Shown here piece after piece: positions 1 through 64,000 of a DNA stretch of 64,000 nucleotides (positions are counted from its first letter, which is position 1; every line of letters starts with the position of its first letter). Location of the stretch: contig CAWDSK010000004.1 in assembly GCA_963804995.1 (NCBI GenBank), positions 32,001-96,000 on the forward strand, given 5' to 3'. The stretch comes from an uncultured Acidobacteriota bacterium. GTDB lineage: Bacteria; Acidobacteriota; Terriglobia; UBA7540. The notes under the pieces were generated by a model. It was given only the letters and a program-made list of their open reading frames with translations, made no database searches and was not told the origin of the DNA. The position numbers and the translations under genes were made by a program.

Positions 1-34
1 TAACCCCTGGCTCCTTCCGCGGGAGGAATCCGGC

Positions 35-1782
35 ATGATTGAATCTCTATCAAGGCGGGAGTTTCTGCAAGTCTCATCCGCGGCGGCCTGGGCGGCAGGC
101 ACGCTCCCTCTTTCCGCGCATGCGGAGGCTCCAAGGCCTGCCCCTGAGCCCTTCCGCGGCACCTTCTGCCTCTTCTCGAAGCCGGTTCCCCAATTGAGCT
201 GGCAGGAGTTGGCGCAGAGCGCCAAGCGCGCCGGCTACGGGGGAATTGATTTGACGGTGCGCAGGGAAGGACACGTGCTGCCCCAAAACGTGGTGACCGA
301 CCTGCCGAAGGCCGCGGCCACCATCCGGGGCGAGGGCATGGAAGTTTCAATGCTTGTCGGGTCGGAGGAGGCGCGCTTGCGCGCTAGCCTCCGTCCGCCG
401 CTCAAACTGCACGGACGGTTTTCCCGTATGCAGCTTTCACGAAGACATCTCCGGCGGAGACGCGAGCCAAGGGCTACGACTGAGTGGACCCTTCGTCACG
501 CCCCTCAGGTTGATCCGGGCCGCCAGTATCCTCGGACGGTGATGTACGGGTTTTTCGCTAAGCGAACTGATCCACCTCATCGCCCTTACTCATCTGGCTG
601 CCCTTCCCGTCCCTCCTGCCTTCGCCCGCCGCCTTCCCCGACCCACTCCGGTCGCCGATCACTCGGTCACGCGGTTTTAGCCGCGCTTCAGGTACTACAC
701 AGCGGTCCGTCTACTGGCAGAGCATCACTCGCCACTTCGCTTCCGCTTATAGGTCTGCTTACTCCGGCGCCACCCGGAGACCCTGCCAGTCCTCCTGAGG
801 TCACGCGCTGTTCTTCTGTACCGTGCCATCCGCAAACACCTTGGTGCGGTGGGTGAATGAGAACGCCTTCGCCTCCATAGTGCAGGCTCGACCTTGCCCC
901 ACCTTTGGCCGACCGGTTCATCATCGGGGCAGCCCCCATTGATTACGGCCCGGTACTTCTCCTCATGCCCTTCGGATTCCACCTCGCGATGGACACCCTG
1001 CCCTCCGGAGTCCTACCAACTGCTCTCCGGCCAGCGAGGCATTACCCCCGCTTTCGGATATGACGCCCCTCATCCGAGCGCCAGAGGGACTTTAACCCTC
1101 CTGAACAGCGTGCTGCTCAGCACACACCACGGAACTTCTGAGCGCCGACGACCCTACGGCTGCTCCCATCCTGAGCACCGCCGCCAAGCTTTCCATTCCT
1201 GTCATCAAACCGGGCTACTACCACTATAAGTTTGTGGATGTGCGAAAAGAACTGGAAGAAGCCGGCAATCAATTCCGCAGCTTGGTAAACCTTGCCAGCC
1301 AGCATGGGGTTCAGGTGGGATTTCATAATCACTCCGGCCACATCGGAGAGGCGCTGTGGGACATTGCGCACGTCATGGATACCCTGGCCCCCAAGTCCGC
1401 CGGATACTATTTCGACCTTGCCCACGCAACCATCGAAGGAGGCCTGGGAGGCTGGAGAGCTTCCGGCAATCTGACCATGCCACGCCTGAAGATGATCTCG
1501 GCCAAAGACTTCTATTGGGATAATTCCGGCCCGCGAGGCTGGCGCATACGTACCCTCCCCCTGGGCGAGGGCATGTGCCACTGGAAGGAGTATCTGAAGT
1601 CCGTGGCGGCATCGAACTTCCAGGGGCTGATTTCGTATCAACTCGAGTACCAGATCGAGGGCGTGTCGGACGACCAGGGCCGAGCCCTCTCGCGTGAGAA
1701 GTGTGACGTGGTCATGGAATCCGCCACCAAGGATCTTGCCACGTTGAAAGCGTTGGTGCGTGAAGCGTACGAAGGGGCGTAA
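35..1782 (+). pseudogene. Tat-signal sugar-phosphate isomerase/epimerase (xylose-isomerase-like TIM barrel), interrupted by an antisense group II intron; exons 35-355 and 1126-1782
   Basis: SRREFL Tat motif; FSK...GYGGIDLTVR..GHV in exon 1; FHNHSG, FDLAH, KDF in exon 2. Removing 356-1125 gives a seamless 325-aa frame (…EVSML|TTELLSADD…). Confidence 0.9.
356..1125 (-). mobile_element. ORF-less group II intron, copy 1 (770 nt)
   Basis: Minus strand starts GTGTG and ends ...GAAAGCTGCATACGGGAAAACCGTCCGTGCAGTTTG (domain V, AGC triad), then a domain VI hairpin ending ...CCGACCCGAC. No RT ORF, no target duplication; second copy at 33811-34580. Confidence 0.93.
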
Positions 1783-1994
1783 AGATAGTCCCTTGAAAAC
1801 ATTTGCCCCGCCGGGATGGCTCGTCCAGGGGGCATTCAGCAATTGATAATACTCAACACCCTCCTCCGAACGCATTGTTGACGTAATGATTCGCTGCAAT
1901 GTTGAGGCAAGGCAAATTGTAAGCGTAGTGGCGATCCACGCTCAGGACTATTCCCCACGCGCTGTAGGCCGGCACTCCTACTTGTAACCCATCT

Positions 1995-2228
1995 ATGACG
2001 ATATACGTCTGTCCAATGCAGGAGCGAGCAACGCCGATGGCCAAGTATCCTCGGGACATTCAACCCCAAGACAGATTCGACGCACGGGAACACGTCGCCT
2101 TGGTTGGCAACGTAACTGATCCGGTCCACAAGCATGCGGGTGGACTCGACAAAGAGGACATTGTCATTCTGGTGCTTTCGGCAATCCTGGTCATCGCGAC
2201 GATTTGGATTGGCACAACGGTTCTGTAA
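1995..2228 (+). CDS. small membrane protein (start may be 2037)
   Basis: Short ORF with a C-terminal hydrophobic helix; CAGGAG upstream of ATG 2037. Confidence 0.5.
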   Translation: MTIYVCPMQERATPMAKYPRDIQPQDRFDAREHVALVGNVTDPVHKHAGGLDKEDIVILVLSAILVIATIWIGTTVL

Positions 2229-2559
2229 TCCTCGATTCCCATGCATGCCCCCAAGTAAGAATTGGGCTGACTTGGCCAACCGGTTCGCGAATTCCCTCTC
2301 CTCCTGATATTACCTTCCCGCTCATTAAGCCGGCGAACATCAAGATCAGAATCTTCCCCCTTGAACAAATCCTGTGTACTATCACGGACGTGCACCGGGT
2401 TTGGTCAAGACCGGCTGCGAAAGTAGCGCCATTCCAACTTAATGAGGCTATGCATTATGCTATTGTTGAGAAGCGGATTAGCCTGCAATCGAGCTTACAC
2501 GGATTAGTCGCAAAGGCTGGAACAGCACGAGCCCCCACGCGAGGGAGATTACGCCAAAG

Positions 2560-3234
2560 ATGAAGGATTCCGCATTCAGTCGACTGCTCAGAAACATGAG
2601 CTACAAATCGCGGACCAAGAAGTTTGAGTTGTTGAAGAATGTTTTCCACGCCCGGCCCGAAGACTTGGTGCTCGATGTGGGCGCTAGCGGCGAAACGTTT
2701 TTGCAATACACCCTCGAAGACATCTACCCATTCCCCGACCGGATTGTGGCGGGCGGCTACGAGCCTCGTGAAATCCTGGCAGCGCGGCGGCTGTATCCCC
2801 AGGCGCGGTACATGCTCTTTGACGGCTGCGCGCTTCCCTTCCCTGACCAGAGTTTTGACCTGGTGTTTTCGAACGCCGTCATTGAACACATTCTGGGCCC
2901 CGGCCGCCAGGAGAAGTTTGCGCAGGAAATCAGGCGGGTGGGAAAAAGCTGGTTTGTCACCACGCCGAATTATTGGTATCCCTTTGAAAGCCACCATCAT
3001 TTGCCGTTCTTCCAGTTTCTTCCCCACCCGGTGCAGATGCAGTACAACCGTCTACTGGGCACGCACATTCCCAAAGGCACGGTCCAGGAGCTCGGGTTAC
3101 TTTCGGGCCGCCAGTTGCACGCTCTGTTTCCCACTGGCCGCATCGCCAAGGTGCGAGTGACGTTCTGGCCCGAAACCCTGGTGGCCTATTACATCGAAAG
3201 CTCCCGGACTACACAATTGCCGATTGTTGATTGA
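2560..3234 (+). CDS. class I SAM-dependent methyltransferase (Methyltransf_11-like)
   Basis: VLDVGA motif I; DGCALPFPDQSFDLVFSNAVIEH; TTPN. Confidence 0.88.
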   Translation: MKDSAFSRLLRNMSYKSRTKKFELLKNVFHARPEDLVLDVGASGETFLQYTLEDIYPFPDRIVAGGYEPREILAARRLYPQARYMLFDGCALPFPDQSFDLVFSNAVIEHILGPGRQEKFAQEIRRVGKSWFVTTPNYWYPFESHHHLPFFQFLPHPVQMQYNRLLGTHIPKGTVQELGLLSGRQLHALFPTGRIAKVRVTFWPETLVAYYIESSRTTQLPIVD

Positions 3235-3319
3235 AGGTCGTCAATCGGCAATGGCTTGACCGGCCCTCTGCGCAATGTGAGAATGCAATGGTGATGGCCC
3301 TTCGCCGCGAGGCGCATTT

Positions 3320-4369
3320 ATGTTTAGCGGACTTCCCTGGGGATTGGCATTATCGAGCGGCGTCAATACCTACCTGCCACTTTTCCTCCTCGCCCTCTTC
3401 GCGCGTTTTGGCCACGTGATTCATGTTTCCTCACGCTTCACGTGGCTGGTCTCCGACCAGGCTATTTTCATCCTGGGCCTGCTGGCGCTGTGCGAAATCC
3501 TCGCCCAGAAATTCCCGGTGCTCAACAACCTCTGGGATTTCCTCCACACGCTGCTGCGACCCTTGGCGGGAGCTGTGGCCGCGGGCGCCACCCTGTCGAC
3601 CAACAACACCTTTGAAATCGCCGTGGCCATGCTGATGGGCGGGGCGCTCGCCGCCGCTGCGCACTCCACCAAGTCCAGCCTGCGCCTGATGAGCACCTCC
3701 AAAAGTTTTGGGGCCGCGAACTTCGCCATGAGCCTGGGCGAAGACGCCGGCGTTCTCACCGCCACGCTTCTCTCCGTTTACGCTCCCTACGTCATGTTGG
3801 CCATCGTCATCATCTTCGTGGTGCTGTTTGCTTTCCTGGGGCCGCGCATCTTGCGGACCCTGGTGTTTGACTTGAGTATTGCCGGGTCGGCTTTGGCGGG
3901 GCTCTTCCGATGGGTCTTCCGAAGGAAGTATCCAACAGACCTTAAAGAAAGCCTGTTGGACATTGCGCCGGAGCGGCTTGGCAAGTTCACCGTTCTCTTG
4001 GAGCCGCACGAAGAGTTGCACGGAGCCTTGCCGGGCTGGAAGCGCTCCCAGGGTGGACCGCGCCGCACCTGGGTCCTGCTGACCTCGCGCCGGCTGCTCT
4101 GGATTGAATCGCGCCTTTTCGGTAACTCCAAAGTTCAATCGCTCGACTACTGCGAAATATCCATGGCTAGACATCGCAACATGATCCTTTTCTCGCGCGC
4201 CGAAATCCTGACCCAGGGGAATGAAACCCTTAGCCTGGCAATCGAAAAAGGGCATATCCCTTACGCGAAGATGGCGGTGCAGATGATCTCTCGCCTCGCC
4301 GGCCTTGACGTCCCGAATGATAACCCCGCGCCCCAATCTGCCCCACGGCTTGCCGCGTTACCTCACTGA
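3320..4369 (+). CDS. DUF4126-like membrane protein with a C-terminal bacterial PH-like domain
   Basis: SSGVNTYLPL, E..AQKFP...WD..HT.LRPLAGA, SLGED motifs; C-terminal LLTSRRLL. Confidence 0.75.
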   Translation: MFSGLPWGLALSSGVNTYLPLFLLALFARFGHVIHVSSRFTWLVSDQAIFILGLLALCEILAQKFPVLNNLWDFLHTLLRPLAGAVAAGATLSTNNTFEIAVAMLMGGALAAAAHSTKSSLRLMSTSKSFGAANFAMSLGEDAGVLTATLLSVYAPYVMLAIVIIFVVLFAFLGPRILRTLVFDLSIAGSALAGLFRWVFRRKYPTDLKESLLDIAPERLGKFTVLLEPHEELHGALPGWKRSQGGPRRTWVLLTSRRLLWIESRLFGNSKVQSLDYCEISMARHRNMILFSRAEILTQGNETLSLAIEKGHIPYAKMAVQMISRLAGLDVPNDNPAPQSAPRLAALPH

Positions 4370-4393
4370 GCGTTTGAGAATCGATCGCTCGGC

Positions 4394-4747
4394 GAGCTCA
4401 TGTTCCTGTGCCATCCATCCGATTACCGATGCGGGGGAGTGCGTGTCACGGGCGGGGGCTAGCAATCGGGAGATCGGTTGGTCCGGAGATCGGGTGACCG
4501 AATGATCGGAGCAGCAAGTTACTGCCAGCCTCCGCTCGGCCGAATAGGGCTCATGTTCCGTCATAAACCTGCCGATAACCGAAGCGGGGGAGTGTGTGCC
4601 CGCCGGGACGAAGTCGATCCGGCGTGATTTGCGGATAACGGACCTCTTGGGTGCCACAGCTCGAGCGTCTCTGCGCAGGGCTCCCGGCCCAGCCGTTGCA
4701 AGATCATCCTCAGGAGCCAACCTGCCGATAACAGATGTGGGGAAGTG
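4394..4747 (+). repeat. three-unit array of CTCATG-N15-(G/T)CCGATAACCGA(T/A)GCGGGGGAGTG, period exactly 153 bp
   Basis: TCAT at 4398, 4551, 4704 and CCGAT at 4419, 4572, 4725; unrelated ~105-bp spacers. Confidence 0.85.
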
Positions 4748-5018
4748 ACAGCCGGGGGCTGAAACAGGCGGCTGCAGCGGATCTGTTTGGTCGGCTGCCC
4801 GGGCCACCCTCAACCTCCCGTCCAACGCCTGTCGCCCTTTCCAGCTTCGCCCCGATCATCACGTCACCCGATTCTTTCAGCCCTGTTCTCGACGGGGGTT
4901 CTTTCGTCTCCCAACTTGAAAGCAGGGCCGCCAGCTTGGTGGGTCAATCCAGGCTGGGGGCCGACGCTTGGTTCGAATTGGGACGGCTTGCTCCATTTTT
5001 CTTCCCATTTTCTTAACT

Positions 5019-5274
5019 AACTCCCTTTCTTTTCATAAACATCGTGGCAAAAAAACCATAACTTATTTGTTTTCATCAACATCGTTAGACTTGCCAAATT
5101 GTCCGGTCCCCCGCCCATTGTTTTCATACACATCGTTAGACTATCCTGATTGAAATTAGTTGCGCCTTTCTTCCGGCGCCTTTAGATGTAACTACTTGTA
5201 TTTCAACTAGATAGATTCTTACTAAAAAACCTGTTTCCACCCCTAACCGCCTTTTTTTTCATTAACATCTTCAC
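5019..5274. repeat. AT-rich direct repeats (consensus AACnnnTTGTTTTCATnAACATCGT), 4 clear copies and 1 degenerate
   Basis: Copies near 5019, 5060, 5112, 5190 (degenerate) and 5245; the last overlaps the C-terminal codons of the 5243-6394 ORF. Confidence 0.8.
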
Positions 5275-6394
5275 AAGCAGCGGGCGCTTCTGGACCTTCT
5301 GCACGCGACGCATGTCGTTTAATCTTCATAAGCAGGTTCGTCAAACGCCAGATTTGGCGAAAGTAGGAGTCTTCCATTCTCTGCATGACCATGGCGGAGA
5401 GATGGGTAGGCGCGATTTCTGCGGCACGTTCATAAGGCGAGGGACCTTTCACGCACTCCCGCAGATTGGCAAGGCGCTCCATCTCGCACAACTCCACCTG
5501 ACGCGTCAGGATGTGCTGCAGAAGTTGGCGCACCCGCTCCCGAGATTCCCATTCCTCCTCCGTAATCTGGGGATAATCGGCCTGCCTTGTATCGGCGGCC
5601 TGCAAATCGGCACTTGCCTCTGTAGCGCCGACCTTGAGGTCGGCACTTACCGGATCGAAGTCCGCCGGCACGTCGCCTTCCTCGTCCGGCGGGGTTTCCG
5701 GCTCCAACCCGAAGCCCCGTTGCCTTTCTTCCTCCCGGGTGAAGGGGGGCAAATTAAAGATGGCTCGGGCCTGAGTCACGACTCGGCGGGCGTTCTCAAG
5801 CTCATCCTCCACTTCACCCGCTTCTTCCGATTCCACAGCCCCCGGCGCCTGAAGCTGGCAGAAGAGTGCGAGAGCGATTTCGCCCAATTCCTTCATGGCT
5901 CCCTCGCGGCGCAAGTTCTTCATTTGCTCGAGGTCTTCGGGCGTGGTGACGTAATATTCCTGTGCCACCGATTGGGCGAGCATCTGCAAAACGGCGGAAT
6001 TCATTTTCAGATTCATCATGTGCGCGTGCAGGCGGGCCTCCCGGCCGCGGTTTGCCTCCTGCGCCTGCCGCACGGCCATGCCCTCCTGCATGCGGTCAAA
6101 ACGCTTCATCCGCCACAGGGCCCGCGCCAGACGCTCCACCAATTCTTCCTCCGAACCGCTGCGGGGGCGCCACTCGCACTGGAGTTTTTCCCGCAGTTCC
6201 CGAAGGTCGGCTGAATCCTCACCCAGGTCGAGCAAGGCGGTTTCTTCCCACTGCGCGTAACGTCCATGGCGCAAGTGCGCGGCGCGGATGCGCTCCACGC
6301 CCTCCGCCGTCTTCGGGCCGTGCGAATGCTTTCGGTTGCGCCGAAGGGCGGCCAGTTTCTTGGCCGTCAGGCGCGGCTTCTTGACCAGTGACAT
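5243..6394 (-). CDS. hypothetical protein with a basic N-terminus (RRNRKHSHGPKTAEG...LRHG) and helical, acidic body
   Basis: GGAGG RBS before ATG 6394; 383-aa ORF; N-terminus matches an N..S.GP.T.EG..R.....HG family of uncharacterised proteins as I recall it. Confidence 0.75.
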   Translation of the reverse strand: MSLVKKPRLTAKKLAALRRNRKHSHGPKTAEGVERIRAAHLRHGRYAQWEETALLDLGEDSADLRELREKLQCEWRPRSGSEEELVERLARALWRMKRFDRMQEGMAVRQAQEANRGREARLHAHMMNLKMNSAVLQMLAQSVAQEYYVTTPEDLEQMKNLRREGAMKELGEIALALFCQLQAPGAVESEEAGEVEDELENARRVVTQARAIFNLPPFTREEERQRGFGLEPETPPDEEGDVPADFDPVSADLKVGATEASADLQAADTRQADYPQITEEEWESRERVRQLLQHILTRQVELCEMERLANLRECVKGPSPYERAAEIAPTHLSAMVMQRMEDSYFRQIWRLTNLLMKIKRHASRAEGPEAPAACEDVNEKKGG

Positions 6395-6760
6395 AAAACC
6401 TCCAAGGGCGGATACGGGATACAGGATTCGCAAAGGGCGCTCGCTGCCTATCCCGACTTGTCGGGACTCGCAAAAGGCGCTCGCTGCCCAGTGCCTACTG
6501 CTTCTCCCCAACCCCCCAGTACCTAGATTAACATTTACCTTAGGGGTAACCGCAAGTGGAAGATTTACGAGTTGGGCTACCGGTAGCCCAAAAATGCAAG
6601 GCGGGCGACCTATTGTCCGAACGGTGGTTGATTTGGAGGGAGAGGCGGCGGAACCTGTCCCGATCTTATCGGGATGCCGCCATTTGGCGCCGCGCTATAA
6701 CACCCAATTGCCCCCACCAATATTCGGAAAATTGCCAATGACCAAGCACCGAGCCGCCAA

Positions 6761-6882
6761 CTAGTGTAGTGTCCAGGAAATGGCTGGACAACTGGGTTGG
6801 CCGTAGCGCCGGCATCCTGCCGGCAAATGCCGCCAAGATGGCGGCGCTACGATGTCCAGTTAATTACCGGACACTACACTAG
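6761..6882. mobile_element. 122-bp MITE with ~30-bp terminal inverted repeats and an internal REP-like hairpin
   Basis: CTAGTGTAGTGTCCAGGAAATGGCTGGACA ... TGTCCAGTTAATTACCGGACACTACACTAG; internal GTAGCGCC...GGCGCTAC. Confidence 0.75.
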
Positions 6883-7066
6883 CAGGCAGCGAATCAGCGA
6901 AACCACAACCAGAAGATCACACCGCTGCTATTCTTGTAATGCAACGAAGAGCACAAAATCCTTGCGAGGAGACTGGGATCTCCCCAATAGCCATGCGGCT
7001 GGTGCGGCCCGTACTCAAAATCCCCCGCATAGTAAGGATTGTTTGTATTTTCAAGGACCTTCTCGG

Positions 7067-7431
7067 TCAGTTGTAGGTCTGAATCGTAGCCGTGATGAGG
7101 TCTTCCGTGGTGCGTCTTCCGGGGCGCGGAACGCGCGGCCAGGGACCTTCATTCCAAAAGACGTTCTTATCCTTATAAATGTTGGAGGTCATGAAGGCGC
7201 GAAAATCAATGGGGTCGCGACAGAGCACGAATGCCCCATTGAAGAAATCCGGATAGAAAACCTGCATGGCCAACGCTTCCCATCCAACTGTTTGGCGCGC
7301 AGTTGTTGGGCGAATGAGATTTCGATGCGCAGTCCCGCAACGTTGGTGGGCGTTTGTGCGTGGAGCGGGAGGAGACTGAGCGGCGCCAATATGCAGAGCC
7401 ACAGTAAACGAGCGGCCGAGAAGGAGGTCAT
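7067..7431 (-). pseudogene. internally deleted secreted esterase-like protein remnant
   Basis: Signal peptide plus LRIEISF...LDG N-terminus joined out of frame to an LAMQVFYPDFFNGAF...DPIDFRAF..NIY segment. Confidence 0.55.
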
Positions 7432-7549
7432 CTCCTCAACACCACCCCGGCGCTCGGCGCGCCACCCCTCCTGATTTCCGTGGCGCTCCGAGCGCCGGAG
7501 TGGTTATAGCGAGGCCACACGGCAGCGCCGGGGTGGTTACGGTGTGGCT

Positions 7550-8356
7550 TCACGGCAGCGCTGGGGTTGTTGGGCTTTGGGGGTGATGGTTGAAGGCCTC
7601 CGCCACTTTGCATCCATGCTCATGTCCCCGCATCTGCCGCATCAGGTCATGGAGGGGCCAAACGTCTTTATACCAGAGGGTGTCGGCCAGCCAGGCCTGG
7701 TGCGTGCGCTCCTCAACTGCGGTGATGTCAACGTAGTGGGTGGGATAAAAGTTTTGCGTCTGCGTTCCCAATTCGGCTTCCATGTAATAGAGCGCAAACT
7801 TTTTCCCGCTCCTCAGCCAAGCCTCATAGGTGAGCAGCGAAGCGGCCCGGTGATCCATGTGAAAATCGATTGGCCAGTGGGTGAAGACGATGTCGGGCGT
7901 ATACTTGTCCAGCAGGATCTCCGTGAACTCCTTGTATCGCTGTCCGGAAATCTCACACCCTGCCCCGTAGATGATGGGGACGGAAAACTGGCCACTATTC
8001 GAGCCACCATAATTCAAGCAATCCAAGCGCATCTTCAGAATCTCTGCCATCCGCATGGAATTCAGGCGGTTTTTGACCTCACGCTTTTCGGGGTCCGCGT
8101 CGGGAGCGGGGGGCGGGCCGCCAGTTATCGATAGGGCCACCACGTCATGCCCCTGGTCAGCGTACAGAGACATGGTTCCCCCAGCGCAGGTTTGGGGGTC
8201 ATCGAAATGGCCGCCTATTCCAACCACACTCAGCTTCCGATCTGGCTCCGAACGTTTCACTTGGGCACTGGGCTTTGCCCCGGGCAGTAAAAAACCCGCT
8301 GCCCCTGCCAAACCAGACGATCGTTGCAACATCGACCTGCGAGTTAGCTTGCTCAT
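7550..8356 (-). CDS. Tat-signal PIG-L/LmbE-family N-acetyl deacetylase
   Basis: TRRSML Tat motif; GGHFDD, PDIVFTHWP.DFHMDH, PTHYVDIT. Confidence 0.88.
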   Translation of the reverse strand: MSKLTRRSMLQRSSGLAGAAGFLLPGAKPSAQVKRSEPDRKLSVVGIGGHFDDPQTCAGGTMSLYADQGHDVVALSITGGPPPAPDADPEKREVKNRLNSMRMAEILKMRLDCLNYGGSNSGQFSVPIIYGAGCEISGQRYKEFTEILLDKYTPDIVFTHWPIDFHMDHRAASLLTYEAWLRSGKKFALYYMEAELGTQTQNFYPTHYVDITAVEERTHQAWLADTLWYKDVWPLHDLMRQMRGHEHGCKVAEAFNHHPQSPTTPALP

Positions 8357-8576
8357 AGGTTCCTCCCTCAAGAAATCGAATGCAGTACTGCAAAATTTGG
8401 AATTGATTCCGCCTTGCCCCAGACTTCGTTCACAAACCTTACCCTTCACTTTCACAACAGTCCAGCAATAAATGGAGAGCCCTCATGGTATTCTGTAGGG
8501 CTGCGGTCCACGCTCTGTCTTAACGGCATCCGACGAACAATTCACTAGGAGAGTTTAGGAGGAGCAATTCAACAGA

Positions 8577-11500
8577 ATGAATGAAGTAAGGCCCTCAACA
8601 AGTTCGCTCCTTGATACGCTCGAACGCCGCATCGTGATTATCGACGGCGCCATGGGCACCATGATTCAGGCCCATAAGCTGGAGGAATCCGACTACCGCG
8701 GCAAGGAATTCGCGCGTCATGGGCAGGACTTGCGCCAGTGCAATGATGTCCTGAATATTACGCAGCCCGCCATCATTGAGGACATCCATCGGCAGTATCT
8801 GGAAGCCGGCGCGGACATCATTGAAACGAATACCTTCAATGCCACCGCTATTTCCATGGCGGATTATCGGCTGGAAGGCTTCATTTACGACATCAACAAA
8901 GCCGGGGCGCAACGGGCGCGGCGCGCGGCCGATCGGTTCATGAGCGAGAATCGGGGGCGCCCGTGCTGGGTGGCGGGGTCCATCGGGCCCACTAGCCGCA
9001 CGGCATCAGCATCGCAGGATATTGCCAGTCCGGCCTCTCAAGCTGTGACGTTTGACCAGTTGAAGGACGCTTACTACGACCAAATCCGTGGTCTCGTCGA
9101 CGGCGGCGTGGATCTGCTTCTGGTCGAAACCATTTTTGACACGCTCAACGGCAAAGCCGCGCTTTTCGCCGCCGATAAGTATTTCGAGGACACGGGCAAG
9201 CTCCTCCCCCTGATGGCTTCCGTGACCATTGCTGATTTGAGTGGCCGGACGCTCTCGGGTCAGACGGTCGAAGCATTCTGGATTTCGGTTTCCCAGGCGC
9301 CTCTCCTGAGCGTGGGGATTAACTGTGCGTTGGGCGCCAAGCAAATGCGCGCCCACATCGAGGAGCTGTCCAGGATCGCGCCGATTTTCACAAGCTGCTA
9401 TCCCAACGCCGGGCTTCCCAACTCATTCGGCGGATTCGATGAAACTCCTGAGATCATGTCCGCTGACCTGCGCGAGTTTGCGGCGAACGGCTGGGTGAAC
9501 ATCGTCGGGGGGTGCTGCGGGTCCACGCCCGCTCACATTCGCGCCATCCGTGAATCGGTCCGCGATTTCCCACCGCGCGTGCCCCCGGAAGTAGAGCGCC
9601 ATTCCCGGTTCAGTGGGCTCGAGCCACTGGTCATCCGCCCCGAAACCAATTTCGTCAACATCGGCGAGCGCACCAACGTGACCGGCTCGCCCAAATTCGC
9701 CAAGCTGATTTTGAGCGGCCAATTCGAGGAGGGCTTGAGCGTCGCGAAACAACAAGTCGAGGGTGGTGCGCAGATTATCAACGTCAACATGGACGAAGCC
9801 ATGTTGGATTCCGAACACGCGATGACGACCTTCTTGAACTATGTCGCTTCCGAACCCGACATTGCCCGCGTCCCCATCATGATCGACAGCTCGAAGTGGA
9901 GCGTCATCGAGGCAGGGCTGAAGTGTATCCAGGGTAAGGGCATCGTCAACTCCCTCAGCCTCAAAGAAGGCGAGGAAGGATTTAAGCAGCGGGCCCGACT
10001 GATCAAGCGCTACGGAGCGGGCATGGTGGTGATGGCCTTCGACGAAGCCGGTCAGGCCGATTCGACAGAGCGCCGAGTCGAGATTTGCACGCGCGCCTAC
10101 CGGATTCTCACCGAAGAGGTCGGCATCGATCCCAGCGACATCATCTTTGATCCCAATGTCCTTACTGTGGCCACGGGAATCGAAGAGCACCGCAACTATG
10201 CGGTGAGTTATATCGAGGCCACTCGCCAGATCAAGGCCACGCTTCCCGGCTGCAAAGTGAGCGGCGGCATCAGCAATATTTCCTTCTCGTTTCGCGGCAA
10301 CAACGCAATCCGCGAGGCCATGCACTCAGCGTTTCTGTACCATGCGATCCGGGCGGGCATGGACATGGGAATCGTCAATGCGGGGCAACTCGCTGTATAC
10401 GAGGAACTGCCCCGTGATTTGCTGAAACTGGTGGAAGACGTACTGCTGAACCGTCGTGCTGACGCGACGGAACGGCTGCTGGCCTTCTCCGAATCGGTCA
10501 AGCAGCGGGGACGGGCGGAAATCCAGGAAGACGCCTGGCGCCAGGGAAGCGTTGAGGAGCGGCTGAAACACGCCCTCGTGAAAGGTGTGGCCGACTACAT
10601 CGAGGCTGATACCGAGGAGGCCCGGCAGAAGTTGGGCAGGCCGCTGAGCGTCATTGAGGGCCCGCTGATGGCGGGGATGAGCGTGGTGGGCGACCTGTTT
10701 GGGTCCGGCAAGATGTTTCTGCCCCAGGTCGTGAAGAGCGCGCGCGTCATGAAAAAGGCTGTCGCCTATTTGCTTCCCTTCATGGAGGCCGAAAAGGGCA
10801 CAGATGGCAAAGCTCGCGCCGAAGGCCGGATTGTGATGGCCACGGTGAAGGGCGACGTGCACGATATCGGCAAGAACATTGTGGGCGTCGTGCTCGGCTG
10901 TAACAATTATGAGATTATCGACCTGGGCGTGATGGTCCCGTGTGAGAAGATTCTGCAAACTGCACGCGAGACACAAGCCGACATGATCGGGTTGAGCGGG
11001 CTCATCACGCCCTCGCTCGACGAAATGGTCCACGTGGCCAGGGAAATGGAGCGCGAGGGATTCACCATCCCACTGCTCATCGGCGGCGCCACCACCAGCC
11101 GGGTGCATACGGCGGTGAAGATTGCTCCCCACTTCCGCCAGCCCGTCGTGCACGTGCTGGATGCTTCACGCGCCGTCGGCGTGGTGAGCCAGCTCAAAAA
11201 CCCTGCATCGCGGCCGGCCTTCCAGGAAGAGAACCTTCGGGAGCAGGAAAAGTTGCGTGCCGCACATCGCCCGGCGGCACAGAAACTGATTCCATTAGCG
11301 GAGGCACGGAAACGCAAACCGCCCCTCGATTGGAGCGCCGCCAGTCTCCCCCGCCCCGCCTTCACGGGAGTACGTGCATTTCCCGCGGTGCCGCTGGGGG
11401 AGATTGTCCCGTATATTGATTGGACCCCTTTCTTTCAGGCCTGGGAGCTGCGCGGAACATATCCGAAAATTCTCAACGATTCGGTCGTCGGTGACAAGGC

Positions 11501-12309
11501 ACGCGAACTCCTAGGCGATGCCCAGAAGCTGCTGGATCGCATCGTGGCGGAAAAGCTCCTGACCGCCAACGCCGTGATGGGTTTCTTCCCAGCGAACAGC
11601 GTGGGCGACAACATTGAACTGTACGGCGACTCGTCGCGTTCCGGTGTGCTGACCGTGTTTCACACCTTGCGGCAGCAAATGGAAAAGGCGCCGGGGCATT
11701 ACAATTGGGCGCTGGCGGACCTCATCGCACCCAAGAAGACTGGCCTGGAGGATTTTCTGGGGGCTTTCGCCGTTACCGCGGCCACCGACATTGAACCGCT
11801 GCTAGCTCGGTTTCAGCAGGATCACGACAACTACAATTCCATTATGACGAAGGCCCTGGCCGACCGCCTGGCAGAAGCCCTTGCAGAGTTAATGCACAAA
11901 CGCGCTAGAGAGTTGTGGGGTTATGGCCAGGATGAAAACCTGACCGCCGAGGATTTGATCCACGAGCGCTACCGTGGCATTCGCCCCGCGCCCGGCTATC
12001 CCGCCTGCCCCGACCACACGGAGAAGCGCGAACTTTTCGACCTCTTGCAGGTGGAGAAGCATGCCGGCATTAAGCTTACGGAGAACTTCGCCATGTCTCC
12101 GGCCGCTTCCGTTTGTGGATTCTACTTCTCCCACCCGGAAGCAAAGTATTTTGCTGTCGGAAAGATCGACCGCGATCAAGTGGACGATTACCACCGCCGC
12201 AAAGGCATGGACCTGCGCAGCGTTCGAGCGCTGGCTCCGGCCTAATCTCAACTACGATCCTGACTTCCAGGAGTCACGCGAAACGTTAAGCGTCCCATTC
12301 GCGTCCTGA
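8577..12309 (+). CDS. metH: cobalamin-dependent methionine synthase; 1-nt frameshift at ~12223 near the C-terminus
   Basis: [52 protein letters not shown]. Deleting one T at 12223-12224 restores the terminal [11 protein letters not shown]. Confidence 0.97.
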
Positions 12310-12339
12310 ACACGAGCGTAGGCCACACCGCAAAGAGGT

Positions 12340-12600
12340 TTAGAGCTTCGACTCCTGCTCAAGTTCGCCGATCACGGCGTCAGCCACTTCCTCGACGGAA
12401 CCTGGCCTTTCAAGCTTTGGCGTCCACCGCCAATGTTCCAGATATGCGTCAGTACCGGCCAGGCCTTCATTCATGGCAATCTTATCGATTTCGACTTGGA
12501 AGCGGTCGGGCATGGGGCGAGAGAATGGTCTTTTCCCTTCCCCGAACACTTTGATCTGTGCCGGGACGTGCTTCCAATAGAGAATTTGATACTGGGGCAT
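12340..12600 (-). CDS. small 'virulence factor' (PF13769-like) protein of B12 methyltransferase clusters
   Basis: YWKHVPAQI...RFQ.EID..AM..G..GTDAYLE.W pattern. Confidence 0.75.
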   Translation of the reverse strand: MPQYQILYWKHVPAQIKVFGEGKRPFSRPMPDRFQVEIDKIAMNEGLAGTDAYLEHWRWTPKLERPGSVEEVADAVIGELEQESKL

Positions 12601-12606
12601 TTCTCC

Positions 12607-13659
12607 TCACGCCGCCACAACGGGCTCAAGTTCTCCCTTACGGAAGGCCCGGAGGAAAGTTTTGCAATTGCGATCGGCCCCCAACAGCATATCGCGCGCC
12701 AATTGATACGGTTTGCCAGTCTTGTCCGCCAAGAAAACCCGTCTTAAATCGTTGGCGACGGGATCGACAATGCCGCTGTCCACGCCCGCTTCCACGGACA
12801 GATTGATGAATACTTCATTGACCAGGCGGCGGCAGGGGAGGCCGAAGGAGACGTTGCTCAACCCTCCGGTAAGATGAATTTTCTCGCCGTACTTCTCCCG
12901 CAGCAGGCGAATGGCCGCAAGATAATGATTACCGAACTGGATATCTACGGAGATGGGAAACACCAAAGCGTCAACGTAGAGATTTTCAACCGGGATCGAT
13001 TTGGCAAGCGCCGCATCGATCATCCTGGACGCGTACCCGATTCTTTCTTCAGTGTTCTGAGGCATTCCACTTTCACCCGCCGCGGTGATGATGACAGAAA
13101 GGTTGAGCTCTTTCGCAAGGTCCAGCGCTTCGATACGTTCGAGGGAGGCGGAATTCAGCATGGGGCGGCCGGTCTTGCCGTGGCAAGTTTCGATCCCGGC
13201 GCGGATGGTGTCGAGGTTCGAGGAATCGATAGAGAGCGGCACAGGCGACAGCGGCTCCAGTGCTTTCACGATCCAACGCATGGCGGCGATTTGTTCGCCA
13301 GGGCGGAGAGAAACTTCGTCCACATTGACGTCAAGAAAATCGGCCCCGGCCATGACCTGGCGCTCGACCAGGGTACGCAGATATTTCATTCCCTCCGCCG
13401 CAGCCGCTTCCACGCTCAACATCGCCGCGCGCACCGCGATGGCGATGTGTTTGACCCTTCCCTCCTGATAATCCTGCCGGGGCTTGATTTCTTCCGGAAT
13501 GATTAAGTGGCGAGTCTCTCCCTCCGTGGTTATGTACCGGACCGCTTCTTCGCCGCCCGGGGCCGCCGTAATAAACTTGCCGTCGCGCCGCAGTACTCGC
13601 GTGGTGTGAATGTTCTCGCCAATGACGATGAACTCTTTGTCTAAGCCGGGCAGTTTCAC
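12607..13659 (-). CDS. pterin-binding methyltetrahydrofolate:corrinoid methyltransferase (AcsE/DHPS-like)
   Basis: IGENIH, GADFLDVNVD, PLSIDSS, NSASLE, GGLSNVSFGLP.R. Confidence 0.88.
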   Translation of the reverse strand: MKLPGLDKEFIVIGENIHTTRVLRRDGKFITAAPGGEEAVRYITTEGETRHLIIPEEIKPRQDYQEGRVKHIAIAVRAAMLSVEAAAAEGMKYLRTLVERQVMAGADFLDVNVDEVSLRPGEQIAAMRWIVKALEPLSPVPLSIDSSNLDTIRAGIETCHGKTGRPMLNSASLERIEALDLAKELNLSVIITAAGESGMPQNTEERIGYASRMIDAALAKSIPVENLYVDALVFPISVDIQFGNHYLAAIRLLREKYGEKIHLTGGLSNVSFGLPCRRLVNEVFINLSVEAGVDSGIVDPVANDLRRVFLADKTGKPYQLARDMLLGADRNCKTFLRAFRKGELEPVVAA

Positions 13660-13760
13660 CTGTTCTCCTCTTCCCGTTGGGCGCGGCGATTACGCGAGAG
13701 GCGAGTATTCGCCACGTCGCTCCTCTCCCTCGAGGCCGCTATCTCGGAAAATCGTTCATT

Positions 13761-15377
13761 TCATGCACCAAGCATCGGTTTGAATTGACAACCCTCGACG
13801 AAGACTTCAAAAAAGTCGGAAGTCGTTTCGAGCTCGATATGCTCGGCGCGCTTGACGAACGCTTCAATCGACCGGCGTTTGCGCCGCGAAAGAAGCATCT
13901 GCTTGGCCCCCGAGATCGCCGCGTTTCCGACCTTCACGACGCGGCCTGCCGGCACTGGCGCTAGAAAACCGATTTCAATCGCGTTGCTGACATTAACGTA
14001 GTTAGCGAAACCGCCGGCCAAGTAGAGCTTGCTAATCTCCCCCGGCCGCACGCCAAATGTGCGCATGGCAATGAGTTGTCCGCAATAATTGGCCGCCTTG
14101 GCCTGAGCAAGATTACTCGCGTCTTCGCGCGAAAACGTGATGCCCTGCTCGGGCACAATCGGGACCTCGCGGGCCTTGTGGGCAAAGACTCCCTTGGGAG
14201 TCATCAGCTCCTGCCGCCGCAGCTCCGCAAGCAGATCGATCAGACCCGAACCGCAGATCCCGCGCGGCGGCACATCACCGATGGTGCGATGCTCCCAGCC
14301 GCCGCCACTGAGCCGCAACGCTTCGATGGCGCCGTCACCCGCCGTCATTCCGTACTTAATGAGCCCTCCCTCAAATGCCGGACCTGCCGGGCAGGAGGCA
14401 CAAACCAGGCGGCCGGCGTGGCCGACGGCCACTTCCGTGTTCGTTCCCACATCCACCAGCATCACCGTATCGTGCTGCGATTCGATATCGATGGCCAGGA
14501 GGTCAGCCACCGAATCTGCTCCGATATGGCTCGCAACGAGCGGCGCACCAAAGATGCGAGCCTTGGGATGGGTGAGGATTCCCAGGCGATGCGCAAGTTC
14601 AGTCAAAGCGGTGGATTGACGTTTGCCTTCAAGGACCTCGTGCTCGGTGGTCGACTTGTAGGGTCGCTGGCCGATGGACTGCACGTCGAGATTGAAGAAC
14701 AGGTCACGCATGGTGGAGTTGCCCACTACCACCATCTCGTATATTTCCTGCCGCGCAATCCCCAGTGTCCGGCACATTTCCTTGAGCTCGTAATTGACGG
14801 CGTTGATCACGCTCTTGTGCAGCTCACCGTGATACGCCCCGCCGTCGTAGGAAATACGGTTCATCACATCGCTGCCGCCGAAGCGCTGAGGATTTTCGAG
14901 GGAGCTGACCCACACCGTCCGGCCGGTCTCGAGGTCGACCAATTCCATGACGATGGTGGTGGTGCCGACGTCGGTCGCCACACCGTAAAGGCGCCCTCGG
15001 TCGTCGTCGACAACTTCACCGTCATAGAGGACTTTGCCGTCGCGGCGGGTGACCAGCGGGTCGATTTCGAATTCGAGCGGCGCAGCGGTGGTGAGGATCT
15101 TCGGATGACGGCGCAGCAGTGCGAACTCGATATCGATTGCAGGGTTTTCAATTGCGGCCTGGCAGGCGAGGCGGAAGTTTCCTCGCAGGAAACTTTCCGG
15201 TGGGGTGCGGGAACACAGGGCATCGTAGCCTTGCTGGATCTCCACGATGCATTCGTGGCAGGTCCCCTGCCGCCCGCAGGAAGTGGGGACGCGGACAGTG
15301 AGCTCGTCAGCGTAGTCGAATACGGTTCGCCCACGCTCCAGGGGACAGCGTCTGCCCTCGAAGGAGATGCTCGCCAT
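13761..15377 (-). CDS. ASKHA-domain ATP-dependent corrinoid reductive activase (RACo/RamA-like) with N-terminal 2Fe-2S domain
   Basis: SCGRQGTCHEC...RLACQ; DVGTTTI; NPQ.FGGSDVMNRI; DVGTNTE; CPAGPAFEG; GICGSG; LAGGF; GNAA. Confidence 0.92.
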   Translation of the reverse strand: MASISFEGRRCPLERGRTVFDYADELTVRVPTSCGRQGTCHECIVEIQQGYDALCSRTPPESFLRGNFRLACQAAIENPAIDIEFALLRRHPKILTTAAPLEFEIDPLVTRRDGKVLYDGEVVDDDRGRLYGVATDVGTTTIVMELVDLETGRTVWVSSLENPQRFGGSDVMNRISYDGGAYHGELHKSVINAVNYELKEMCRTLGIARQEIYEMVVVGNSTMRDLFFNLDVQSIGQRPYKSTTEHEVLEGKRQSTALTELAHRLGILTHPKARIFGAPLVASHIGADSVADLLAIDIESQHDTVMLVDVGTNTEVAVGHAGRLVCASCPAGPAFEGGLIKYGMTAGDGAIEALRLSGGGWEHRTIGDVPPRGICGSGLIDLLAELRRQELMTPKGVFAHKAREVPIVPEQGITFSREDASNLAQAKAANYCGQLIAMRTFGVRPGEISKLYLAGGFANYVNVSNAIEIGFLAPVPAGRVVKVGNAAISGAKQMLLSRRKRRSIEAFVKRAEHIELETTSDFFEVFVEGCQFKPMLGA

Positions 15378-15382
15378 GTTCT

Positions 15383-15625
15383 TTAGCCGGTCTCCCACGC
15401 TTTCCGATAGTCCAGCTTGTCATCGCCTGCGCAGAGGGGCAGTTGGCCGGGTTCAGGAGGTTTGCGCTTGTTTCGGCAACCGAACGATGCGGTGCATTGA
15501 TCGAGTCGATTCTTATAAGGGCATCGGCAGAGCGAGACCTGGTCGGCGTGGGCGGCGATGTCTGACATGATTCGGGAAAGCTCGTCCAGGCGCTTCTGAT
15601 ATTCCTGCGAATTGATCTTTTCCAT
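15383..15625 (-). CDS. Cys-rich hypothetical protein (80 aa)
   Basis: Tightly coupled within the operon; CRCPYKN...C...GC...C. Confidence 0.75.
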   Translation of the reverse strand: MEKINSQEYQKRLDELSRIMSDIAAHADQVSLCRCPYKNRLDQCTASFGCRNKRKPPEPGQLPLCAGDDKLDYRKAWETG

Positions 15626-15641
15626 GGCGTTGTCCCACCGG

Positions 15642-16391
15642 CTAGACAGCCACGCCCATTAAGCGCTTGGCAAGCACCACGCAAGCTACGGCGTCCTTGC
15701 CGTAGCCGTCCGCACCCATGTCGTCAGCGAAATCCTGGGTGACGGGCGCGCCACCCACCATGATCTTTACTTTGTCGCGCAGATCGGCGTCAATAAAGGC
15801 TTCGATGGTCTTGCCCATGTTGGGCATGGTAGTGGTCAGGAGGGCGGACATCCCCATGAGCGGAGCCTCGTGCTCCTCCACGGCGTCGATAAAGCGGTCG
15901 GCCGACGTGTCGACCCCAAGGTCAATGACCTCAAACCCGGAGCCGCGCAGCATCATGATGCACAGGTTCTTTCCGATATCATGCAGGTCACCCTTGACCG
16001 TGCCCATGATAACCTTGGCGATGGGTTTGATTCCAGAAGCGGAGAGGATGGGCTCAATGTGCGCCATGCCCGCCTTCATGGCTCGCGCGCAGGCCAGCAC
16101 CTCCGGGACGTAAATGAAATTTTCCCGGAACTTGACGCCCACAATCCCCATGCCGGCAATCAGCCCATAGTCCATCACCTCCAGCGCCGCGGTCCCCTCG
16201 TCCAGCGCCTGCCGGGTGAGTTCATTCACCAATTCGTTGTCGCCGTCGATCAGCGCCGCCGCAATCTCCTGCATCCGGGGTTTGGACTTGGAGAATAAAT
16301 TAATGATGCGTTCGCGTTCTTCCGGCCGAGCGATGAACTCCTCGATTTCCTGCCGGATGACGTCATTCGACATGTCTTTCAGTTCCGCCAT
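15642..16391 (-). CDS. corrinoid (B12-binding) methyl-carrier protein
   Basis: YVPEVL..ARAMK; GTVKGDLHDIGKN; SALLTTTM; MVGGAPV; GADGY. Confidence 0.95.
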   Translation of the reverse strand: MAELKDMSNDVIRQEIEEFIARPEERERIINLFSKSKPRMQEIAAALIDGDNELVNELTRQALDEGTAALEVMDYGLIAGMGIVGVKFRENFIYVPEVLACARAMKAGMAHIEPILSASGIKPIAKVIMGTVKGDLHDIGKNLCIMMLRGSGFEVIDLGVDTSADRFIDAVEEHEAPLMGMSALLTTTMPNMGKTIEAFIDADLRDKVKIMVGGAPVTQDFADDMGADGYGKDAVACVVLAKRLMGVAV

Positions 16392-16400
16392 AGGTTCATC

Positions 16401-17438
16401 CTAATTCTTGCTAGCGTGCCCCCGGTGCCAACTTCGAATCGCCTCCGGGATGGCCTTGAGATTCTCAATCGGGGTCTGAAGTGGGACGGCGCATTCCGGG
16501 CCAATCAAGGGAATACCTGCATCGAGGTTCTTGTAAACTTCCGCCCGCACTTCTTCGGCGCCTTTGGAAAAAAGTGTTTCCGGGTTGTTAATGTTCCCCA
16601 CCAACGCAATCCGATTCTTGACTACCGCCATCGATTCCGCCGGATCGTTCTTCGAATCGTAGTGAAACGCCGCCATCCCAGTCTGCGCGATGTACTCCAT
16701 GCGGTCAACCGTCCTCCCGCAGATGTGGAGAATAAGGGGGACCGGAAGCCGCTCCGCGAATTCAATGTGCAGGTCACGCAGATAGCGCGCGTAGTATTCC
16801 CCACTAACCAAGTCGCCAGTGGCGTGATCAGGAAGAGTCAGCGCATCGGCGCCCACTTCGATCTGGGCCAAGCCAAACTGGACAGTCAATTCCTTGAGCT
16901 TATCCAGACACAGCTTGGTCTTGCCGGGATCATCGAGGGACAGCAATAAGAACTGTTCGACGCCGAAACAGTGATAGCCCAGTGACCATGGCCCCATGGT
17001 CTTTCCGATAATCGCAACTTCGTTCCCAAACTCGCGGCGCAGGATTTTGATCGCCTCGATGACACATTGCGCATCAGGATGACTCAAGACATCCGAGGGA
17101 ATCCGGATGTCTTCGGGCTTTTGCCAGATGGGCTCTCGCATTTTGACGGTTGGCCAGTTGTCTTTCTGCTCCCACTGGACTTTGCAGCCCAGCGCCGAAG
17201 ACTCCTGGATGATGGAGAAGACCGGCATGATGGTGTCAAAGCCGAGCTCCGTGTAACTGGTGGCAGCCAGCCGCGCCATGGCATCGGCCTGGCGGCAAGC
17301 ATCCGGGAAGGGCGCATCGGCCAAGTCCATCAGCTCGACCGTCGCCACAGAGGTTGGATTGCATGCCGGGGTTCTGTCCACGGGCTCGCGCCGGAGGGCC
17401 GCCAGCACGCGTTCTCGGCTTGTCATCGGTGCCACCAT
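16401..17438 (-). CDS. MtaA/CmuA-family (UroD-fold) corrinoid methyltransferase
   Basis: SRERVLAAL..EPVDR; GPWS; ILHICG; LVGNIN; GPEC Zn-ligand pattern. Confidence 0.9.
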   Translation of the reverse strand: MVAPMTSRERVLAALRREPVDRTPACNPTSVATVELMDLADAPFPDACRQADAMARLAATSYTELGFDTIMPVFSIIQESSALGCKVQWEQKDNWPTVKMREPIWQKPEDIRIPSDVLSHPDAQCVIEAIKILRREFGNEVAIIGKTMGPWSLGYHCFGVEQFLLLSLDDPGKTKLCLDKLKELTVQFGLAQIEVGADALTLPDHATGDLVSGEYYARYLRDLHIEFAERLPVPLILHICGRTVDRMEYIAQTGMAAFHYDSKNDPAESMAVVKNRIALVGNINNPETLFSKGAEEVRAEVYKNLDAGIPLIGPECAVPLQTPIENLKAIPEAIRSWHRGHASKN

Positions 17439-17451
17439 GTTCTTCTCCGTA

Positions 17452-18084
17452 TTACTTCTGTTGACTGGGCGCGGCCAGCACGCCGCGGGTACTTGTCATT
17501 TCCTCTTCGCGCAGAATTGCCCGGACGTTCAGCGCCCGGGGCAGCAGCAAACCCACCAGGGCATCGTGCATCTGAGCGCAACTGAACACGAGCCGGTTGG
17601 GATGGCCCTCCACCGAACTCATCTCGCCCAGCTTCTTGAGGCCTGCGACAACGGCTTCGATTCGCGCCTCCCTGCCTTCCTCGGGTCCATCGGCGCTGAT
17701 TTGGTACGCGCCAGCGCGCAGGCTGGTGACGGTTAAATTACGACCTGATTTCTTATCAAAGATGCTGAGAGGTCTAGGTTGGGAAACCGAATTGGACGCC
17801 AGCTTCGCTGATTCAAGGAAGAGCCGCCGGGCGGCCGCCTGATGAGCGGCCGCACAGGTGAAGTGGAGTCGACCGCCGGTCTGCTCTGTTCCCCCCAGGG
17901 TTCGCGCCATTTCTGTGACGGAGGCGACCCTTTCCTTCGCTGCGGCGAGACTGCTATAAGTGTGAAAGAGGTAATAGGACCGGCTGTTTTGGTCCTGCCG
18001 GTACAAGCCAAGGGTGATGTTACTGCAATGCGAGTCCATGGGGACAAGTTCGACGCGCCTTCCCAAGTCCTGCGTCCGACCCAT
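17452..18084 (-). CDS. hypothetical protein, first gene of the methyltransferase operon
   Basis: 210-aa ORF with GAGG RBS, ending 13 bp before the MtaA-like gene. Confidence 0.7.
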   Translation of the reverse strand: MGRTQDLGRRVELVPMDSHCSNITLGLYRQDQNSRSYYLFHTYSSLAAAKERVASVTEMARTLGGTEQTGGRLHFTCAAAHQAAARRLFLESAKLASNSVSQPRPLSIFDKKSGRNLTVTSLRAGAYQISADGPEEGREARIEAVVAGLKKLGEMSSVEGHPNRLVFSCAQMHDALVGLLLPRALNVRAILREEEMTSTRGVLAAPSQQK

Positions 18085-18123
18085 TCTGCAGTTCCTCGCC
18101 TTCGATGGGATTTCCAGCTTGAT

Positions 18124-18156
18124 GCCTGTCTGCTTGTCTGATAAGCTGACCACAAG
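18124..18156. promoter_or_regulatory. putative GntR/FadR operator region (CTTGTCTGATAAG)
   Basis: TTGT-N-A(C/T)AA-like palindrome between the operon and the divergent gntR-family gene. Confidence 0.4.
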
Positions 18157-18168
18157 AATTTACACTAA

Positions 18169-19077
18169 GAGCTTATCCGTAAATAATAGTTGAAGCCTGC
18201 TACAATTTGATGCATGATTATGACCCAAGATGCCGCAGATAAAATCTTGGGAAGTATCCGACGAGTTTTGGGTGAAAGTCGAACCGCTGATTCCCGTTCG
18301 ACAGCGGTCGAAAGGTCGAAAGTATAGGCGGAAGCCGGGGGGTGGGAGGAAGCCCATGCCGGCGCGCCGGATCTTCTCGGCCATTGTGTATGTGCTGCGC
18401 ACGGGGTGTCAGTGGAGGGCCTTGCCCAAGGAATTCGGCAGCGCGAGCGCGATCCACAAGCATTTTCAACAGTGGCAGCGGGCGGGTTTCTTTCTGGCGC
18501 TGTGGCGGTCGGGGCTGGCTGAGTACGATGATCTGGAGGGCATTGCCTGGGACTGGCAAAGCATCGACGGGGCCTTGGTGAAAGCCCCTCTGGCCTTGGC
18601 GTGTGTGGGACCGAATCCCACGGATCGGGGAAAAAAATGGGCGCAAGCGAAGTTTGTTAGTCGACGGGCGTGGCGTCCCACTGTCGCTCGCCGTCAGCGG
18701 AGCCAACGTCCATGATGTGAAGCTGCTGGCCACCACCCTCGACCAGGTGGTGAGAGCGCGACCGGCGCCGAGACCGAGAAAGCCCCAGCACCTCTGCGCC
18801 GATGCGGGTTACAAGGGATCCCCCGCTCGGCAAGCGGCCACGAACCGCCACTACCGGCCGCATATCAAGCAACGGCGAGAAGAGATGAAAGCAAAGCGCC
18901 TCGTCCCCGGTTACAAGGCGCGCCGCTGGGTGGTCGAGCGGACCCATTCCTGGCTCAACCGATACCGCAAGGTGTTGGTGAGCTTTGAAAAGACCGAGGA
19001 AAGCTACGTCGCCCTACTAACCTTAGCCGCGGCCATGATCTGCTGGCGACAGACGATTATTATTTACGGATAAGCTC
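18169..19077 (+). mobile_element. IS5-family insertion sequence (909 bp)
   Basis: Perfect 20-bp inverted repeats GAGCTTATCCGTAAATAATA; TAA duplication at 18166-18168 and 19078-19080. Confidence 0.95.
18230..19073 (+). CDS. IS5-family transposase; OrfA 18230-18715 and OrfB joined by a -1 frameshift
   Basis: YVLRTGCQWRALP, GPNPTDRGK, DAGY, RWVVERTHSWL; slippery GGGGAAAAAAA at 18627-18637. Confidence 0.93.
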
Positions 19078-19101
19078 TAAGGCGCACTCGGTTGTAAAGC
19101 T

Positions 19102-19836
19102 GTGATTGCTGACTTAAAACCCGTTCCCCGAACGTCCCTCACCGAGGGAATTGTGGACCAGATTACCGGTCTGATCGCCCGCGGTGCTCTGAAGCCGGGA
19201 GAGCGGATTCCTTCTGAAAAGAAGCTCTGCGATCAGTTTGGCGTGGGGCGGACGTCGGTCAGGGAAGCTTTGCGGTCGCTCGCTGGTATGGGGATATTGG
19301 AATCGCGCGCGGGCAACGGCACGTTTGTGGCGAAAAACAGCGATCGCTGCCTGGAACGCGCCTTCCAGTGGGGGCTGCTCCTCAATTCCAAGGTGGTCGA
19401 GGATCTGGTTGAAACCCGCCTGTCGCTCGAATCATGTGCTGCCAGCCTTGCCGCTACCCGGGCCACCAAGGAAAACCTTCGAACCCTTGAAATGGCGATT
19501 CGCGGCATGAAGGAGTCCATCTCGGACCCCGAGCGTTATCTGGAGTTCGATATGGCGTTTCACTTGGAACTAGCCCGCGCCACGCAAAACGGCATTCTGG
19601 AGAACCTACTGAGCACCATCCGTGCGTATCTGCAAGCTTCAATTCGCGAGGCGCTAAGGCCCGCTCCGGGCAGAGATTCATCCCGCCGCGCTGCCCTCTC
19701 CATCGACCAGCACAGGAAAATCCTGAAGGCCCTTAAGGCGCGGAATCCTCGAGCCGCAGAGCAAGCCATGAGCCGCCATATCCTTTCGCCGCGGGCGGAT
19801 CTTCTCCGGCATCTCTCCCAGAAGAGCAACGCATAA
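19102..19836 (+). CDS. GntR/FadR-family transcriptional regulator
   Basis: LKPGERIPSE..L...FGVGRTSVREAL wHTH; FCD domain (D..FH...A..N..L, H..I). Confidence 0.92.
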   Translation: MIADLKPVPRTSLTEGIVDQITGLIARGALKPGERIPSEKKLCDQFGVGRTSVREALRSLAGMGILESRAGNGTFVAKNSDRCLERAFQWGLLLNSKVVEDLVETRLSLESCAASLAATRATKENLRTLEMAIRGMKESISDPERYLEFDMAFHLELARATQNGILENLLSTIRAYLQASIREALRPAPGRDSSRRAALSIDQHRKILKALKARNPRAAEQAMSRHILSPRADLLRHLSQKSNA

Positions 19837-20081
19837 ACCTCGACGCTGTCCGCCCGGATTCCTCACCACGGGTTTGGAAAGGCAGGGCCTTACCGGCCGC
19901 GGGAAAACGCTGCCATGCAGATAACCATCCCGGCGCTGGGCGCACCACCCCCTTCTGAGGAGAGGCGGCGGTCCACCCACTGTCGCCGCGGCGAGCGAGG
20001 GTTATGAATACAAACGCCCCCCTCTGTTACTGCGGGGGAAAGCCCGCCGATCTTAATGGCGGACAACCGAGGGTATTGAAT

Positions 20082-23000
20082 TCAAATTACTGCCTCCCCC
20101 GAATCCGTAGGTTCCCCCAAATCCGGGGGAGCGATGGGGCAGGCGAGCCCCGTAGTCGACACAAGGCTCAAGATTGCATCGAGCCGCTCTAGCTGAACCG
20201 GCTTTTCGAGGTAATCGTCCATTCCCGCCGCCAGGATCGATTCGCGGTCGCCCACCATGGCTCGTGCGGTCATGGCCACGACCGGCAGGTGCTGGCCGGT
20301 TTTCTCTTCTGCCTTGCGGATGCGGCGCACCGCTTCCAACCCGTCCATTTCCGGCATTTGGATATCCATCAGGACGAGGTCAAACGAATCGCGCTCAACA
20401 GCCGTCAAGGCTTCCACACCGTTACCCGCCACGGCCGTAATGTGGCCGCGCTTCCGCAGCAGGGCAAGAATGAGGTGCTGATTCACCCGGTTGTCTTCCA
20501 CCACCAGTATCCTCATGGGGCGGACGGGCGTTTCCTCCAAAGGCTTTTCAACCGGGCGCTCGGGCGTGGACGCAGGCGCATCGATGCTGAACCAAAACGT
20601 GCTGCCCTTCCCCAGTTCGCTTTCGAGGCGGAGCTGTCCTCCCATGGACTCCACCAGCTTCTTTGAGATCGTCAATCCCAGGCCCGTGCCTCCGTATCGC
20701 CGAGAGGTAGAGTTATCCGCCTGCTGAAAAGCGTCAAAGACAATGTTCTGCTTGTCAGCAGGAATACCAATGCCGGTGTCGGTCACCGTGAACTTCAGCC
20801 GGTTCGCCAAGGGGGCCACCTCGAGGGTCACGGCTCCATGCGAAGTGAATTTGATGGCATTGCCCAGCAGATTGGTGAGCACCTGACGGAGGCGGCCATC
20901 GTCGGCGCGCACCCATTCGGGCACGGAATCATCGACACAGGTCGTGAGCGCCAGTCTCTTCCGCGACACTTCCCGCCGCAGCATCGAGCAGATTTCCGCG
21001 AGGAACGGACGCAGAGCGAATGTGACCGGAACGATTTCCACCCGCCCGGACTCCAGCTTGGAAAAGTCCAGGACATCGTTAATCAAATGGAGCAATCCCT
21101 TGGCGGAGAGCTGGACGGTCTTAAGGTACTCGACCACCTCGGGCTGTTCGGCCAGTTGGAGAGCGAGGTGAGTAAACCCAATCACTCCGTTGAGGGGGGT
21201 TCGCATCTCATGGCTCATATTGGCCACAAACTCACTTTTGACTCGGCTGGCCTGCTCGGCGCGCGCCCTGGCGGTGGCCAAGTCGCGGGTTCGTTCTTCG
21301 ACCTCGATTTCGAGTTGGGCGCGGACTTTCCTCAGGCGAGCCTCCCGCCGCCTCCATAACAACCAGGCGTTGGCCACCATCAAGAGCAGCAGGACCACCC
21401 GGCACGGCCAGGAATCAAACCAGGGCTCCCGAATCCGAAAATTGAGGAATGCAGGACGGCTCCACACTCCTGGCTCCACCTCTCCCTGCACCTCGAACCG
21501 ATAGGAGCCCGCGGGAAGCTCAGCAAAACGCACCTCCGGAGACCGGGTTTGTACCCAAGAGCTGGAGTCGTTTCCGATCCGGTAGCGGAAGGTCGAGTAG
21601 TGCCGGCGATAGGACAGTATCGTGAAGCGCAACCCTAACGAACGGGTCGAGGGATCAAAATCGGTATGAGTGGTGGGAAAATCATTGCGGAGCACAGAAG
21701 AAATCAACGTCGCCGGCAGGATGAAACGCGACTCAACTGCTGGCTGAAACCGCGACAAGCCGGCGCTGGTTCCGAACCAGACGCTCCCATCGGCCTCGGC
21801 ATGATAAGCGTGCGCGTTGCAGTCGTTCCAAATCAAGCCATCGGACGTGTCATAGCTCTTCCAGTGATTATCCTCGAGCACGGCAACCCCACTGTCGGTC
21901 GCCAACCAATGCCGTTGGTGCGTGTCGAAAAACTGGGAGTAGACAACGTTGCTAGGCAGGCCGTCGTCCACCGTATAGGTTCGCAACTGGATTTTGTTGC
22001 CTTGGAGGTCGACACGCGTGATTCCTGAGGATGAGAAATAGTCAATCCACAGGGCTCCATCCGGTCCGATCACGACGGACTGAACCGAGTTATCCTTCAG
22101 CCCCTCGGCTGTAGTCAGGAGACGATGTATTCCCCCCTGCTCGATGTACAACCCCTTCTTGGTGGCAGCGAACAGGCCGTTGGCACTAGTCTTGATGTCG
22201 AAGACCGATGCGCCATTAAGGGGAAGTGGCACGGGTTCGAGTTCCGAGTGACCGGGTATAAGCCGCATAACGCCGCGCGGTGTCGCCACCCAGACTGTGC
22301 CCGCTGCATCCCGGTTGAGTTCGTAGATCGAGAATTGCGGAATGGGCTGAGAAGGCGGGTAAAGCACCTTTTTATGGGTTTGAGGATAGTACCGCAGCAG
22401 GCCGTGCACCTGGCTTTGAAACGTTCCAACCCACAGCGAGCCGTCCGGTTCCGCGGCCAGTCCGTATACAGTGAGTTCGCCCACCGCATCGGAACGACGG
22501 AACCGCCAGCGGCCGCCCTGTCGAGTGCCCTGATAGAGACCGCGGCTGGTGCCGATCCACAAGTCACCCGCGGCGTCGCGTACCATTCGCCATATTCCCG
22601 GATCCGTCAGCCCCTCCCCCTCGGCGAAGCTCTGCCACTGGTCGCGTCCGAGCCAGCGTGCCAGGCCTTGCCCGCTGTAACCGATCCAGATCGAACCCTC
22701 TTGGTCTTCCAGGGTAGCCAGCACTCCCGTGTGTCGCAAGCCGCTCTCAGCGCCGTAATTCCGGCAACTTTCGCCATTACATACCATCAACCCTGCGTTG
22801 TGCGGAATCAACATCTGGCCGAGGCGGGTCGGCACCAGGAGGGAGCCGTGGGTGGAGTTCAGCGCCGGCAGGTTGTGCGGGGCGTAAAACACCGACCCCC
22901 CTGCTTCACGCACCAGAACCTTTTCGTTGGCGCGAATCCACAGGCGCCCGACGGTGTCTTTTGCGATGCTCGACCAGAATCCGGTGGTTACACCGTCGTC

Positions 23001-23582
23001 AAGCCCCCATTGTCGTTCGTGTCCGTGGCTAAGCGAGCAGACTTTCGACCCGCAGCTAAACCAGAGAGTCTGGTCGGAGGCAACGTAGACGCTATAAGAC
23101 CGCTTGGTGGAGATAAAACGAGATTGACCTCCGCCCCGCAGAGGCATTGACCGAAGGCCTCCTGGCGTGGCCACATAGAGATTCGTGGCGTCACTCCCGA
23201 TTGCCTGGCCGCTTTCCAGTTCGACCCCTTCAAAGCCCGGCACCGCAGCGAAATGGTCTCCCGTCCAGCGGAACAAGCCCAGGCTCGCTCCTACCCAGAA
23301 CTGGCCATCCGGTGAACTGTGCAGGGAATGCGTGTCGCCCCGATTCGCCACGGGGTCTCCGCTGAAGTGCCAAAAACGGTCGCCGTCGTAGCGAAAGAGA
23401 CCGCCCTCCGTGCTGACCCAAAGGTAACCTTCATGGTCCTGGTGCAGGGCAAGAATCGTGGGATTGGTCAGGCCCAGGTCAGCGCCGTACATTTGAAATG
23501 ACCAATGCTGCCCCTGCGCCGTCCAGGCACAAAGCAGCAGCCACCCCGCGCTGAATACCGCGATACGCGACCTCATAGTCAT
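20082..23582 (-). CDS. hybrid sensor histidine kinase (beta-propeller, Y_Y_Y, HisKA, HATPase, REC)
   Basis: Signal peptide, Reg_prop repeats, KSEFVANMSHEMRTPLN, NAIKFT, DTGIG, GGTGLGL, MDIQMP.MDG. Confidence 0.95.
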   Translation of the reverse strand: MTMRSRIAVFSAGWLLLCAWTAQGQHWSFQMYGADLGLTNPTILALHQDHEGYLWVSTEGGLFRYDGDRFWHFSGDPVANRGDTHSLHSSPDGQFWVGASLGLFRWTGDHFAAVPGFEGVELESGQAIGSDATNLYVATPGGLRSMPLRGGGQSRFISTKRSYSVYVASDQTLWFSCGSKVCSLSHGHERQWGLDDGVTTGFWSSIAKDTVGRLWIRANEKVLVREAGGSVFYAPHNLPALNSTHGSLLVPTRLGQMLIPHNAGLMVCNGESCRNYGAESGLRHTGVLATLEDQEGSIWIGYSGQGLARWLGRDQWQSFAEGEGLTDPGIWRMVRDAAGDLWIGTSRGLYQGTRQGGRWRFRRSDAVGELTVYGLAAEPDGSLWVGTFQSQVHGLLRYYPQTHKKVLYPPSQPIPQFSIYELNRDAAGTVWVATPRGVMRLIPGHSELEPVPLPLNGASVFDIKTSANGLFAATKKGLYIEQGGIHRLLTTAEGLKDNSVQSVVIGPDGALWIDYFSSSGITRVDLQGNKIQLRTYTVDDGLPSNVVYSQFFDTHQRHWLATDSGVAVLEDNHWKSYDTSDGLIWNDCNAHAYHAEADGSVWFGTSAGLSRFQPAVESRFILPATLISSVLRNDFPTTHTDFDPSTRSLGLRFTILSYRRHYSTFRYRIGNDSSSWVQTRSPEVRFAELPAGSYRFEVQGEVEPGVWSRPAFLNFRIREPWFDSWPCRVVLLLLMVANAWLLWRRREARLRKVRAQLEIEVEERTRDLATARARAEQASRVKSEFVANMSHEMRTPLNGVIGFTHLALQLAEQPEVVEYLKTVQLSAKGLLHLINDVLDFSKLESGRVEIVPVTFALRPFLAEICSMLRREVSRKRLALTTCVDDSVPEWVRADDGRLRQVLTNLLGNAIKFTSHGAVTLEVAPLANRLKFTVTDTGIGIPADKQNIVFDAFQQADNSTSRRYGGTGLGLTISKKLVESMGGQLRLESELGKGSTFWFSIDAPASTPERPVEKPLEETPVRPMRILVVEDNRVNQHLILALLRKRGHITAVAGNGVEALTAVERDSFDLVLMDIQMPEMDGLEAVRRIRKAEEKTGQHLPVVAMTARAMVGDRESILAAGMDDYLEKPVQLERLDAILSLVSTTGLACPIAPPDLGEPTDSGEAVI

Positions 23583-23590
23583 CCCTATAC

Positions 23591-23620
23591 TTTATCGGTC
23601 GAAAGCGCCCCGGGCATGAG
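23591..23620 (-). promoter_or_regulatory. sigma28 (FliA/WhiG)-like promoter of the kinase gene
   Basis: CTCATG-N15-ACCGATAA lying ~10 nt upstream of the start codon; the -10 resembles GCCGATAA. Confidence 0.6.
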
Positions 23621-23741
23621 TCGGTTTGGCGAGCCTGGCGCGAAGGGTGGCCCTCGAGTACGGCGGCTAAATTGTTGGGATTCTACATATTCCAAGGCGG
23701 GGGGTAGCAAGAACGGTCCCCGGCTGCCGCGCCAGGCAAGT

Positions 23742-23820
23742 CGTAGGGAAGGTTCGCGATCCGCCCTGGCCAACTATTACGCGAGATTCCGTGTGGGAGG
23801 CTCGCGGACCGCCCCTACCT
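23742..23820. repeat. inverted pair of GTAG-type REP-like palindromes
   Basis: GTAGGGAAGGTTCGCGATCCGCCC ... GGGAGGCTCGCGGACCGCCCCTAC. Confidence 0.6.
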
Positions 23821-24047
23821 GCTACCGGCTCCACCCATCGAGCGGACTCGTCCCCACCCGTATAACCGGGGCCACCTCTAATTTGACAGGGGTCCCAACG
23901 CTCTGCTCTAGCCGCTAAAATCAAATAAAAAAAGACCCAGATATTAAGATATTACTAATTTGTATAGATTAATCTAATGATGTTCTAATTACGTCTCGGT
24001 ATGGTTTCATGCTACCCTCGAAGTCAAGAACAGTCGAGGAGGATTCA

Positions 24048-24530
24048 ATGCACAAGAGTTCCCACGGGTTTTCGCTGATCGAGCTCTTGATCGTGGTCGC
24101 CATTATCCTTGTTATCGCCGCGATCGCCATTCCCAGCTTTCTGCGTTCACGCATAGCGGCGAACCAATCGTCTGCCGTGGCTTCCTTACGCACCCTGAAC
24201 ACCGCCGAGGTTACCTACTCCATCACATATGCCACGGGGTTCAGCGCGAATCTAGCCACACTGGGTCCGCCCCCTGGCGGGGGGAATCCAACCTCCACAG
24301 CAGCGGGCTTGCTTGACAGCGTGCTAACCCAGGGGTCCAAGAGTGGGTATATTTTCACTTACTCACCTGGCCTGGCCGACACAACCGGCCGGATAAACAG
24401 CTACACCCTCAACGCCAGTCCGGCGAGCAGTTCGACGGGCACCATCTTTTACTATTCCGATCAATCAGGAGTGATCCGTCAGAATGCCACCACCACCGCT
24501 GGCTCCACGGACTCACCTCTTGCTGGCTGA
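24048..24530 (+). CDS. type IV pilin (prepilin N-terminal cleavage/methylation domain)
   Basis: G^FSLIELLIVVAIILVIAAIAIP; GGAGG RBS. Confidence 0.93.
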   Translation: MHKSSHGFSLIELLIVVAIILVIAAIAIPSFLRSRIAANQSSAVASLRTLNTAEVTYSITYATGFSANLATLGPPPGGGNPTSTAAGLLDSVLTQGSKSGYIFTYSPGLADTTGRINSYTLNASPASSSTGTIFYYSDQSGVIRQNATTTAGSTDSPLAG

Positions 24531-24783
24531 GGTTCTTGGGTCAACGCAGATGGATTGAAGGACCTGTATCCCCCGGACATGTTTCGTTGCGCGGCCCCCC
24601 GTTCTGGGGCTTCTTTCGGGAAACCCGCTATCTCCCTCTCGGGCGCGTACACCACGGCTGCGCCTTCACCACGATACATTCACTCAATTGAGGTAGGAAG
24701 ACGGGGAGGGCGGCACGGGTCCTTCCCCGACAAGACGCGTTATTTGCGGCTCCGCCGCGCAGCGCTACCCCGCGTTTCGAATA

Positions 24784-25575
24784 TCAATGCAGGTCCGCCG
24801 CCACGGGAATCGTGACCTTCCCGGTCGCTGCCCACTCCGTTCCCCGCGCCAGCGTTGCCTGGAAACCGGGGCTCTGCATGGCTTTCACGTCGTGGCCCAG
24901 CGCGGTCTGGAACACCCGCCCCACTCCGTACGGCAAAGTCCAGATCATGGGCTCATCGTTCCCCGTCCCGCAGCCTTCGTTGGGCTTGCGGCAGTTCTTG
25001 GGATCATCCCAGGCCGTGGCCAACACGTGGATACCCGGTTGCATGGTGAGTCCATGATAAAGCTCATCGTTCTCCGCGAATGATTCCGGCATGCCCTGGG
25101 TGATGGGATCGTTGCGGTCCACGATCTTGACGGTGAACGGGTGGTAGGGTCCATGGCTGCCCGATTCGCGCCAAGTGCCGCCCACCAACTTGTCAAATTC
25201 CGGCCAGCCCCAGAAGGCGCTGTTCGAATGGTGGTAGCACACCAGTCCCTTGCCGTTGCGCACAAAGTCGAGCATGGCTTCACGCGCGCGGGCATCCCAC
25301 CAGGGGCCGGCGGTGTGTTTGTAGTCATTGTAGTTGAGTATCAACACATCGTAAGGAGCAAAGGTTTCGGGACCGTTGCCCCGCACTTCCTCGTTCACAT
25401 AAACATCAAACCGCCCGGTCGCTTGCAGGATGTCACGCAGCGCGGGCGTGGTGGCGCGCCAGTTGTGATTGTTGATGCCCGTGAGGATTAGCACCTTGAT
25501 CTTGGGCGGAGCCTGCCCCAACAACGAAGTCACACTGAAGAAGAAAACCAGTAACGCTGAGAATCTTCGCAACAT
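24784..25575 (-). CDS. secreted ThuA-like (class I glutamine-amidotransferase fold) protein
   Basis: Signal peptide; NNHNW; FVRNGKGLV..H; DELY; YG.GRVF.T.LGHD. Confidence 0.85.
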   Translation of the reverse strand: MLRRFSALLVFFFSVTSLLGQAPPKIKVLILTGINNHNWRATTPALRDILQATGRFDVYVNEEVRGNGPETFAPYDVLILNYNDYKHTAGPWWDARAREAMLDFVRNGKGLVCYHHSNSAFWGWPEFDKLVGGTWRESGSHGPYHPFTVKIVDRNDPITQGMPESFAENDELYHGLTMQPGIHVLATAWDDPKNCRKPNEGCGTGNDEPMIWTLPYGVGRVFQTALGHDVKAMQSPGFQATLARGTEWAATGKVTIPVAADLH

Positions 25576-25977
25576 AATGATAGAGACCTCCTGATGATTC
25601 CGATCATTGCCGGCATCCCCCGAGGGCGTCGGCGCGGGCAGTATCCTACCACTTTGATTCCAGCGTGGGCGAAATAACGAGGTGATTTCATCGCGCCGCG
25701 GCGGTAGAACAGGTGGCCAAGGGCAACGAGCGTCTTGGGCGAGTTCTGACCGAGTCGGGATAGGCAGCAGGTAACGCAGTGCATCAGAACCGCATGTGAA
25801 AAGTCATAGGAAAAAAACGCAAGAGAATTGGAAAGTAAGTGGGACCTCGCGCGCTATGCCCCGCGGAGAGCAACATGTGGGACATGTCTCCACCATGACA
25901 AAATGTCGCAGGCCGCCGACCCCGACGCTTTTGGATGCGGCCCCGCCGCGTTGCGCACCCCGATCCACACCTACCCT

Positions 25978-27384
25978 TTAGCTCTTAGGACGTATCTTGT
26001 AAAGGCCGGCCCCATGCGGGTCGAGCTTCGGCGCAAACTTACCCGTGTAAGTTCCCAAGTCCTTGTTCTGCCACAAATCTCTGACTTCACATTTCCCATT
26101 GAGGCCCAGTTCTTTCCATTGAACCTCCACACTCGCCGGCGAATCATCGGCGAGGTTGAATATCGCCAAATATCTCTCCCCTGTCCCCGGAACCTTCGCG
26201 GTCCAGGCGATCTGGTTGCCCCGCGCAAATAGTTCGTGATTCTCCGAGCTAGCCTGATCGACCGCCAGAACTTCCTGATTAGTGAGCAGGGATTTCGTGA
26301 AGGCATCCAGGGTGGGCAGATCTCCTCCCATCATGAGCGGGGAGCGGAAGATGCACCAAAGGGTCATCAAGGTAATTTGTTCATCGTGGGTAAGGCGTGT
26401 TTGCCGCTCACCCTCTGGGAAATCCCGGATGCTAATGCGCCCCAGCGGCAGCATATCGGCGTCGGGCCAATGGCCGGGGCCGATGTAAGGGATCCAGGCG
26501 CGGCAGAGGGGGAACTGGCCTTTGACCTCCTTCCAGTTATCCCAGACATCGTCCGAAATGCGCCACATTTGCGCATTTTTTCTGACGTGGTCCGCGTGGG
26601 CCGTCGCCGTACGTCCTGGGGAGAGGCTCAAGACGATGGGCCGGCCGCACTTTCGAATCGCCTTGCTGAGCGCTTCGATTTCGCCGGCATGGTAAGCCTC
26701 GCCGATGGGATTCTCGCCCCAGCTCATATCATCCGCCTTGATGAAGTCCACACCCCACCCCGCCAGGAGCGTGACAAGGGAGTCGTAATACGCCTGTCCC
26801 CCGGGCTTGGTCGTATCCACTCCATACATCGAGGTTGACCAGTGGCAGGTGTTTTGCTTGTTCGCAATGTCCTGAGCGTGCACGGTAGTCCCGAGGATGG
26901 GAAGATTCTTCCTTACCGCGGCCCTGGGAATCCCTCGCATGATGTGAACGCCGAATTTCAATCCCTTGCTGTGGATATAGTCGGCCAGAGGTTTGAAGCC
27001 TTGATCTCCGGCGGCGGATGGGAACCGGTTGGGCGCGGGGATAAACCGGCCATAACCATCCATTTTCACTTCCCAAGTTTCCTGCGTTCGGTCTGTACGG
27101 GGATGAGGAAAATACCAGTCGGAATCAATGACGATGTATTCCCAGCCGTATTTGTGGAGGTGCTCAGCCATGTAATCGGCATTGGCTTTGACCTCCGCCT
27201 CCGTCACGTCTCCGGAATAAGCGTCATAACTGTTCCAACCCATGGGAGGGGTGGGGGTGAGGTCTCTCTCCACACCTGGAGCGCTCGTTGCCGGGCCCGC
27301 ACCGATCCCATTGATGAATGATGTAAGCGTGACCACCATCAGGCCACCACACAGAAAAATGACGAGTTTCTTTAGAGATAACAA
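25978..27384 (-). CDS. GH27 alpha-galactosidase-like glycoside hydrolase
   Basis: TPPMGWNS, YIVID..W, GVDFIKAD, MWRISDD, DADML; TTG start after AGGAGG. Confidence 0.92.
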   Translation of the reverse strand: MLSLKKLVIFLCGGLMVVTLTSFINGIGAGPATSAPGVERDLTPTPPMGWNSYDAYSGDVTEAEVKANADYMAEHLHKYGWEYIVIDSDWYFPHPRTDRTQETWEVKMDGYGRFIPAPNRFPSAAGDQGFKPLADYIHSKGLKFGVHIMRGIPRAAVRKNLPILGTTVHAQDIANKQNTCHWSTSMYGVDTTKPGGQAYYDSLVTLLAGWGVDFIKADDMSWGENPIGEAYHAGEIEALSKAIRKCGRPIVLSLSPGRTATAHADHVRKNAQMWRISDDVWDNWKEVKGQFPLCRAWIPYIGPGHWPDADMLPLGRISIRDFPEGERQTRLTHDEQITLMTLWCIFRSPLMMGGDLPTLDAFTKSLLTNQEVLAVDQASSENHELFARGNQIAWTAKVPGTGERYLAIFNLADDSPASVEVQWKELGLNGKCEVRDLWQNKDLGTYTGKFAPKLDPHGAGLYKIRPKS

Positions 27385-27788
27385 TGTTTCCTCCTGGTCC
27401 GGGTCATTTCGGAACTGCCCGGAGCACACTCTTCGCCCCTTACCACTTTGGGCAACGTCCCCCCAATCGTGAAGCTCAATCTGGGGTTTTCAATTTCTAA
27501 CCGCCCCGGGACTATATACCTGACCGATTCCGGGAGCAATGCTTTGCACTTCTCCAGTTTGATTTTCGTGCGGTTGATGCGGGGGGCAGATGGGCGCGGA
27601 GGGTGAAACACACGCAATTTGCAATGCAATACCGCCAATTCTTGTTTCTGATTTGTGAAGGTCGGGCTTTTAATTTTTGACTGCAGAAATGAAGTTGCAG
27701 TGCATGTTTATCAAATTAAGAGCCGCTACCCCATCTGCGTTCCCTGTATATGTCTAGGCGAATTCATCCCCACGCGACCATTCGAGGT

Positions 27789-27834
27789 AGCGCAGAGTCT
27801 CACGCTCTCCGAGACTCTGCGGCTCTTCTTCAGA
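27789..27834 (+). repeat. 46-bp REP-like hairpin, identical at 35709-35754, with a variant near 44850-44891
   Basis: CGCAGAGTCTC-N9-GAGACTCTGCG followed by GCTCTTCTTCAGA. Confidence 0.8.
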
Positions 27835-28165
27835 CGCGCCCCCGCTCGCCGACATTGGGCAATTAAGGAGGGGGTTTCAACCTCTTCAATACAACAAATT
27901 TCGTACTTTTCGCGGATGGCGACTGGGAGTATATTGGCGTGCCGGACCCAAATGCGGTTACGGGCACCTTCATACACAATCGGGAGTTTCAGTCGTCCTT
28001 GAAGCTGAGGTTCCGAGCACTTGCTGATTTGAAGGTGTGCGCCAGGCTGCCGCGCGTGTCAAGCGAAGCCGACTGGCACGGGCTTATCCTGGCCAGTCTC
28101 GCAGGGTCCCCGCATTTACGGTTATATGTCACGATCCGATCCTTAGCCGAAGGGAGAAACCAATC

Positions 28166-29479
28166 ATGACGAAGCATCTTGAACGAAGGAATTTTCTGAA
28201 AGCTGCGGGCCTGGGGGCTTTAGGGGCGATGGGAAGCGCGAGTCCTGCCGCTAGTCTCCTACCGCCTGCGACGGCGGCGGCGATCAATGACCTGGAGCCC
28301 ATGAAGATTACCAAGATAGACGTGGTGAAATTCCGGAAGGGCCTGACCATTGATGGCACACCTCCTCCCTGGATGTGGGTGCGGCTTTACACCAACACCG
28401 GCATCGTTGGGGTGGGTGAGACCTACCCCTATACGGAAGGCCAGATCGGCACGCTGCGGGATCTTGTGGCCCGCGAGGCCAAGGAAACCGCCGGCCTTTT
28501 GGGAAGCGACCCGCGCGACATCGAGCGCACCTGGTATGCGATTTATGATCGCACTGCCTTTAACGTCATCGGCGGCGCGGAGATGCGAATTCTTTCCGCC
28601 ATCAACATCGCGCAGTGGGACATCCTGGGCAAATCGTTGGGGGCGCCGATTTATCGCCTGCTGGGCGGCAAAATCCAACAGAAATTGCGCGTTTACAATA
28701 CCTATACCGACTACTGGACGATCAATAATTGGCAGTTGGAAACGGATGCGGAGAAAATAGTGCGCTTCCTGCGTGACCGGGGAATCAAAGCCATCAAGTG
28801 CTACCCCTTCGACGCGGTCGGCCATCGCAACGACGGAAATCACATCTCTCCCATGGAAATCGACAAGGCGTTGGAATACATTAAACTGATTCGCGATAAA
28901 TTTGGCGACGATATGGAGATTGCCGTCGATGTTAATGCCCAGTGGAATCTCACCTCCGCCATCCTCATTGCCCGGGCGCTTGAGCCCTACAAGATCATGT
29001 TCCTGGAAGATGCGCTGTACCAGGGCAACATGGAGGCCTACTCGGTATTGACCCGGGAAACTTCCATCCCCATCACCGTCAGCGAACGCCTGGCTACGCG
29101 GTATCAGTTCCGGGAAGTGCTGGATAAGAAGGCCGCCAAGATCGTGATGTTTGACGTCACCTGGTGCGGAGGCATCTCCGAAGCGAAGAAGATTTCAGAC
29201 CTCGCCGACACCTACTACATCCCTGTCGCGCCTCATACCTGCGGTGGGCCGCTGCTGTGGTTCTCGACGATCCATACCGCCACCGCCGTGAAGAATTTCT
29301 GGATTACGGAAAGTTGCTACCATTTCTATACTTACCAGTACCCTTACTTCATCAAGAACGTGCCCGTCCCTCAGGATGGCTTCGTTACCGCGCCCGAGGG
29401 CCCTGGATTGGGAGTGGAATATCGCACCGAGCCCTTCGAGCGTGGCGATGCAATTGTGGAGGTGATCGCGGAGCTCTAA
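28166..29479 (+). CDS. Tat-signal mandelate racemase/muconate lactonizing enzyme family dehydratase
   Basis: RRNFL; GIVGVGE; SAINIAQWDILGK..G.PIY.LLGG; K.K motif; VD/ED/E metal ligands; APH. Confidence 0.9.
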   Translation: MTKHLERRNFLKAAGLGALGAMGSASPAASLLPPATAAAINDLEPMKITKIDVVKFRKGLTIDGTPPPWMWVRLYTNTGIVGVGETYPYTEGQIGTLRDLVAREAKETAGLLGSDPRDIERTWYAIYDRTAFNVIGGAEMRILSAINIAQWDILGKSLGAPIYRLLGGKIQQKLRVYNTYTDYWTINNWQLETDAEKIVRFLRDRGIKAIKCYPFDAVGHRNDGNHISPMEIDKALEYIKLIRDKFGDDMEIAVDVNAQWNLTSAILIARALEPYKIMFLEDALYQGNMEAYSVLTRETSIPITVSERLATRYQFREVLDKKAAKIVMFDVTWCGGISEAKKISDLADTYYIPVAPHTCGGPLLWFSTIHTATAVKNFWITESCYHFYTYQYPYFIKNVPVPQDGFVTAPEGPGLGVEYRTEPFERGDAIVEVIAEL

Positions 29480-29545
29480 GCATCCAGGCCTAGGGGATTA
29501 GCAGGTAGCGCAGCGCGGCGATGCTGCAACCAAAAGAGAATCATA

Positions 29546-29615
29546 GCCCTCTCCGCAGGGGAGAGGGTGGACCGCCGCCGGCGTTCTCACCAGCCGGGGC
29601 GGGACGGGTGAGGGG
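29546..29615. repeat. ~70-bp double-hairpin REP-like element (CCCTCTCC...GGAGAGGG ... GGGTGAGGGG)
   Basis: Similar copies at 46146-46215 (inverted), 53597-53670 and 56750-56819. Confidence 0.85.
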
Positions 29616-29707
29616 TTACTTCACCACCCGATGAACAGACCCGCACCCAACTACGGAACTAGCAACGCCTTTTCTAGTTTGGTTGCGGAATCGCCGTGCT
29701 GTGCCGC

Positions 29708-30442
29708 TTACGGCCGCATCATCACTTCCTGCGGTCGGGACGGCAGGCTGAATTCCGAACCGCGTTGCTGGTTCAGCTTCAGGGTGGCGGGAACATCCAG
29801 GTTGGCAATCTCAATCTTTCTTGTCCACGAGCCACTGGCCCAATAATTTGCGCTCGTGTACAAGGTGGTACCGATAATCGTATAGCTTTTGACCTCTTCC
29901 TCATGCCCGTCGCGAAACACCAGCACGGCCGGGGGAAGTGGGGGTTCGGTGGCTTCGTCCGGGCTAGGGAGAGCGGTGCGCCGAGGGGCCGCTTCCGCGG
30001 TTTCAGGCGGCGCAGGTTGCGCGTAAGCGGGCGACGGGCTGTAACCCGTGACCAGAACCCATTGATTCCCTTGCCTTTCGAGCAAGATGGGGTGGATCTG
30101 CCTCTCCGGCGGCGGAGGTTGAAGGGGCTGTCCAGCACTCTCCCACGGAGGCGCTTCGGTCATCGCGGGTTCGTATTCAGAGTAGTAATCCGGATACTGG
30201 AGATAACCCCATCCCCATCCAGGTCCCCATCCCCGCCCACGTCCTCTGGCACGATAGAATGGGTACGGTGGATGAGCCGGACGGAATGCACCTCTCCCAC
30301 CCATTCCGAAAGAGCCTCCCCAAGCCGGTCGACCCAGAGGGGCGGCCTTAGCCCCGATGCCCCTTTGAGCGGCGGCGGGCGACACAAAAACCAACGCTCC
30401 AAACACAGCGATGGGGATGGCAATGGTAATCCGATGTTTCAT
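29708..30442 (-). CDS. secreted Gly/Pro-rich hypothetical protein
   Basis: Signal peptide; C-terminal VLVFRDG...Y...I.LA.LD..AT...N..RG..F.LP domain. Confidence 0.75.
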   Translation of the reverse strand: MKHRITIAIPIAVFGALVFVSPAAAQRGIGAKAAPLGRPAWGGSFGMGGRGAFRPAHPPYPFYRARGRGRGWGPGWGWGYLQYPDYYSEYEPAMTEAPPWESAGQPLQPPPPERQIHPILLERQGNQWVLVTGYSPSPAYAQPAPPETAEAAPRRTALPSPDEATEPPLPPAVLVFRDGHEEEVKSYTIIGTTLYTSANYWASGSWTRKIEIANLDVPATLKLNQQRGSEFSLPSRPQEVMMRP

Positions 30443-30498
30443 ACCCTGACCCTCATCCGCCTACAAAGGCCCCTGGGCTCTCCCGTCCAAGCTAAACG

Positions 30499-30986
30499 TC
30501 CATGGCGAATTGCTAATTTGCCCGGAAATCCGCGAGTTCTCGGTTTCTTGCTACGCTGCGGAAATGCGCGATCTCGTGATCCTTTTCATCCATCTCCTCA
30601 CGACCGTCACCCGACTTGCGAGTCCCGGCGGCGTCCGCTGTGTAGTTGCCAAGTCCATCCTCGTCAAACATCAGCTGCTGATCCTCCATCGCTCGCGCCA
30701 GCGCGCTCCCCATCTCCGCCTAATGGATCGCATCGTCGCCGGTTGGTGCGCTCCGTTTATGCGGCCGTCCCGGCTGATCCGTTTGGCCATCGTTCTGAAG
30801 CCGTCGACGCTACTGTGGCTTCACCAGATCCTGACCCAGCGCAAGTATCGGCTGCTCTCTTCCCCGAAAGGCAGGCGAATGCCCGGTCCCAAAGGCCCGC
30901 CCAAAGAACTCCCGGTCGCGAACCTGCAATCATATCGATGGGAATCTCACTGCCGAGGACTGTATCAAACACCGATACCTGCTTAA
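30499..30986 (+). mobile_element. internally deleted integrase-core (rve) transposase remnant
   Basis: MRDLVILFIHLL...KHQLLIL.R...DR...KPSTLL...PGPKGP fused directly to the terminal YRW.SHCRGLYQTP; no DDE core. Confidence 0.65.
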
Positions 30987-31063
30987 TCCCTCATCGACGA
31001 GCGATTGCTTTGGCAGATCGATCGCGAAGCGGTCCTTCACCCAAGAGCTTTGCATCGCGGGAA

Positions 31064-33250
31064 TCACCGCGGGGCCGCGCCCGGTTTGCCCGGCCCTGCC
31101 GACGCAGGCAACAACCCGAGCGTCTCCGCCGCCGGCAGGGGCTTGCCCTGATCGAAATCACTCTGCAGCGCGTCGAACCGGGCAATCATCTCCTGCCAAA
31201 GGCCGCTCTGCCGGTCGTAAAGCTGCAACATATTCGGTAACCAGCTCGCGTGGTTCTCGCTCAGCCACAAATCCTTGTAGAGCTCGCGCAGCCGCGTGGT
31301 GTACTCCCGCAGGTCCTCCAGGCGGCCACCGTCTGGACTTTGAATGCTCCGGAGTTGGCCCATCGCCAGGTCCTTGTTATCCTTCTGGTGCTGGAGCGCC
31401 GTGGCGTAGAAGCCCGCGATCTCCTGCATGTAGAGATAACGCATGCCGAGGGCATCCAGCTTGAGCGCCGCGAAGCGCAGGTTGGCAAGGGTGTCGCGAT
31501 GGCGTTGGGCGCGGTCGGCGCTGGCGGTGAGGAGGTTGTAAGCATCCTCCGCCGTGCGCCTCACCTCCACCGCCACCGGCAGCGCCTTCCGGGCATCGGC
31601 TTGCCCGCGCGGGGTGAAGGGGTTGTGCCAGAACAAGGCGTCGTCGGTGCCGCCGTAATTCTCGTCATACAATTTTCCGGCGCCGCTCTGCCGCAACGTC
31701 TCGTTGAGGTGGCCGAGCTTCTTCAGGGCTTCCACAAAGCGGTGGTCGGAGTTGCGGTAGAAAGCCCAATCGAACTTGCTGTCGAAATCTTCGACGTCCG
31801 TGGGGCCGGCCTCCCAAGCCACTGCAGCTCCGTACACGATGCTCCACCAACCCTGGCCATAGAGAGTTTCGCCATCGTCGTTCCAGACCGTGTTATTCAT
31901 CCCCAGGGCGCCAACCTTCTTGCCTTCGTTCACAAATCTGCCAATATTCAATGCTGCATGTTCATAATCGGGCATCATCACACTGGTATTACCCACCCAG
32001 GGACAAATGATAAGCTTCATGCCGTTATCGACGAAAGGCTTTAGCCACGCATCGTAATGGGGATGGGACCCATACTCCCAGGTTGCCACCAGCATGTCCT
32101 TGGGCAACTGTTTGAGCAGTTCGGGATGTTTCAAGGCGATGTCGCCCCAGAAGATCACCTGCTTGTTGTGGGCGCGCACGATGTCGTGGACCCTCAGCAG
32201 GTTGTCAATGTAGAGCTGGCCGGGAGCCTCTTTCTTCGCCAGCGTGGCACTCCTGCCCTGCCCTAACTCCTCCGTCTCGTCGCACCCGACGTTATAGAGT
32301 GGTGAAGTGAACACGGGGGCCATCTGCGCGTAGAGGTTTTCGAGGAAGCTGTAGATCTGCGGCTCGGCGGGCGAAAGCAGGTCGCTGTGCGGGAACTCCG
32401 CCAGGGGCGCGAACAGCTCAAAGCGCAGGAGCTTGTGGACGTGTCCACACGAGTTGTGCGCGGGAACGATTTCCACGTGGTAGCGCGCGGCGTAAGCCAC
32501 CAACTCCTCCCAGTCCTGCCGCGCGGGCAGGTCCGTGAGGACGCCCATGATCGGCTGGCCACTGAAGGGGAATGAATCCTCCATGTAGAAGTAAAGCTGG
32601 TTCAGCTTGAACTCGGAAATGGTGCGGACAATGCGCTTCAGATAGTCCTGCGTGGGGACAGGCCCACGCGCCATATCCACCTGAGTCCCGCGGTAGATCA
32701 GGGCCGGCCAGTCGCGCACGCGTGCCCCAAGGATGACAGCTTCCGCGCCCTCACCGGCCACGAGTTGGCGAAGCGTTTGGACGCCGTTGAAGAGTCCGTC
32801 GCTGTCTTTGCCGGCAACCAGGATTTGGCCAGGAGCCACGTCCAGCACGTACCCTTGATCGCCGATGCCGCTGGTCGAGATGCCACGTTCACTCAGGAGC
32901 TTGGCCATCGCTCCCTGCGTGAGGCTGCCCAAAAGAATCGCCGGGCCGCTCGGAACCTGCACGGGCGAGGAGATGGAGAACTCGTGCTGAGTGACCTGCG
33001 CAAGTTCTTCCGCAAGACTTTCCGCCGCGGAGCGGTCGCGCTCGGCAAAATCGGGAAGCAACACGATTTGCAGGTCGCTCGTCACCGGGAAGTTCGCGGC
33101 CTTCGTCTGCACCTCCCGGGGCTGCGGAATGAGCATGGGCCGCTGCGCGTGTGCCCCACTGGGCATGAGGAACAGCAGGGCGACAAATTCCACGAGCGGC
33201 GCGAACTGGAGCCGGAGCCGTCCCATCCGCGGCGCCAAGAATCTCTTCAT
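31064..33250 (-). CDS. GH20-like beta-N-acetylhexosaminidase
   Basis: LIPQP; QGYVL; G.FNGVQTL.Q; DWP...RG..VDMARG; NVGCDE; WGD. Confidence 0.9.
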   Translation of the reverse strand: MKRFLAPRMGRLRLQFAPLVEFVALLFLMPSGAHAQRPMLIPQPREVQTKAANFPVTSDLQIVLLPDFAERDRSAAESLAEELAQVTQHEFSISSPVQVPSGPAILLGSLTQGAMAKLLSERGISTSGIGDQGYVLDVAPGQILVAGKDSDGLFNGVQTLRQLVAGEGAEAVILGARVRDWPALIYRGTQVDMARGPVPTQDYLKRIVRTISEFKLNQLYFYMEDSFPFSGQPIMGVLTDLPARQDWEELVAYAARYHVEIVPAHNSCGHVHKLLRFELFAPLAEFPHSDLLSPAEPQIYSFLENLYAQMAPVFTSPLYNVGCDETEELGQGRSATLAKKEAPGQLYIDNLLRVHDIVRAHNKQVIFWGDIALKHPELLKQLPKDMLVATWEYGSHPHYDAWLKPFVDNGMKLIICPWVGNTSVMMPDYEHAALNIGRFVNEGKKVGALGMNNTVWNDDGETLYGQGWWSIVYGAAVAWEAGPTDVEDFDSKFDWAFYRNSDHRFVEALKKLGHLNETLRQSGAGKLYDENYGGTDDALFWHNPFTPRGQADARKALPVAVEVRRTAEDAYNLLTASADRAQRHRDTLANLRFAALKLDALGMRYLYMQEIAGFYATALQHQKDNKDLAMGQLRSIQSPDGGRLEDLREYTTRLRELYKDLWLSENHASWLPNMLQLYDRQSGLWQEMIARFDALQSDFDQGKPLPAAETLGLLPASAGPGKPGAAPR

Positions 33251-33388
33251 GGTTTTCCCCTTTTGAAATCGATACATTAACAAGAATTTCCAGATTAGCT
33301 TCCAACCGCCCCACACTGTACACTCCTCAGGGATTCCAGCGCACTATTTTTCTCTGTGTGAACAGGTCGCCTGATTCTCTTCTGGAAC

Positions 33389-33700
33389 TCAAGAGCTTTT
33401 GTCGACTTTGATCTGGAGTGTGTACCCGCCGTTCTGATCCCTTATGGTGCTTACGGCAAATCTCTGCGAGACCTGGTACTCGATCTGAACGATCTGCCCC
33501 GTGCTCGTCGTGAGGTCAGTCGAAAGAACAAAAAACAGATTCTTGGTGACGCGCTGCTGCACCGCCAACCGCCCTCCGCCGTTGCCCTGAGCTCCCCCAA
33601 CTTGTGGATCGATGGTCAGCGAGGTAATGATTGCAAGTTTTTCCACTCGGCTGCTGAACTGGTTGGTCCATTGCCCGGTGATTACCGAATCGGGCGATGT
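33389..33700 (-). pseudogene. C-terminal fragment of a TamB-like protein (5' boundary approximate)
   Basis: SSRVEKLA...IDPQVGG...RL.VQQRVTKNLF..STD......IEYQ beta-strand C-terminus with no N-terminal part. Confidence 0.6.
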
Positions 33701-33810
33701 GCTGCCGGTGGAAGCGGCCTCCGTCGTCTGGGAGAAGAGACCGGTGTCGGAGAAGGGACCACAAGGGGGAGGCCAGTAAGAACCCGGTAAAAACGCTAAC
33801 CATGCGCGAT

Positions 33811-34580
33811 GTCGGGTCGGAGGAGGCGCGCTTGCGCGCTAGCCTCCGTCCGCCGCTCAAACTGCACGGACGGTTTTCCCGTATGCAGCTTTCACGAAGA
33901 CATCTCCGGCGGAGACGCGAGCCAAGGGCTACGACTGAGTGGACCCTTCGTCACGCCCCTCAGGTTGATCCGGGCCGCCAGTATCCTCGGACGGTGATGT
34001 ACGGGTTTTTCGCTAAGCGAACTGATCCACCTCATCGCCCTTACTCATCTGGCTGCCCTTCCCGTCCCTCCTGCCTTCGCCCGCCGCCTTCCCCGACCCA
34101 CTCCGGTCGCCGATCACTCGGTCACGCGGTTTTAGCCGCGCTTCAGGTACTACACAGCGGTCCGTCTACTGGCAGAGCATCACTCGCCACTTCGCTTCCG
34201 CTTATAGGTCTGCTTACTCCGGCGCCACCCGGAGACCCTGCCAGTCCTCCTGAGGTCACGCGCTGTTCTTCTGTACCGTGCCATCCGCAAACACCTTGGT
34301 GCGGTGGGTGAATGAGAACGCCTTCGCCTCCATAGTGCAGGCTCGACCTTGCCCCACCTTTGGCCGACCGGTTCATCATCGGGGCAGCCCCCATTGATTA
34401 CGGCCCGGTACTTCTCCTCATGCCCTTCGGATTCCACCTCGCGATGGACACCCTGCCCTCCGGAGTCCTACCAACTGCTCTCCGGCCAGCGAGGCATTAC
34501 CCCCGCTTTCGGATATGACGCCCCTCATCCGAGCGCCAGAGGGACTTTAACCCTCCTGAACAGCGTGCTGCTCAGCACAC
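33811..34580 (-). mobile_element. ORF-less group II intron, copy 2 (770 nt), apparently identical to 356-1125
   Basis: Same termini and internal sequence at offset 33455; different flanks. Confidence 0.93.
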
Positions 34581-35059
34581 ACCTTATGACCTTTTCTGAC
34601 CCTAAGACATTTTGTCGTGTAAATTTTGCTTCGACACCCATGCTCACATTGTGAAAACAGCGGCCGGCCTGGTTGGGGGGACTGAATCCCTTCCATCACG
34701 TTCCTTACCTTGTAAGATCATAAGCGGGTTTTGATCTGAAGGGCTGGATTCCTACCACACCCAATTTCCGGGGAGCATCGGGATGTCCATCCTGGCGAGC
34801 AACCAGCGGGATCCGCCTTCCATCACGTAAAAGTCCAATGTTTCCAAGGGGACGTTGAAGGCGGTTGGACTGTCGAATCCAGGGAATCTTGCCGTGGAGG
34901 TGCGGCGGAGTCTCGCGTACCACGGGAGTCTTGCCTGTGGATTGCGACCAGGAAATCCGGTGCGGCGGCGGATGGCCGAATTCCTGTAGCGTGGGTGTCC
35001 ACACCCGCGCACGCCGCTTGCAGGGAGTCCACCAGCGTAGCGCGTACCCCCCGCCGTCG

Positions 35060-35625
35060 GGGTCCGCGTACTGGTTTTCCTGAAAGAGTTCCGCCCCCCG
35101 CGCCGCGTGTTGCTGCACCTCGGCCTGCCGCGCCTGCGCCGCCGGATCCACGGTCGAAGGCTTCGTCACCGTGGCGCGCTTCAACGCTTCGATTAATTCA
35201 TCTTCGCCTCCGCCCAGACGCACTTCGTCCAGATACTCTTGTTGGGGCTCGAAGTCGATACCACGCTCTTCCACCAGCATTGCCATGCGGTGGCTGGGTA
35301 CCTGGCCGGCAAGCAAGACGAAAATCTGAACCTGGTTAAGCGGCTTCTTCGCGCTCCCCGGCCCGGGCTGCTGGGCCGCACGTAGAGCGTTCAGAAATAC
35401 CTCACTCGCGCCTGCGGCCTTGAGGCCTTGGAGAAAATCCTCCACCGGCGCAAAATCAATTCCACGCTGCTCGATCAGCTTTGCCCCCGACTCGTCTCCC
35501 AGCCCGTCCCGCACCATCCCTTGCACCTGGTCCCGCGTAAAGGGCTTCTGTTCGGCCCCGGCCGGTAGGGCAAACGTCAGCCCCGTCGCCAGGATAAGGA
35601 AAGTCAGCGATTTGGAGAATCTCAT
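35060..35625 (-). pseudogene. truncated secreted TPR-type protein
   Basis: Signal peptide and two ~55-aa repeats (..RGIDF.P....L..L...G....L..AL). Plausible sequence stops after HAARGAELFQENQY. Confidence 0.55.
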
Positions 35626-35875
35626 TCCGACCCCACGCCGCAACCCTGGATTGAAGTGAATCTATGGAACAGATTGTAGCGCAAAAAGGCAAGCGAAGCG
35701 TGGTGCCCAGCGCAGAGTCTCACGCTCTCCGAGACTCTGCGGCTCTTCTTCAGATACGCCACGCCCGCCGGCCACGGGTACATAGGGCATTACACATTTT
35801 AAGAAACATTGTGTTAGGATAAGTCAACTGATTTCAGGGCAATGTTTATCGCGACCAGGCTCCGAGGAGACTCTT

Positions 35876-37042
35876 GTGTCCAACGCAACGCTCTCGAAGC
35901 TCGTGGTGCTTACTGCGGCAGTGGCGCTTGCCGGCGCCTGTGGCGGCAACAGTGGTGGTACGAGCTCAACCACACCACCCCCGTCAAACCCGTCGCTGAC
36001 CCCGGCGGCCTCAGACCAGACCGAGGTAGCGGCAATTATCTCAGCGGCCTTCATCGCGGGGTTGCAGCAAGTCATACCCGCCTTCCTGCCGTCCGGTCCG
36101 TCGTCCCCCACCGGTGCGCGTATGAATACGCATCTTTTCCAGCAAGCCGAGACCTTAGCGGACCCCGCTCAGACGGGCAGCGTTGAGATAACGTACGGAC
36201 TAGTTTCGCTCCCCACGTCGACGATCACCGAGACGATTCCACTCACGGGTTCGGGAGTCGTTCAACTAGGGCAAATCGGCTCCTGCACCTTTAGCGAGAG
36301 TGGAAATGTGGTCATAACCTGGACGCCGGGGGTCGGGGGGACGGCGACCGCGACCGAGAACTTGCAAACGACCCTTCTTAACTGCCCAGCGCCCAGTTCT
36401 GGTCCGTCTGTCATGTTACCGCAGACCTACTTTCAGAGCTGGGGCATTCCCGTCACCGGGCTCAAGATGACGTGCAGCCTGGCAATAGCAGGCGACGGCG
36501 CGGTCCAGCCTGATCAAGTGTGCACCCTTTCAGGCTCGATCACTTTCTACAACCCAAATCCCTGTGCTAGTAATGATCCTTCTGAACCTCTCTGTAGTTT
36601 CTATGCCACGGAACTGGTCTCCCTCACTTACACGTATTCGGACTTCCCGAGCCAGCCGCCAACCGTGTCGGGCCAGATGGGAACCTCGGTGAATGGCACC
36701 TTGCCGAGTGTGGCGGTGCCCACGGCCATGTTCACCAGTCCGCCCTCCCCGCTGACCATATTCCTGTCTCCGCCGATGGATGTTCAGTCGTGCGTGCCCG
36801 GGAGCGCGAGCGGCGAGTCCATTAATTTGGAGAACGTACAGCCCGATTCGAGTGGGAATATTAACAGTACGTGGTACGTCCAGAACGGCGCGATGACCCC
36901 GATCATACAGGTTACGGGAAACGTGACCCCCAGCGCATTCTCTGTAAACCTCTCCTGTCTGAACGGTGGTGGCAGCGGATCGATCTCGGCGACCGGGAAT
37001 AATTACAATTTCAACGGGACCTATACGCTGAACACACCGTAA
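35876..37042 (+). CDS. Ser/Thr/Pro-rich lipoprotein, Cys-containing beta-rich body
   Basis: LAGAC lipobox followed by a GGNSGG/PT linker. Confidence 0.75.
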   Translation: MSNATLSKLVVLTAAVALAGACGGNSGGTSSTTPPPSNPSLTPAASDQTEVAAIISAAFIAGLQQVIPAFLPSGPSSPTGARMNTHLFQQAETLADPAQTGSVEITYGLVSLPTSTITETIPLTGSGVVQLGQIGSCTFSESGNVVITWTPGVGGTATATENLQTTLLNCPAPSSGPSVMLPQTYFQSWGIPVTGLKMTCSLAIAGDGAVQPDQVCTLSGSITFYNPNPCASNDPSEPLCSFYATELVSLTYTYSDFPSQPPTVSGQMGTSVNGTLPSVAVPTAMFTSPPSPLTIFLSPPMDVQSCVPGSASGESINLENVQPDSSGNINSTWYVQNGAMTPIIQVTGNVTPSAFSVNLSCLNGGGSGSISATGNNYNFNGTYTLNTP

Positions 37043-37221
37043 TCGAAGCAAGCAGAGTCTCGTGCGTTAAGAAACCGGGCGCCTTTTCGTTAGTCAGGTG
37101 CGACTGCCGATCACCGCTTGATGGCCTCTTCTGTTCCCTGTTCCCTATTCCCCGCACTTCCGTTCCCTGTTCCCTGCCCCTCGTCTTCAGATACGTCCTG
37201 CACGCCGGTATGATGACTTTC

Positions 37222-37503
37222 CTATCTTTCATCTGGATGGCTGTGACGCCATTCCCAGTATCGATCCTGGTCCCTCCGGTGTGCCCTCACGTACTCGTAA
37301 TGACGCCTGTGGTTGGTCGTAAGATACACTCCCCAGGCATGGTTCTCGCGGTCATCCCAGTTATGGTAGTCCCTGTGCCTCCTATCGTAGACTCGGACCG
37401 TAACAGCCTCGCCTGCGGGGCTGGGAACAGCCATAATTGACATCGGTCCCGCCAGGACGGCGGTCAGGAGCAGTGAAGCAAAGTAACGATGCGTGTGGTG
37501 CAT
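37222..37503 (-). CDS. small secreted His/Arg-rich protein
   Basis: GGAGG RBS, signal peptide, YDR.HRDYH.WDDRE...YW.WRH.HPD. Confidence 0.75.
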   Translation of the reverse strand: MHHTHRYFASLLLTAVLAGPMSIMAVPSPAGEAVTVRVYDRRHRDYHNWDDRENHAWGVYLTTNHRRHYEYVRAHRRDQDRYWEWRHSHPDER

Positions 37504-38114
37504 GTTGTAGTCCTCCCAAGTCGAGATTTTGCGGCTTCGGAATCGCACCAGCCACGATCATGCCTCGAGGTGCTGGTTGATTCGTCGTGCCTATCCTTTG
37601 TATCCCAGGGCGAAGGGCTTGTCTGGTCAGAAGAGCCCACCGATTAGGTCAATACCGCTCACGCGAGTTCGCGCGTGGCGCCCCGACCAGTCAGGGCGAT
37701 TCACGCCTCTGACCACGCCCGCCGATGTTCCGATCCCGCCAGATTGAACCCCAAGGGGGCTATGTACGACAGCCCAGGCCGAAGGCCCGCCGATCTTAAT
37801 GGTGGGCCAACGGCCTGGGTCAAACAGGCCAAACCATTCAATCTATTAGCCTTGGAAGGGCGAACCACTCAACCGCCCCCTCAGGCCTGAGGTCCAAAAC
37901 GAGCCGATCTTCTTAACTTTCGGCCTGTAGTTTTCTATGCGCGGCCTAAGACCCTTTGCTCTCTGCCTTCAGCCTTCAGCCTTTAGCCTTCTACCTTCCG
38001 CTTTCTGCCTTCTGCTTCCCGTTGGCTGATGCCTAGTTTTTTCTTTCTTTACGTCGAAATATATATCGAATTATAACGTAACTGTAACATTAAGATACCA
38101 ACTGAAAAAAGGTG

Positions 38115-38143
38115 TTGACAAGCGCATTGGCTGCATGTTTAAT
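38115..38143 (+). promoter_or_regulatory. sigma70-type promoter for the 38380-43152 operon
   Basis: TTGACA-N17-TTTAAT preceded by an AT-rich tract. Confidence 0.65.
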
Positions 38144-38379
38144 AGCCGTGCTCAGGCACGTTTTGGTCGCCACCACAACTAATTGCGTTACCGAGTAGAA
38201 ACGCCCTGCGCCTATTTCACTAGGGCGAGACCCCCGGGTTACTTTCACGACAAACTACTGTTCCAGCCCAGGCCGTTTGATTCGCTGGGGAAGATGACAT
38301 GCGACCTCTAGGCACAGCCGAAATCGACTAAGGAATGCTGGCTTGAGCCCTCCGCAGTCCGATGGAGTGGAGAGCAAGA

Positions 38380-39186
38380 ATGGTGTCGCTCCAAATAGGA
38401 TCATCGGGTCCGATTGTCACTGACCTACAGCGACGGCTGCAGCAGCGGGGCTTCTACACGGGGGTAATCGACGGGCAGTTTAGCGCCGGGACGAATGCGG
38501 CCGTCCGGGCATTTCAAAAGAGCGTCGGCTTGAGCGCCGACGGGCAGGCGGGTTTCAATACGATTGCCGCATTGACCATGCCCTCCGTGAGCTCGAATGT
38601 CACGCTGGACATCGTTGCGCCAATGTTTCCTGCCACGCCGCGAGTGAACATTCAGTTTCACCTCCCCTTTGTATTAAGCGCCCTGCTCAAAGCCACGCTG
38701 GCAGACAAGAGCATGGTGCTGATGGCGCTCGCAACGATTCGGGCTGAGACCGCGAGCTTTTGGCCCGTCGATGAGGGCATTTCTCAAGGCAACACGACTC
38801 CAGGCGGGTCCCACCCGTTTGACAAATACGATTACATTAAGGACCTCGGCAACCAGGGGCCGCCCGACGGAGCGAATTTCAAGGGGCGCGCGTTCGTTCA
38901 GCTCACTGGCCGCAACAACTACACGCGGTTCTCTAAGCTCATCGGCATGGGCGACACGCTGGTTCAAAACCCTGATCTGGCTAACGACCCCGACATCGCC
39001 GCCAGACTCCTGGCCGCATTCCTCGGCGCCGAGGCCAACCAGATTCGGCAGGCTTTGCAAATCCCTGATTTGACCAAGGCCCGGAAATTGGTTAACGGCG
39101 GAACCAACGGCTTGCCGGAATTTACGGATGCATATCAACGCGGCCAGGGCCTGATCCCTGACCCTGTGCAGGTGCAGTTGGCTTAA
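38380..39186 (+). CDS. peptidoglycan-binding domain + GH19/lysozyme-like hydrolase (endolysin-like)
   Basis: LQIGSSG..V..LQ.RL...G.IDG.F...T..AVRAFQ...GL.ADG; LATI..ET; FKGR.FVQLTGRNNY; RKLVNGG.NGL; no signal peptide. Confidence 0.88.
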   Translation: MVSLQIGSSGPIVTDLQRRLQQRGFYTGVIDGQFSAGTNAAVRAFQKSVGLSADGQAGFNTIAALTMPSVSSNVTLDIVAPMFPATPRVNIQFHLPFVLSALLKATLADKSMVLMALATIRAETASFWPVDEGISQGNTTPGGSHPFDKYDYIKDLGNQGPPDGANFKGRAFVQLTGRNNYTRFSKLIGMGDTLVQNPDLANDPDIAARLLAAFLGAEANQIRQALQIPDLTKARKLVNGGTNGLPEFTDAYQRGQGLIPDPVQVQLA

Positions 39187-39222
39187 GAAGCATCGAGTTT
39201 CCAGAGTGAGAAGGAGGGAAGT

Positions 39223-40041
39223 ATGGCCACATTTCAGACTCTACTTTCACTTGTGCTGCTTATCTTTGTTCTGAGTGTTGTTGTCCAGGCTGTTCAGGAG
39301 TGGGTTAAAGCGGTGCTCGATACCAAGGTAACGGTCATGACCGAGGCGATTGAAAAGTTTATGGGTGATCACCTGACGTTGGCGCAGGTTCAGCAAGCAT
39401 TGCATGTGCGTGGGCTGAATTTAGCGGCCCTGGAAAACTTCAATAAGCAAGACTTTCGCCAACTCCTCGACGGGATTACATTCCAGGATGCGCAGTTGCA
39501 AGGAATCATCGCTCATGCCGGAGCTCAAGCCGCAGCTACCGTCGATCAGGTGAGAGACAATATCGCGGCTTCATACGAAGCTCTGCGCACTCAATTTCAG
39601 CAAGAATACACTCGAAAGAACAAGATCATCGTCGCCGTGCTCAGCTTTTTTGTGGTCATTGTTTTGAACGCGAACGTTCTGATCCTCTACGAGCAGATTT
39701 CGGCGGATCAAGCCACACAACAGGCGATCGTCGGCAAGGCTGGTGCGCTCACTGCCGACCAAACTGCAAAGCCCGGAGATGCTCAGGCCGCGCCGGCGGA
39801 TATTGGAGCCGTATATTCCCACAGCCGGGACCAGATTAACTCGGCACTCAAGAGCTATCCCATCTTGATCAGAACGTCAAAGTTTTCTGAGGACTTCACG
39901 AATCACCCAATCGGTGAGATCGCCGGATTGCTGCTCATGGGCGTTCTCGTCTCCTTGGGAGCTCCATTCTGGAACGATGCTTTGAAAGGGATGATGGGCA
40001 TCAACAATTCATTAAACTCGAACAGTAGGACGGCAACCTAG
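39223..40041 (+). CDS. multi-pass membrane hypothetical protein
   Basis: About 3 hydrophobic segments; C-terminal G......SLGAPFW.D.L; AAGGAGG RBS. Confidence 0.8.
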   Translation: MATFQTLLSLVLLIFVLSVVVQAVQEWVKAVLDTKVTVMTEAIEKFMGDHLTLAQVQQALHVRGLNLAALENFNKQDFRQLLDGITFQDAQLQGIIAHAGAQAAATVDQVRDNIAASYEALRTQFQQEYTRKNKIIVAVLSFFVVIVLNANVLILYEQISADQATQQAIVGKAGALTADQTAKPGDAQAAPADIGAVYSHSRDQINSALKSYPILIRTSKFSEDFTNHPIGEIAGLLLMGVLVSLGAPFWNDALKGMMGINNSLNSNSRTAT

Positions 40042-40245
40042 CAGTTTAAGGAGAGTGAACTCCCCCGCAACCCGATTCTATCTGAACGCTGATGCTGATG
40101 GGCGGATGGAAGGGCGGGACTCTGCTAGCCGTGACCAGGTTGTGGTTTCAGAATGGTAGCGAGAAGCAACTTGGGGCTGGTTGTGTACAGTCCAGAGAGC
40201 AAGGTCAGAGTAGACCAATCCTTATTGAATCGGGAGGCTTAAGCA

Positions 40246-43152
40246 ATGTCGGAGATTACCTTTTCTAAAGCCAGCATACCCATTTGGAACGGCGCTGACG
40301 GGTCCGTGGATATAGACGTCAATGTGTCAGATCCGTTAAAGCCGATTGATCCGACCGCCGGAAATCCAATCGTCAAAACTTCATTCGACATACAGGGTGG
40401 GAATAACGCCACATTTGGAAACGATGGCACGCTGAAGCTCGGATTTGACGCGAGCACCACCGTTCTGTTGGCTCCTATTTGGCACGATCAAGTCGGAGCC
40501 GCTGCTGACCTCGACAAAGAGTTTGGGATCAGCACGGGGCTGGACAAGCAAACCGTCGCACTCGCTCTTGATGTTGGCGGCAAAGCGGATCTGTCCGTCG
40601 CGGGCTCGTTTCACTATAGCGCCCTCGCAATCGGGGCCACCGTGAATGCCGGAACCGATGCGCGATTTGTCTGCGTACGGCCTTATCCCACTTCTGAATC
40701 ACTGGCCGAGATTCTGGACAATTTTTTCAGCAATCTTGCCTTGCCGGGTACCCTTCTAGTGGCTCCCGCGAAGGGCACTCTCTATTCCTTAGAGCTAGGG
40801 GGGTACCTAAAGCTTGGAGTCAATGCGTCGGCAGGTTACAGCATCCAGGGCACAAAGGCTTTGGATTTCGCAAACTTGAAGCTCTCGGAAACCTACGACC
40901 TTAGTATTCTCGGAAAGCTTGGCGTCACAGCCCAGATTGCCGGCCGGTTTTCCGTTCAAGTTAGGGCTGGGGCAACGGATGGGTGGGCGAACGTTCAGGT
41001 TTTGCGAAAACGCACCGATGACGTTCAGTTCGCTGCTGATCTGAATGTTACCGCCTCATCCAAACTTCAAGGCCTGCCGACGAGTGGAAAAGAATTCCTG
41101 GGAGCTTTGCTCGGCGTAAATGCAAAAAACTGGCTCAATCTCGTCGATAGCGTTGCAACCCAGGCCGGCACAATCACCTCTGTGGCCGACCTCCAAAAAA
41201 GCCTTGATGGACTAGCCACCACCTACATTTCACGTTACGCCAATAAGGCAATTGCGCAGATTGTGGACAAAACCCCAGAAGCATCAGCGCTACTTGGGCG
41301 GCTCGCTAATGTCGTAAACAGTTACCGCAATCTGGACAGCTCTGCGATCGCGCTATTCGACCGGTACTTTGATGTCGGCACCGGGAAGGCTGATCAGCTC
41401 GTCGCGGCGCTCGGGAAGATTTCGGCTCTCAAAAGCCTTAAGGATTTCGAGGGCGAGATTGATCTAATGGTCTGGAATGTATTCCAACAACTCACGAACG
41501 GCGATCCGTTGACAGCGATTCTTCAAGATCCCGTTGCGGAAATTACAAAGAAGGTGAACGACACCCTTTCGCTGATAAGCGCGGATGCACATTCTGATAT
41601 CCGCAACTATATCACGCTAGCAAAATCGGCGTTCGGACTCGATCCCCTGATGAACGAAATTGCCAAGTTCGATTCCGTCGCTGCGCTAGCGCAACAGGCG
41701 ACGGATGAAGCCCAACATCTCGTGCAACGTTTAACCGGCACAGTCTTTAGTAAGATCCCGGCGCACGACCTGCAGGCCGTTCTCGACCTTGCCAAGAAGA
41801 TTTCCGATGGAACGGCGGCCTTCTGGAAGGACTTCGATAACGCGCTGACTCAGGCGGCGAGTCAGTCCTTCTCGTTAGAATTGAATGCAGTCTGGGAGCG
41901 GAGTGATGAAACCACGGCGCTGATTGACGTGGACATCAACATGCAGGACTTTCGGGGCCGCGCCTTCCTGAAGAAGGCGGGAGTCGGCGATTTCAGCGAC
42001 ATCCTGGCCAACTATAACCCACAACTGGTCAGACTAAATAAGGGAGCCCTCACCCATAATCTCCAGTCTTCCCAAGGTGTAAAAATCAATATCGTGGGTT
42101 GGCACCTGAATTATCAATATCAAAGCTCCCTCCAGGTCTTAACGCAATCCGACCAGCAAATCCGTCCCAGCGCCAACGGGCGCCTGAACGTGTTTACGAC
42201 GATCAACATGCAGGCTGAAAAGAACACCCGGCGCAAAACCACCAAGGCCGAAGAAACGATGCATACTAACTTCACACTCCGGCTTCTCGCTGAGACGAAT
42301 GACATCGTCGATGGCAGCAAGTTCGACAAAGAGAATCATGACTATCTTATCGACGTTGTCAGTGGCGCCGCCGCTTTTTACGAAATGACCTTCACAGACA
42401 GCAACACGACACCGCAGAAACTTGACCAAGCGTTGGATTTTGCCAAAGTTCTCGGACTTGATAAGGTCGGGGCAAATGTCCCGGCTTTGCAGCCCGTACT
42501 ACAACTAGTTAACGGTAGTTATGGTGATATCGCTGCAGATTATCGCGTAGTTTTTACACCCGAAGGACTTAAGGCTTTGTTTTCGCAGCCATTTGATGCC
42601 ACGCTGATTCGGTCAGTTCTGAAACCGATTGTTCTGGCCAACTATTACGGACTACCGGTGCTATCGGTGATCGGCTGGATGTACTGCAACGACACGGTGA
42701 GAGATGTTTGGGTGAAGGAGGGGGTTAATTTCATTAACGCCGGAACTGTACTTGCCGCTGCCTTGCCCAGTCTGCAGCCCGAGTCACCCATTCTGGGGTT
42801 TGCCCCGCAATTGTCGGTTGATACGTCCTCCGACATTATGAATCGCTTTCTGACGGCTCAGCTCTACCAAATTGAAGATGATCTGGCCGGGGCATTCGCA
42901 AAACTCGGGGCACTGGTCGGCAAGAAATGTGAAATCACCGACAAGGCCTTGACCAATGCCGTCAATGATTTCGGGAAGGTCCTCAACGCATTCGATCGGC
43001 AGAGCTTAGGTGACAATACGACGTTTGCAGTTATGGACGGGCTGATTCAGAAGGCGAATCGAGGCACAGAAGCCCGCTCCTCAGCGCTGGACCTAACAAC
43101 GCACACGGAAGGGGCCGAGCGCCATACGGTGTTCCAATTGCAGCCGAAATAG
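40246..43152 (+). CDS. 968-aa hypothetical protein (beta-rich N-terminus, helical middle), no signal peptide
   Basis: Long uninterrupted ORF with GGAGG RBS; no recognised motif. Confidence 0.85.
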   Translation: MSEITFSKASIPIWNGADGSVDIDVNVSDPLKPIDPTAGNPIVKTSFDIQGGNNATFGNDGTLKLGFDASTTVLLAPIWHDQVGAAADLDKEFGISTGLDKQTVALALDVGGKADLSVAGSFHYSALAIGATVNAGTDARFVCVRPYPTSESLAEILDNFFSNLALPGTLLVAPAKGTLYSLELGGYLKLGVNASAGYSIQGTKALDFANLKLSETYDLSILGKLGVTAQIAGRFSVQVRAGATDGWANVQVLRKRTDDVQFAADLNVTASSKLQGLPTSGKEFLGALLGVNAKNWLNLVDSVATQAGTITSVADLQKSLDGLATTYISRYANKAIAQIVDKTPEASALLGRLANVVNSYRNLDSSAIALFDRYFDVGTGKADQLVAALGKISALKSLKDFEGEIDLMVWNVFQQLTNGDPLTAILQDPVAEITKKVNDTLSLISADAHSDIRNYITLAKSAFGLDPLMNEIAKFDSVAALAQQATDEAQHLVQRLTGTVFSKIPAHDLQAVLDLAKKISDGTAAFWKDFDNALTQAASQSFSLELNAVWERSDETTALIDVDINMQDFRGRAFLKKAGVGDFSDILANYNPQLVRLNKGALTHNLQSSQGVKINIVGWHLNYQYQSSLQVLTQSDQQIRPSANGRLNVFTTINMQAEKNTRRKTTKAEETMHTNFTLRLLAETNDIVDGSKFDKENHDYLIDVVSGAAAFYEMTFTDSNTTPQKLDQALDFAKVLGLDKVGANVPALQPVLQLVNGSYGDIAADYRVVFTPEGLKALFSQPFDATLIRSVLKPIVLANYYGLPVLSVIGWMYCNDTVRDVWVKEGVNFINAGTVLAAALPSLQPESPILGFAPQLSVDTSSDIMNRFLTAQLYQIEDDLAGAFAKLGALVGKKCEITDKALTNAVNDFGKVLNAFDRQSLGDNTTFAVMDGLIQKANRGTEARSSALDLTTHTEGAERHTVFQLQPK

Positions 43153-43360
43153 GGGAGGGCCGAGGTGCGTGGGAGAGTGCATCAGAGGTCAGCGCGGCCG
43201 GCGTCAGTGGCTTGCTCACCGTTGGCCGTTTCCTTGGATTTACGAACCCACGGTCAATTCGAAATATGAATTGACCGCAGCTACCGCTCCAAGTAGGTAG
43301 CGGTTGAGGTAGTTTTCGCATGGGTGGGATGCATGCGGCAAACGGGAGGGAGGAGACGCA

Positions 43361-44311
43361 ATGGATCCAATAACGCTCAAAGCCCTTGAATTGGCCAAGG
43401 AATCGTCAGATCGCGCACGGACAATACTCCTGATCATGCAGGTCACGTGCATCATCGCGTTCATGGCCGCGTGGCGTGAGGCTCCGTTTGGGTGGACCTT
43501 GACGCGGCTAAAAATAGCACAAACCGCCGTCGCGTATCTCGGTTATGTCGATTGTCAGAAAAAGCAGCACCCGGAGGCCCCGGGCGTCGGCCCTGATGCT
43601 AACTCCAGATCGGACGCGTGCGTTGCTCCCGAAGGCGGTCAAGCGTTAAAGCCAGCAGAAATAGAGTTAGCAAAGGCATACCTTGCAGGGTCGAACCTCA
43701 CTCTCGCCCAAGCTGAGAAGCACCTCGATATCCTTTACGACATGCTTGTCACCCACACGATGAATGTGACCGTGCCCTTTCTCGGATTCACGTTTGACGT
43801 GAATGACCTGAGCGTACTTGGCGGCATGAGTTTCCTGCTGATCCTAGTGTGGTTCTATTTTAGCTTGCGACGCGAAGAACTGAATATCGCCATGCTCTTT
43901 CAGCAACACAAGGGGCAAGCCCTTAACGAGGTCTATAGGCTTGCCAGCATGACCCAGGTGCTCACCGTTACGCCGAAAGCCCATGCTCCCGAAAACAAAT
44001 TCAAGGTCAAAGCGCTGGCCTCGGTGCTGAGATTGCTGTTTTTCAGTCCATTGGCGGTCCAGTCTTTTGTCTTATATATTGACAGGAAAACGTTTGGCAG
44101 AGTCGCGCCCTTCAACCCCCACCTCGTCAAGGGACAGTTTACGGCAGGCGTGTGGTTTTTTATGCTAATGTTTTTCGTAACTTGGTGGTGTTTAAGACGC
44201 TCCAGAGCCGTTGATAAGATATGGCAGGATGCAAACTCCCGTCGCCAAGCTCCTGACGAGACAATACAATCGGGGAACTCGGAACCGCTGCCCTCGCCTA
44301 CTGAACCTTGA
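43361..44311 (+). CDS. multi-pass membrane hypothetical protein
   Basis: GGAGGAG RBS; about 4 TM segments; VPFLGFTFDVNDL. Confidence 0.75.
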   Translation: MDPITLKALELAKESSDRARTILLIMQVTCIIAFMAAWREAPFGWTLTRLKIAQTAVAYLGYVDCQKKQHPEAPGVGPDANSRSDACVAPEGGQALKPAEIELAKAYLAGSNLTLAQAEKHLDILYDMLVTHTMNVTVPFLGFTFDVNDLSVLGGMSFLLILVWFYFSLRREELNIAMLFQQHKGQALNEVYRLASMTQVLTVTPKAHAPENKFKVKALASVLRLLFFSPLAVQSFVLYIDRKTFGRVAPFNPHLVKGQFTAGVWFFMLMFFVTWWCLRRSRAVDKIWQDANSRRQAPDETIQSGNSEPLPSPTEP

Positions 44312-45145
44312 CTTCTTCTGGAAAAGGCTGGACCACATAGTAGGTAGCCACTACAAGCGTCTAGTGTTGCGTTTGGAAAATGCGTTTACGGTAGATCCGC
44401 CATTTAGGGCGCCACATGCCGGGCTAAGGCTTGGCGCTACAATGAATTGACATGTTTCGCATAAGTAAACTCATTTCCCAAACGCAACACTTGCTGGGCC
44501 ACGGTCAGCGTTTTTCCAACCGCGGCTACCCTTGGCTCGGCTAACAATCAATTCAAGAATCAAAATTACAGCAGCTTCATTGCGTCCGGGTCCGAGTGGA
44601 CGGGGGGGCCGGTTTCGTAGCTGACGCTGCTGAGCAGGATGGTGCCGGCGGCGCGTGATCCAACGCAAGCGAACAAGCGGACCTGCCTTGCAGGTCCACA
44701 GCTTTTCGCACCAGCCCGGGTATATGATCAGGGCCTTCTGATGCGGGCTATTTGTTGCCGGGGCGCAGCAGGGCAGCGCCATTTGCGTACACGATTCTCC
44801 GAAATGCGGCCTCGTTGGGGACAAGCTTGCCCACTGCGGCCACAGAGCAGGTAGCGTACCAGAGTCTGTGCCTTTCAGACTCTGCGGTTCTGAACACGGT
44901 AAACATATACTGTCGTATTAACACACGGCCTTGGCACGTGACGCGGTAATGCGGGGAATAGGGAACAGGGAACAGAGGAAGTCCTAAGCGGTCATTGGCA
45001 GCGGCGCCTAACGTTCGAAGGGCCGCAGCGTCTCTGATGGAAGCGAAGCTCTGCGCTGCCGGACCACGCAAATCGCAGTTGAGCTGCGCCAAGTCTAGTA
45101 AGGGAAACTGGCCTTCGGACAGCAAGTGAGAGGAGGCGATTCAGT

Positions 45146-45757
45146 ATGCCAAACACAAATGGGCCAAGGATAGTGGGCGTTAGCTTCAAGAGGTATGCGG
45201 CGGGGGAGGCTGCGCAACCCGGGGAATTTGAACGCGGTGACTTTATTCTGACCCATGGGAACGCCTTCTACAGCAAGCTGATTCGCTTTGGCCAAGGGCT
45301 TCGCTTTTGGGGACAGAATCGAAAGTACGCCTGGTGGAACCATGCTGCCATGATCGTTTCCGACACTGGCGATCTGGTTGAAGCGCTCGGGGCCGGAGTC
45401 AAAAAGACACACATCGATAAATACACGCCCACGGAGTATCACCTGGTCCGGCTGGGCGCTCTTGCCGATCACCGTGATCGCGAACAAGTGGTAACCTTCG
45501 CCGATTGGTGCCTGAACGAAAAATACGACTTGCTAACAATTATCAGCATAGGGTTCTCGCTTCTGTTTGGGGGAAGGTTGAATTTTGGGTTTGACGGCGA
45601 AACCATCTGTTCCGGGCTGGTGGCCCGAGCTCTGGAGAGGTCCAATGCCATTTTCGACCGCACTCCCTCACACATCATGCCCGCAGACTTGGCTCGGTAC
45701 TTCAATGTCGATCCCCCACCGAAAGGAACATCCAAAGGTGTAATTCCGCAAACCTAA
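45146..45757 (+). CDS. permuted papain-like NlpC/P60 amidase (YiiX/YebB-like)
   Basis: GDFILT...NHAAM....LVEA...Y...ICSGLV...P.DL; catalytic His precedes Cys. Confidence 0.8.
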   Translation: MPNTNGPRIVGVSFKRYAAGEAAQPGEFERGDFILTHGNAFYSKLIRFGQGLRFWGQNRKYAWWNHAAMIVSDTGDLVEALGAGVKKTHIDKYTPTEYHLVRLGALADHRDREQVVTFADWCLNEKYDLLTIISIGFSLLFGGRLNFGFDGETICSGLVARALERSNAIFDRTPSHIMPADLARYFNVDPPPKGTSKGVIPQT

Positions 45758-46067
45758 ACATGAGCATTTTTGCCCTTTTGGGCCCTCACATGAAATGCTA
45801 TTGCTCATGGCGGATTTATTTCACGGGTTCGTGCGCCGTGGGGTCCGATCCTCCGGCCGTCACGCGGGCAGGCGCACCTAGATTGAAGATCCGCGGCTTG
45901 TCGTGCCGACCAGGGTAAATGGTCAGGGCCTTCTGATGCCTGCTATTTGTCGCCGAGGCGCAGCAGGGCCGCGCCGACGCTCATACCCCAGCGTGACACG
46001 GGAGAGGCAGGGGTTAGGGGTTAGGGATTGGGGATTAGGGAAATGCGACTGACCCCCAAGCGACCAC

Positions 46068-46536
46068 CACACTTCCCCGTATCGGTTATCGGCGGGATCG
46101 ACACCAAGCATGAGACAAATTGAGTGGCCGGTGACAAACAGCTTGCCCCCTCACCCGTCCCGCCCCGGCTCGTGAAAACGCCGGCAGCGCGCCACCCTCT
46201 CCCCCCGGAGAGGGCTATGAATTTTTACCTTGTGCTGGTGAACCAATGGCCCTACCCCCCGATCGACCCCCGCCCCGCCGTGACGCACTTCCCCGCTTCG
46301 GTTATCGGTGGGTTAGCGGCCGAACATGAGCTCAAAATCGACTTCGGCAATCACTCAATCACCCGATGAACCGATGTCCGACGGCCCGATCAGAGGAGCA
46401 GTGGCGAGTGGCTAGTGGCTAGTCGCCAGAAATGGCAAAGTCCAAGGGCGGCAAGGCAGCCCGTACCGATGCTCTCCCCCCGGCGTGCCATACTCACCCA
46501 CATCGGTTATCGGTGGGTTCGTAGCCGAACATGAGC
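46068..46536 (-). repeat. second three-unit array of the CTCATG-N15-RCCGATAACCGA...GGGG.AGT motif
   Basis: TCGGTTATCGG at 46082, 46298, 46503 (spacing 216 and 205); same 15-nt internal spacing as 4394-4747. Confidence 0.85.
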
Positions 46537-46800
46537 CTATTTATCAACGGTCAGGTCGGCCGTTGGCAGGAATTGGGGCGGCCGGCGATGTTTGGTGGCT
46601 TGCTCGAACGCGTACGCCAGCTTGATGAGGGTGGGCTCGCTATAGGCTCGGCCGAAGAAGGAAATTCCTATCGGGAGGCCGAAGACGAAGCCTGCCGGCA
46701 CTGAAATGTTGGGATATCCTGACACGGCGGCGGGCCGGGAACTTTTCGTGGTCTCCGTTGACCAGGTCGGTAACCCAGGCGGGCCCGGCGGTTTCGGGAG
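46537..46800 (-). pseudogene. C-terminal fragment of an amidase-signature enzyme
   Basis: AAVSGYPNISVPAG...GLPIGISFFGRAYSEPTLI.LAYAFEQAT. Confidence 0.75.
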
Positions 46801-46915
46801 ACGCACCCCGCCCATCCGATATAGTTTGCTGGGACAGCCGTCCCACTTGTTGCTCTCCGCGGGGCGTAGCGGGCGTTGTCCCACTAAAAATCGAGGGTCA
46901 CACCCAAAGTCAAAA

Positions 46916-47101
46916 TCAGTGGGACAGAAGGAAATCGAGCGCCGCGCCTAGAATTCGATTCGCTTCCAGCGCCTCAGCCAGCGCCACTGTATCCACGATG
47001 CTGCCGCGCGCCGTGTTGATCAATAAGGCCGAGGGCTTCATCAGGCCGAGGGTGCGCGAATTAATCAGGTGCCTGGTCTCCGCCGTCAGCGGAAGATGCA
47101 A
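46916..47101 (-). pseudogene. fragment of a D-2-hydroxyacid dehydrogenase
   Basis: HLPLT.ETRHLIN...[19 protein letters not shown]......I.GAALD only. Confidence 0.8.
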
Positions 47102-47752
47102 TAATACGATCGATCAAATCCATGCCCACCGTCCGTACCAGTACCAATTCTCTTCCCGAGTATCGATGAGGCGAAAGCCGTGAACGAATCGAGAAGACCT
47201 CTCACGCCACACAGCCTGGGCGGCAAGCCTCGCCAAGCAGGAACCGAGCCTCTTCTTCGGGCCTTAGCGTGAAGGTTGGGTTTTCTTTCACTCCGGTCGA
47301 AGACCAGGTGCTTTTGTCGCAATTTGGCGCTACAATCAGCGCGGCTGCTGGACTTCCCCCCATTGGCGTTCCTGCGGATTTTCAAACTGCTGTTCGGCGG
47401 CGCGATTCTCAACATGGGGGAGCGATGTTCTTGTGAATGACAGAATGTCTAGCTCACCTCGGCCCCCAGACCTCAAGAACGAGGAATGCCTGCAGGGGAT
47501 TCGAAAAAAGCCCAGTTTGGGGTTCAAATAGCCATGCAGGCATAGAATGGGGCAGGGCGTCCATATGACGGAAAATGCTATTGTATTTTGACATGTATCA
47601 TTTTCTGAGAACCCGGCACGGTGTACCCTCTGCCGGTCAGCTTGGAATACAAAATGCTCGTTACAATTAGATGGTGGGTGTTTGTCAATTTTTGCGGGGA
47701 AGTTGGAAATAGTTATAAGGGGGCCCTCAGCCCATCAATCAGGGAGGTCGAG

Positions 47753-49217
47753 ATGAAAAGCAAAGCAAACGGTCAGTATATTCAAGACGCCCAGCGGGAA
47801 AGTGATGGCATCACGCGGCGCAAGTTCCTGGCTGCTGCGGCGGGAGTTGCGCCCGCAGCCTTATTGGCCAACGCCACCCCGGGAAGGGCCGTTGCCTTGC
47901 CTGTCGTGGTTGCGCCCACTGAAGGCAAGCTCGCCATCGACGGCGGCACACCGGTTCGTGCCACCATGCTGCACATGAACTTTTCCGGGCCCAACTATTA
48001 CGACGACGAGGAGCGCCGGGAATTGCTCGAACGTGCTCGAAGGGCGCGCCCCGTTTCGCGATTACGGCATGGGGCCGGGTGGCAAGACGCCCAACAAGTG
48101 CATTCAGTTCGAAAAGGAATTCGCTGCGCACCAAGGTTCGAAGTTTTGCCTGGCGGTAACCTCCGGTACTGCGGCCTTGATTGTCGCCGTGGCGGGACTG
48201 GGAGTGGGTCCCGGGGACGAGGTCATCCTCCCCGCCTGGTGCTGGTATGCCTGCTACGACGCCATCGTCGCTTCAGGCGCGACCCCGGTCTTCGCGGAAA
48301 TCGACGAATCCTTGATGATTGATCCGGCCGACATCGAGCGCAAAATTACTCCCCACACCAAGGCCATCATGCCGGTGCACATCGCGGGTGAGTCTGCCGA
48401 TATGGACTCGATCATGGCGATCGCGCGGCAGCACAAGCTGAAGGTTCTGGAAGACGCCGCCCAGGCCATGGGAGTCACTTACAAAGGCCGCGCCGTGGGC
48501 ACGATTGGCGACTGCGGCATCAACAGTTTCCAGATTTGCAAGACCATCTCCTCTGGCGATGGCGGCGCCGTGGTCACCAGCGACCCGATGGTGTTTGAAC
48601 GCGCCGTTCGGTTCCATGACCTGGGCCTGATGCGCAAATGCTTTATCAATAACCTGGGTACCCAGCCCCAGATGGGCATGATTCCCGGCTTGCAATTCCG
48701 CATGAATGAGTGGACGGGCGGGGTCATGCGCGCTCAGTTGCGCAAAGCGGATCGAATCATCTCCGACTACCACACAAAATCCGCACAGATCATCGCCGGC
48801 ATTCGCGATCTTCCGGGGATTGAATTCCGGAAGAGCCACGATCCGCACGGTGCGCTGCGGGACATGATCTATTTCCGCGTGGAAAGCCAAGCAGTGCGCG
48901 ATCGCTGCCTTGCCGCTCTGGCGGCGGAAAACATCGAGGCCGGCTGGAATCTGGAGGGGTCGGTGGTGCTGCCCGTCGAGCCCCATATCGCCAGGAAAGA
49001 CCCCCCGGAAGCGAATTGGCCGTCGTTTGCGACGCCGAACGGTTGAGCGATTAAATACGGGCCAACCTGCTGCCCACGCACCGCTGAAATCCGGAACCGG
49101 TTTGTGGGTATCCCGACTGATCCCAAGTACACGGATCAGGATGTGGCTGATGTTGTCGCCGCGGTTCGCAAGGTCTATATGGCGGTCGTTACTCCGACCT
49201 TGAGGTCGGCACGCTAA
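47753..49217 (+). CDS. Tat-signal DegT/DnrJ/EryC1/StrS aminotransferase; frameshift at ~48030 and in-frame TGA at 49044 (pseudogene or sequence errors)
   Basis: TRRKFL; SGTAAL; GPGDEVI; EDAAQA.G; SFQ..K.ISSGDGG. Homologous-looking C-terminus continues in frame past the TGA to 49217. Confidence 0.85.
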
Positions 49218-49305
49218 CGCCCGGCGGAACAACTCGGCTCGGGCCGGAATAAAGTCCGGCGCTACAAGTTGACGTTAAATCTAACGACTCAAGTTGGAGG
49301 TACTC

Positions 49306-50271
49306 GTGTTAAAAGACCTGAACCGCCGCCATTTTCTAAAGACCTCGGCCCTGGCTGCCGGGCTCACGTTTGATACGCTGCCATTAAAAGCCCGGCTGGC
49401 GGCGGGTGACAACACCCCGGTGAAACCCGTCTTGGGTGAGTTGCCGAAAGGCCGGATCGGCAAACTTGAGTGCACTCGTCTGTTCTGTGGAGGCAACCTC
49501 TTCAGCGGGTTTGGCCACGCCGGAGAGTTGCATTACGTTGACACTCTGCTGCGCCACTACTTCACGGACGACAAGATCATGGACACTCTGCAATTGTGCG
49601 AACAGGGTGGGATCAACACCGCCATCCTGCGCTGCGATGAGCAGATCGTCCGGGTCATCAACCGCTATCGCAAGGAGCGAGGCGGAAAGATCCAATGGAT
49701 CGCCCAGACCTACCCCAAACCCGACAACCTGAAAGAGAACATCCAGATAGCCATCGATAACGGCGCCGTGGCGGCCTTCTGCATGGGCGGGCACGCCCAG
49801 GACGTCTTCGTAACTCCTGGCAAAGCGGATCTGATTGGCGAGGTCGTGGCGTTCATCAAGCAGAACGGTCTGGTGGCCGGCGTTGGCTCCCATACGCTGG
49901 AGCTCCCTATCATTTCGGAACAGCAGAAATTTAACCCTGACTTCTATTTCAAGACGTTCAACAGCGTAGGTTACGCCACCGATAACTCGCACCCCGACGA
50001 AGATGTCAAAGTCGGCGTCGAAGGTAAGGTGTTCACCAGTGATGCTACGCGCGACATTGCCGCCTTCATGAAAGGGATCAAAAAGCCCTGGATCGCCTTC
50101 AAGGTTTTGGGTGCGGGCCGAGTACCGCCCAAGGAAGGCTTCGATCTGGCGTTCAAGAGTGGTGCGGATTTCATCAACGTGGGGATGTACGATTTCCAAG
50201 TCCAGCAAAACATCGCAATGATCCCGGAGATCGTAAAACGCCACGTGCAGCGCGACCGGGCCTGGGCGTAA
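49306..50271 (+). CDS. Tat-signal aldo/keto-reductase-like hypothetical protein, paralog 1
   Basis: NRRHFL; IG.LE.TRL.CGGN; KPWIAFKVLGAGR; GADFI.VGM. Confidence 0.8.
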   Translation: MLKDLNRRHFLKTSALAAGLTFDTLPLKARLAAGDNTPVKPVLGELPKGRIGKLECTRLFCGGNLFSGFGHAGELHYVDTLLRHYFTDDKIMDTLQLCEQGGINTAILRCDEQIVRVINRYRKERGGKIQWIAQTYPKPDNLKENIQIAIDNGAVAAFCMGGHAQDVFVTPGKADLIGEVVAFIKQNGLVAGVGSHTLELPIISEQQKFNPDFYFKTFNSVGYATDNSHPDEDVKVGVEGKVFTSDATRDIAAFMKGIKKPWIAFKVLGAGRVPPKEGFDLAFKSGADFINVGMYDFQVQQNIAMIPEIVKRHVQRDRAWA

Positions 50272-50380
50272 GGTCCGGGATTAGGGGTTGGGGATTAGGG
50301 GTTAGGTCTCGAATAACTCCCCTTGCTCCTTGGTTCAAACGCCATAGCGATTTGGATTGATTTCCCTCACCCCAGGGGGG

Positions 50381-51770
50381 CATATGCGCTAGAATAAGAA
50401 ATTGACTTATTCTGCTGCTGATGTATGCTTCTGGCATGAACAAGAATCTAATGGATACCGACTGGAAGTATCTATGCCAGTATTTGCCAGCCAATATGAG
50501 TGAGTTGGCTAAGCGCAGTGGAGCCGTGGCGCGATGGCGCAACCTTAAGAGCGGTGAGGAGTTATTGAGAGTTATTCTAGCATATGCCATCGAAGACCTC
50601 TCTTTGCGGAGCACGGCGGCTTGGTCCGCCCAGGCGGCTCTGGAGCTCAAGGACACCTCTATCCTGCATCGTTTGCGCAAGGCTCCTCCTCTGCTGGAGC
50701 GAGTCTTGGCGCATCTGCTGACGCAGCGACTGCGGGCCGAGCCTGCCCCGGGGCCAGCCTTTCGGATCCTCAACGCCACCGTGCTGAGCATCCCCGGCAG
50801 CCAAGGAACGGATTGGCGTTTGCATGCCGTCTATGATCCCGCCCAGTGTCGTCTCCGACGGGTGGAGATTACCGACCACCAGGGCGGCGAGCGCTTGGAT
50901 CGCGACCGCCCGCAGCCGGGGGACATTGTCTGCGGGGACCGGGGATTGGCGCGCGCCCAAGGTATTCATGCGGTGAGCGAAGCCGGAGCCTATGTTCTGC
51001 TGCGCATGCATTGGCAGAATATTCGGCTGCACGACGCCCAGGGACAGCCTCTGAATCTGAACCAGACCTTGAAAAGGGCGGACGCTGGAGATACGGGGAC
51101 CGTTGCATATGTCCCCCTTTCGGGTAAAGCCCCTGCTCCGGTGCGACTGCTGATTCGCCCTCTGCCCAGCGAAGCAGCCCACCGCAGCCGTCAGCGCTTG
51201 CGCCGCAATGCCGCCAAAAAAGGCCGCACCCCGCAGGCCACCGCCTTGCGTCTGGCCGGCTATTTCTGTGTGCTGACCACTTTGCCGGAAGCCCTCGCCA
51301 GTGACGACGTGGTCCTGGAACTCTACCGCATCCGCTGGCAGATTGAGCTGTTCTTTAAACGCTGCAAAGGCCTCTTGCATTTTGATCAGCTCCGCGCCTT
51401 CGACCCCGGCTTGGTGCGCACCTACTGTCTGGCCAAGTTGATTGAGGTGGCCCTGATTCAGTGTTTGCATGAGGAGGCCGTTTCTATTTCCCCCTGGGGA
51501 GTTCCCCGCTGCCGGAGCGTCGCGGCTTAGCCTGTGGCGATGGGTGCATCTGCACCATTTGGATTTGATCCTGGCCATTTACGGGACCTTCTCCTTGCGG
51601 GTTAAACAACATCGCTGGCCCCTGGCGCGTCAGGCTTTAACCGAGGCACCTCGAAAACGAATCTACGATCGAGAAAAATTCCGGCACCCGCTCTCGCTCC
51701 TTATGAACCGCCTCCTCCACGCGCAACAACTTCGCCTAGGAGCATCGAATGAGCTATTCTAGCGCCTATG
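50381..51770 (+). mobile_element. IS4-family insertion sequence (1390 bp)
   Basis: 16-bp inverted repeats CATA(T/G)GCGCTAGAATA; 11-bp duplication CCCCAGGGGGG at 50370-50380 and 51771-51781. Confidence 0.92.
50421..51530 (+). CDS. IS4-family DDE transposase; possible frameshift extension to 51762
   Basis: GDRG; LYRIRWQIELFFKR.K (Y-R-E-K motif); TTTCCCCC at ~51488 overlapping a downstream open frame. Confidence 0.9.
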   Translation: MYASGMNKNLMDTDWKYLCQYLPANMSELAKRSGAVARWRNLKSGEELLRVILAYAIEDLSLRSTAAWSAQAALELKDTSILHRLRKAPPLLERVLAHLLTQRLRAEPAPGPAFRILNATVLSIPGSQGTDWRLHAVYDPAQCRLRRVEITDHQGGERLDRDRPQPGDIVCGDRGLARAQGIHAVSEAGAYVLLRMHWQNIRLHDAQGQPLNLNQTLKRADAGDTGTVAYVPLSGKAPAPVRLLIRPLPSEAAHRSRQRLRRNAAKKGRTPQATALRLAGYFCVLTTLPEALASDDVVLELYRIRWQIELFFKRCKGLLHFDQLRAFDPGLVRTYCLAKLIEVALIQCLHEEAVSISPWGVPRCRSVAA

Positions 51771-51894
51771 CCCCAGGGGGGGAGGGGGCGCCCGTAACCC
51801 ACGTTCTCACGAGCCGGGAAAAGTAAGGGGGTCCCCACCGGAACAATCTGCAAACTGGATTCCTCATTAAATTCTTGCGATTGAGAAGTGACCC

Positions 51895-52806
51895 ATGCCT
51901 CCTCTAAAGAGTGTGAACCGCCGCCATTTTCTCCAGGCCTCGGCTGTGGCAGCGGGATTGACGTTCGATACCCTTCCGCTCAAGGCTCAGATGGAGGCGG
52001 GTGGGGCCACAAAACCGAAGCCTGCCTCCGGTACTTTACCCACGGGCCACATCGGGAAACTCGAGGTCACGCGTCTGCTCTGCGGGGGTAACCTCTTCAG
52101 CGGATTTGCCCACAGCGGAGAGTTGGTCTACGTTCACAGCCTGCTGCAACATTACTTCACGGACGACAAAATCCTGGATACCTTGCAACTGTGCGAGGAG
52201 AGTGGAATCAACACCACCATTCTTCGCACCGACGAGCAGGTCGTCCGGGTTATCAACCGCTATCGCAGGGAGCGAGGTGGGAAACTCCAGTGGATCGCCC
52301 AGACCTATCCCATGCCTGACAATCTGAAAGAGAACATCCAAATTGCCATCGATAATGGCGCCGTGGGGGCGTTCTGCATGGGCGGCCATGCTGAGGAAGT
52401 CTTCGTGCAAGTGGGCAAGGGCGAAATGATCGGGGAGGTCGTCGCGTTTATCAAGCAGAACGGCCTGGTGGCAGGAGTCGGGGCCCACCTGTTGGAACTC
52501 CCCATCATGTCGGAACAGCAGAAATTCAACCCCGACTTCTATTTCAAGACGATCAACACTGTCGGGTACGCCACCGATGACACCCACGACACGACCGCCT
52601 TTATGAAGACCATCAAGAAGCCCTGGATTGGCTTTAAGGTGCTGGGCGCGGGTCGAGTTATGCCCAAGGATGGCTTCGACTTTGCATTCAAGAACGGGGC
52701 AGACTTCATTAATGTGGGGATGTACGATTTCCAAGTCGCGTCAAACGCCAACCTGGTCCGCGACGTGGTGAAGCGCCACGCGCAGCGCGACCGAGCCTGG
52801 GCGTAA
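51895..52806 (+). CDS. Tat-signal aldo/keto-reductase-like hypothetical protein, paralog 2
   Basis: Collinear with and highly similar to 49306-50271. Confidence 0.82.
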   Translation: MPPLKSVNRRHFLQASAVAAGLTFDTLPLKAQMEAGGATKPKPASGTLPTGHIGKLEVTRLLCGGNLFSGFAHSGELVYVHSLLQHYFTDDKILDTLQLCEESGINTTILRTDEQVVRVINRYRRERGGKLQWIAQTYPMPDNLKENIQIAIDNGAVGAFCMGGHAEEVFVQVGKGEMIGEVVAFIKQNGLVAGVGAHLLELPIMSEQQKFNPDFYFKTINTVGYATDDTHDTTAFMKTIKKPWIGFKVLGAGRVMPKDGFDFAFKNGADFINVGMYDFQVASNANLVRDVVKRHAQRDRAWA

Positions 52807-53010
52807 AGCTAGGCGGTAAGCAGGTAGTAGAGGCGAATTTGCGAATCGGGCTTACCTGTTTGTTTAGGCCCGCCAGGGCCGACAGATTGTGGCCCACCTA
52901 GGCGGGCTCGAATCCGCCCCCCATCCGGCCCTTTCGCCACCTGGGATTTCGGTTGCGGTCTTACGTTATCAGGCTTAAGATGAGGGCAATTCCACTCTGT
53001 GAGGGCTCCT

Positions 53011-53445
53011 ATGAAGGTCGAAGATTTGATCCGCTCGCGCACCGAGGTTTATTCGGTATCGGAGGAGGTGACCGTCTACGATGTCGCCCGCTACCTCCGG
53101 GAGAAGCAGGTCCGGGCAGTCGGAGTCCTAAACCGTGACGGCAAGCTGGCGGGAGTTGTATCACAAAGCGATATTTCCGACAAAGTAGCGGCTGAAAACA
53201 AGTGCCCCGCCTGGACGCGGGTTTCCGAAGTGATGAGCAGAAACCTCATTACTGTCCCGCCGGGCACCCACCTCGATGAGTGTGTGCGCCTGATGGAGCA
53301 TAACGGGATTTACCATTTGCCGGTCGTTGACGAGAAGGAAGCCTACCGCGGGATGATTTCAGCGCAGGACTTGCTGCGGGTCATCGCCTCCGATGAGAAG
53401 GCCCGCGCCGACATGCTGGAATCGTTCCTCTTTTCAGGACGCTGA
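53011..53445 (+). CDS. CBS-domain protein
   Basis: Two CBS repeats (G.L.GVVS..D; VM.....V; HLPVVD....GMIS..DLL). Confidence 0.88.
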   Translation: MKVEDLIRSRTEVYSVSEEVTVYDVARYLREKQVRAVGVLNRDGKLAGVVSQSDISDKVAAENKCPAWTRVSEVMSRNLITVPPGTHLDECVRLMEHNGIYHLPVVDEKEAYRGMISAQDLLRVIASDEKARADMLESFLFSGR

Positions 53446-53721
53446 AGGGCGAGGAAGATGGCGGCGCCCTGGACTTCCTCCACGTGGCCGATCCCAAAAA
53501 GAATTCAAAGGGCAAAGGTGAGGGGCTGACTCATTGTTTGCCGGCCGACCCCTCTGTCGCCGCGGCGACCGAGGGGAGAATTAATTCGAATTCATTGCCC
53601 TCGCCCCTTTGGGGGAGAGGGTGGACCGCTGCCGGCGCTTTCATCAGCCGGAGCGGGACGGGTGAGGGGGTCGCCCAGTGATAAATTCAATAGCGGGTTT
53701 CCCCTGTAACCCACCTACCGC

Positions 53722-55816
53722 TCATTTACCCTCCAACTCGTCAGCCATCGCCCCTGCGTCGTAGAGCTTGCGCAGCACCTCAATAATGGCCCCGCTGTGG
53801 ACGGCCACGGCCCGGTTCTTCTCATCGTTGTACACGTAATCGCCCACCAGGCTTTCGATGTTGCCGTCGAAAATCAATCCCACCAGCTCGCCCTGCTTAT
53901 TGATTACTGGTGAACCTGAATTCCCACCGATAATGTCGCACGTATTCACAAAGTTGATGGGAGTTGCGAGATCGAGTTTGGTTTGGCGCTCGATATAGCG
54001 CGTGGGCAAGTCATAGGGTGGCTTCATATCAAAACTGTAAGCTCGATCGTAGAGACCATAGAAAGTAGAGTGGATTGGCGCCTGGGTACCGTTCATGGGA
54101 TAGCCTTTGACGGCGCCAAAGGATAGCCGCAGCGTGAAGGTCGCATCCGGGTAAAGGGATTTGCCGTAAGCCGCGAAACGCGCTTCACCGATCTTCTCGC
54201 CGGCAGGGGTTTCCACGCTCTCGATCTGGTCCTCGTAGGCTTTGATCATCTGCCGCCGGAAGGGATCAACCTTGCGGGCGAGGACAATTAAGGGATCGGT
54301 AGAAGCTTGCACAGCCGATTCCCCCCCCTCGACGAGCCCTTTGCGAACGCTGGCATCCGCCAACTTGGTCTGGCTCATTACCTCGCCCGCCACCTCTGAC
54401 GGCGAACGCCCTCCCAGTGCGGCTTTGATGAACGGATCATCGGGCCCTAACTCATCCAACGCCAGGCCCAGGAATCCCGCCAGCATGGCGCGCTCAAACT
54501 GCGGATAGAACGGAGCCGGCGAGAAAAGCTGAAAGCGCAGCGACTCAACCTGGGAGTCATGATAGCCCTCCAGACGCTTGCCATCCGGCTTCTTGATTTC
54601 GGCGACGTATTGCACGATGTTCGAGCGCCATCAGGCTCAGGGAAGACCACCCCAGGGCGCGGAGCCGGAAAGGCTTCAGTATTTCCCGGTACTTTATTTC
54701 CGCCGCGGCAATGGAATCCCAGGCGCCACCGTAAGCCTTTTGCCAATCCGGCTTGCTCGCGATGAGCGCGCGGAACGCGTTCTCATCCTTCTGGACTTTG
54801 GCCATCAAGCTCGCATCGTGCAATCCCTGGTACATGCCCGTAACAGCTTTGTGCGAGTTCGCAACCATAAAGATTTGCCGCGTGGCTTGGCGGGTTTGTT
54901 CCGGACCTTGGGCGGCGTAGTCGTTCGCAGCCTTCAGCCGCCACTCGTACGCCTTAAGCGTCAAGGCGAGCGAGTAATTCCGTTGGGTTTCGATTTGCGC
55001 CACAGTATCCATACGGCTGGTCGAGCCCGGGTTACCGGAGACAAACACTACCTCGCCCGCGCCCGCTCCTCGCGCGTTCCATTTCAGATAATCCGTGCTC
55101 TCTACCGGAACTCCTTTCTCGTAAGCGCGGAACAGGGCAAAGTCGATGTCGTAGCGCGGATAGGTGAAATTGTCGGGGTCGCCTCCGAAGAAAGCGATTT
55201 GCTGTTCGGGCGCAAAGACCAGGCGAATGTCCGTGTACTTGTGGTACCGGTAGAGCCAGTATTCTCCACCCTGATAGAGCGTGATGACGTCGGAGCGCAG
55301 TCCGGTCTTCTCCGTGCTCTCCTTTTCAATCTTGGCGATTTCCGCCTTGCGGGCCTCCAAAGCTTTCTGCTCGCTCAGGCCCGCGGTCACGGCGCTCTGG
55401 ACGCGCTTGGTCACATCTTCTTCGTAGACCAAGACATTCAGTTCAAGGTCGGGGCACTTCAATTCCTCAGCCGGCGTCCGCGCATAGAATCCATCCTTCA
55501 CATAGTCGTGCGCCGCCGAGGAAACCTTCTGCAATTGCGTCAGCGCCACGTGGTGGTTGGTCAGCGCCAGTCCATGGGGACTGACAAACGAGCCGGAGCC
55601 GCCGTCGTTGAAGCGCACACTGGCCAGGCGGATGTGATCGAGCCACGCCTGGGTGGGGGTAAAACCATAGCGTTCCTGGAGCTGCTTAAGGGGAGGATTA
55701 TCAAAAGTCCACATCCCTTCGTCGGCCCGGGACTCGGCGCCTCTGAAAAACATCACGCCGGTAATGGCCAGGAGCAAAAAGACGCCGGCTTCCCCGAAAA
55801 GGCGGCGATGCTTCAT
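53722..55816 (-). CDS. S46-family dipeptidyl peptidase; 1-nt frameshift at ~54620
   Basis: ADEGMW, SGSFVS..GL.LTNHH, FGGD.DNF.YPR, DI.GGNSGSP...G.LVGLIFDGN. Removing one base joins the two ORFs (MAL-DIVQY). Confidence 0.92.
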
Positions 55817-56092
55817 AATCACCTCCCCCGTACACAACCTTGTAGGCTCTGAAAACCAAGATGGTGCCCCGGAAGCCTTGCCAAGTCAAGCTGGAGAGCA
55901 AAGTAGAGGTGGCGGAATGTATCCCAATTTTATCGGGACGGCGCCATATGGCGAGGTAAACTCGCCGCTACGACATCCATTACGCCCACTGCCATCCTTC
56001 CGCCCGTGTTTTGGGAACACTCTGGATTATGCTATATCTATCGCGGGTCGATGCTGAAGGCGTGCACGGTCATCTAAAGGAGGGCAAGCGCC

Positions 56093-56731
56093 ATGAGTCT
56101 TCCCGTAATTTCGGAATCAACAGGTTTCTCAAACCTGCCCATCCCGTCTCCGGCAGAATTCCCTGGTCAATCCCGCTTCCTTCGCTTTTGGTCTCTGGCC
56201 ACGATAGCCCTGGCTGGCATCGCGCTGCTCTTTCTTTCGCCGCGTGTATCCACTAGCCAGCAAACCAGCGGCAAGCTGGAGTTGAAGACGACAGCATTCC
56301 AGCCTGGCGGCGGGATCCCCAAACAGTTTACCTGTGACGGGGCGGATGCATCTCCTGCCCTCTCCTGGACCGATCCCCCGGCCGGTACCGAGAGCTTCGC
56401 GCTGATCGTGGACAACCCTGACGCGCCGGTAGGAACTTTCGTCCATTGGGTGGTGTATAACCTGCCATCCTCGACGCGCCAACTCCCGGATCGGGTCCCA
56501 GGCCATGGTGAGATTCGTGGCGGCGGATTGCAAGGCGTGAACGACTTCCCCAAAACCGGCTACGGCGGCCCTTGTCCCCCGCCCGGTAAACCGCACCGGT
56601 ATTTCTTTCGGCTTTATGCTTTGGATAGCAAGCTCAGCCTGAGGGCCGGGGCCCACCGAGCGGAAGTGGACGGGGCCATGAAAGGCCACGTCCTCGCCCA
56701 GGGGGAATTGATGGGCACTTACGGGAGGTAA
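56093..56731 (+). CDS. YbhB/YbcL-family (PEBP) protein
   Basis: TCDG...SP.L.W; PDAP.GTF.HW; Y.GPCPP..HRYFF.LYALD. Confidence 0.9.
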   Translation: MSLPVISESTGFSNLPIPSPAEFPGQSRFLRFWSLATIALAGIALLFLSPRVSTSQQTSGKLELKTTAFQPGGGIPKQFTCDGADASPALSWTDPPAGTESFALIVDNPDAPVGTFVHWVVYNLPSSTRQLPDRVPGHGEIRGGGLQGVNDFPKTGYGGPCPPPGKPHRYFFRLYALDSKLSLRAGAHRAEVDGAMKGHVLAQGELMGTYGR

Positions 56732-56928
56732 GGGGAAATGTTGGTTGCTCCCCTCTCCCGCGGGGAGAGGGTGTCGCGCTGCCGGCGTACTCACCAGCCG
56801 GAGCGCGACGGGTGAGGGGTTACTTCGCTCGCGCGGCCGGAACGTCATCCATGAAGTATCCAAATCCGTAATGCCTAGCGCCTTCCCGGGGAAGCGGGCT
56901 GGAATGCCCTGCCGAGCGGAGTCGCGTT

Positions 56929-57729
56929 TCACTTCGCTGCCGACAGCTTCTGGGATAGCAGCCAGGGGAGCAACTCAGGTTCGGCGTAGGCCTTATCCCA
57001 GGAATTGTGCCCCACGCCCGGGTACTCCGTATAGCGTACGTTCCCACCGGCAGCCTTCAGGGCTTCCACAAGCTGGCGGGATTGTGTGACGGGAACCGTG
57101 TCGTCGGCCCCGCCATGGAAGGCCCACACGGGAGTCTTGCCGATTTTCTGCGCGGCGGCCGTGTAAAGATCGGGGGAGTCTGCAACGTCAGGGGCGCCCG
57201 CGACGTGGTGACTAAGCCGGACCCCGCCGCAAATCGGCACCAGGGCCGCGAATCGGCCGGGGTATTTCGCGCCCAAATCCCAGGTTCCAAAACCGCCCAT
57301 CGAAAGTCCCGTAAGGTAGATTCTTTGCGGATCACCTTTGAATTCCTTCACGGATTGATCCAGCGCCTTGAGGGCCTGCTCTTCCATGGGAGGGTTGGTC
57401 CACCAATCACCTTTGCGACACTGAGGAAGCACGACCAGGAAGGGGAAACGGGCCACACCCATGCGGATGGCGTTGCCAATCCCCTCTGCCGTTTCAAGTA
57501 GTCCGTCGTCACCCGATTCCCCATAGCCGTGCAGGAAAAGAATGACCGGCCACTTCTGGTTCTTGTTCCAATTGCGCGGGACAAAGACCTGGTAGTTGTA
57601 ATTCACTCCGCCCACTGAGACCACCCGGTCTAAAAATCCCGTCTCGGGCCGACGCGCCCAGGCAGGCAAGGCAAACACCAACCCACCCAGTGCGAGCGCT
57701 ATAACCATCCGCCAATAGCGTGAAACCAT
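56929..57729 (-). CDS. secreted alpha/beta-hydrolase (carboxylesterase/peptidase-like)
   Basis: PVILFLHG.GE; RIYLTGLSMGG; FHG..D..VP; GHNSW. Confidence 0.88.
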   Translation of the reverse strand: MVSRYWRMVIALALGGLVFALPAWARRPETGFLDRVVSVGGVNYNYQVFVPRNWNKNQKWPVILFLHGYGESGDDGLLETAEGIGNAIRMGVARFPFLVVLPQCRKGDWWTNPPMEEQALKALDQSVKEFKGDPQRIYLTGLSMGGFGTWDLGAKYPGRFAALVPICGGVRLSHHVAGAPDVADSPDLYTAAAQKIGKTPVWAFHGGADDTVPVTQSRQLVEALKAAGGNVRYTEYPGVGHNSWDKAYAEPELLPWLLSQKLSAAK

Positions 57730-57756
57730 TTCATCCCCTTCCGATGTCTCCGTCGC

Positions 57757-58749
57757 TTACTTCTTAAGCCGTTTCCGCGCCAGAACCACGGCGCCCAACG
57801 GCCCAGCGTTGTCGCCGAGCGTGCCGCAGACAATCTTCACCCGTTCGGCATCGTGACGCCGCAGGAAGTTCTCATACGCGGTCTTCCGGATCGGCGCCAC
57901 GTAAGACTCACCCAGACGCGCGGCAATCCCGCCACCGATCACCACGCACTCGGGGTCGAGCATGTTCACCACGCTCGCCACGTGCAATCCCAGGTAGTAT
58001 TGGGCGCGCTTGAGCACTTTGCGCATGACCGGATCATTCTTCTTGAGGGCGCGCTGCAGGATGCTGCTGGTCATACGCTCCTTATCGCGCTCCGCCATGA
58101 GTTTGAGCACGATGCTCTTTTGGCCGGCGCGGATGGCGGCGCGCACATCGCGCTCCATGGCCGTACGGCTGGCCAGCGCCTCAATGCAACCGTGGTTACC
58201 GCAGCCACAAAGAGGACCATCCACCTGCAGGATCATGTGGCCGACCTCCGCCGCCGCGCCGCGGGATCCCAGATAGAGCTCCCCGTTGAAGATGATCCCG
58301 CCGCCGATGCCCGTTCCCACAAAGATACCGACCAGGTCCTGCGTCCCCTGCCCTGCTCCCAGTGCATACTCACCTACCAACCCCACATTCACATCGTTCT
58401 CAACAAAGACGGGAACGTGCAACAGTTTGCCGAGCTTCTCACCCAGGGGGACGGCATCCCACTTCAAGTTGGGCGCGTGATATACCACGCCGTGCTCAGG
58501 ATCGACGGCTCCCGGGGCACCGATGCTGACGGCGCGCAGGTGCGATTTGCGCAGGCCCGCGGCGCTGACCACGTCCTCAACCATCGCCCCCAGCTCCCGA
58601 ATCAAGGCGTCCGGCTTCAGCTCGACGTTCGTAGGTGTTTTCTCAACCGCCAGAATCTCATTCTGGGGGCTTACTACGAGGGCGCGCAGGCTCGTTCCGC
58701 CCATATCAATTCCGACGATGACGTTCTTTTGGTGGAACCATCGGGTCAC
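57757..58749 (-). CDS. ROK-family sugar kinase (glucokinase-like)
   Basis: GIDMGGT; ENDVN; GTGIGGG; EVGH; CGCGN.GC.E. Confidence 0.92.
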   Translation of the reverse strand: MTRWFHQKNVIVGIDMGGTSLRALVVSPQNEILAVEKTPTNVELKPDALIRELGAMVEDVVSAAGLRKSHLRAVSIGAPGAVDPEHGVVYHAPNLKWDAVPLGEKLGKLLHVPVFVENDVNVGLVGEYALGAGQGTQDLVGIFVGTGIGGGIIFNGELYLGSRGAAAEVGHMILQVDGPLCGCGNHGCIEALASRTAMERDVRAAIRAGQKSIVLKLMAERDKERMTSSILQRALKKNDPVMRKVLKRAQYYLGLHVASVVNMLDPECVVIGGGIAARLGESYVAPIRKTAYENFLRRHDAERVKIVCGTLGDNAGPLGAVVLARKRLKK

Positions 58750-58917
58750 CTCCCGAGTATTTAGGATTTGCGAGTCTACCGCAATCCGTCGGTTCAGGAA
58801 ATGGCTGTTTCAGATAGATTCACGGAGAGAGTTGTGGGGAGCCAAAATGCTAAGCAACCTGCCGGTCGGGGCGATAGCGAAGTGCCAACCCTCGCTCGCC
58901 TCAGATCCGTCAGCGTC

Positions 58918-59253
58918 TCAGGTTTGCGAACTCTGTTTTTCCTTGCAGTCTTTGCACTGCCGGGTCCAGGGCACCGCCTCTAAGCGCGCCCGGCTGATTT
59001 CCAGCCCACACGCTTCGCAGATGCCGAATCTCTCGTCCCGAACTCGAGTCAAGGCATCCTCGATGGCCCGCATGAGCTTGCTGTCTTTCTGCTGCAACAG
59101 GATTTGCATGGCAGCGTCGGTTTCCCGTGCCGCCATATCGACAGGGTCCGCGCGAAGTTCGCCGGCAGCGGGAAGTGCGCTCCTGCTTTGGGAGAGTTCG
59201 TGCTGCTTCGCGAGGAGAAGATTCTTGTAACGAAGGAGGTCATCCTTGTTCAT
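58918..59253 (-). CDS. TraR/DksA C4 zinc-finger protein
   Basis: DPVD.A; I..AL.R....FGIC..CG..I...RLEAVPW...C..C. Confidence 0.9.
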   Translation of the reverse strand: MNKDDLLRYKNLLLAKQHELSQSRSALPAAGELRADPVDMAARETDAAMQILLQQKDSKLMRAIEDALTRVRDERFGICEACGLEISRARLEAVPWTRQCKDCKEKQSSQT

Positions 59254-59739
59254 GGCAATCGCCCTATACCCAGGGATCGCTGTGAATGCACAGCGCACTT
59301 CTTAAATTATACCGCAGGAGCGGGGTTGCGACAGCGAGATATCGCGAGGGGACACGAATTCACCAGCATGGCCTTAGGGACAAAATGGCTCTAGCATCAA
59401 AGCCGCGCGTATTTTTTGCCTGCCGCGCGTAAAATGTGCGAGGGCAGACGTTCGACCTTCCCTTCAAAGCCTGTAACGGACCCATATACAAGGCGTTAGT
59501 GATCATCAGAGTTGGCCTCTGACGTGCCCGTGCGAATGCCAGTATATTCACTCACTCGGTGGAGGAGCGAACTTGGCAAGCCTGGGGGTGGTGATACACT
59601 TTTTTGACTTCACTCCAAACTGAAGGGTAATTAAAGACATAATAACCGCAACAACCCTTCGATTTTTCTGGCCCTTGCGGGAACATATAGACACCAGAGT
59701 CAGAAAAACCTATCATCTAAGGTCTTGTCAAGGAACTGA

Positions 59740-62394
59740 ATGAAGGACGCTAAATTAAAGGGTGATCAAACGCTCGCAATTGTTGCGTCACCCGGAGCGA
59801 GTTACCGCCGCCCACAGGTTGAGGGGAAATTCTTACTACTGGGTGACGAGAAATTCTTTATTAAGGGTGTCACCTACGGTTCCTTTCCTCCCAACCAAGC
59901 GGGCCAGCAGTTTCCAGAGCCCCCGGATGTCGCCCGGGACTTCGCGCTCATGCGGGCCGCCGGAATCAACACTCTCCTGACCTACACCGTGCCACCCCTT
60001 TCGCTTTTGGACCAGGCGCAAGAATATGGCCTCCGGGTCATCACGGTCGTGCCCTGGATGGAGTACGTCTGCTTCCTGGAAGACAGTAACGTCCGGAAGC
60101 AAATGCTGCGCGAGGTCAAGGCGGGCGTGGCAGCGTGCCGCCGGCACCCGGCGGTGCTCATGTACTGCGTTGGCAAGGAAATTCCTCCCGCCATCGTCCG
60201 GTGGCACGGTCGCAAAAAGGTTGAGGCTTTCCTGAAGGACCTTTGCCAAGTCGCCAAGGATGAAGATCCCGAAAGCCTGGTGACCTATACGAATTTTCCG
60301 ACCACCGAGTACCTGGAGCTTCCCTTCGTCGACGTTTTCACTTTCAACGTCTACCTGCATAATCGCCCGGATTTCAGCGCTTATCTCTCGCGCCTCCAGC
60401 ACCTGGCAGGGGAACTTCCGCTGGTCTTAACTGAGTTCGGGCAGTGCAGCTTCCGGCACGGAAGAGACGGACAGGCGAATTTTCTGGACTGGCAGATCGA
60501 GGAGATCTTTGATCACGGGTCTGCCGGAGCAGTTATTTTTGGCTGGACCGATCCCTTTTATCAGGACAACAGCCTGGTGGAGGAATGGGGTTTCGGCCTG
60601 GTCGACGCCGAGCGCCGGCCCAAGCCTTCGTATGAGGCCGTTCAGCGCCGGTTCACCAGCGCGATTCCCTTCCCCCCGGAGCGGCAGTGGCCGAAGGTAT
60701 CGGTGGTGGTTGGGGCGTACAACGCGGCGCGGACACTCGAAAGTTGTCTCGTCTCCCTGCAAAAACTTCGCTATCCCGATTACGAGGTGATCGTCGTCAA
60801 CGACGGTTCCACGGACGCGACGGAAGAAATCGCCCGCCGTTTCCCGTTCCGCTGCATCAGTACGCCGAACCAAGGGATCAGCGCCGCCAGGAACGAAGGG
60901 CTAAGGGCGGCCCAGGGTGAAATCGTTGCCTACATCGACTCCGACGCGGAAGCCGATCCTGACTGGCTCCATTACCTGGCGGTCACTTATAGCAAGTTCA
61001 AAGTAGCGGGAGTGGGTGGCCCGAACGTTGTCCCGGCTGCCGACAACTGGGTCGCCAAGTGTGTCTATCGATCGCCGGGTGGGCCTACTCAAGTCATGTT
61101 GGATGACGAGTACGCTGAGCATATTCCTGGTTGCAACATGTCTTTCCGCAGATCGGCCCTGGAGAAGATTGGGGGGTTCGACCCCATTTTCCGGGCGGCG
61201 GCAGACGACGTCGATATCTGCTGGCGTTTGCAAGAAAACGGCTACCGGATTGGCTTCAGCCCTTCCGCACTCGTATGGCATCATCGGCGCCCATCGATAC
61301 GGGCTTTTTGGAGCCAGCAGGTGGGCTATGGAGTTTCGGAATCCTATCTGGAACGAAAGGTCCCCAATAAGTTCAATCCGTGGGGCCATGCTTTCTGGGC
61401 GGGGAGGATCTACGCACCCTATCCTTTCTTCCGGCTGATGGGCCGGCCTTCCGTCTATCACGGCCTTTGGGGTTCGGCGCCCTTCCAGCCCATGTATGAC
61501 CCAGGACCGGGAGGCGTTTTAAGTTTCCTGCCGCGCGCCATGGAGTTGCACCTCGCCATGATGGCGCTGGGCCTGCTGGGAATCTTCTTTCCCTGGGCTC
61601 TCATTTTGTTCGGCTTGGGATTGGTTTACACGTTTACCTACTGCGCTTCTTGCGCCCTCAAGGCAAACTTGAATGTTCTGGTTGCTACTGATGGCCCACC
61701 CACATTCTTCCGTCAGCTCAAGTGGCGAGCCATGATCGCCCTCTTGCATTTTCTCGAGCCCGTGGCGCGAGACTGGGGGCGACTGAAGGGTGGCCTTACG
61801 CCCTGGCGCACCGTCACAGCCGCAGCTCGCACGCAGCATCGCGCCAGTTCGTGGTGGCAGCGATTGTGGCCTTTCAAGCGCCAAGCCCGCTGGAGCATCC
61901 CTGGAACAATGACCTTAGAGAAGTTTGATTTTCTTGACCGCCTCCTCAAGAGACTCGGGGCAGGAGGTTGCGCGGTGGGGTGGAATCCGACCACGGAAGA
62001 TTGGGACCTCAAGATAAGGCGCGGAGCTCTGGGCGTGGCTTGGCTTCGGATGGTCATTGAGCATCACGGTGGGCCGAAAAGGCTGGCTCGGTTATCGGTG
62101 ATGATCAAGCCGCCGCGGTTGGTGCCCTGGACTCTGGGAGCCATTGTAGCGCTGGCGGGAATCGCCGGCTGGCTCGGTTACCACATTCCTTCCGCCGTGC
62201 TGGCCGGGGGATTCGCGTTCTTGTGGATCGTCGTCCTCGCGGAGGCGAACCGTCTGGAAGCCGTCAGCATATCCTCTGCTGCTGAGGTGGCCGAAGAACT
62301 TGAGAGGGCCAGCCAGGCGGATCAAGCATCCACCGCGTGGCCAAAGCGATTGCCTGAGGGCGAGCCAGTAAAACAGCGCCATGCCGGAGCATAA
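59740..62394 (+). CDS. GH2-like TIM barrel fused to a GT2 glycosyltransferase with C-terminal TM segments
   Basis: KGVTYG, RHPAV, NFPTTEY, LTEFG; VSVVV..YN, VNDGSTD, ARN.G, IDSD, GCNM, DDVD. Confidence 0.88.
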   Translation: MKDAKLKGDQTLAIVASPGASYRRPQVEGKFLLLGDEKFFIKGVTYGSFPPNQAGQQFPEPPDVARDFALMRAAGINTLLTYTVPPLSLLDQAQEYGLRVITVVPWMEYVCFLEDSNVRKQMLREVKAGVAACRRHPAVLMYCVGKEIPPAIVRWHGRKKVEAFLKDLCQVAKDEDPESLVTYTNFPTTEYLELPFVDVFTFNVYLHNRPDFSAYLSRLQHLAGELPLVLTEFGQCSFRHGRDGQANFLDWQIEEIFDHGSAGAVIFGWTDPFYQDNSLVEEWGFGLVDAERRPKPSYEAVQRRFTSAIPFPPERQWPKVSVVVGAYNAARTLESCLVSLQKLRYPDYEVIVVNDGSTDATEEIARRFPFRCISTPNQGISAARNEGLRAAQGEIVAYIDSDAEADPDWLHYLAVTYSKFKVAGVGGPNVVPAADNWVAKCVYRSPGGPTQVMLDDEYAEHIPGCNMSFRRSALEKIGGFDPIFRAAADDVDICWRLQENGYRIGFSPSALVWHHRRPSIRAFWSQQVGYGVSESYLERKVPNKFNPWGHAFWAGRIYAPYPFFRLMGRPSVYHGLWGSAPFQPMYDPGPGGVLSFLPRAMELHLAMMALGLLGIFFPWALILFGLGLVYTFTYCASCALKANLNVLVATDGPPTFFRQLKWRAMIALLHFLEPVARDWGRLKGGLTPWRTVTAAARTQHRASSWWQRLWPFKRQARWSIPGTMTLEKFDFLDRLLKRLGAGGCAVGWNPTTEDWDLKIRRGALGVAWLRMVIEHHGGPKRLARLSVMIKPPRLVPWTLGAIVALAGIAGWLGYHIPSAVLAGGFAFLWIVVLAEANRLEAVSISSAAEVAEELERASQADQASTAWPKRLPEGEPVKQRHAGA

Positions 62395-64000
62395 ATCACG
62401 TACAGACTTGCAATTGATGGGCCGCCTGATGCGGCTATCGCGCCCTTATCGGCTTCACCTGGCAACGATCCTGGGGCTCAACCTCCTGCAAACTCCCCTC
62501 ACACTCCTCGCCCCTGTCCCCATCAAAATCGTGGTGGACAGCGTCCTGGGATCGCACCCGCTCCCGGGCGGCCTCGCATGGGCCATCCCCCGCGGGCTCG
62601 AAGCATCTGCCAATGCCAAGCTCACGCTCGCAGTGGGATTGATCATCGTGGTCACGCTACTCACCTACGGCGGCTCGCTTGCCAGTTGGTGGTTGCAAAC
62701 CTTCACCGGCGAGAACCTGATGCTCGAATTTCGCCGGAAACTCTTCGGACACGTGCAGCGGCTCTCGCTTTCCTATCACGACACCCAAGGAACCACGGAC
62801 TCCACTTACCGGATACAATACGACGCCGATTCGATCCAGACGGTAACGATTAATGGGGCGATTCCACTCCTCAATTCCGCCTTTACCGTTGTCTCCATGG
62901 TGATGGTTACGGCGTTCCTGGATCTGAAACTCTCCTTGATCGCGCTTTCCGTATGCCCGGTACTCTACGCCGTGATCCTGCGCTACCGTCATCTGATACG
63001 GGACCGGTGGAGAGTCGTAAAGCAATACGATAGCTCAGCCATGAACGTGGTACAGGAGGTCCTTTCCTCCCTGCGGGTCGTGAAGGCCTTCGGCCGTGAA
63101 GAGGATGAGCAGGCACGCTTTTCCCGCCAGGCGGACAAACGCGTGGAGAATCAGATCCGGCTTGCTGCCCTCCATGGTCAATTCGATTTATTTGTGGGCT
63201 TGACGATTGCAGTGGGTTCGGCGTCAGTGCTTTTGGTGGGAGTACATGACGTGCGATCCGGATACTTGACTCTGGGCTCGTTGCTGGTGGTGTTGTCTTA
63301 CCTGACGCAATTGTACGAACCCCTGCGCGCCATCAGCACGAAACTCACCGATCTGCAGGCCGGCTTGACCGGGGCAGAACGTGCCTTCAAGCTTTTGGAC
63401 GAACTGCCCGAGGTCATTGACCACCCGGGGGCCAAACGCCTTAGGAAAGCATCGGGAGCAGTGGCTTTCGAGAACGTGCGGTTTTCCTACGAACCCGCCA
63501 GGCCCGTGCTGAAAGATATTTCTTTCGAAGCCCCGCCCGGCGCCAAGGTGGGAATCCAGGGACGGACGGGGGCCGGCAAGAGTACGCTCATGACCCTGTT
63601 GATGCGGTTCTACGATCCGGAATCCGGACGGATTCTGCTGGATGGGGTGGACCTTCGCGATTATCGGGTGGCCGATCTGCGCAGCCAGTTTGGCCTGGTC
63701 CTCCAAGACCCTGTGCTATTTTCAACTTCCCTGGCTGAGAACATCGGGTACGGGAAGCCCGGGGCAACCCAAGATGAGATTATGGAAGCTGCGCGCCGCG
63801 CCAATGCGCACGATTTCATCTCGGCTCTTCCCGATGGGTACGAGACTCAAGTGGGAGAACGCGGCATGAAACTCTCGGGGGGAGAGCGCCAGCGTATCTC
63901 CCTGGCCCGCGCCTTCCTCCGCGATGCTCCCATCCTGATTCTCGATGAACCCACCAGTTCAGTCGACCTCAAGACGGAGCAAGCCATCCTGGAGGCCCTG
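62381..64000 (+). CDS. ABC transporter permease/ATP-binding protein (MsbA-like), runs off the window end
   Basis: Read from ATG 62381: TM domain, then GRTGAGKS, LSGGERQR, ILILDE. Confidence 0.9.
   Translation, partial: MPEHKSRTDLQLMGRLMRLSRPYRLHLATILGLNLLQTPLTLLAPVPIKIVVDSVLGSHPLPGGLAWAIPRGLEASANAKLTLAVGLIIVVTLLTYGGSLASWWLQTFTGENLMLEFRRKLFGHVQRLSLSYHDTQGTTDSTYRIQYDADSIQTVTINGAIPLLNSAFTVVSMVMVTAFLDLKLSLIALSVCPVLYAVILRYRHLIRDRWRVVKQYDSSAMNVVQEVLSSLRVVKAFGREEDEQARFSRQADKRVENQIRLAALHGQFDLFVGLTIAVGSASVLLVGVHDVRSGYLTLGSLLVVLSYLTQLYEPLRAISTKLTDLQAGLTGAERAFKLLDELPEVIDHPGAKRLRKASGAVAFENVRFSYEPARPVLKDISFEAPPGAKVGIQGRTGAGKSTLMTLLMRFYDPESGRILLDGVDLRDYRVADLRSQFGLVLQDPVLFSTSLAENIGYGKPGATQDEIMEAARRANAHDFISALPDGYETQVGERGMKLSGGERQRISLARAFLRDAPILILDEPTSSVDLKTEQAILEAL

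Follow-up and report, generated by a model that had tools for sequence, protein, structure and literature searches.

A genus-restricted intergenic mosaic repeat with a promoter-like head in an uncultured member of the Terriglobia

The array at 4394–4747 and its repeat family

Within the window, a 64,000-nucleotide stretch of the genome of an uncultured Acidobacteriota bacterium (host genome G000), three units of approximately 50 nt lie in one orientation between two convergent open reading frames (3320–4369 on the plus strand and 5243–6394 on the minus strand). The units start at 4396, 4549 and 4702, with spacings of 153 and 153 nt, and in these respects the initial annotation of the locus was confirmed by the coordinates. 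The features of the locus, together with two related sites in the window, are as follows.

3320..4369, plus strand: host DUF4126 gene (context), which in relatives lies directly next to an FNR-like gene, no repeat intervening
4397..4450, plus strand: core of unit 1, with TCATG at 4398–4402, a -10-like TCCGATTA at 4418–4425, a predicted start at about 4433 (position inferred from leaderless genes) and a conserved leader running from GGGGGAGTG to TCACGG
4451..4549, plus strand: body 1, a repeat body of the heptamer type (GATCGGG), which goes with promoter subtype C and is common to at least 10 other arrays
4550..4603, plus strand: core of unit 2, with TCATG at 4551–4555, GCCGATAA at 4571–4578 and a predicted start at about 4586
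4604..4702, plus strand: body 2, 99 nt, for which no homologue was found elsewhere in the genome
4703..4747, plus strand: core of unit 3, with TCATC at 4704–4708, GCCGATAA at 4724–4731 and a predicted start at about 4739
4748..5270, plus strand: non-coding tail, common to several other loci at 79–84% identity, the recurring part being 4757–5243
5243..6394, minus strand: gene of a 383-aa all-helical protein of a multicopy family, antisense to the promoters, with no Pfam, NCBIfam or fold match
23592..23620, minus strand: an ordinary promoter, CTCATG-N15-ACCGATAA, that belongs to the same class but lacks the leader of the repeat
46070..46535, minus strand: second array of the same family, three units with spacings of 205 and 216 nt

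The consensus originally proposed for the three units, opening with CTCATG and a 15-nt spacer, describes unit 2 but neither of the others, as unit 1 carries TCCGATTA and unit 3 carries ATCATC instead of CTCATG; the leader of unit 3 is also shorter, by a deletion of about 90 nt relative to paralogous tails. The strict motif occurs five times in the window, the second array at about 46,100–46,500 included, compared to none in 100 shuffles. One of these occurrences does indeed occupy an ordinary promoter position ahead of the kinase gene at 23582, which encodes a 1166-aa sensor kinase (annotated from its sequence) and whose ATG lies 16 nt beyond the first C of CCGAT. The first unit of the second array begins some 3 nt past the stop codon of an amidase-like gene, of which only a short 3′ remnant is present (window 46537–47300). 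Neither a terminator-like site within the array at 4394–4747 nor an Rfam match for it was found.

Analysis of the complete host genome yielded 31 occurrences of the strict motif, with one spacer length throughout, while an iterated profile recovered 211 units in 91 clusters, none of which is of mixed strand; a control of the profile on the reversed genome gave no match. Only 2 of the 211 units fall inside genes as called by a simple in-house gene caller. Unit spacings extend from 105 to 551 nt (31 of the 120 within 147–156 nt), adjacent spacings are equal in 6 of 66 pairs, and two spacings of the 145–156 class agree by chance 12% of the time, so that the exact 153/153 period is not special. 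The convergent flanks are likewise no rule, the four gene-orientation contexts being represented 27, 24, 20 and 19 times among the 91 clusters. A 155-codon reverse reading frame (4358–4825) runs across the array and was judged incidental, since spacings genome-wide are flat modulo 3 (46/41/33). A peptide read on the reverse strand from TCAT/ATG was rejected on the same grounds and because, despite a start-like triplet in 196 of 211 units, the median length is 29 codons compared to 26 in a control frame.

A relaxed pattern matched 23 of 28 genomes of the same genus and none of 300 from elsewhere in the phylum; the 53 loci retrieved from a genome collection were all from Acidobacteriota or Terriglobia records, and viral contigs gave no match to the repeat. 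Motile relatives have between 0 and 162 units per genome. In relatives the core also forms homogeneous tandem arrays, with periods of 97 nt (L048), 153 nt (L037, eight units), approximately 175 nt (L023) and 139 nt (L140). The array at 4394–4747 is one cluster of a genus-restricted repeat and is not peculiar to this locus.

Composition of the units and their bodies

The consensus of the unit reads TCA-N18-CCGATAA-CCGA-N3-GGGGRAGTG(TG)TCACGG. TCA is positioned at 21 nt in 195 of the 211 units and at 20 nt in two, and the -10 box takes the form GCCGATAA in 88 units and ACCGATAA in 68. This fixed spacing is not an artefact of seeding, since with the right half alone as the query TCA was recovered 21 nt upstream in 118 of 127 matches in G000 and in 67 of 75 in relatives. 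By block, pairwise identity is highest in CCGAT (0.98) and TCA (0.90), intermediate in the leader (0.76) and low in the body (0.32) and in the spacer (0.36), which is constant in length but variable in sequence. No hairpin was detected in the core (mean z-scores of +0.4 to +0.9 as RNA or DNA for 60 of the 211 units), nor were covarying pairs in an alignment of 285 units; a hairpin or attC-like core was dropped as a candidate because it folds no better than shuffles in either form.

The bodies comprise heptamer tracts, hairpin arms that we take to be of DUF559 type and REPs presumably of RAYT type, these family labels being derived in part from gene-flank matching. The DUF559-type arms have the same orientation as the arm before DUF559 genes at 32 loci and the opposite one at 2. 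The spacers of the array are not all peculiar to it: no homologue of spacer 2 was found, but for spacer 1 at least 10 near-full-length homologues at 77–90% identity were identified in other arrays, and genome-wide 111 of 120 spacers share at least 40 nt with another.

These results bear upon the proposal that each unit produces a CsrA-type sponge or some other distinct structured small RNA with a variable body. A constant predicted 5′ end and three GGA motifs per spacer would suit such a function; however, CsrA was detected in 0 of 29 genomes, three GGA in 99 nt lies near the genome background of 1.9 per 100, the predicted unit RNAs fold no better than shuffles (z of -1.24, +1.45 and -0.19) and match nothing in Rfam, no terminator-like site separates the units, and the bodies are generic, shared repeats. 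We regard this proposal as highly improbable; the array is probably a self-spreading repeat and not a set of distinct regulatory RNAs.

Each type of body is accompanied, on its right, by a particular promoter subtype. Variable sites at or to the left of -1 track the type of the left-hand body, while +5, +11 and +13 track that of the right-hand one, and it is on this basis that an exchange point within the invariant CCGAT is suggested; since the sites +7, +10 and +12 show linkage in both directions and the right type could be assigned in only 54 of 176 units, this mapping is noisy. Units thus appear to have been shuffled at the CCGAT.

The location of this linkage switch also favours an alternative in which the core is mainly a recombinase site, similar to dRS3 or att sites, that serves to capture cassettes, its promoter likeness being incidental or secondary. 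The tandem CCGAT-NN-CCGAT, a leader conserved beyond the needs of a promoter, the cassette-like bodies and the polarity described below would all be in keeping with such a site. Its geometry, however, is exactly that of a conserved, genuine promoter (that of the HDOD gene discussed below), the spacer is fixed in length and variable in sequence, hairpins and covariation of the kind seen in attC or dRS3 are lacking, and no recombinase tied to the arrays was found. On balance this reading appears unlikely.

The search for a mobiliser covered several candidate families. Of 14 RAYT genes two are beside arrays; none of the 4 DUF559 genes or 15 four-helix-bundle genes is so placed, and none of 8 IS110 genes lies within 5 kb of an array. 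No recombinase or other mobiliser tied to the arrays was thus found among the RAYT, DUF559, four-helix-bundle and IS110 candidates, while a search for IS91-type elements gave no match, as did its control. No terminal repeat or target duplication of the element was found, and no inverted repeat bounds the array. An origin from a group II intron was considered on account of a GTGYG in the leader and 49 reverse transcriptase (RT) matches and was rejected, as intron ends and targets differ and no homology to intron RNA domains was seen; when five resident RT-intron types were compared to the arrays by BLAST, the matches were limited to a single neighbouring intron copy, short target repeats in the flanks and three others that were short and weak. 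As a separate observation, approximately 38 near-identical copies of a group II intron RT are present in G000 (for example at C2:581151), and all 36 examined follow a REP-like sequence of the GAAGAACCGCAGACC type, while smaller intron families of this genome insert after sites ending in GGA, one of them in tandem.

Promoter likeness of the conserved head

The left part of the repeat (TCATG...CCGATA) has the geometry of the promoter of an HDOD gene situated beside motAB, which was examined at 24 loci, 22 of them scored. T(C/T)A(T/C)G is present at 21 nt in 21 of the 22 orthologues (TCATG in 17, TTATG in 3 and TCACG in 1) and at 20 nt in the remaining one. The same geometry recurs ahead of a RAYT family (seven copies), in which an ATG is found at +14 in three and a GTG in one. 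The promoter of these RAYT-type transposases, TTCAC...CCGATA, was noted at G000:C2:467464, C3:777543, C5:498906 and four further positions, and, its start codon lying 14 nt beyond the first C, the family would be leaderless and of the sigma-28 class. From the position of the start codon in leaderless genes, the transcription start of the repeat is predicted at about the first G of GGGG.

Sigma factors of the FliA family are encoded in 27 of 29 genomes of the genus. G000 has four FliA-like genes, of which two exceed the cut-off; the four lie at C2:295157 (flagellar), C9:163190 (with a trpE-like neighbour), C4:210160 and C6:5354. The genus as a whole has three classes: the flagellar one; a second that is likewise conserved and that, at roughly half of the examined loci, stands next to a trpE-like gene; and copies carried by phage- or ICE-like regions, of which some precede a Gp3-like recombination-directionality gene. 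Two genomes gave no FliA match despite 13 and 18 units (G003 and G014, which are 90% and 65% complete, respectively), and the former retains flagellin.

For E. coli FliA (PMC4183435), the -10 box is given as RCCGATAA, which the box of the repeat matches, variants of the -35 element beginning with TCA occur and many sites are non-canonical. The repeat differs from these promoters in having its -35 element, TCAT(C/G), one base further out than in the fixed-width motif of the ChIP table, in its 20-nt leader and in being multiplied about 200-fold.

Several observations count against a promoter. The -35 element departs from TAAAG, and neither TAAAG nor TCAAG is found at the spacing of E. coli and fliC promoters, 20 nt before CCGAT; the fliC promoters of four genomes of the genus have TTAAG at 20 nt, so that the repeat is one base out with respect to these also. 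Non-repeat sites with TCA at 21 nt are weakly oriented near gene starts (16 sense compared to 10 antisense), and a conserved leader of 20 nt is not explained by a promoter alone. Nonetheless, the HDOD promoter, the presence of FliA and the starts of leaderless genes lend support, at the level of sequence, to the earlier proposal of a sigma-28-like promoter with a constant leader, and we consider that the fixed head is likely to be one.

If so, it might be supposed that some 200 such sites act as a decoy which titrates the FliA holoenzyme and tunes the timing of motility. The 211 repeat sites do face only about 56 loosely matching non-repeat intergenic promoter-like sites, and titration by non-productive FliA sites has been proposed (PMC4183435). 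A decoy is nevertheless difficult to reconcile with a copy number of 0 to 162 across motile relatives, and would require neither polarity nor leader nor mosaic bodies; we consider it very unlikely.

Polar context and interpretation

The clusters have a polarity: behind the units lie host genes and ahead of them repeat-rich, poorly coding DNA, both in G000 and in relatives. Over 1 kb, coding density in G000 is 0.76 behind the promoters compared to 0.35 ahead (84 merged loci, p 1e-10); GC content at these loci is lower ahead than behind, and multicopy bases account for 11% of the DNA behind and 57% of that ahead. By a window metric the corresponding coding densities are 0.78 and 0.24 in genome G043 (23 loci; 30 of the 44 matches were fetched) and 0.74 and 0.21 in mixed relatives of the genus (the 37 of 53 loci with enough flank). 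The median gap from the unit to the next gene is 732 nt, the orientation of that gene being unbiased, and the downstream DNA samples many repeat families.

Clusters located in this manner, at the end of host genes and the start of repeat-rich DNA, often face the 3′ end of the multicopy 383-aa gene. In the window, the tail ends in AT-rich TTTTCAT-AACAT boxes (about 5028–5270) that overlap the 3′ end of this gene. A co-oriented unit lies upstream of 18 of 34 AT-box clusters. AT-box tails follow only 15 of 83 loci, which counts against the explanation favoured below; a structured tail RNA was rejected as a candidate, 15 tails having given only a weak consensus fold. The 383-aa protein is modelled as all-helical (mean pLDDT 76.5) and has 420 relatives, with a family or functional name on none among the 120 matches listed. 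It has no match in Pfam or NCBIfam and no fold match in BFVD or the PDB, its Atlas clusters are unnamed, and matches to PHROG are marginal (E 0.001–0.003, 1 of 56 members each). Two copies that are 99% identical (window 5243–6394 and G000:C6:1401950–1403101) share only about 90 nt of 3′ flank, which suggests recent movement, with one end placed by the sequence inside the AT boxes.

The 383-aa family is represented at 39 loci, 14 of them no more than 2.5 kb from a unit, in a zone that makes up 5.9% of the genome, and 13 of these 14 are antisense to the unit; in relatives the family is downstream of and antisense to the units in 7 of 7. This geometry, together with downstream DNA that draws on many repeat families, could reflect an antisense battery kept by the host, in which RNA timed by sigma-28 and running across the repeat arms and into the 3′ end of the 383-aa gene would dampen these selfish elements. 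When all loci are taken, however, the first downstream coding match is antisense in 40 and sense in 35 (75 of 84 loci with a match), and the arrangement is equally explained if the array is the far end of a 383-aa element. We therefore find a host-kept battery distinctly unlikely.

At the DUF4126 locus itself, the corresponding loci of 14 relatives carry no unit, and in five of them the FNR-like gene is directly convergent with the DUF4126 gene. As the FNR-like gene of G000 now sits behind another array and tail, on C6, the site fits an insertion followed by a rearrangement between copies. Loci of close strains for a comparison of filled and empty alleles numbered zero in two metagenome scans. 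Elsewhere in the genome (G000:C4:176571–178090, L081), the DUF4126 gene has a partial duplicate of its 3′ end, after which come AT boxes and a convergent 383-aa paralogue, with no promoter unit. At the locus of one relative (L072), GGGCTCATG stands directly past the DUF4126 stop codon, without CCGATAA and followed by a hairpin repeat, and may be a remnant or due to chance.

BIME/REPIN, integron cassette and CRISPR arrays all combine a repeated site with a variable body in co-oriented tandem. The repeat differs from them in having no core hairpin, no genes in its cassettes and spacers that are recurrent and variable in length. The palindromic, GC-rich hairpin of REP and BIME is not the unit here, REP-type hairpins occurring only as bodies; spacings of 105–551 nt with 111 of 120 spacers recurrent do not describe a CRISPR; bodies that are non-coding and a core devoid of a hairpin do not describe an attC array; and neither the CsrA/RsmA host nor the many GGA motifs of a CsrB/RsmZ-type RNA were encountered.

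Closer parallels are found among the intergenic repeats of Neisseria and Borrelia. NIME arrays (dRS3 and RS; PMC1797815) alternate a short site with many body families of about 50–150 bp, are dynamic, intergenic and taxon-restricted, and have been proposed as recombination substrates, dRS3 being a 20-bp inverted repeat. The present repeat resembles NIME in the alternation of a conserved site with several body families in variable arrays. It is unlike NIME in the polarity of its arrays and in a core that has a direction, resembles a promoter, is co-oriented throughout and is non-palindromic, with no 20-bp inverted repeat. The study PMC3184786 describes Neisseria REP2 and Borrelia IR-A as bearing a promoter, an RBS and an ATG before genes together with two stem-loops, and Correia elements as bounded by terminal inverted repeats and having promoters that drive small intergenic RNAs. 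With these our repeat shares its multicopy, intergenic nature and a promoter, here a predicted one; it departs from them in that the promoter faces non-coding repeats, with no RBS and ATG placed directly upstream of genes, lacks a conserved fold and is sigma-28-like. Judged from its sequence, the repeat would work like NIME and the promoter-bearing repeats and yet be a member of none, having no palindrome, no genes that it serves and no terminal repeats that we could find. Promoter-bearing and mosaic intergenic repeats are accordingly a known kind in Neisseria and Borrelia, while the polarity of the clusters, the apparent shuffling at CCGAT and the antisense 383-aa family are new. The openly accessible literature searched yielded no description of this repeat, nor of a mosaic repeat built on an alternative-sigma promoter with fixed polarity to repeat-rich DNA.

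The explanation that we favour, with reasonable though by no means full confidence, is a genus-restricted intergenic mosaic repeat, similar to NIME and REP2, with a probable promoter head of the sigma-28 class. Of the possibilities listed by the initial annotation, a promoter-carrying mobile repeat fits best. Transcription by a sigma factor of the FliA family would begin at about the first G of GGGG and continue across the bodies, its output being a read-through non-coding RNA antisense to the 383-aa gene. Recombination at the invariant CCGAT, with tandem duplication, is the likely means of spread and reshuffling. The core would be kept by selection, most likely because the exchange or spread of the element itself depends on it, and the copies may also serve as points of rearrangement.

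A more far-reaching version, to which we give little credence, is that these are growing repeat-RNA loci. An enzyme with site specificity would insert fragments of selfish repeats at the CCGAT of a sigma-28 promoter, and with every fragment a further promoter would arrive, such that a sigma factor of the flagellar family would transcribe a catalogue of the mobile repeats of the genome as well as RNA antisense to a multicopy element. Were this true, it would represent a promoter that doubles as an integration site and a control of the piRNA-cluster kind in bacteria. If the sites of the favoured mosaic repeat are inactive, it is one more lineage-specific repeat; if they are active, repeats would hold most of the sigma-28-type promoters of this genome, and the motility regulon would be tied to the transcription of mobile DNA. 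The repeat marks the edges of islands and probable points of rearrangement in the genomes of an uncultured Terriglobia genus.
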